The notes under the pieces were generated by a model that searched no databases, was not told the DNA's origin, and worked only from the letters and a program-made list of their open reading frames with translations. A program made the position numbers and the translations under genes. This document shows, in pieces, positions 1-39,559 of a stretch of DNA of 39,559 nucleotides. The stretch's first letter is position 1. Each line of letters opens with the position of its first letter. This DNA is from Macrostomum lignano. Its lineage: Eukaryota. The stretch lies in assembly GCA_002269645.1 (NCBI GenBank), contig NIVC01000033.1:1055067-1094625 (forward strand), given 5' to 3'.

Positions 1-294
1 CGGTGCTCGCAGCGTGGTTGAGGCTCAGACTGCAGCTGATGCTCTCACCCGCATTTTGCATGCAGACCAAGCATCCGAACCTACTTTGCTGGACTCGATC
101 TGAGCTCCTCTACAGCATAAACAGTAGTAGTGAGATCTGCCTATGCACGCGATTAAAAATAATAATATTTTTTGTTGTAACTTTACTTCTGTATTTTTTT
201 GTGTACAAAAGATAAGAAAAATAAAACGCGAATGCGACTATATTGTGTTGATGTGCAACAATGCTTACGAAAATGAAACATTTTTTATGTTTCT

Positions 295-300
295 TTTATT
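295..300 (-). terminator. Candidate polyadenylation signal of the PC4-like unit
   Basis: AATAAA on the minus strand ~110 nt downstream of the stop at 409, in AT-rich sequence where such hexamers also occur by chance. Confidence 0.3.
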
Positions 301-408
301 GGCAATATTATGGTCATAATGACAAAGCAATATATACAAGTGCATGATCAGTATTATGATTCAAAACTGTATTAAAAAAGTTAATTGACGAAATGACCAG
401 TTGTCGCT

Positions 409-1037
409 TCATGCATTGCGCGTCGCTTCATTGGTGGCTGGTGCATGAAGGCTGTTGGCTGTAAATCTCTTTCTAAATTCAGCCTGAACTGCTTGGAAGG
501 CCTCCCAGTGGTCTTCCCACTCTGCCGGCTGCCTGTCAGGTACTTGCATCAGTTGGTCGAGTGCAAGCCTTGCTGCCCATGCTTCACACTCTTCAGGCTC
601 CGTAGGGTGGTATCCCATCCACTATGGATCGCCGATCGGTGGCTCGACCGGAGACTCTCACTTGTCAATTTTGTCAAGGACCCATTGCTTTTGAGCCCAG
701 ACTTCGCGCCAAAGTGTAGTAGGAAGCGGTAAGGCGTGCCTTAGGCGCCCGCGGTCCGAGTACAGTTGGAAGGCGCCAGAGTGTGATTACGCCATTTTGC
801 ACAACCACTTGCCTGTTGCCGCCCAGAAGGCATTGCGCATCGATACACTTTCTTGGCAGACTCTTCCAGTCGTTCCTTCAGGCTGCCCAAGTGGCAAAAC
901 TGATGGACGGTGAGCTCCATGCCAGGTAGACCTGGTCGATACTCTTCGCCAAGTTTGTACCACTTTCTGATGCTGATGCATTTCGAGTGCGACCTGACGC
1001 CGATTCGAAATCTGTTCGATAATGTCTTGAAGTCCAT
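409..1037 (-). pseudogene. Degraded intronless gene encoding a PC4/SUB1-like ssDNA-binding domain, probably followed by a second divergent PC4-like domain
   Basis: ATG at 1037 (aacaaaATGG). MDFKTLSNRFRIGVRSHSKCISIRKWYKLGEEYRPGLPGMELTVHQFCHLGSLKERLEE matches the PC4 core as recalled (IDIREYW..GEMKPGRKGISLNPEQW..LKE). A second frame continues RNAFWAATGKWLCKMA*SHSGAFQLYSDRGRLRHALPLPTTLWREVWAQKQWVLDKIDK*, with in-frame stops at 789-787, 660-658 and 624-622, ending at 409. Confidence 0.55.
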
Positions 1038-1086
1038 TTTGTTCACTGTCAAAAACTTTGAGCTTTCCTTCCAGCTGTGCGCGAGA

Positions 1087-1260
1087 TTATATACGACGGG
1101 AGTTGGTGAGCAACACCAGCTCCCGCTCCATAGCAATAACCAATCCGAACCCCTAATTCAACCTCACACAACAGCCCTTTCGCGGGAACTCTCGGCAAAT
1201 CAGAAGCCCTTCCGGGGACCACTCAGCCATTTAGAAACCAGCTCCATAGCAATAACCAAT
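1087..1260 (-). promoter_or_regulatory. TATA box plus two CCAAT boxes upstream of the PC4-like gene
   Basis: TATATAA on the minus strand at 1093-1087, about 50 nt upstream of the ATG. CCAAT at 1140-1144 and 1256-1260, each within a duplicated ~50-bp block (ctccatagcaataaccaatccgaaccc). Confidence 0.5.
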
Positions 1261-1595
1261 CCGAACCCCGAATCCAACCCCACACAACAGGAGGTGCGGA
1301 CCTTCTTGCGGCCCTCTGGCCACCAAGAAGTAGCGGTCTAGGTCTAACGACCTCACGCTGTACGCGCCACAGCAAGGAAGAGTAGAGCCAAAGCATGGAA
1401 TGAAGGTTTTGCCTTGGCTAGAGCCTTAAGAGCCTTAAAGCGGTTGGTAAGTGAGGCAGGGGAATAAGATTGGGTTTAGGAATTATAGGAATTAGGAGGG
1501 GGCATTGGTTTTGGATAGGGTATTGGATAAAAGGACCTTGTTATATGGGATGGGGTGCAGGATAGGAGGAGGCCTTCTATGGGATGCACGGGCTG

Positions 1596-1910
1596 CAGGA
1601 CAGGAGGGGGCCCGGTTGGGATCGTGGTGGGTGCGTTGGCGGTGGGTTGGGATCGGGGTGGGTGCGTGGTGGTGGTGGGTTTGGGTTGGGGTGGGTGCGT
1701 GGCGGTGGTGGGTTTGGGGTCGGGGTGGGCGCCTCTGGGGGGCCCGGTTTGGGGTCGGGGTGGGTGCGTGGCGGTGGTGGGTTTGGGGTCGGGGTGGGTG
1801 CGTCGCGGTGGTGGGTTTAGGGTCGGGGTGGGTGCGTCGCGGTGGTGGGTTTGGGGTCGGGTGGGTGCGTCGCGGTGGTGGGTTTGGGGTCGGGGTGGGC
1901 GTCTTTGGGG
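1596..1910 (+). repeat. G-rich 34-bp minisatellite (ggggtcggggtgggtgcgtcgcggtggtgggttt), degenerate at the left end
   Basis: Unit starts at 1751 and 1785, 34 bp apart. Each unit has four G-runs of 3 or more. The array explains the overlapping low-complexity ORFs 1492-2041. Confidence 0.9.
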
Positions 1911-2442
1911 GCACCGTCTCCGCTCATTGGCCGGGTGCCCCAGCCAATCCGTGCGATGGCGGTAGAGGGGACCACTTTCCTACTACTTTTATTCTCAAGT
2001 CTTTGGGCCACATTCGTTTTGGATTAGTGCACGGAGAATGACGTAAGACTTGTCATGTGATTCGCGCCCATGAGGGCCAGCTTCTAAGGCACGTAATTTT
2101 TGCATGCCTGACGACGAAAATAGAATGTCAGAGCCACTGTGCACCATTTTTAGTCTTATCGTACTCCTGTGTGCGTGTTCCGGGATCAGCGAAGGTGCCA
2201 GCTTCCAGCGAACTAATTAAATTAATTGTAGCATTGCTCACCTTGAGGCAGTGGAACGCTCAGCGGCACGCAGTACATTTCCACCTGTTCGAGAAAGTCG
2301 CTAGCCCTAAACACCGGTCGCTGTACAACCACTTTTGACACTCTTTGGAGCACTCGAATAGAAGAACGCCCAGGCCTTGGTTCTTGGGCCAGAAGCCTTC
2401 TATGCACTCGATCTGCGTGACGAATGTAATCAACAGTTGAGT

Positions 2443-2721
2443 ATAATAATAATATTTGATTACACCTGCCCCAATAGGGTCAGATTTGCAACCGACAGCT
2501 CAGCCGCAGCTATTGCGCGTACGGCTGTTCAGTCAAAGGACTGGGGTTGCCACACACACCCTCAATTACCCCAGCTAATGCTGGCACCCATTTTACATCT
2601 GGGAGAACTGAAGCAATGCAGAGTTGTGTCTTGCTCAATGACACAAATTGTTTCGAGTGGGTCAAGAATCGAACCCCCGACCTTCAAGTCGTGAGTCCGA
2701 CGCTCTGACCACTAGGCTACA
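2443..2721 (-). mobile_element. tRNA-derived SINE, copy 1
   Basis: On the minus strand it starts TGTAGCCTAGTGGTCAGAGCGTCGGACTCACGA (A box) and has B box GGTTCGATTC (2675-2666). The body is shared with 23185-23466 and 26693-26945, and it ends in a (TTA/TAT)n tail. Confidence 0.85.
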
Positions 2722-2779
2722 GATCCCTGTAGTGCAATCCAGAGCAAGCTTTAACAGAAGCTACATCTGAGCTACTAAA

Positions 2780-3005
2780 GCAGTAGCTTCTGTAAAAAAC
2801 TTGAAAAGTCTCCGCACCGTCTCGCAGTGTCCCAACAGACTCTCCGGTGTACTGCTTCATCACGCCAGCCTCCTTGATACAGGCGTTGCAGAATTTCCTG
2901 TGCAGCTCAGAATGATAGCTCAAAATGATGGCCACCTGTTCCGTGGCTCTGGTTGCTGCTCCCTTGGTGCCTCTGTCCCCTGCTGGCTCAGCCTGGCCCG
3001 GAAAA
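2780..3005 (-). CDS. Candidate coding exon(s) of an unidentified gene
   Basis: Open stretch with GC3-rich codons (KFCNACIKEAGVMKQYTGESVGTLRDGAETFQ) and possible short-intron splice sites. No family recognised. Confidence 0.2.
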
Positions 3006-4175
3006 CAAGGAAGTTGCGTATAAGAATGGATGAAAACAGTTTTGGACAAAGCAGCTTCTCTAAGACTCACCTTTCCACTCATAGTTAGGAGTGGGATGTA
3101 GCTTTTTCTGTTGAAATGCGAGTGTCAGGGTATGATTTTAGTTGGAAACTTGGATGGAAGCCTTGCAGCTTGTATTTTACTACACGCAGACACAAACCAA
3201 GCCTTATATCTGACATTGTAACGCTGAGTTTGATCTGAGTATTCTGAGAATTTTATCTCTCTCTCCCACCCCTAAGCTGCAGCTGTACACATGCTTTCCA
3301 TAAGATAGAGCGGAGTTGAGCGTGCTCAGATGCAGAACGGGACTATAAGAGAAAGCAGGTGCTTTGGCCGGTGCAGATAGTCGCTTACTTTGGTCTTCTG
3401 AATTCCTATTCTCTCGCTTCTTACCTGCACACCTTTCTCAGTTGGGATCGGCTGTGCCCAATTATATGAAAGCCATCGTACACTAGGGCTACCTAGTATA
3501 CTGAGAGTACAAACAAGAGGACATGAAGGTTTTGATATGAGGCACAATATTTATGAATAGCAACTCACAACGCGGTGCTTAGCACAGAATATTCTGTGGT
3601 GCTTAGAGCTCTGAGGCAAATATATTCAGCAAACGTTGAAGTTGGAGTTTATGTTGCAGTTTTATTTTCAAAAAGTTGATTTTAACAGCTGTAGAGCAAA
3701 ATTATTAAAAATTTCCCTTCTTTGCAATCAAAGAGATAAGAAATGTGTAATTTAAGAAATGGATTAGAATGAAAATGGCAACTCATTTAAGCAATCAATT
3801 GATGAAAACATACGCGAAATACGCAAAGCTGACTTTTCTACCGCTAGAACTCGTGACTACAGTGGAAGAATCAGTAATTCTTGCGTTCAACCGACTAATT
3901 TTGCAATTTCTGGTTGTGAAAAGTCTGCAAAACTACTGCACAAACTGCGGCAGGCTAAGCTAAATTTTTTTTATTCACACAGTAAAAATAGATGAGCGTT
4001 AGCATGTTGCTTTTTAATTGCGGTGGGATGAGTCTGTGTACAATCATTGGACATTTCAAATGAGACCAATTACTCCATTGGTCAACCAACATGATCTAAT
4101 CTAAGCTAAGCACAACAGAAAACAGAATTCAATATCTGAATCTGAGTATGCGCCGTTGTCAAAGTTCCATTCTAG

Positions 4176-5480
4176 TCAGTTGGACACAGACACTGGCGGC
4201 AGGCTCCACTCTGCCGGGATGGACTTGAAGAAGGCGTGCTCCAAGGCCGCGCTAAGCGTGACGCGGTCCTCGGGTTCGTACTCGAGCATTCGCAGCATCA
4301 GGTCGAACAGGTCTCTTGTGTCCGGTGTCTCGTCTCGCATGTAACGATGCAGCGGTTTGCAGTTCTCGCGCACGTAGCGACCCTCGTTGCTATGGTAGTC
4401 CCAGTCTAAACGGCCGTGCCAGAAGTAGCCGGCCCTGGAGTTCCTGGTCATGCGGTAGGGCACGTGGCCAAGTATGCGCTCCATCATGGCCAGGTGTTCG
4501 CGATTCTCGTGCGTCTGGAATAACGTGAAGCCCGTGTAGAGCTCAAACAGGATGCATCCGATGGACCAGACGTCGCACGGCTGCGACCAACCCAGCTCTA
4601 GAATGACTTCAGGAGCTCGATAGTGTCGGGTGGACACCACGGCAGAGTGGTGCTCGTGATCAAAGGTTGCCGAACCAAAGTCGATTAGCCGGATATCCGT
4701 TCGATCAAGCATTTTTTCTTCTTTCTTGCGCTTTGGATTAACAAAGGTTGAATAGGTCGACCGAAGAAGCAGAATATTTTCCGGCTTTAGATCCGTGTGC
4801 GTCAGCTGGTTGGCGTGCATGAAGGCCACTGAGTGCACCAGCTGATAGGCAATGTGACGCACGTGCTCTATCGGATATGGCGCAAAGTCGTTCTCCTTCA
4901 GAAAGTCGAACACAGACTTGCCAAGAAGGTCAAAGACTAGGCAGATGTGGCCATAGAACTCAAACCAGCTCAACAACTTTATGCACAAATGCAGACCTGA
5001 CGGGTCTTTTTCCTCCAGCTTCTTCAGCACGTTGATCTCCAGCTTGGCTGCTTCGCGATACTTTTCCACATTTTTTATGATTTTTACCGCTACTCGACGC
5101 TGAGCAAAATCCTGCATATCGGCGCACTCTGTCACTTTGCCAAATGTGCCTTCTCCGAGCGTTTTTGAGATCCGGTAGCGATTCTTCAGCACATCGCCGT
5201 ATGCGTAGATCAGGTGACCGTCCGAATCGTCTCGATATGGCGACTTTTCATTGCTAAGCAGGCCTCCGCGTCGACTGCGGCCGCTGGTGACGCTCTGCGC
5301 CGTCGACTGTTCGGTTGTAACCTCTGATGTCCCCGGCTGCTGCTGATCTTCACCGCGCGGAAGACTGATCAGAGACTTTGAACTGGAGTTATTTTCTATA
5401 CCGTCAAATGCCCGCTGACTATTGTTGTTGGTGACATTGTTTGCTCGGCGCCTTGACGAACCAACGTGTCTGTTGAGCAT
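4176..5480 (-). CDS. CLK: CDC-like (LAMMER) dual-specificity protein kinase, kinase domain region; the frame stays open upstream to ~5650
   Basis: [34 protein letters not shown], the LAMMER signature [11 protein letters not shown] and the DSDGHLIY pre-kinase motif. No intron in the kinase domain. Confidence 0.97.
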
Positions 5481-5632
5481 GGCGGTATTTGGAGCTTCAT
5501 CGCCTTCACCAAGTGACTTTTTGCGCCTGTACCGTCGCGACGATAATCCATGGCCTGAAGCAGCAGCTGCAGCCTCTTCTTGGCGCTGATAAGCAAGATC
5601 AGAAGAGTCCGATATGCTTTTTGTAATGTCGG

Positions 5633-6298
5633 TCCAGCGACACGCAGTTCAGCCTTCTTCAAGTGCTGTCCCTCAACAGTGGCTCCGACAACGGCTGTTG
5701 TTGTGTTAGCCGACGCGTCCACCGAATCATAAACGCTTGGCTCCTTGCCGCTTGCGCCACGGTCACGGTTTACTGACGGCTGCTGCTGCTGCTGCTGCGA
5801 TGCTCTCGGTGGTTCGGCCGTGGGGATTAGAGGCGGTGGAGGCGCTACAGACACTACGGAGGAGCGGTTGCCGTTTCGCATTGCCAGAGAAGCTATTTGC
5901 TGACCCAGCCTTTCCAGATCGCCCCGCAGCTGATCCAGCTGACTCTTCCGGCAGTGGCGGCCCAGGCCAGTGGAAGAATCTTGCCGTCCAGGCATCAGCT
6001 GCTGCTCCTGGGCATCAGAATTTGATGACGGATCAGGATCAGCGTCTTTGAATGTCAACTGAATGGCGGCCTCAGTCTTTGATCCTTTGTAACATCGTGA
6101 CCTGCGGCACTTACGCCTGGCTCGGTTGTGCTGATGCTGCAGAAGCTGCTGTTGCTGCTGCTGCATTTGCTGCTGGTACTGAGGCGATGCGATCATTGCG
6201 TCCTGTGTCATAGGACTAACTGACTGTCTGTTGCTTGATGAGTTTCCGCTCCGAGTGCTTCCAGTGCTGGAGCTGGTGCTCCTGCTGTTACTGAGGTA
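5633..6298 (-). CDS. Probable Ser/Gln-rich N-terminal extension of the CLK kinase, in a different frame from the kinase ORF
   Basis: Frame of ORF 5396-6211 is open from 6298 ([13 protein letters not shown]...MTQDA...polyQ...[10 protein letters not shown]). It joins the kinase frame ([26 protein letters not shown]...) if one C is added at 5631-5632, or via a ~90-nt GT-AG intron. Confidence 0.6.
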
Positions 6299-7379
6299 CT
6301 AGACGCCAACAGGGCAGCTGTAACAGCAAGGTCATGCACAGTCGCCAGAGCGGAGGCTGCAATGATTTCTTCTCCCCTTTGGCGCTCAGCTGTTTCGGCA
6401 GTTCGAACTAACCCAGTATTTTCCGGTGAATTTATGCAAACCGTTCGCCCTTCCTTTTCCATCGTTTCTTTCCGACAAGTTCTGCAGCCTGCACCCTGGC
6501 CCGGTCGTGGTACAAAGCAATTCAGCTTCGGGGTTTGGAGATAGGTCGAGCGAGGTACATTGGAGCGGTTAGGAATGGTTCTGGTTGGAACAGCTCCCTC
6601 TGTCTGGCATGGCCTGTGCATACCATCTGCCTCTCAGCCTCCGTTGCAACTTGGACCAACCCGACTTTACAATAAGTCCTACCAATTTTGACCGAACCTC
6701 CCGATCCCAGAAGAGTGCTGTGTTCCAACGTGTGTGTTCAGCACAATCGAGCCTCACTACCGAATGTTGGAAAGAAAAGTAGCGATGGGAATGAAAATGG
6801 GATCCTATTTTGGGAAGCGAAAATGGCTCTCGCGCGTATTGGCAAATACGGATGACGTTTGGACCAGCTTGCATACCGTTCCGCCTCCGCTCCTTTACCT
6901 TATTTTCACCCGTGCGGCAGCCGTACAAGAAGTACCTTAGTGAATCATCATCGACCTCCCAGGAAAAGGAAATAGCGATGTGGATGCAAGACAGTTCAGA
7001 AATGTCGCCCTTCTAATGTAAGCCGGACGCTGCTGGTCTTTAAGCGCCAGCGAGGAAATGAAGCAAAGACGAGCGAAAAGGGGATAGAGAGACAGTCGCC
7101 GAATAATAGGGCAGATGTTAGGCGTTTATTGACTGCACGAGGCTGCAGTGCAGCTCCAGATCCTCCTGGATGCATCAATTTGGATGCCTTGCAGTTGCCT
7201 TTTGTGAGGGATCAAAGGCAAAGTAATGCAGCGAGAGGAAAAGGGAAGGCAGATAGAGACGAGTTTGATGGTTGATATTGGTAACGGGCCACCCAGGCAG
7301 CTCTCTACAGGGACTGTTAAGTACGTTGGTACGAAAATAGCCGTTGGTGCAAACTGTCGCCTTGCCTTTGTCAATGGAT

Positions 7380-8225
7380 CCTATTGACAAATGTTAGGAC
7401 TGAACTTTTCTGAATTGCACAGCAGTTTGTTGATTGCGGCGTTCTGAAATATGAGTTTATTTGACAGGTCTTCTGGCACGTCGGTTGTGGATGGATGAAC
7501 CAGTGCTGATAGTCAGTAGGACAATGTTTATTAATCTTGAAGCGCTTGAGATACACAATGCTTCATCCAAAAGTGCAACCCGCTTTGTTGCCAACTTCCT
7601 CCAGAATTTCCCTTCCTTGCTATTGGCTTTGTTTGACTTCTCATTGTCTTTTGAAAGCTGCATAAAACTGCAGCATAGTAGTGCTACTAAGCCACGTATT
7701 TAGTTGGCTCTTCATCAAGAAGCCATTGCTGCTAGCAATCAGCATCCAATGCCTATTTTTTCCAATACTATCATTGATGTCATGGAGCAGAATTAGCTCG
7801 CTGTTAATCTGCAAATCAATTTTTTTCTGTCAATATCACCCAACGTCACGCCACTTCAGACGTACGGATATGCAGTTTACATAGAAACTTCCAGATATGC
7901 AATTCAGCAATTCAACAGACCTCCATTCCAGCCAAGGGCCTCTCGCTATGCCGTGCTTTGCCGCTGACGAAAAGTTCTCTCCCTAACCATTCAGCAGAGA
8001 TTTCTGCCACAGCAAAAGCAGTCCTGGTTGCGTTCGTACCGGCTGCATCAGCATAGCCAGCGACCGCAGCTGCGGCTCCATGGGCCAGGCGTGTACAGAG
8101 GCATCCGGTCTCTGTGTGCGGGGTTCGTCAGCTGAGGACGGAATAGGAAAATGGGCGGGGGTTGGTGCTGGTTGGGAGAGAGCCAAGTCTCTCTCTTCGG
8201 CTATGCCTTGATAAAGCTGAGTCAT
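7380..8225 (-). CDS. Candidate multi-exon gene with very short introns, product unknown
   Basis: Coding-like segments MTQLYQG..., AKHGIARGPWLEWRSVELLNCISGSFY, INSELILLHDINDSIGKNRHWMLIASSNGFLMKSQLN and FMQLSKDNEK...FWRKLATKRVALLDEAL can be joined in phase by GT-AG introns, two of them only ~24-28 nt. No family recognised. Confidence 0.3.
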
Positions 8226-8699
8226 GGACTGTTAATTATAGTTGTCTGGAACGGAAGCTTTAGAATTATCAATCCCTTTACCGTGCTTGCAAACTTTCGT
8301 TTAATATTAGAATTTTTTTAAACAAATTTTCGCAAAGTGCCGATATTCCAGAACTATTCTAGAACCATTTCGGCACTCAAAAAGAGGACCCCTATGAATT
8401 TTGCTTCTGGTCGTTCAAGGTACACATTTCGACTTCGTACACGCGGACTGAACTGAAGAGGAACTTCCAGGGCCAGATAACATGTGGTGAAGACGTGTCT
8501 ATTTATGGGAAGTCTATGGGAATCATTTATCCTGTTTATGGAGAACCTGTAAGCGATTATGATTATTAGTATATTTATTGTAGTGCGTCAATATTTCTGC
8601 CTTTCTGAAGCCTTTGAACATCCCTTCAGAAACCTCCATCCTCACTGACTCCATTCTCACATCATTCAGAGAACTCTGGATCCCATCCACGTACAGATT

Positions 8700-10585
8700 C
8701 GTCAGTGACCCCATTCCCAAATTCGTCCCCAAATTCATCAGTGATCCCATCCCCCTAATTCATCAGTGACCCCATTCGCAGATTCATCAGTGGCCCTATT
8801 CCCCAAATTCATCAGTGACCCCATCCCCCAAATTCATCAGTGACCACAATCCCATATTCATCAGTGACCCCAACCCCAAATTCATCATTGACCCCAACCC
8901 CAAATTCATCAGTGACCCCAATCCCAGATTCATAAGTGACCCCAATCCCAAATTCATCAGACCCCATTCCCATGCAGATTCATCAGTGACCCCATCCCCC
9001 AGTTTATCAGTGATCCATTTCCAGAGTCATCAGTGACCCCACTCCCAGTTTATCAGTGACCCCATTCCCAGTTTTTCAGTGACCCCATTCCCAGTTTATC
9101 AGTGACCCGATTCCCCGTTTATCAGTGACCCCATTCCCAGTTTATCAGTGACCCCATTCCCAGTTTATCAGTGACCCGATTCCCCGTTTATCAGTGACCC
9201 CATTCCCAGTTTATCAGTGACCCCATTTCCCGTTTATCAGTGACCCTATTCCCAGTTTATCAGTGACTCCAATCCCAGATTCATCAGTGACCCATTTCCA
9301 GATTCAGCAATAACCCCATTCCGATGTAGATTCATCAGTGACCCCAGCTCCTAGATTATTCAGTGTCCCCATTCCGAGATTCATCTGCAGTGACCCCATT
9401 CCCATGCAGATTCATCAGTGACCCCATTCGCATGCAGATTTATCAGTGACCCCATTCACATGCAGATTCATCAGTGACCCCATTCCCAGTTTATCAGTGA
9501 CCCTATCTTCAGATTCAACAGTGACCCCATTCCCATGCAGATTCATCAGTGACCCCATTCCCAGTTTATCAGTGACCCTATCTTCAGATTCAACAGTGAC
9601 CCCATTCCCATGCAGATTCATCAGTGACCCCATTTTCATATTCATCAGTGACCCCATCCTCCAGATTAATCAGTGACCTCATTCCCAGATTCATCAGTGA
9701 CCCCATTCCCAGTTTATCAGTGACCCCATTCCCAATTTATCAGTGACCCCATTCCCAGTTTATCAGTGACCCCATTCCCAATTTATCAGTGACCCCATTC
9801 CCAGTTTATCAGTGACCCCATTCCCAGTTTATCAGTGACCCCATTCCCAATTTATCAGTGACCCGATTCCCCGTTTATCAGTGACCCCATTCCCAGTTTA
9901 TCAGTGACCCCATTTCCCGTTTATCAGTGACCCTATTCCCAGTTTATCAGTGACTCCAATCCCAGATTCATCAGTGACCCATTTCCAGATTCAGCAATAA
10001 CCCCATTCCGATGTAGATTCATCAGTGACCCCAGCTCCTAGATTATTCAGTGTCCCCATTCCGAGATTCATCTGCAGTGACCCCATTCCCATGCAGATTC
10101 ATCAGTGACCCCATTCGCATGCAGATTTATCAGTGACCCCATTCACATGCAGATTCATCAGTGACCCCATTCCCAGTTTATCAGTGACCCTATCTTCAGA
10201 TTCAACAGTGACCCCATTCCCATGCAGATTCATCAGTGACCCCATTCCCAGTTTATCAGTGACCCTATCTTCAGATTCAACAGTGACCCCATTCCCATGC
10301 AGATTCATCAGTGACCCCATTTTCATATTCATCAGTGACCCCATCCTCCAGATTAATCAGTGACCTCATTCCCAGATTCATCAGTGACCCCATTCCCAGT
10401 TTATCAGTGACCCCATTCCCAATTTATCAGTGACCCCATTCCCAGTTTATCAGTGACCCATTCCCAATTTATCAGTGACCCCATTCCCAGTTTATCAGTG
10501 ACCCCATTCCCAGTTTATCAGTGACCCCATTCCCAGTTCATCAGTGACCCCATTCCCAGTTTATCAGTGTCCCCATACCCAGATT
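8700..10585 (+). repeat. Satellite of 23-28 bp units (gtgaccccattcccagtttatca) with nested 75-bp and 687-bp higher-order repeats
   Basis: Base unit 23 bp with 24- and 28-bp variants. Identical ORFs at 9446-9676 and 10133-10363 (offset 687), and the rare variant gcaataacccc recurs at the same offset. Confidence 0.95.
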
Positions 10586-10888
10586 CATCAAGACCAAAAC
10601 AGATTGTTTATACTTATTTGATATTTTGCCTTTTGAGGCGGCAGTTATATTCGATTCAGAGCACCTGGTGCCCCGAGTCTAATCGCCATCTTGCTTTTCA
10701 TGCCTCGAGGGCCAGGTGGGCGAGGAGCCAGGCAGCTTCGGCGGGTAATTAAAAACGGAAATTGTTTTGACAAAGAATGCAGATGCAGATTCTCTTGTGT
10801 TCTGATGGCGAGCGGAGAAGTCTGCTTATTTATGAGGTAACCAGGGTACACAGCTCCACGGCTGCAAAACAGCGCCACCTACATTCTT

Positions 10889-11060
10889 CCTCAGCGACTC
10901 CCTCAGCGACTCCCTCAGCGACTCCCTCAGCGACTCCCTCAGCGACTCCCTCAGCGACTCCCTCAGCGACTCCCTCAGCGACTCCCTCAGCGACTCCCTC
11001 AGCGACTCCCTCAGCGACTCCTTCAGCGACTCCCTCAGCGACTCCCTCAGCGACTCCCTC
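10889..11060 (+). repeat. 12-bp tandem repeat (cctcagcgactc), ~14 copies
   Basis: Near-perfect array; translates as (SATP)n on plus and (RESL)n on minus. Confidence 0.95.
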
Positions 11061-11069
11061 ACTGACTCT

Positions 11070-11232
11070 TTCAGCGCCTTCTTCAGCGCCGTTCTTAGCG
11101 TTTTAATTCATTCAGCGCATTTCTTAGCACATTCATTCCTTTAGCGCATTTCTTAGCACTTTCATTCCTTCAGCGCCTTTCTTAGCGCCTTCATTCCTTC
11201 AGCGCCTTTCTTAGCGCCTTCATTCCTTCAGA
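11070..11232 (+). repeat. Degenerate T-rich repeat (ttcagcgcctttcttagcgccttcattcc-like) adjoining the 12-bp array
   Basis: Repeated tcagcgcc/ttagcgc cores resembling the tcagcgac core of the 12-bp unit. Confidence 0.7.
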
Positions 11233-13577
11233 GTGACTTGCTAATCATTGCTGGCAAATCTCGGTGAGCAGTTCGCCTCCAGGCGATTCTCGCGCTCCCG
11301 TCAGTCAACCTGAAAAAGACTAAAAGTCAATAATTAGAATCCACGTCGCGTGTGAGCTGTGAGGCGCTGAACAGAGACATTTGAGTTGACTGCCCTGTAA
11401 AGTGTGCCGGCTGAGTGAGGCTTGGTCAAAAGTGAGAAAAAACCGAAGTTACTCAGAGCTCGTGAGTGGGTGTGCATAATCGATCCGATTCCCAGCGAGT
11501 CCAAATGCCAATGCACTGCTCTTGGCTGAGCCAAGTGTCAAAATGAATTTGCTTGAAGGATGCTGAGAATGGTACAGAAAAAACCCGTGTGCGCCGGAGC
11601 TGCTAAAGGCAAGGCGGAGTCAACTCGCGCAATGCGGCAGGTGAGCAGAGGCAATTTTTTAGACAGGTTGTTGCATTTTTCATCCGGCCGATAAGACGGA
11701 AGAGGCCGGCAGGATTGGCAGCTCCTCGGAGCCTCCAATGTCGCCCCCCTGGACTTGATGGCACTGGAGACTCGAGGGAGGGAGAGGAAGATGTGGGAGG
11801 TCTCTCAGCAGCAGATGAGAGGAGCGGATCAAGGGGGTGGGGGATGATGATGGAAGGAAGCAGAGAGAACCTTGGCAAGAGGCTTAGCGCAGGAAGAAAA
11901 AATCGGGGAAAGAATCCTTGCAGCTCTCTGGCCGAAGCAGAAGCAGAGGGAGCAGGAGCTTTCATGGAACTGATAAGTGGAGACAGGCAGCTGCAGTCGG
12001 GAGCTGGCCGAGGTGGAGAGAGGGCGGAGACGAGAGAAAAGAGAGAAGATGAGGCCGGATTCGGGCACAGCTTGCTCGTGCCTGAGTGCGGCGAGTGCCA
12101 CGGTTCGCTTCGCCCGGCCCGAGCTGGATGGACTGAAGGAGGAGGCCGCAGCAAAGCAGGAGCAGAAGAAAGAGACCCGCTCCATCCACTCCGGGCAGGA
12201 TTGGCCTGGCTCTTAGAGACCCTAATGGAGGATTCATTCCGAGACACGGGGTCTGCTCTGCCGTTGCCTCATTCCTAAGAGCTTCACCCGCGTTCTCCAC
12301 TTCCTTCTAGTCTTCTAGTTCTGCTAAAGCTCCAACTAACCATAAAGGAAGGTCGTTGAAAACAGCAAAGGCCTTGGGCTGAAGGGTTACGAAGCAGACC
12401 CCGGGTGTGTGTGGTGAGCTGTGCGCATGGTGAGTATTGAGCCCCTGGCGGAGGTCTTGCTTTGTGTGGAATGGATCGGTCTGGGGTGAGTGAGAAGGAA
12501 GGAGGATGGGGTGGTCTTTCGGGCGGCCCCTGCCCAACCCACCCCACGGGCCAAACGCGTGACTGAGTAAGAGATGTACAGGGCCATCCCTCCCATTCCA
12601 CAGCGTTCCCTTTCCACCTCTGCTGTGGGTGGGGGGAGGAAAGGGTGGCTCTGAGTCGTGTGGCTGAGCAAGCAAGCGCAATGGAACCTTCACAGGGGCC
12701 TTCACTCCCCTTGCTCCAGTGAGCTCCTTCCTTCCCCGGGGTTCCACCAACCCCCATCGTATTCGTCAGTGAAGGAAGGCCAAACGACAGGAGAGGATGA
12801 GAACCGCGAAGCTCCTTCTCCTCTACCCCTGGCGCAAACGATTGAAGAGCAAAAACTCGCCAACAGCAATGGGCCTCCATGCAAAGACTCCAACGAGCTG
12901 AAGGCCTGAAGCCAGGCAGCAATTCTCCGACTCCACAAGACCCTTTTGCTGCTCAGAGTTTAAGCAAACTTCATTTAACGTTTCTTCGAGCTCAACCACT
13001 CTGCGTCAATTCTCCTGGCTCGGCGCCTGCCTGCAGTAAGTCTGTCTTGATTTTAGCTTCCTGGAATTTTATTTCTGATCTCTGTGCAGTTCCCCGGGCA
13101 AATACTCGTGTAAGGTTACAGGAGCGGCGGGCCAACCCCTTGGATAGTGGAACAAGCTCGACACACACCAACAGTTCCTTCGCCGCATTCCCCGCCCCAA
13201 GCCGCACCCACGGGCTTCTCTCTCATTCCCCAGCCAGCCAGCCGACTCCCGCTTTGCTGGTGAGCTCAGGCAGCTGACAAAAATCAATAAAAAAACGAGG
13301 AAGGTAAAGGGAGGACGCGGCGAAAAAGGGGCCGGATCATGCCAACTGCCGCTCTATTTTTCTTCCTCTTTCCCCCTTTTCTCAACAGTGGGCTGATTGA
13401 CTCTTAGATCGGTTGGAGCACATCATGGAGTAGGAGCAGCGGGGGTACGGACTATGGATCTCGTGTCCTGAGTTGGTGACTGCAAAGCTCCCAAATCCCA
13501 GTCCAATCCTTTATAAGCTTGGCGTACACCCGGCCCTGCCCAAACTTCGTGTTTACCTACAGCCAGCCAGCTCAGCC

Positions 13578-16500
13578 ATGAACTCAGGAGGCGGCGGGAG
13601 CCCGTTCTACCACTGCCAGCTGTGCACCAAAGCCTACTCCTCGGAGAAGAGCCTCAACAAGCACATGCGCAAGAAGCACGGCATCGGCAGGGAGCAGCAG
13701 ATCCATCGATCTCCAAGCGCGAAGCCGAGCAAAGCTTCTACTGAAGAGACGGTGCAGTCGCCGAGTAAAATCCAGGTGAGCCGTCCGCCAAAGGCCGCAC
13801 CCAAGCAGTCTCAAGCTGATGAAGATATGGCGATCGTCTGTCCAGAGTGCGGCGGCACAATTAAAAGCAAAAAGGGCGTTGCTAAGCACTACATGTGCTT
13901 TCACAACATTGTATATTCGGCCTGGAAGGACGGCTGGTTCGGCCGCAGCGTCCGCCTGATGGACCTGACTCAGGCGATGATTGGCAGGTTTTACGCCAGC
14001 GGCGGCGGCGCCCTTCGCGAGTCTCTGGCGAAGTGCCCGGATGCGGAGCCTGGATCTGTACCGGTAGAGATGGAGGACGAAGAGCGAAGCCAGAGGCCTG
14101 AGTCAGATGAAGACAAAGAAACTGATGAAGCCGTTGAAGCAGACGCTGTCCAACTGGTGGTAGACGAAGGCCACTCTGCTGAAGAAGATGATGAAGAAGA
14201 AGGCCCCCTGGTATTGGATGGAGCTGATGAGGACCAGCAGCAAACTTCTGGCCTGTCGCTGGACAGCAGATCGGTGAAGCCTGCAGCCGCCGTACCCGAA
14301 GCTGCTCCCATAGTATCAATATCTCGCCGACGTCGTTCAAAGCTGAAGACTCGCTTGGCTGTAACTTCGCCATTTTTCCATGGCAAGGATGGCAAACTGG
14401 AGTTCAATACAAATGAAGACCCGCTTGACATCAACTGCCCATTCTGCATCGTGCACAAGACCACTATCAAGGGCCTGGCCAAGCACTGTGTAAATCATCA
14501 CCCGGAGGAATATTCCAACTGGAAGGATGGCAGCTTTGGCAATGTTCAACTGCGCTACATTCGGCCAAGCGAGCAGCAACTCAGCGATTCAATCAGCTGT
14601 TTCAATTCTACGCAAGTAAAGCGAAATGCAAAGAAACAGAACCAGATTTCCGAGACAAAAACGCAACAGAAGCAATTAGAGAAGCCAAAGCAACTGGATA
14701 GTCAACAAAGGGCGGAAACTCTGCCTTTTTCACCTGGATTGAATCTCATAAATCTTGTTCCGTGTTCAGTTTGTCACAAGATGGTGCGGCGGCAGTGTCT
14801 GGCCGGGCACTGTGCCACGCAGCACCCAGAGCAGTCGGATGTTCCGCCAGCTGGTCCAGCCATCAGCGTTAGCAAAGTAGAATCCTCGCCCAGCAGCAGA
14901 AGAAAATCTGAGCTGATGAGCGCCTTCGACGACGACAAGCAGGCCAATCCGTGCCCATTCTGCGGCGAGCTGATCTTCTCCAAGGGCATGGGTAAGCACT
15001 GCATCTACTTCCACAACGACCAGTACCAGGAATGGAAGGCTGGAAAGTTTGGCAGCGTGCCGCTCAGATTTGTCCCGAGCCAGATAGCCGGCACCGCTGA
15101 CAGCGACTGGGCGGTAGACACTTCAGGCAGAGCATCTAAGAAGCGAGACTCGACAATGAATACTGGCATGAGCATTGTCTTCCCTACTAGCGAACAGGCT
15201 CCAGACTCCTGGATCACGGAGGCTCCGTCGACTAAGACTCACAGTGGACGCAGCGTGACCCTTCAGATTAAACCCAGCTCAGCAGATCAAGGTGCTTCAA
15301 TTCAGCAGACTCTTGAGCGCAAAAGCAGCTCCTCCCCATCCTTTGTGCTGGGCATAAAAGAAGGGATTAATTCCCAAGGTCATGAGGATGATGATGAGAA
15401 CGGCGCCTTGCTCATCGACTGCGATGACGAAAGCGCCGACGAAGGCGACATTTGCGACGAAGATGCCGCCTTCACTTGTCACTACTGCGATGCCACTTTC
15501 GACACGTCAGACGAACTGAAGCTGCACTTTTCACAGAAGCACATCGAGGAAGGGGCGAAGGCAACCTTCGGCGACCAACAAGACAGTAAGCAAGCAACCA
15601 GCAAGAAGTTAATTAGCAGTCGCTGCCATTCATCTGGTCGCTTCATCTGCGATATTTGTCACACGCCCTACCCGTCCAAGAGAAGTCTGAGTCAGCATTA
15701 CCGTATTCACAAGTTCGACCGACTGTCTTCGAGCTCATCCGCCCTCGGTGGTGCAACTGGAAGCAGCAGTACTGAACAGCGCTCAGCTGACATCGACTCT
15801 AGGAGCATGGAACCTGGAGAGTTGGCTTCATCTTTAGCGCGTCGCACATCTGAAGCTCACAGACCAACTGCGAATTTGGACTCAAAGTCGATTCAGAATG
15901 ACCCATCAAACGGTGATGGTCGCCTTCGAATGTCATTCAATGCTGACGTTTTAGATGTTGCGGCTCTGTTCACAGCGGAATCAAAAGTAACTTCTTCAAC
16001 AGCTGATTGCCCGAAATGCTGCAAAACATTCAGCGACAAATGGCTTCTGCTGGATCATATGACTCGCTGCTTTGCTGAGCCATTGTCCCGAGGAAAGCTC
16101 GACGCGAAAGATTTGGCTGCCCTGGCTGGCGTCGAGGATGACGCTGACACCAAAAGTTCAAGTCCACCAATCGAAAAAAGCCATTTTGACTACGAATCGC
16201 AGAAGATGCTCAACGAGAACAAAGAAGAGGTCTACAAATGTCGATTCTGCGATAGAACCTTCAAAACTTCGTCACACATTCGCAACCACGAGAAATTCTG
16301 CAGCAACGACAGCACGACTCGCGTTGTCTACGCCTGCGAGGTGTGCAAAAAGCAGTTCTACATGAAGTGCCACCTGGCAGTCCACATGAAAGTCCACAAG
16401 ATGTCGCTCGAAAACGACCCAGAGTCTGGCGCTATCAGCGGCAAAGCTGATGAAAAGTCAACACAGCCTGAAAAGTTTGAGTGCAAGCAGTGCGAAAAAT

Positions 16501-17738
16501 CGTTCAGTTCCAGCGCCAACCTGCTCAAGCACAAGGTAGTGCACACCAACTCCTCGGTCAGATGCAAGACGTGCAACCGCGAGTTCAAGATGGCGTGCCA
16601 CTTGGCTAGGCATTTCTGCAGTGCGCTGCTGCCGGGAAGTCAACAGCCGGCTGTCGAGCACTCCGAAACTGAAGAGATGAACAACGAGGGCAACTACGAA
16701 TGCGACCTGTGCCACCGGACATTCCAGTACGCCGGCAATCTGACGGTGCACAAGCGCTTCTGCCAGCAGCACGGCACGGACAGTTCGGCCGCCCCGGTCG
16801 CCATTCTATTGGACGCCGAGGATGAAGGATTCGAGTGCGGCATGTGCAACGAGACCTTTAGGGACAAGCTGGCGCTGGAAGTTCACGCCTCAACCTGCCG
16901 GCTCACAGACTGCAAGCCAGCCGCGGTCGTGTCGGCGGTGACCTTCGCCGACGGCTACGCGAGAGCCAGCCAGTTCGAGTGCCGTCGTTGTCCTGCGAAA
17001 TTCTTCAGCCGAAGCGAACTGCTTGACCACATGCGACAGCACGGCTACACGGCAGGCGATGCCACCGAGTCAAAGAAGCCGGCGCCTCAGCAACCGCCGC
17101 CAGCAAAGAAATCGCGGCTGCATCACAGCTCGAATGCGGAGAGTCCGCTGCGATTTCAGTGCGACCTGTGCTCATCGCAGTTCTCATCTTCGCTAGGCCT
17201 AGTGGTGCACAAGTCCAAGTGCCACCCGGATGTTTACGGACCGGGTCATCGGCAGAGGGAGCTGCAGCAGAAGAGGAAGAGCAAGAACCGGTTAATCGCT
17301 CAGATTCTGCAGATGCCGGACCAACGGAAGTCTGTTGCTGCTGGTGCTGCCACTCAGGCTCAGGCAAAGTTCGACCCCAGGGTGGCTTCGTCGGCCGCGG
17401 CACAGCTGGTGATCACGAAGTCCGGATCGTCAAAGTCTAAGCCGCAGGCACCGGTCCTGCCGCCTCCGGGTCCTCCCCTGTTGTCGTTGCCGAACCGGTG
17501 CCAGCACTGTCCCAGGGCTTTCCTGACGCTGTCAAAGCTGAACGAGCACCTGGCCAACGTACACAGCAAGGCTCCGGTTGGCAAGCCGGCTGGCGTAGCC
17601 GAGATGAGCTCGAAGGTCGACAATGACAGCGCTTCTCCGCCAGGAGGCTTGGTGCTGGACATCAATAGCGACGCTGATGATAACAACTCCGAGGGGACAG
17701 CCAATCGCCCTGACAACGACGCAGTGCTGGAGGATGCC
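13578..17738 (+). CDS. Multi-zinc-finger protein, main coding exon (17 C2H2/C2HC fingers)
   Basis: ATG at 13578 follows the acceptor cctacag (~13562). Seventeen CxxC...H...H/C motifs, e.g. CQLCTKAYSSEKSLNKHMRKKH and CEVCKKQFYMKCHLAVHMKVH. Donor GCC|gtaagt at 17739 (phase 0); the ORF tail beyond it is intron read-through. Confidence 0.93.
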
Positions 17739-17882
17739 GTAAGTGTTCTCGAATGTGTTTGTTTTAATTCATTTCTTTTGTTCAACTTTAAACAGTGTAT
17801 ACTACTAGCACCTAGAATGAGCAGTAGCAATGAAAAAATGATTGAAATTCGAAATACTTAGAATTTTTCTTTAAATCTTCAG

Positions 17883-17984
17883 TTCTCGGCCGCAGATGCC
17901 TATCTGTGCACTGAGTGCGAGAAATCGTTTCCGTCTTTGGACCTGCTCGGACGTCACCTGAGTTCTGCTCATGAAATTCAAGAG
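17883..17984 (+). CDS. Zinc-finger protein exon 2 (18th finger)
   Basis: Acceptor tcttcag at 17881-17882, phase 0. Reads FSAADAYLCTECEKSFPSLDLLGRHLSSAHEIQE, then donor gtaaat at 17985. Confidence 0.8.
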
Positions 17985-18009
17985 GTAAATAGTTTGATGC
18001 TTTGAACTG

Positions 18010-18278
<269 letters not shown>

Positions 18279-18552
18279 CGGTACCCTGCAGGTAGCTCTA
18301 TAAAAGTACTTCTGTGGCTCATTCAGCATCTTTTTCATCCTGAATATCCAACGGATATTTTGGTTAGATTGTTAGCGAATTTCATTTTAAAGTGTTCATA
18401 TGCTCGCACTCTCGTCTGTTTTCTAATGTCTGCGCAACTTGCTTTCATAGTTGTCCTTTTAACATTGCTGTCTTTGTTGTCTTTGTGCTGGTAATGCTTG
18501 ACTGTCAATGTCTTGCTTTAGTGGGCAATCGTAATTTACTTATAGCTTTCAG

Positions 18553-18711
18553 TTCGAATCGCTAATGGACGCTGAAGCAGGAGGGCGCGAATCTATCTTT
18601 CTTAGAAATATAGAATTTGTCTATGGCGAGACCTCATTCGTGGCGCTATGCGCTCTCGGGAGCATGCTGAGTGCACCTGGCGTCCTTCAGCTTCAGCTGC
18701 CATTCCAGTGA
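18553..18711 (+). CDS. Possible terminal exon of the zinc-finger gene
   Basis: Acceptor ctttcag at 18551-18552, phase 0. Reads FESLMDAEAGGRESIFLRNIEFVYGETSFVALCALGSMLSAPGVLQLQLPFQ*. Supported only by phase and an open frame. Confidence 0.35.
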   Translation, partial: FESLMDAEAGGRESIFLRNIEFVYGETSFVALCALGSMLSAPGVLQLQLPFQ

Positions 18712-19181
18712 TTCTGCTTTGCAGTTTTTTTGCCGTGTTGTCAAGCACCCAAATATCGAATTTGATTTGTGCATTCAATGACAAATCTGAGCAAATCTCT
18801 GTTTTCGTTTTCGCTGGAAATTTTCTGCGTACTTTGTAGGTTGCGCACCCCAACGAGGGACTTCAGCTGGTTATGAACAAATTAGTCAAGTTTTAAAGAA
18901 GATAATTCTGTTTTGTCATTTCCACAATCTTTTTTGCTTCATATTTGTTGCTGTTCAAATGTTTGGGTCTTGGCGAAATGTTTTAAGATTTTTTTCCGTT
19001 GTTCCAGCAATAAATTGCACTTTAAACCGAAAATCATAAAATCTAAGAGATGCACTTTTGGCTTTAAATGTTACTTAATTATTTGTACAAGTATATACTA
19101 GTTCATTTTATGGAATTAGAGTTGACATGCATGTACTTAGTTTATTGACTGATTTGGGAAATTGCATCCACAATCAGGAGA

Positions 19182-19893
<712 letters not shown>

Positions 19894-20341
19894 AATTTAT
19901 CTACCTTAGTGGACACGGACACAGTATTTGTAGGTATAGCTATGAAACAGAAGTCGCGAAGTTGCATTGGTCTACATCCAAGTCTGCCAGTTTTAATAAG
20001 ACTTTCAAAGCCGTTCAGTTGGTGGCTGACTTTGGTGCATCTGTACTTTAAGCTGTCAGTGCAAGCATATTGTGCGTGCACTAAGAATGGGTCTTTTAGG
20101 TAGGAAAATGAAGTGTATTGTTATAGCATAGTGATGGACATTTGAATAACGCAAGTATACATAAAGTCTTAAAATGTTATATAGTACTGTCTGCTCCTTA
20201 ATTTTTTTTTAGTATTGCTGTCTAAAATGAAAATGAAACGCAAAGGTTAAAAAATGTTCACTAAGATGCGGCATTGGTTGTGCTGGCTCAAATCTATGTT
20301 AAGCTTTGTCATTGCTGCTATATAAGTGCAGTCTTCAATTC

Positions 20342-22219
20342 CTACTGACTTCTTTGGACAGCTTTCTGCCAGTCGTAATTGAAAAGATCCTCCAGGCCCC
20401 AGGGCAGGCGCTCTTCGGGGTCCTTTCGCGGCTTGATCTTCGAGCGGACCTGATTGGCGGGCTGGTCCAAGATGGCTGCTGCAGTAGCCGTCGCGTTGCC
20501 AGCGCTCTGCTCGGAGGTCTGCTCCACGGGTTTCGGAGTGGACTCAGCTGTCGGCGGGGAGGCCGACTCGGATCCGGAGTTTCCAGCGCTCTGCTCGGAG
20601 GTCTGCTCTACAGGTTTCGGAGTGGACTCAGCTGTTGGCGGGGAGGCCGACTCGGATCCGGAGTTTCCAGCGCTCTGCTCGGAGGTCTGCTCTACAGGTT
20701 TCGGAGTGGACTCAGCTGTTGGCGGGGAGGCCGACTCGGATCCGAAGTTGCCAGCGCTCTGCTCGGAGGTCTGCTCCACAGGTTTTGGAGTGGACTCAGC
20801 TGTCGGCGGGGAGGCCGACTCGGATCCGGAGTTGCCAGCGCTCTGCTCGGAGGTCTGTTCTACAGGTTTCGGAGTGGACTCAGCTGTCGGTGGGGAGGCC
20901 GACTCGGATCCGGAGGCGTTGGACACTTCGGTAGTGGACTCCGTTGGTTTGGGCAGATCGTTCGGTGGCTCCTCAGTTTTTGCTTCACTAGGAGTCGGTG
21001 AGGTCTCATTTTCCGGTTTGGCTTCGTCAGAATTGGAATCAGGCGTCGGCAGTTCATTCGCTGTGGTGTTCTGAGCGACAGACTCCGACTTTTCGGGAGC
21101 CTGGTTGACTTCACTGGAGTTACTGGGCGGCTTCACTTCGACGGCTTCCCCGCCGCTAGCAACTGGAATGCCCGGAGATTCGGCCGTGACCGCGACTTTA
21201 GCGAGTGCTTTGGCCCGGGCCTCCTGGTCCGCAGCTGTTGGCGAATCCAGCGACTTGAATGCGTCGCCAGTGAGAGACGCGGCCCCCGCTTTGCAGATGA
21301 AGGCGTGCCGCTCGTTGCAGGCCGAGCCAACCAGAGTGTCTCCGGACAGCGTGACGCAGTTCTGCTGCCGCTGATCCCCGGATTCCGCGTCGCCCTGCGC
21401 ACCCGGTTGACCGTCGGACCATCTGGGAAAGCCGGAGTGCTTGCCGGAGAAGTCTGTCCATTGGTAGCAGAGCTCGCGGCCCTCCTCGTCCGGATTGCAG
21501 GGGTTAAGCTTGACGAGGCCGAGCCAGACGGGTTGAATTTCGCAGGCGTCTGTCGACAAGTCCAGCGTGTTGAGGAAATGAAGCTCCTGCTCGCTAAGCA
21601 CCGAGACCAGGTTAGTCGAGTGATTCTGACAGTAGAAGTTCGCTTCAATAAAGTTGACCTCAAAGCCGGAGAACAGGTAGCAATGACCCTGAAAGAATTT
21701 CATTCGCGACGGGCACTCTGGCTTTTCATAGTTGGTCTGTGCGACTGACGACTTGCAAATAAACGGGTTCTGCTCGTGGTAGAGGGCATTGTACCAGCTC
21801 AGCTGCTCCGCCCGGATCAGCGGCTTGTGGATGGACGGCTCGCTGGAGAACGCGTGCTTGCTGAATCCGCCAGCTGAAGCGAGGCTCTCGTCGGTCCAGG
21901 CGTAGCCGGCCGAGTCGGCCAGGCGGCCCAAGTCTTTCGCGTAGCGGCCAATCCAGACGCTCTTGCAGAGCGACAGCTTGCCGACTAGGCGGTTCTCCTG
22001 ATCGTCGGCAATGGACACCAGATGGCCGCCCTTCTCTTTGCAAGTCATCTCGCCGTCGTACCAGAATGACGACTGGTTGTAGTAAGCATAGCAGGAGTCT
22101 TTATAGAGCAGCCAGTCCCAGTCGCAGCTGCTCGTGGAGACCACAGGCGCGAGTAGTAGCAGTAGAAGGAGCACGGCCGCTGCAGCCAAGAGTCCGGATG
22201 TTAATGGAATGTTTTGCAT
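20342..22219 (-). CDS. Secreted protein with two C-type lectin-like domains and a mucin/proteoglycan-like repeat tail (625 aa, single exon)
   Basis: Hydrophobic signal peptide. CTLD1: CYAY..W...C..KGGHLVSI..VWIG..FICK. CTLD2: CYLF..C..NLVSV..VWLG..C..C..FICK. Five 28-aa repeats follow; no transmembrane segment before the stop. Confidence 0.92.
   Translation of the reverse strand: MQNIPLTSGLLAAAAVLLLLLLLAPVVSTSSCDWDWLLYKDSCYAYYNQSSFWYDGEMTCKEKGGHLVSIADDQENRLVGKLSLCKSVWIGRYAKDLGRLADSAGYAWTDESLASAGGFSKHAFSSEPSIHKPLIRAEQLSWYNALYHEQNPFICKSSVAQTNYEKPECPSRMKFFQGHCYLFSGFEVNFIEANFYCQNHSTNLVSVLSEQELHFLNTLDLSTDACEIQPVWLGLVKLNPCNPDEEGRELCYQWTDFSGKHSGFPRWSDGQPGAQGDAESGDQRQQNCVTLSGDTLVGSACNERHAFICKAGAASLTGDAFKSLDSPTAADQEARAKALAKVAVTAESPGIPVASGGEAVEVKPPSNSSEVNQAPEKSESVAQNTTANELPTPDSNSDEAKPENETSPTPSEAKTEEPPNDLPKPTESTTEVSNASGSESASPPTAESTPKPVEQTSEQSAGNSGSESASPPTAESTPKPVEQTSEQSAGNFGSESASPPTAESTPKPVEQTSEQSAGNSGSESASPPTAESTPKPVEQTSEQSAGNSGSESASPPTAESTPKPVEQTSEQSAGNATATAAAILDQPANQVRSKIKPRKDPEERLPWGLEDLFNYDWQKAVQRSQ
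20495..20914 (-). repeat. Coding 84-bp tandem repeat, 5 copies (SGSESASPPTAESTPKPVEQTSEQSAGN)
   Basis: ggccgactcg recurs at 20561 and 20645 (84-bp period); the frame is preserved throughout. Confidence 0.95.
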
Positions 22220-23184
22220 GGTTTATTAACTATGCCGAATTTCAACTATGTTAGCAACTCGTCCTCGACAGCAAACTGAAATCTGCCGTTCTCAAATGCA
22301 CCGTGCGATGGAAAGGTCCATCAGTGCGGTTGGCTGCCATAGACAAAAGTTTGATTAGCCATCTCACAATTTTTTACAGTACAGCAGCAGCCACAATTTT
22401 TAGCCTGATATTTTGATGTTATCTGTAAAAGTGCACTCGACAGCGTGTTATTTTATTTGTTCTTTTGCAAATTTGGCCGCCATACCACGGATACTAGAAT
22501 AACTAGGCCACTCAGCGCATTTGCGTGTGAGCTACTTTCAGTTCAGTAGTAAGTTAAATAGAAGCATTTTAATGTAATTTTAAAGCCAAAGGCTCATTTT
22601 ATTAACTCGTACCCCCAGCTGAAACCTTTTCCCTACTATCTCCCCGCCCCGCCCCAATTTTTATTGCCTTTCTCGGAATTCCACCCTAAAGCTGCCATGT
22701 ACACTTCAGTAGACTGGCTAATGTACATTATTGCTGAACCAATTAGCAAGTTGTTTACGCCTACAAGCTTGGGCTTCTAAAATCAATGTAATTACAACAG
22801 CTTTTTCCATAAAATAGCTTATGTATTCTTCTTTGCTACTGAACTGCTGTAGAAAGCTGTTTTACTAAGTACATGTGACTGAGTGGCCCATTTATTTACT
22901 TTAGTATCTGTGGTTCTGAGTTGCGGTAGAACTATAGAGAGAAAGTTGCAATCGCCACTGTGCTGGAACTGTACAAGCTGCTCATTACTGGGACTGTGCT
23001 GCTAACTACATACTGGCTAACATTGCAACGCATCAGGGCGTTTTTAAAAATTATTTTTCACCTGATATTAAACAATTCTTCTCTGCCGATTGCTGTTCTC
23101 TGCGAAAACGTTAGCTGTGCATGGAATATAGGCAGGAAATTTGCATCAAATAAATTTGATGCTTACGAAATCTTTTATTTTACG

Positions 23185-23466
23185 TAATAATAATAATTTA
23201 TTACACCCGCCCTAATAGGCAGCTCAGCCGCAGCTATTGCGCGGCGCATCTGAAGGCTGCGTACGGCTGTTCAGTCCAAGGACTGGGGGGTCGCCACACA
23301 CACCCTCAATTACCCCAGCTAATGCTGGCACCCATTTTTCAGCTGAGTGAACTAAAACAATGCAGAGTTAAGTGTCTTCTTAAGGACACAAATTGTTCCG
23401 AGTGTGTCTAGAATCGAACCCCCGACCTTTCAGTCGTGAGTCCGACGCTCTGATCACTAGGCTACA
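23185..23466 (-). mobile_element. tRNA-derived SINE, copy 2
   Basis: TGTAGCCTAGTGATCAGAGCGTCGGACTCACGA...GGTTCGATTC head, gtgtccttaagaagacacttaactct central block and (TTA)n tail. Lies 36 bp past the orphan gene stop, on the same strand. Confidence 0.88.
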
Positions 23467-23501
23467 ATTCTGGCTATTCAATTAACACAGTTAAGTAGTT
23501 A

Positions 23502-23681
23502 TCAAGGATGCATGGGGCCACTCAAAGACGTGTACTGTCGATAGGGGACAGGCACAGCGACGGGTCTGTAGCCGTCCATCTGGTGGTAGCGCCGGCCCCA
23601 CTTCATTCGCAGCCAGTTGGGCGGCGCCATCGCGTGGACAGTGAACTCTCTGGAGAACGGGCCCTGGTTGCGCTGCTGGCC
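23502..23681 (-). CDS. Orphan gene exon 5 (terminal)
   Basis: Acceptor ttcctgcag, phase 0. Reads GQQRNQGPFSREFTVHAMAPPNWLRMKWGRRYHQMDGYRPVAVPVPYRQYTSLSGPMHP*. Confidence 0.75.
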   Translation of the reverse strand, partial: GQQRNQGPFSREFTVHAMAPPNWLRMKWGRRYHQMDGYRPVAVPVPYRQYTSLSGPMHP

Positions 23682-23750
23682 CTGCAGGAACCGGTAAAGT
23701 CAGCATAGGTCACTTAGTCACATTGAGCATTAAAAATCCTGATCCGGTTT

Positions 23751-24033
23751 ATCCTGGTCACCAACCTATGCTGATCACCAACGTATGCTGATCACCAACC
23801 TATGCTGATCACCCACCTATGCTGATCACCAACCTATCTTGATCACCCACCTATCTTGATCACCCTATTATCCTGATCACCCACCTATCCTGATCACCCA
23901 CCTATCCTGATCACCCACCTATCCTGATCACCCACCTATCCTGATCACCCACCTATCCTGATCACCCACCTATCCTGATCACCCGCCTATCCTTATCACC
24001 CACCTATGCTGATCACCCACCTATCCTGATCAA
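23751..24033 (+). repeat. 17-bp minisatellite (ctgatcacccacctatc), ~16 copies, in orphan gene intron 4
   Basis: tgatca recurs at 23891, 23908 and 23925. Confidence 0.93.
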
Positions 24034-24099
24034 CATCTGATAAACCGTTGGATTAGATATAAATGTTACCTATTAATCCTTTGCTGAGACTGAAATTAC

Positions 24100-24379
24100 C
24101 TTCTTATCAATCTGGAAGTGCCGCTGCGGGTTCAGCACCCACTGCAGGTCGCCAACGCCGCCAGTCTGTTGGCTGGCCTCGTACTGCTGCCTGGCCAGCA
24201 GCTGCTGCTGCCTGAGCTGCTGTCGGGTCATTTGAATGTCATGATCAGGGAAAGTGTCCTCGCGAGCTAGCAGGCTGCCGGGCTCCTTGGCTGCCGATCT
24301 GAGCACTGGCGTCGGCCTGGTGTTGTTCTGATTCTGGCTGCTCGCCATGCTCATCAGGGTGTGGCTGCGACCGAGTAGT
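24100..24379 (-). CDS. Orphan gene exon 4
   Basis: Acceptor attacag (phase 2). Reads LLGRSHTLMSMASSQNQNN...QQLRQQQLLARQQYE...FQIDKK, then donor gtaatt (phase 0). Confidence 0.8.
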
Positions 24380-24451
24380 CTGTAATCAATTTTAGCGTTC
24401 TTCACACTCAATATCTAAGCTGCACTACTGATTAAGTAGTCAAATACAAAC

Positions 24452-24613
24452 CTGTTGACTTGCGGCACCCGGGCTCCTGGCAGCACCAGACGCGGGGTTG
24501 AGGACGGTGCGACAACGGCCTGACGAAACGAAGGACCGGCGTAGATACGAAAGGCTCTGGTCGGCAGCGGGTACTTCCACTGGTTCAGCTGGCTCTCGCC
24601 TTTCTCGCCCAGG
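24452..24613 (-). CDS. Orphan gene exon 3
   Basis: Acceptor tcaacag and donor gtttgt, both phase 2. Reads LGEKGESQLNQWKYPLPTRAFRIYAGPSFRQAVVAPSSTPRLVLPGARVPQVN. Confidence 0.78.
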
Positions 24614-25136
24614 CTGTTGACGTTAAGGGCAAATTCGGTTTATGCCACGAGTAGTTTAGTTGCAATCTAAAGACTAAATTAACAAAAAGCTGGTTTGACA
24701 GTTAAGATAGTCTCTTCAAAACAACGTCAAACAACCAGCTGAAAGTCCATATTAGCTTCCAATGATGTAAATTCTGAGGACTTTATATGCTTAATTATTA
24801 TTTATTTTAGAGGCAGGGGGCTGTGTGCACCCTGGGGAACTTTAAGCGACATTGTCACACAACCGGTCAGAGGCATTACTGCCCATTCCGCCGACTCCCC
24901 TGAGCAGGCACACAAGCGCGCGGATACGTACGCAGTCATACGCACAGGCACACACTCACACAGGAGTGTACAGCGGCCCTAACTTTATTTATCGTTAGGC
25001 ATGTACACTTCACTGCGCCTTGGGGGTTGGGTCTCAAGGCCGTTAATTGCACGAGCAGAGCCAAGCCGAAATTTCAAATTTAGCCTCAAATTAATGCGAC
25101 TGCACTTGGAGCCGCTGGCCAAATGTAAATGCTTAC

Positions 25137-25356
25137 TTCTCATAAGGATTAGTGTGGGTGTACCCGTATCTGGAGTAGATACCACCCACGTCCTCGTAGT
25201 CTGGCGTGGCCGGCAGCCGAGGCAGCCTGTAGGGCGTCTCCCGGGTGTCCTGATCTGCTGGCAGCCGGAATCCGACGGGCATCTCGCCGAGCTGAGGCAG
25301 ACCCTTGGCGGGGCGCTGGTCGCTGCGATGGGGTTGGAGGGATCGGAGCTCCTTAA
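25137..25356 (-). CDS. Orphan gene exon 2
   Basis: Acceptor ccaaccag (phase 1) and donor gtaagc (phase 2). Reads KELRSLQPHRSDQRPAKGLPQLGEMPVGFRLP...YSRYGYTHTNPYE. Confidence 0.78.
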
Positions 25357-25417
25357 CTGGTTGGCACAAGGTTAAAGCAACTCTTTGGTCTTTGGTTTAT
25401 GCTGAATGTACAGCTAA

Positions 25418-25700
25418 ATTTGTACAGTTTGTACAGACTGGAAGCCAGGATTGGTACAGTTTGTACGGACTGGAAGCCGGGATTTGTACAGTTTGTACAG
25501 ACTGGAAGCCGGATTGGTACAGTTTGTACAGACTGGAAGCCGAGATTTTACAAACTGTACGAGATTGGTACAGTCTGTACAGACTAGAATCCGGGATTGG
25601 TAGAGTCTGTACAGACTGAAAGCCGAGATTGGTACAGTTTGTACAGACTGGAAGCCGAGATTGGTACAGTCTGTACAGACCGGAAGCCGGGATTGGTACT
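25418..25700 (+). repeat. 32-bp degenerate minisatellite (gattggtacagtttgtacagactggaagccgg) in orphan gene intron 1
   Basis: Units start at 25449 and 25481; about 8-9 copies. Confidence 0.9.
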
Positions 25701-25812
25701 GAAGCTTTCACAGAAGCTAAAAAGTGGTTGTCAACTTATCTGCGCAATGCATTAAAATCCGTGATAACAACAGCTGCAAGAATCTGCGTTCACTCCAGAC
25801 TCCAGTACTCAC

Positions 25813-25819
25813 CCCGCAT
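25813..25819 (-). CDS. Orphan gene putative first coding segment (ATG CGG G)
   Basis: ATGCGGG|gtgagt gives the phase-1 donor that exon 2 needs, yielding MRVKELRS...; the frame may start further upstream. Confidence 0.45.
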
Positions 25820-26692
25820 GTCGTTCAGTAAGCATAACCCCAATTTTCGGCTAAAGGTTTACTGTGAGGTTAACAGTCAGATCGGTAGATGCACAAACAC
25901 CACAAGCTATTAAGAAGGATAACTGTATTTGAAGATGGAGTTCAGGCTGCTCAGGCTCAGCGCCGGCTAAATGGCTGCTGCTGTCTTGATTTCTTTGAGA
26001 ATGCTCAAATAGAGAGCGAGAAAAAAGAGAGAAAGGGATGAGAGAGGGACGAGCAGAGAGAAATACGCGCATAGCACTTAACCAGACAGTTAGCTGGGTT
26101 TGCACTCGCACTATAATAATAGCCTGAGCAAGCCGCTTTAATTCAGCTCAGAGCTAAGGGGCAGTGTCACCGACAGACGTGCACAGACCATGGATGCTTT
26201 TGCTCTGCTATAAAAAAGGTCTCACACTTTAGATATTGAGCCGGGGGTGGCGGGGTTGCAATTGCACACTTCGGCCTCAAAATACGCAGTTATGCCGAAA
26301 ATCAAATGGCGACATTATTGTGGTCGCATGCTCATTTCTTGCTAACCATAAGCCCATGAACCAAGATGCCTTTAATTACAACCTCTGTGCTTTTCGATTT
26401 GGCCCTTAAAATTGGATTGGATTGAAAGACTAGCTCTAGATTGCAATAGATAGAGGTCTACTGACCCCAATTAATGTTGTCAAGCGCGGATTTGAACTTG
26501 ACTTTCCTAGAAATAAGTCGGGAGGCTGGGGAAGGTAAGTATATTTGTCGTATCGCCAGTGCCTTTCTTAAGGCACTTCTACCGCAGTTGTACATGATTC
26601 GAACCTACAGTATGTCCAAGGACTTAAATGTGAGAGTAATACACACTACCACTTCGCCGACCGGTCCCTATAAGCTATTCCTTATAGAGAGT

Positions 26693-26945
26693 TGTAGCCT
26701 AATGATTAGAGCGTCGGACACACGACTGGAAGGACCGGGGTTCGATTCTCGATCCACTCGGAACAATTTGTGTCCATGAGTAAGACACTTAACTCTGATT
26801 GAGGGTGTGTGTGGCGACCCCCATTTCCTGGACTGAACAGCCGTACGCAACCTTCAGATGCGCCGCGCAATAGCTGCGGCTGAGCTGTCGGTTGCACATC
26901 GCGGCCCATTAGGGCAGGTGTAATGAAATATTATTATTATCGTTA
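26693..26945 (+). mobile_element. tRNA-derived SINE, copy 3, with an internal deletion
   Basis: TGTAGCCTAATGATTAGAGCGTCGGACACACGA...GGTTCGATTC head, the same 3' body and a (TAT)n tail. Lacks ~55-60 nt between acttaactctg and attgagggtg that the other copies have. Confidence 0.85.
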
Positions 26946-27759
26946 TTAGTTATTCAATAATCAGGTAATTCCTCAACTGGAATGTCTCGAATCGCTTTGA
27001 GTTTTATTAGTACATAAACAGTAGATATAGAAGTACGATATTAATAGTAAAAAGTTCCACCCTCAAAGAGCAGCCCATCGCTTCACTCACCAAAAGTTCC
27101 AAAAACTTCCTTTATTTCCTGTCTTCTTTTATCTGCTTTGACTTTGATTTGCAAACAATAGCGAACAATGGAAGATCTCTGATGCTCTCAACCTTCTAGT
27201 GCGACTCGCGGGGCCAAGCAGCAGACTTTATCTGCAACATCCTCTCTGCTCAACCATCTCCCCCGTGTCCCAGTTCACCTTGCTGACTCTTCCAACAGAC
27301 TGTGAGCTGAGAGAGAGAGGCGCAGCTCATTGACCGCGGTCGGTCCGTACGCAGCCTGCATGCATTCCATGCCAGGCAAATACGGCAATGGCCAACCACC
27401 GCCACCCCAATGCTTTTTAGCCAAGCAAGCAAAAGCTTGACAATGGCTGATGGCTGCTGGGTGATGGCGGGAAGTCTCTCAGCAAACCGGCATGCACTCA
27501 GAGCCACTACAGTGGGGTGCGTGGACTCCACTGCAACGCAAGCTGCATCATCCTGCGGACTCAGTTGCCACGGAGGGGACGGTCGCTTCTTGTTTGCTTT
27601 TTAACTTCTTTCTGCAATTGAAGCTCAGTCTCCCCTGCTGTGGAATTCCACGCTTCAGTGTCATAGAATTTTATTTTACTGCAATAATTCCATTTCTTTC
27701 GGTGAAGCAAAGGCCAGAATAGAAACCCCAAAATCCAAAATTGAAATTAGGCGCCTTGA

Positions 27760-28178
27760 TGGGCTACGGTAGATTGGCAATCCATTTTATTCCTGCATCC
27801 TTGTGGGCTAGATTAGCAATCCATTCTATTCCTGCATCCTTGTGGGCTAGATTGGCAATCCATTCTATTCCTGCATCCTTGTGGGCTAGATTGGCAATCC
27901 ATTCTATTCCTGCATCCTTGTGGGCTAGATTGGCAATCCATTCTATTCCTGCATCCTTGTGGGCTAGATTGGCAATCCATTCTATTCCTGCATCCTTGTG
28001 GGCTAGATTAGCAATCCATTCTATTCCTGAATCCTTGATGGGCTAGATTAGCAATCCATTCTATTCCTGAATCCCTGTGGGCTAGATTGGCAATCCATTC
28101 TATTCCTACATCCTTGTGGGCTAGATTGGCAATCCATTTTATTCCTGCATCCTTGTGGGCTAGATTACCAATCCATAA
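27760..28178 (+). repeat. 39-bp minisatellite (gattggcaatccattctattcctgcatccttgtgggcta), ~10.5 copies
   Basis: tgtgggctag recurs at 27841 and 27880. Confidence 0.95.
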
Positions 28179-29141
28179 ATCACTTCAGGATGAGCTCCGT
28201 CTAAGCGAGTAGAGAACCATAACTCTGTATAGCAAGTTCCAGCGGAAAGCATTAAAGTACATCACACCTGCTCTCCATTGTTCTGCAGAGAAAATTCATT
28301 GCTTCGCTTGGAGCCTCGCCAAACTCACTTTGCTCTAGCTGAGTTCTCCGTTACCATGGAAACGGCTATTGGATTTTCTAGAAAGAAAAAGAAGCTTGCC
28401 ACACCTTTTAGCTCTCAACTTCTTTAAGCTCCCTGAGGCTCAATGGAAGGAATTTAAAAAAAATGTTTGCCATAAGAGGCAGGTGCATAATTCATTTAGC
28501 AATTTTAGCCGAAATGGTTCGTGATTTAAAAACCAATGGCTGCAAAATATTATCTTGTTCGATATTGTTTAACACGTGACTGCATTGCTTTATTCCCTAC
28601 GAAATTGATTGAATATTTCGGAATCGTAGCAAATGTTTTGCTATTCCGTTTAATAGGTTTTTCTGAATAATAAACTTTTTCAATCGTAGATCATAAGCTT
28701 AAGAAAATCTAAAAAGGTTTGAGATTAAGACAAACGCCCGTATAACAAAGAAAATATGAGACACTATAATAGCATTAAGACAAATGGTGTGATAGGGCGC
28801 AGTTGAAAAAGGTGTGTCAGAATTACAATCCGATGTAGATAACGAGCATTGGTTTAAGCAATTTTGTCTTTCGCTCAAGCTACTCAAAGTAGTAATTACA
28901 AGGCAGTAAAAGATTTTATTAATGAAGCGGTTCGGAATAACCGGAAGAAACATTAAAATAGGACTCCAGTGACAACAGCTAGCTAGATGGGACCGCGTGT
29001 TTAAATATAAAAATAACAAGGTATAGTTTAAAGATATTATATATAGATCGGTAATGTTATACGTGTGCTGTTGGTTAGTTTAAAAAGTGTTTTTTTTTAG
29101 TTCTTTCCTTCTTCACTCAATGGACTCCCCCCACATGCTGC

Positions 29142-29371
29142 TCAAAGGCTAGAGGGCTGAATCTCATTGTCGAAATCTTCAAACATGCTCTTCGCTCGTG
29201 TCTGAGCAGTCGAGGCTTTGTGCGCCCAGGCGTCCTTGACAACCGGGGCGCCGCCATCGCGCCTGGCGGAGTCGCTGACGCGAGATCGATTGCGCCGGAA
29301 CTTTGAGGCCATCAGGAAGAGCAGCTGGATGAACTCTGTGCAGGAGATGATGCTCAAGCCAGCCCAGAGTC
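29142..29371 (-). CDS. DEG/ENaC paralogue 1, terminal exon (end of TM2 and C-tail)
   Basis: Acceptor ccacag at 29373-29372. G|GA CTC TGG gives GLWAGLSIISCTEFIQLL, with the GxS filter as GLS. Confidence 0.92.
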
Positions 29372-29475
29372 CTGTGGTTTTTTGAAATATCGTTGCGTTG
29401 TGTTGTGTCAAATAATCAACTTACTGCATGAAGATAGTCATGCAAGGATGTCATTATAAAACAAACTATACTCAC

Positions 29476-31159
29476 CCAGAACTCCGCCAACATCGGACCA
29501 GAACTGCTCGGGTGGGTAAGAGTATTTCTCCACAGTGCTGACGCCTTCGTTCCCGTTAGCCAGTAGTACAACTCGCGTAAACAGCAGGCGCGTGCTCAGG
29601 CCGAGCTTGAAGAGGTTCTTGCCGACTCGCTCCAAGTCGCCATAATAGACGCTGTTGTTTATGGCCCATTCCTTATATAAATTGCTAGTCTTGGCCACTT
29701 CGTCCAGTTTGGCTTGGAAGTTTTTGTCGCTGAATTCGGAGATAAGCTTGGTGGAGAGGCTGCTGAAGGGGTAGGCTACAGTCTCGCATGGTTTCAGACA
29801 GCTTTCCTTATAGCCTTGGTTCGCAGCTAGAAATGCCTCGGCGTCCTTGTGACACTGGCGTCTGGTCAAGATGCCAGTAGCTTGGGCCAATGCCATCGAA
29901 TCCAGGTAGGTAGTGTTCCATTTGCTCCAGTAGGAGTAGTTGCAGGGAAGTGTCAGATTTACTGTGGCGTTCCAGCAGAGCGTGAAATTCGTCGACGCAA
30001 CGTACCGATCGATGTACTGAACAGTTTTATTGGCGACAGTCGTGTATGGATACTGGATGAGACTGGGATCGATTTCGTGACAGTAGGGCTTGGTGCTGGC
30101 CAGAGACGACGGCACGAGGTACTTCTCAGACAGGCAGGAACACCTGCCGACTATGATCTCCTGGGCCTTGACACTTTCGCAGGCATCTTTAGTGTAAGCA
30201 AACGATCTCAGTTTATCAAATTGCAGCAGGGTCAAAGGGCTCGGATTCTCAGCGCACTTTTTTACAGGCGAGTTGATCGACTTGGACCGTTCGATTCCGG
30301 CGCTAATAACGTAGTTGCGCGTCTCCGATACCTGCACATCCTGCGAGTGGTCCGGAACCGTGTTCGGCGGATGAACGTACATGGAGTAGCCAAAGTTGAA
30401 GTCAAACCTCTCCATATTGGTAATTGCTTTGTAGTAAGGAACGCTCGGATTCTGTACAAATATGAAGGAGAACAGCATTAGATCCAGGGCGCTCTGCTCA
30501 CCAGCCTGGAATACCCGCCTGTCTGTCATAGAAACGGTAACGCAAGCTTCACTCAGAGGATCGAAGAAAATCGTCATGTTCCAGGGTCCGCAAGTTTCGC
30601 CCCGAAAGTTGCAATAGAGGACGGTTGTCACCGGATTCCGTGTCATGTTGGCCTCGACCGTGTACTTACGAAGCGAGTAGCGAGCAATCTCTGGGGCGAT
30701 GAAGCCCTCACCAGCGGCTGTCCAGAAATTGTACGTGTTGCGGAAGGCTGTCTGGACGCTGAGATCACCGCCTAGTGATGGTATGGTAGCGTTGGAGTCC
30801 TGCGTACAGGCCAGATCGCGACGGCACCATACGGACTCGTGATAAGGTTGATTTGGGCAGAATGTCACGTCGGGCAGCACAAACGGCTCGCTGTTGTACT
30901 TCGTCTCCACGGTGACAATGTACTGCAAATAGTTTATGGCCAGGAGTATGATGTGCACCCCGAACGCAATCAGGGCGCAGCAGATAATGAGCATCCAGAG
31001 ACGACGCACTGCTTTGTTCTCTACTCGCAGCTTATAGAAACCATGTGCCGTCGTGTGCTGTAGAAAATTGTTGAGAAGAGGCTCCGGTTGTTGGCCTCCT
31101 ATAACTGGGTTATCTACCGACTCCTCCGCTTTGGGAAGATTCTCTTGAGAGCTCGACAT
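29476..31159 (-). CDS. DEG/ENaC (amiloride-sensitive channel family) paralogue 1, main exon; 637 aa spliced
   Basis: TTAHG pre-TM1 motif, TM1, FVLPDVTFC, FDPLSEACVT, Cys-rich thumb, and WSDVGGVLG|gtgag donor at 29475 (phase 1, 104-nt intron). A likely 5'-UTR intron lies at 31190-31282. Confidence 0.93.
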
Positions 31160-31282
31160 TCTTCAAACATGAATTACTGTTTTGGCTCACTGGAGATTGA
31201 AACAAGTAAGAACTGTCGGGTATGCATGCTAACTGAGAGGCAGGTGGTTAAGCTTTAAATTAGTTAAAGGAGCGAGACTTAC

Positions 31283-32347
31283 CACCGATGACGCTAGTCT
31301 CCACTGGGTTTGATTGCCGTCTCCAATACAACTATCAAGGTCCAGGCGTGAAATTTAAGTTTGCCCAATCTTCTTTAGTCAATTTCTCACGGGTGGGTCT
31401 GCATGTTTTTCCTCTTTTGTCGGCCTCTTTTTTAAAGCTTTCTGATGAAGAACCGAGGAAATTAACTTTGCCCGCACCTCAGTCTCGTCCCCGTTACTAA
31501 AAAAGCAATGCGTGGGTGAGTGGCTGATTGCCGAATAGGGAGCTGCGCTGGAAGATTGGCAGCAAGTTTTCTTGCATTTCGATTGGCCGCGAACTGCAGC
31601 GGAGTTGGCAACAGCCGGAAAATAAGTATTGGTCGTTTGTTGAAGGAGAAAATTTTTGCTCCTTCCCGCAAACCTGAGCACCACAGCGCCTGACTTTTTG
31701 AGAAGAAAATTAGATTTCCCCCTTCTCACTCACGCGTGGATCGATAGCGCTGGTCTGTGTGGCCTTCCGTTTTCCATCTTCCTCAGGGTCAATGCAACAG
31801 CCGCTAGCTAAGAAAAACTAACACCCGAGAGCCTTGTAGTGAGCCTTCGTTAGAGAAGGAGAGGTTATTTCAGCTTTCTATTAATAATTCAGAGCTTGTA
31901 ATGCCCTTCCTCGCAGTTACCAAGGCGACGGCAGTGCTACGAATCACAAAGTCTAATATTCCAGGCGAAATTTTCTTCAGAATTTCTACCTCTCCTGAAG
32001 CCTCATCAACTTGATTAAGTCTCTCTTCCTAAACTCACGGATTGGACCACCCATGAATAACTGCCCCCTCCCCCACACTCAGCAGGCCGTCCCTTTGGTA
32101 AGCGAAACTTTTAAAGTGACCGTCACGGTTAGAGACTCCGGTTGTCAACGGCAACCAGCAAAATCACCGGCACGGTAGATTGCCGCCCATCGTTTTTACT
32201 GCCTTGTCGGTGCTTTTGTGCCAGAAAGAACACAGAGAGAGCTTTAAAACCCGCAGGAAAAGAATTGGTCCCAAAGGACTGTCGTGATTTAAATTGTCCA
32301 TTTCCACTACTCAATTGTCTTAATACGAGCATTTTGGTCTTAATGAG
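31283..32347. promoter_or_regulatory. Candidate bidirectional promoter region between the divergent DEG/ENaC genes
   Basis: About 1.1 kb between the two presumed 5'-UTR intron donors, with several ATTGG (CCAAT) motifs near 31555, 31581 and 32041. Confidence 0.4.
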
Positions 32348-32496
32348 GTAAGACTTCATCTCTCTCTGAAATAACCGTAGCAATAGTTTTATTAGTAGCC
32401 AGAAAATACATTATAATTATAGCTTACACAATTTCATCGTATAATCTTATAATTAAACTGTCGATGTCTGTTTCTATTTGCTCGAATAGGCTAGAG

Positions 32497-34125
32497 ATGG
32501 ACGAGATTAAAAAGGAAAATGCTGCTCAAAGTGGCATTACATGCGATGAACCCCAGGACTCCGACAAAATACCTTCGCAAGAAGACGGAAACGGCAGCGC
32601 TGGTATAGTATCCGAGTTCTTCGTGACTACAACGGCTCATGGTTTCCTGCATATTGTTCAAAACTCGATTTACCTCCGCATTGTCTGGGCTCTGCTTATT
32701 GTGATCGCGTTTGGAGGATTTGGCCTCCATCTGAGCACTTTGGTGGAAAAGTACTTGTCCTATCCGCTGACGACAGAGATCCGGTATTCGGAGGTTGAGT
32801 TCGAATTCCCTGACGTGACGGTCTGCCTTACAACAAAGTACAGGCACTGCCTCAACATTGACGTCCGCGATCCAAGAATCGGTCTGGTGACTAATAGCAC
32901 TGTGCCAAGTCTTGGAAATTACCACTTCTGGTCGGCACTAAACAATACCTTTACGTTTTGGAAGCAGGCTTACGGATTGAAGGATGACCTATTGATCAAA
33001 TACAGCACTGTCGGTATGCGAGGCTACACGTACGAGATCAACATAACGAATCGGCGCACCGATATCGCCACGGGAATCGAGTACAAGCAAAAAGCTTTAA
33101 ATCTCGACAATGTCGTGGCCTACGACGACCCGAGCTGTTCCGCTGCGCCACTGTGCGACCTAAGGACCGAGCCATCAATTCTGTCAACGATGCCATGGGT
33201 CTCATACTCAGCATATTCGATCAGTACATTGGAAATAAGACCACTCCGCTGATAGACCGAGCCTGGGTTGCCGGCGTGCGAGTCACGCTTAGCGAGCCGA
33301 ACGCCCGGCCAAACTTGATCAACTCATTCATCGTGCCACCTGGCACCATCAAGCATACAAAGGTTTCCATGACCAGGCAGGAAAAGCGAAAGACGCCAAA
33401 GCAGGATTGTTACGAAAGCTCTAACGACCTGCCCATTCAGGTGTTGAATCCGGATGGCACGCTATCCAGCTATCGCTATACCCAGTCTGACTGCAGAGAG
33501 CTCGAATTACAAAAATATGTAATGCGAAAGTGCGGCTGCGTGAGCAACTTTAAACTGGTCCCGGCCGAGTTCAAGTCGCTGTCTGGCAGCCTGAAATATT
33601 GCCTCGACTTGGACCCAACGATCCTCAAGGCTAAGAAGATTTTTCTGGCCAACAGTTCCTCTAACGGGTCTCAGACGCTTTTAGTTGAAAAGTTCGATTC
33701 ATCAGTGGTGCCCATGGAATTGATCCTGGCGCAAACTGGTTTTCGGGCCCAGCATGAGTGCCACTTGAAGGCTCTTGGGGATTTTGTTGCTTCGGCGGAG
33801 ACCTGTCCACCGAGCTGCGTAGCGTACACCTACCAGGCCTACTCGTCCGAGTCTCTGTGGCCGTTTCAGATCGATCAATACTTTGCCGAGCGAATTCTCA
33901 ATCTGTTCCAGTCGGCCTACAACTACAGCCTGGAGAAGGGCCTGCCGGTGCCGCTGTTCAAATGCTTCGAGGCTGGCGCTACCATCACCTCGAAGGACTA
34001 CTGGAAGATGATCGGCTACTTCAACCGGGTGGTGATATCGTCAAATAGTCTGCGGGGCACGCAGTACCAGGAAAAGGAAAGCTACCCACTGGCTGGTCTG
34101 TTCTCCAATATGGGCGGCATTCTTG
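32497..34125 (+). CDS. DEG/ENaC paralogue 2, main exon, interrupted by one apparent 1-bp deletion at 33129-33131; 583 aa if corrected
   Basis: TTAHG, FEFPDVTVC, YDDP/ELFRCATV across the frameshift, CGC thumb motif, and LFSNMGGILG|gtgag donor at 34126 (phase 1). Start at ATG 32497 after the acceptor at 32488-32489; 5'-UTR intron 32348-32489. Confidence 0.88.
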
Positions 34126-34207
34126 GTGAGTGGCAGACTAGACGCTACGCGTAACCGACGCGTATTGAAATTTTCAATCATAACTCCCTCAAATCTCACA
34201 CTGACAG

Positions 34208-34329
34208 GACTCTACGTTGGCGTGAGCGTGATATCGGTGTGCGAATTTCTCGAATTTCTCACCCTGCTGACCGTTCACTGGGTGAATCGAAAAAATCGAT
34301 CTTCGAGTAGAAACGAGGCTGCGACTTAA
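34208..34329 (+). CDS. DEG/ENaC paralogue 2, terminal exon
   Basis: Acceptor ctgacag at 34206-34207. Reads GLYVGVSVISVCEFLEFLTLL...AAT*, filter GVS, 82-nt intron. Confidence 0.92.
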
Positions 34330-35355
34330 GCTGTCGAACGGTATTAATCCTGTCATATTAGATATGCATGGGCTCACTTCTGCGCAACATATTCGAATAT
34401 TTACAGTCGCCTCCGTATAGGCAATTGACAAAAGGTGGAAAACTTTGAATGCTCTAGACTTTAATATCTTACTGCAACCATGAAATATTCATATCGTGCT
34501 TATATCTGCTTATAAATAGATTACGTTTTTGCACAAATTAATTACTATAGAACATATTTTGTTAACTTTTTAGAAGTCCCCGGTAGTATCCAGCTTGCGA
34601 TTCGTTGCCATGCAGAGCTATAATCTTTACCTTAAACCCTGTTGATACGCTCGTGCGAGTGTATTCTGCAGAATACGGATAATTCAGCTACGAGTAGATG
34701 ATCTTTTCGCAAGCTTGACTACTACTTGCATATAGTAGTACGTCAGTGCTGGCTCGAACATGCCTCTATTTTCTACTTCGAAGTATGAGCTATTTTTGCA
34801 CGAAAGTCTCTCAATAGTTGCTCGCACCAATCTTGATTACAATACTTTTGCTGTATTTTTTGACGTAGTCTGTGTAAGTTTTACAAAGGCTACTTTATTG
34901 ACTAAATAAAACTTCTAAGCATCGAAAGCCGATCTCTGTTTTTATCGATTCGGCAATCGACAAAAAGAAAAAGAGCTTCAAGTGTTTAGGCCTGCCATAC
35001 ATGATTAAACCACATAAGTACCGCTGTATGTGGTGAGCCACCAGAATTTTCCTGATAAAAGTGGACAGGTTCTGACTGGTACAGTCTGGATCGGTATTTT
35101 TAGCTGAGCCGTTTTTCTATAGATATTCAGCAAGTGGCTCTTAAAAATAGAAAGCAATTTACATGGCGACCTCGCATTTCGGCGCTTATCTGCTAAGCTT
35201 GATGCTTCACAGGCATTAAGTAACGCCTAAATACTTAAAGACACTCCTGCATTGACCTTGCCCGATGTTTCAAGCCGCATTTTCAACTAGCTTGTTGGCG
35301 GAATATTTCTAATTCTGCTTCTTTCTTACACAGATCGTGCGGCGTCCAACTTGTT

Positions 35356-35866
35356 ATGAATAAAGCGGAGGCTTTCTCACCCGAAGGCCATCAGAAGGCG
35401 ATCGTCAACAGTCCATCTAAATCTTGGGTTTTCTGTCGAGTTATTTGCGTGGCCATAAGTTTCGTCCTGTTGCTATCCAGTTACTATGGCATCAAGTTCA
35501 TGCAGAGCTCCATCAACGCCCAGCAAGGCCTCGGCACGGCCAGCTTAGCCGTGGTGTACGCGTCCGTCCTGTTCTCATCCTTGGTCCTGGCCAATCCGCT
35601 GGTTGAGACAATCGGCCCAAAGCACTGCCTGTCCTTTGCTATGCTGGGCTACATGAGCTACATCGCCTTCAACGCTTATCCGTCATTCTACACACTGATT
35701 CCGGCTAGCATGATTGTTGGCCTGTGCTCTGCTCCGCTGTGGGCGAGCATGGCCAGGTATAACATGCAGCTAGCAAGCCTGTACTCAGCAGCAGCTGGCG
35801 GTGGCAAATCCTTGGCGGCATCCTCTGCGCTGGTGTTTGGACTGTTCTATGCGATATCTAACACGT
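35356..35866 (+). CDS. UNC93A: UNC93-like MFS membrane protein, exon 1
   Basis: QSSINAQQGLGTASLAVVY, YTLIPASMIVGLCSAPLW and FGLFYAIS match UNC-93 family motifs. Donor gtgaga at 35867 (phase 1). The symbol denotes the closest family, not proven orthology. Confidence 0.9.
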
Positions 35867-35957
35867 GTGAGACGCTTTCAATCCAATACTGTACCGTTTC
35901 ATCAGCTTTGGGACTGAGATTCAAATATGATTGTGCGACGACTGGGAAGATGGTAAA

Positions 35958-36215
35958 GATCTTGGAGAAAGGGCGACGATCATAGAGAGGACAGTGACAG
36001 AGAAAGGGCGACGATTTTCGAAGAGGGCGACGATTGGGGAGAGATTGACGATCTTGGGAAAGAGAAACGACCTTGGGAAAGAGCGATGATCTTGGAAGAG
36101 GGTGACGATCTTGGGAAAGAGAGACGATCTTGGAAGAGGGTGGCGATCTTGGGAGAGGGTGACGATCTTGGGAAAGAGAGACGATCTTGGGAAAGAGCGG
36201 CGACCTTGGGAGAGG
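35958..36215 (+). repeat. ~19-bp degenerate purine-rich minisatellite (gacgatcttgggaaagaga) in UNC93 intron 1
   Basis: Repeating acgatcttgg core; the ORF translation repeats every 19 aa (3 x 19 bp). Confidence 0.85.
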
Positions 36216-36277
36216 GCAGTGACTGGAAAGAAGGCGATGGTTCCTTGACGGTACAGTTCAAGAAACCTGATTTTCAG

Positions 36278-36444
36278 CCTACGTCTGGGGCAACTTAATC
36301 AGCTACTTGACTCTCCGAACTGAAAATCGACCAGTAAACGCATCGAGCGGATCAAATTCAAGTGCCGAACTCCGGTGCGGCAGCAGTTTCTGTCCGAGCG
36401 ACTTGGAATCGGGATCTCGTATTGTCAGGCCGACTGAAGAAAGG
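36278..36444 (+). CDS. UNC93A: UNC93-like exon 2 (absent from the ORF track)
   Basis: Acceptor ttttcag. Reads SYVWGNLISYLTLRTENRPVNASSGSNSSAELRCGSSFCPSDLESGSRIVRPTEER, with the WGNLIS and CGxxFC family motifs; donor gtaaat. Confidence 0.9.
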
Positions 36445-36536
36445 GTAAATAGTCCGTGATTGCAGTTCCCTACATTCCTACGAGCGTAGATTTCCAATGC
36501 ATTCCGTTGACTCATTCATTGCACAACCCATACCAG

Positions 36537-36626
36537 CTGCACATCATGGTCGGCTGTTTCCTCGCCAGCTCGGCAGCGGCTGCTCTAATCGTCACCTTCC
36601 TGGTCCCGTCTCTGGACAACATCGCC

Positions 36627-36672
<46 letters not shown>

Positions 36673-36827
36673 CCGGTACCTCGTCGCCAACCTTGCCCGC
36701 CTCGTCTGTGCGAGACAAGCTCAGTCGAACAGCCCGGCAGCTGGTCCGGCCTCATCAACTGCTGATGACGCCGCAGCTGATCAACGTCGGCCTCTCGCAG
36801 TCATTCGCGCAGGGAGAATTCACTCAG
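36537..36827 (+). CDS. UNC93A: UNC93-like exon 3, with a Q14 tract and a GC donor
   Basis: Acceptor taccag. Reads LHIMVGCFL...(CAG)14 at 36630-36671...GLSQSFAQGEFTQ, then gcaagt. Confidence 0.87.
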
Positions 36828-37129
36828 GCAAGTTGAGATGCTCAGTTTTACATAATATACATGATGCGGCTGGAATGCTGCCCAGCTTCAGGCCATAGCT
36901 TCAGAGCCCAAAATTTTGCAAAACGTGGCACAGAAAAATCTATATGACATAAATTTAGAAGCGTCACTAGTCCAGCGTCAGCTAGTTGAAATTGGTGTTA
37001 AGGAAAGGGTCATCGAAATAGTTCAGAGCTCCGCTTGATGCAGTTAAATAGACGCCATTAAGGCATGAGAAATCTACAGTGTCTACAGTGAGTTAGTTTA
37101 ACAAATTAGCCGTAAACCACAATCTGCAG

Positions 37130-37265
37130 GCCTTCGTAGCCTGCAGCCAAGGTGTAGCGTTTGTCGGCTTTGTGATGATGTGCTACGGCGGCAGTCAGAT
37201 TTTATCATCTCTGCTGTTTGGCAAACTGGCCGAGCTGACTAACAAGCAGGCCTGCGTGTACACCG
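37130..37265 (+). CDS. UNC93A: UNC93-like exon 4
   Basis: Acceptor ctgcag. Reads AFVACSQGVAFVGFVMMCYGGSQILSSLLFGKLAELTNKQACVYT, then donor gtgaga (phase 1). Confidence 0.9.
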
Positions 37266-37485
37266 GTGAGAGGCATTGGGGACTGTACTGCTGTTGTCGT
37301 GTATAATGAGTACAGGATTGTGGTGTAGTTGGATTAGGGGCGAAGCCTGGGGGCGCGTGTCTGGGGGCGCCAAAGTGGGGCGACAGTGAGAGGCGCCATG
37401 TACCATAGACACCAACTCGGGGGTGCCATCTAGGGGCGCCGCCTTGGGGCAACCATATTGGGTGCGCCGTCGGGCGGCATCTTTG

Positions 37486-38042
37486 AAGGGGCGCCAGCAC
37501 CAAGGGGCGCCAGCATCAAGGGGCGCCAGCATCAAGGGGCGCCAGCACCAAGGGGCGCCAGCACCAAGGGGCGCCAGAACCAAGGGGCGCCAGCACCAAG
37601 GGGCGCCAGAACCAAGGGGCGCCAGCACCAAAGGGCGCCAGCACCAAGGGGCGCCAGCACCAAGGGGCGCCAGCACCAAGGGGCGCCAGCACCAAGGGGC
37701 GCCAGCACCAAGGGGCGCCAGCACCAAGGGGCGCCAGCACCAAGGGGCGCCAGCACCAAGGGGCGCCAGCACCAAGGGGCGCCAGCACCAAGGGGCGCCA
37801 GCACCAAGGGGCGCCAGCACCAAGGGGCGCCAGCACCAAGGGGCGCCAGCACCAAGGGCGCCAGCACCAAGGGGCGCCAGAACCAAGGGGCGCCAGCACC
37901 AAGGGGCGCCAGCACCAAGGGGCGCCAGCACCAAGGGGCGCCAGCACCAAGGGGCGCCAGCACCAAGGGGCGCCAGCACCAAGGGGCGCCAGCACCAAGG
38001 GGCGCCAGCACCAAGGGGCGCCAGCACCAAGGGGCGCCAGCA
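37486..38042 (+). repeat. GC-rich 16-bp minisatellite (caaggggcgccagcac), ~35 copies, in UNC93 intron 4
   Basis: Near-perfect array with a few variants; degenerate ggggcgcc cores lie just upstream (37350-37480). Explains the six overlapping ORFs. Confidence 0.97.
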
Positions 38043-38420
38043 CACTTCATTTGCCAAAGCAAGCAGTATAACATAAGGTTTGGCTCAACCCTCCATTAAT
38101 AGCGTACAAAATTTGCACTTGCTGTAGTGACCTCACTAAACCGTCTGAAATGCACAGTTTGAGCAGATAGTGAGAGTGCAATGCTAAAAATACACGCAGT
38201 GGGCTGAATATCGTGGAATCTTTGCTCGGAAAATATTATAGCTAAAATTAAATATGGCTGCAGCGTCAGCCATAATGTCCCAATGTCTGCCTGCCCTTGG
38301 GCCACACCCTTCTAGAAGGTTTGTAGACAGCAAAAGAGCAGCAGAACCTGGCTGTCTAGTTGAAACAATTTCTTATCCTGAAGCTGAATAGATAACTTGA
38401 ATCCTCAAATCCCTATGAAG

Positions 38421-38552
38421 CAACAACTGCTCAGATTGCGCTAGACCTATTCCTGCTGTTCTGGACTATCGATGAGTCATCCGTTGGGCCGCTGTTTTTG
38501 ACCTCTATTGTCAGCGGAATGATCGATGCTGTTTGGAATTCTCAACTGCTGG
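38421..38552 (+). CDS. UNC93A: UNC93-like exon 5
   Basis: Reads TTAQIALDLFLLFWTIDESSVGPLFLTSIVSGMIDAVWNSQLL with the DAVW family motif; donor gtgagt. The phase-1 acceptor (gaag) is weak, so the 5' boundary is uncertain. Confidence 0.8.
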
Positions 38553-38596
38553 GTGAGTAAAGGCACTTAGGGACCGATCGACATGTACATGTAGGT

Positions 38597-38690
38597 CAGG
38601 GCTCGGCGAACTCCGGCCCGCGAAGCCTCTCTATCCGGCCCTCGGCCCTTTGGAACTTGAAACTTTGAAAATAGCAATCCGGCCCGCTCA
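38597..38690 (+). mobile_element. Truncated terminus of a hAT/Charlie-like DNA transposon
   Basis: cagggctcggcgaactccggcccgcg...atccggccc resembles hAT-Charlie termini as recalled (CAGGGGTCGGCAAACTACGGCCCGCGGGCCAAATCCGGCCC). Preceded by the 8-mer atgTAggt. No second end found. Confidence 0.45.
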
Positions 38691-38699
38691 AGGTTGGTG

Positions 38700-38790
38700 T
38701 CTCTTCTCAGCTGTCTTCTCTCTCCTTTCTTCTCTCTTTTCTCTCCTCTAGCTCGTACTCTCCTCTCTCCTCTCCTTTCATCTCGTCTCA
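38700..38790 (+). repeat. CT-rich low-complexity tract
   Basis: Almost only C and T for ~90 bp, in UNC93 intron 5. Confidence 0.75.
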
Positions 38791-39270
38791 GATCAATGAT
38801 AAAGATTCTTTATCTGGCCCTTAAAGTAAAAAGTTTGCCAACCTCTGGTGTAGATGCCTGTTGTCGCTTTGACCTACAATTCAGCAGAATGCAGGATTAA
38901 TGCAGTTGATTCAGTTGATTCTAATGCAGTATCTCTCTAGCGATATGTCCCTAGATGTACTAGATATCTGTCAGCTGAGATATCAAGGCTGACAGATCGG
39001 AAGCTAAATGTAGTTTATTCAATTTTTTATTGTATTCTTTGAACAATTTTACTCGAATAAGCTGATTTATTAACCTGAAATAGGAATGCTTTAAGAAGAT
39101 GTGCTTTCATTCGAAAAGATTCTCATAAATAATTTTCGTCTCAAATTGCTTGTTGGGCGCGCCCCGAACGGGAGCACTACAAGCGTAGATTGCTAGTCCA
39201 GTTCTAGAAATCAAGTAAGCATCTATCAATGTTAACAAACTTGTTTGCCTTTACAATTTTATCGCTGCAG

Positions 39271-39493
39271 CTCTGCAAGGCGAGCTGTTTCCGGAGGATC
39301 AAGTGGCCGCCTTCGCGTCCTACAAAGTGTGGGAATCCCTCGGCTACATTGTTGGATTTTCCTACAGCACGGCCGTGTGCACCAGGCACAAGGCTGCTGT
39401 GATGCTGGCCTGCTAGCCCTCAGCACCGCCTGCTTTACAGTGCACAATCTTACAAGAAGAAAACAAACAAAATTGCGACTTGAACCCAAGTGA
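39271..39493 (+). CDS. UNC93A: UNC93-like exon 6 (terminal), with an apparent 1-bp deletion at 39407-39408
   Basis: Acceptor ctgcag. LQGELFPEDQVAAFASYKVWESLGYIVGFSYST matches the family AAF..Y..WE.LG motif. As written it stops at TAG 39414-39416; one extra G gives MLGLLALSTACFTVHNLTRRKQTKLRLEPK* and a 486-aa protein. Confidence 0.85.
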
Positions 39494-39559
39494 TGTTTTA
39501 TTGGCAATTCAAATTGCAATATTCTACATGAAGATGTATTTCATAAACTATAATAAACG

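Follow-up and report, generated by a model that had tools for sequence, protein, structure and literature searches.

What are three zinc fingers that carry the same tail, H-x3-Y-x2-W-K-x-G-x-F-G-x(1,2)-V-x-L, within one large gene of Macrostomum lignano, and what might they bind? Among the domains of animal transcription factors, C2H2 fingers form the largest class; many isolated ones are increasingly seen doing something other than DNA reading. The gene lies in a stretch of 39,559 nucleotides, analysed at its full length (the window), which is rich in micro- and minisatellites. An initial inspection of the letters and open reading frames (the sequence-only reading) had proposed that finger and tail together form an undescribed module, folded and probably devoted to protein or RNA binding rather than to canonical DNA reading. 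M. lignano, in which RNAi and transgenesis are possible, is a tractable model for regeneration and stem cells. A small and sharply conserved extension that recurs in three to four copies per protein would constitute a clean, easily expressed test case of ~45 residues, and the module could show how a finger gains a new binding surface. It could also serve as an HMM seed for annotating four anonymous gene families, although the practical value of this would be modest.

Three fingers of one protein have a common C-terminal tail

In-frame translation of positions 13839-15074 (forward strand, as for all features described here) reproduced exactly the three units quoted in the sequence-only reading, and the same units were recovered with a six-frame regex: module 1 (CPECGGTIKSKKGVAKHYMCFH-NIVYSAWKDGWFGRSVRL) at 13839-13958, module 2 (CPFCIVHKTTIKGLAKHCVNHH-PEEYSNWKDGSFGNVQLRYI) at 14436-14561, and module 3 (CPFCGELIFSKGMGKHCIYFH-NDQYQEWKAGKFGSVPLRFV), the best-conserved copy, at 14952-15074. 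The ligand pattern is Cx2Cx12Hx4H in modules 1 and 2 and Cx2Cx11Hx4H in module 3, which fits the C2H2 pattern C-x2-4-C-x12-H-x3-5-H; the tail, ∼20 residues long, follows directly C-terminal of the last His. Of the aligned columns, 16 are identical in all three units (C, P, C, K, G, K, H, H, Y, W, K, G, F, G, V, L), and the helix has the near-fixed signature KG(V/L/M)xKH that the sequence-only reading had noted. Helix positions +2, +3, and +6, which are the base-reading positions of classical fingers, are occupied by K, G, and K in 3/3 window copies and in most family members. The proposed absence of the usual finger Phe applies to units 1 and 2, where the canonical position (four residues after the second Cys) is Ile and Lys, respectively, but unit 3 has Leu-Ile-Phe nearby. 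Two further conserved elements flank the modules: an amphipathic stretch (MDLTQAMIGRFYAS) after module 1, up to ∼14000, and, at module 2 only, an N-terminal extension (SKLKTRLAVTSPFFHGKDGKLEFNTNEDPLDIN; 14337-14435), which was recognized by its identity among paralogues.

The count of 15 other fingers agrees with the regex result (16 in the exon-1 ORF, plus one overlapping a match, CKTCNREFKMACHLARHFC, plus one in exon 2). None of them has the tail: in a six-frame scan of the whole window, Y..WK.G.FG matched three times, always within the host ORF and always beginning 3 residues past the last zinc-binding His of one of the three units (n = 3). However, one of the tail-less fingers, CSVCHKMVRRQCLAGHCATQH at 14763-14825, is not simply another finger. 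It aligns with a full, tailed module (CPICGKQISAEGITNHCSIYHLKEYNDWKEGKYGRVS) at the same place of the paralogue P0003 and is a decayed fourth module, which has kept its finger and lost its tail.

A trivial origin of the likeness of the three units, whether by chance, from low-complexity sequence, by tandem duplication in the very recent past, or in an ORF that does not code for protein, is refuted. The motif occurred in none of 300 base-shuffled windows and none of 20,000 residue-shuffled copies of the ORF. No tandem repeat was called within 13839-15074, and the units are spaced 500-600 nt apart. Their pairwise identity is 47-50% at the protein level and 57-62% at the DNA level, and in each pair of units, 16-17 residues are identical, of which 3-5 are encoded by different codons, from which it follows that the units are old duplicates held by selection and not a recent repeat. 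Furthermore, the ORF has counterparts among the annotated M. lignano proteins, and three further paralogue families, besides that of its own match, have kept the modules. The wide spacing of the fingers and the lack of TGEKP linkers were also borne out; the copies are separated by linkers of 110-125 residues and form no tandem array.

The host gene encodes an uncharacterized multi-finger protein

The host ORF extends from 13473 to 17861 and shares 97% identity with the M. lignano protein P0002 (UniRef A0A1I8GYC8); the flatworm origin surmised in the sequence-only reading was thus correct. Based on the ORF and on this identity, exon 1 was placed at 13578-17738, from the probable start Met (MNSGGGGSPFYHCQLC...) to a GTAAGT donor at 17739. 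It is followed by an intron of 144 nt (17739-17882; GTAAGT...TCTTCAG), which corresponds to the exon junction between LEDA and FSAADAY in P0002, and by exon 2 (17883-17984), which encodes the last classical finger (FSAADAYLCTECEKSFPSLDLLGRHLSSAHEIQE) and was located by tblastn with the C-terminus of P0002 (97% identity at 17883-17987). The product is an uncharacterized M. lignano multi-C2H2-finger protein of ∼1,450 aa. When the whole protein was searched against Pfam, nine PF00096 stretches were found, not placed unit by unit, with the best at residues 1002-1024; the best zf-C2H2_jaz and zf-met stretches were at residues 921-941 and 724-747, respectively. The gene model P0002 (UniProt A0A1I8GYC8) splices out 14488-14769 as a GT..AG excision, which would take the tail of module 2 with it. 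This gene model, which cuts out part of module 2, is probably in error; the excision nevertheless means that some transcripts may lack the module 2 tail.

The module is conserved in four protein clusters of M. lignano

When 1.84 billion representative proteins were searched with a profile, the full module was found in only four clusters, each of them from M. lignano (E 8e-66 to 9e-13). This distribution has to be read with the composition of the search in mind, as the profile was built from three sequences, so that very divergent relatives scoring below ∼35 bits would escape, and as Macrostomum species besides M. lignano are perhaps absent from the library. Word-indexed searches with the N-terminal region, an 11-unit alignment, and the C-terminal finger region gave nothing useful and missed even the M. 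lignano proteins in the collection; because they were blind to the module family, they were not treated as independent evidence of absence. Searching the literature for the Mlig gene identifiers found nothing.

Among the paralogues, which are 35-44% identical overall, the modules are islands of conservation, which confirms that finger and tail make up a real conserved unit. The fingers of modules 2 and 3 are 91-100% and their tails 36-88% identical across paralogues, versus 17% for the surrounding N-terminal sequence and linkers. Taken separately, the finger of module 2 is 91-95% identical, and module 3 is 95-100% identical in the finger and 75-88% in the tail; module 1, compared with P0023, is 95% identical in the finger and 72% in the tail. 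The N-terminal extension of module 2 is 79% identical to that of P0023 and 73% to that of P0003, and the extension recurs in P0006, a protein with one module only.

Hits from outside flatworms weakly resemble the finger and second-helix part (see below) but do not contain the full module. Several metagenomic/Logan proteins (P0007, P0010-P0012, P0015, P0016, and P0018) contain fingers of the form CPxC...G-[LMV]-x2-H-x4-H-P-x2-[YL]-x2-W, with library-wide E values of 1e-6 to 1e-3 in the profile search. They align to columns 2-35 of the Macrostomum profile, up to W-[KLR], with an hhalign probability of 98% that is inflated, since the set was picked from the profile's own hits. The alignment ends after W-K, without G-x-[FY]-G-x-V-x-L, and the contexts of these fingers, e.g., a GIY-YIG/T5orf172 protein, are unrelated. 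Other candidates were rejected. P0008 and P0009 (WSDGTYGM and NWxIGNFG repeats) resemble W-K-x-G-x-F-G only and have no fingers, a likeness due to chance or convergence; the beetle proteins P0004 and P0005 match the finger part only (profile positions 2-29); and in the flatworm zfp-1/zfp-1-1 family, the three fingers form a cluster, have QRSNLQR and RKDHLxR helices, and carry no such tail (PMC5927768).

No tested domain model covers the tail, and its proximal half is predicted to be ordered

No Pfam model exceeded its threshold over finger plus tail, in line with what had been proposed. On the isolated modules, the best scores were 23.0 bits for zf-Di19 (cut-off 27.5), 21.2 for Zn_SUZ12 (28), and 15 for ZNF512_C2HC (27), each for the finger only. 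The zf-Di19 model (PF05605) scored 23.0 bits on unit 2 and 15.5 bits on unit 3, unit 1 being unlisted, and only positions 3-30 of this 54-position two-finger model were matched. The ZNF512 C2HC model (PF21276; cut-off 27) reached 15 bits on unit 2 and 14.4 bits on P0006. PF00096 (zf-C2H2) was not listed for any isolated unit, even with E values up to 10 allowed, and zf-C2H2_jaz (PF12171), zf-met (PF12874), and U1-type models did not match the three units. Sequence matches in the PDB (2ctd and 2gqj, both ZNF512; E 0.016-0.076) cover the finger only, and the tail is not covered by any match in the PDB, either in sequence or in fold. The tail is described by none of the domain models tested and was seen in four families of one species.

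The structure of module 2 including its N-terminal extension was predicted with AlphaFold (AF2) from an alignment of 11 rows, which is shallow and contains paralogues only (mean pLDDT 65, pTM 0.55); a single-sequence prediction was uninformative (pLDDT 48). In the 11-row prediction, residues 32-33 and 41-42 form short strands and residues 44-54 the finger helix (block pLDDT 75-87), followed by a second helix at residues 56-63 (PEEYSNWK). Finger and second helix are predicted with fair confidence, within the blocks where pLDDT is highest (∼80-87), and the second helix would place the Tyr and Trp of the tail, at i and i+3, on the same face. A β-hairpin in the N-terminal extension (strands at residues 13-15 and 21-23) was predicted with low confidence. 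The notion of a folded module is thus supported by prediction for the first half of the tail, which is predicted to be ordered; the distal G-x-F-G-x-V-x-L segment, however, was modelled as coil (pLDDT ∼54-72) with no predicted secondary structure, and not as packed on the finger. A Foldseek search of the PDB with the 11-row model gave no match below E = 2.5; the non-significant matches include ZNF512 and, at E 4-7, ZIM-1 ZF1-2-CTD (8yvb) and the U11-48K finger.

A protein ligand is favored over nucleic acid

Our preferred explanation, to which we assign a probability of roughly 0.55, is that the modules are a lineage-restricted C2H2 subtype whose C-terminal extension makes them a protein-binding or self-association unit. 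In each module, the recognition helix carries a near-fixed K-G-[VLM]-x-K-H, and past the last His, a second short helix is predicted to expose Tyr and Trp on one face (Y-x2-W-K) and to be ended by the invariant Gly. An aromatic-Gly pair and then a short alternating hydrophobic stretch, V-x-L-R-[FY]-[VI], complete the tail. Internal duplication in the ancestor of a small Macrostomum gene family probably produced four copies per protein originally; the window gene has kept three, a fourth has decayed, and strong purifying selection would have preserved the modules while the linkers drifted. As to the distal fold and the ligand, we infer that every module could act as an independent small unit of zinc-dependent binding, in a multi-finger protein that is large and probably nuclear. 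That the same K, G, K contacts recur in copies isolated by linkers of 110-125 residues argues for the same ligand, so that every copy would show the same surface rather than read separate DNA triplets, and by means of its distal strand-like segment, a module could pair with a partner or a further copy, which would result in self-association or scaffolding, as with the single C2H2 fingers with extra strands that dimerize in Drosophila. The ligand is probably a protein partner or the protein itself, and less probably nucleic acid. Against this, the net charge of the modules is basic (+2 to +5) and would suit nucleic acid as a ligand no less than protein.

It is conceivable, if doubtful, that the module is a single-finger nucleic-acid unit, in which the K-G-x-x-K-H helix and the tail (W-K, L-R), both basic, grip DNA or RNA non-canonically, or double-stranded RNA. 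Besides the charge of the modules, which an acidic inter-module linker (net charge −21) could mask, the invariant Lys at helix +2 and +6 is consistent with such a role, and the many classical fingers elsewhere make it probable that the protein is chromatin-associated. Single or double fingers with an extension that bind nucleic acid include GAGA factor and the ZF-CTD of C. elegans ZIM/HIM-8, and fingers with extended helices bind double-stranded RNA. The ZIM-1 and U11-48K structures do appear among the Foldseek matches, though without significance; the modules are matched by none of the zf-C2H2_jaz, zf-met, and U1-type models; dsRNA-binding and U1-type fingers have Hx5H with an extended helix, whereas the modules have Hx4H; and the identity of the contact residues in all copies argues against sequence-specific reading. 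It is unlikely, on the other hand, that the tail is only a structural prop, whose Tyr, Trp, and Phe stand in for the missing core Phe while function resides in the finger alone. The Ile and Lys at the canonical Phe position of units 1 and 2, the placement of Tyr and Trp on the same side of the second helix that is predicted right after the last His, and the fact that the metagenomic fingers (CPxC...H-P-x2-[YL]-x2-W) have just this second helix in common with the modules are all consistent with a prop. Yet the distal G-x-[FY]-G-x-V-x-L-R-[FY]-[VI] is kept as well (75-88% in module 3 across paralogues), and AF2 does not model it as packed; a conserved, solvent-exposed alternating hydrophobic stretch suggests an interface. 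Moreover, paralogue alignment indicates that the finger ligands at 14763-14825 persist even though the tail is lost.

Comparison with known zinc-finger systems

Like classical C2H2 fingers, the modules have two Cys and two His (Cx2C...Hx4H) and a conserved hydrophobic residue three before the first His (V/L/M); the moderately confident AF2 model predicts a hairpin followed by a helix. Unlike them, they lack the Phe in 2/3 copies, have fixed (K, G, K) instead of variable contact positions, are neither joined by TGEKP linkers nor arranged in tandem, and continue past the last His with a conserved extension of ∼20 residues. In the finger part, the closest sequence resemblance, sub-threshold throughout, is to zf-Di19 (PF05605), ZNF512 (PF21276), SUZ12 (PF23320), and ZNF462 (PF23075 and PF23225). 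These CPxC-type fingers and the modules have in common the C-P-x-C start, the G-L-x-K-H helix, and the Hx4 spacing of the last ligand, as exemplified by CPTCQAVGRKTIEGLKKH of ZNF512 and CPFCIVHKTTIKGLAKH of a module. The matches end at or just past the last His, however, and none of them has Y-x2-W-K-x-G-x-F-G. In the ZNF512-type finger, furthermore, the last ligand is Cys and another finger comes directly after, whereas the last ligand of the modules is His and no finger is adjacent.

Lineage-specific C2H2 fingers with extra structural elements are already described: in Drosophila, isolated fingers with adjacent extra elements dimerize, and such elements are more common on isolated than on clustered fingers (PMC12774644). 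A precedent in concept is the CGx-Phi type of dimerizing single C2H2 domains of Diptera, IMZF and its relatives (Balagurov et al, NAR 2026; PMC12774644). There, the extra element is an N-terminal β-strand with a Cys-Gly-x-hydrophobic motif that precedes a single N-terminal finger, present in one copy per protein and in Diptera only, whereas the modules have a C-terminal extension (helix plus strand-like segment) in three to four copies and show neither sequence similarity nor homology to that type; Cys-Gly was not found before the fingers of the three units, where the upstream residues are EDMAIV, PLDIN, and KQANP. Both are isolated fingers of multi-finger proteins, well away from the DNA-binding cluster, with a conserved, lineage-restricted extra element. 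CGx-Phi-type fingers are used for protein-protein contact and not for DNA reading (PMC12774644), and by analogy, the modules might dimerize. In its most specific form, which is tentative and rather improbable, this would be a Macrostomum- or flatworm-specific interaction domain, in which G-x-F-G-x-V-x-L-R-F-V zips copies together within a protein or between the four paralogue families. If so, multivalent chromatin scaffolds would result, and the module would represent an independent, C-terminal invention of the finger-plus-strand dimerization of dipterans.

A finger-plus-tail unit recurs three times in one reading frame

Translation of the forward strand returned the same three units that the sequence-only reading had quoted within 13839-15074: module 1 (13839-13958), module 2 (14436-14561) and module 3 (14952-15074), each a C2H2 finger running into the tail H-x3-Y-x2-W-K-x-G-x-F-G-x(1,2)-V-x-L. 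All three lie within a single ORF (13473-17861; 1,462 codons). When the window was searched in six frames with the regular expression Y..WK.G.FG, exactly three matches were obtained, all in this zinc-finger ORF and each starting three residues past the final His ligand of a finger with the spacing Cx2Cx11-12Hx4H. Neither 300 base-shuffled versions of the window nor 20,000 residue-shuffled versions of the ORF contained the motif. Alignment of the units revealed 16 invariant columns (C, P, C, K, G, K, H, H, Y, W, K, G, F, G, V, L), with 47-50% identity at the protein level and 57-62% at the DNA level; each pair of units uses different codons at 3-5 of its 16-17 identical residues, and no tandem repeat was called in 13839-15074. 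Thus, given the absence of the motif from the shuffles, the codon differences and the lack of a tandem-repeat call, the three units are real and did not arise as a recent repeat.

The host gene and its model

The ORF is 97% identical to UniRef A0A1I8GYC8 (P0002 in our profile search), a "C2H2-type domain-containing protein" of Macrostomum lignano, which is a free-living flatworm. Translation probably starts with the Met codon at 13578. Exon 1 runs to 17738, directly followed by a GTAAGT donor, and after an intron of 144 nt, exon 2 (17883-17984, forward strand) codes for one further classical finger. On the whole protein, Pfam assigned classical C2H2 fingers in nine zf-C2H2 stretches. The P0002 model excises an in-frame GT..AG interval of 282 nt (14488-14769), joining ...GLAKH to FCHKMV..., which would leave module 2 with only its first half, without a tail, fused to half of the next finger. 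Because the region is intact and highly conserved in the paralogues, the excision is probably an annotation artefact; alternatively, the interval is possibly an excisable in-frame intron.

In the C-terminal half of the ORF (16008-17230, forward strand), several fingers close with Cys rather than with a second His (HMTRC, HEKFC, HKRFC, HASTC and HKSKC among them), and the block KFECKQCEKSFSSSANLLKHKVVH...CKTCNREFKMACHLARHFC in this stretch is strongly conserved across all three long paralogues. No orthologue of the C-terminal finger region was found outside Macrostomum in a word-indexed search, which also missed known M. lignano proteins.

The complete unit was found only in M. lignano

A profile built from the three units was compared with 1.84 billion representative proteins without a word index and gave 20 matches at E ≤ 0.001. 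Only four of them carry the full finger-plus-tail, all from M. lignano: P0002, which is the window gene; a paralogue with three modules (P0001/P0023; 44% overall identity); P0003 (Mlig018642 and Mlig004437; 35% identity) with four; and P0006 (Mlig021826; 450 aa) with one, of the module-2 type. Among the other matches, beetle multi-finger proteins match in the finger part only, and repeat proteins of bacterial appearance imitate W-x-x-G-x-[FY]-G with no finger present. A third group, unnamed metagenomic/Logan proteins, shares CPxC...G-[LMV]-x2-H-x4-H-P-x2-[YL]-x2-W. In a profile-profile comparison, columns 2-35 of the Macrostomum units aligned with this set, ending directly after W-K, with a score that is inflated by the set having been picked from the query's own matches. 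The finger and the start of the second helix may, on this alignment, be part of a looser, wider class. The distal motif, G-x-[FY]-G-x(1,2)-[VI]-x-[LIF], was not found outside Macrostomum among the 1.84 billion representatives. A word-indexed protein search returned nothing, but since it missed even M. lignano proteins whose presence in the collection was established by a cluster look-up, its negatives are uninformative for this family and are not independent evidence of absence.

Proteins with the loose CPxC...H-P-x2-[YL]-x2-W finger include P0007 (a Logan contig, 600 aa), P0010-P0012, P0015, P0016 and P0018; Pfam covers their finger part only. In one metagenomic member, three such fingers occur together with GIY-YIG and T5orf172 domains, and this protein looks like a mobile element or virus.

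The modules are islands of conservation

Aligned with P0023 and P0003, the window protein is conserved in islands that coincide with the modules. The finger of module 3 is 100% and 95% identical to P0023 and P0003, respectively, and its tail 88% and 75%; for module 2, the values are 95% and 91% (finger), 59% and 36% (tail), and 79% and 73% for an N-terminal extension (SKLKT.LA.T.PFF....G..EFN.NE.PLDIN); for module 1, they are 95% and 32% (finger) and 72% and 34% (tail). The remainder of the N-terminal region shows 17% identity to either protein, and the C-terminal finger-rich part 29% and 19%. Across the family, no variation was seen at C, C, H, H, the K of W-K, G and G, and conservation reaches at least 90% for P, the G of K-G, Y and W. 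A tailless finger at 14763-14825 lines up in P0003 with a fourth module that is complete; the ancestor therefore had four modules, one of which has lost its tail in the window gene.

Predicted structure and class

A single-sequence AF2 model was uninformative (pLDDT 48). A second run, on 14337-14594 with orthologous and paralogous units aligned in 11 rows, reached a mean pLDDT of 65 and a pTM of 0.55. It contained the finger strands, the finger helix (residues 44-54), a second helix (residues 56-63, PEEYSNWK) within the highest-confidence blocks (80-87), and a short helix at residues 79-85; the N-terminal extension formed a hairpin at low confidence. The model thus predicts order in the proximal tail, which extends the finger as a helix bearing Tyr and Trp on the same face and stops at the invariant Gly. 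The distal G-S-F-G-N-V-Q-L-R-Y was modeled as coil, with block pLDDT dropping from 72 to 54. Foldseek against the PDB returned nothing under E = 2.5. PDB sequence searches matched the finger only, the nearest being ZNF512 and ZNF512B (2ctd, 2gqj), which have CP.C....KTI.GL.KH in common with it.

On isolated units, Pfam did not list PF00096, and zf-Di19 (23.0 bits; cut-off 27.5), Zn_SUZ12 (21.2; cut-off 28) and ZNF512_C2HC (15; cut-off 27) stayed below threshold, each over the finger only. By ligand pattern and predicted fold, the unit is a member of the C2H2 superfamily. It does not qualify as a classical DNA-reading finger, a zf-Di19 finger, a ZNF512 C2HC finger, or a member of the jaz/U1 or dipteran CGx-Phi classes. 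The earlier suggestion of an undescribed domain held in that no Pfam model covers finger plus tail, in that the tail is conserved in the paralogues and in that its proximal part is predicted to be ordered. The unit is best described as new in the sense of a lineage-restricted C2H2 form, of which analogous cases are already known.

Other genes and repeats in the window

The window also holds long ORFs for a CLK-like kinase, a C-type lectin protein, DEG/ENaC channels and an UNC-93-like protein. The kinase ORF (4176-5480, reverse strand; 434 aa) has a complete Pkinase domain (E 1.7e-47) and looks CLK/dual-specificity-like; a Gln-rich ORF in a different frame (5396-6211, reverse strand) overlaps it on the upstream side, pointing to either an N-terminal exon or a frameshift. 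A secreted-looking protein of 625 aa (20342-22219, reverse strand) has two C-type lectin domains and a Ser/Thr/Pro-rich C-terminal part that consists of an 84-nt (28-aa) unit repeated five times in tandem (20495-20915; 95% matches between copies). Two divergently oriented amiloride-sensitive channel genes (DEG/ENaC, Pfam ASC) lie at 29438-31159 (reverse strand) and 32464-34154 (forward strand), the latter in two overlapping ORFs (32464-33252 and 33153-34154), implying a short intron or a frameshift. The ORF at 35356-35985 (forward strand) matches UNC-93 weakly (E 4.6e-5; 23.2 bits, cut-off 22.9).

Micro- and minisatellites are abundant. The large simple repeats are a 23-nt minisatellite of 76 copies (8737-10590), (ATCT)n shortly 3′ of finger-gene exon 2 (18010-18276) and probably in its next intron, 181 copies of CTAT (19182-19903), and 35 copies of a 16-nt unit (37486-38043), the source of long spurious ORFs on both strands.

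A proposed binding surface

The positions with which the helix of a classical finger reads bases are K, G and K throughout the three copies of the window gene and in most members of the family. Linkers of 110-125 residues isolate the copies from one another; one linker has a net charge of -21, the modules themselves carrying +2 to +5. With these charges and lysines, the modules may instead be non-canonical nucleic-acid binders, a less probable reading; the fixed K, G, K speaks against sequence-specific recognition. That the tail is purely a structural prop replacing the missing core Phe is less probable still: the predicted helix bearing Tyr and Trp would suit such a role, but the distal segment beyond it is also conserved, its hydrophobic residues alternating as in an edge strand. 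The shared K, G, K, the isolation of the copies and this alternation suggest that each copy would offer the same binding surface, most likely used, judging from these features and by analogy, for contact with a protein partner or another copy. Extra elements on fingers are widespread and commoner on isolated than on clustered fingers, and in Drosophila factors, single C2H2 fingers with an adjoining strand dimerise (PMC12774644); the parallel with the Macrostomum modules lies in the single finger joined to an extra element.
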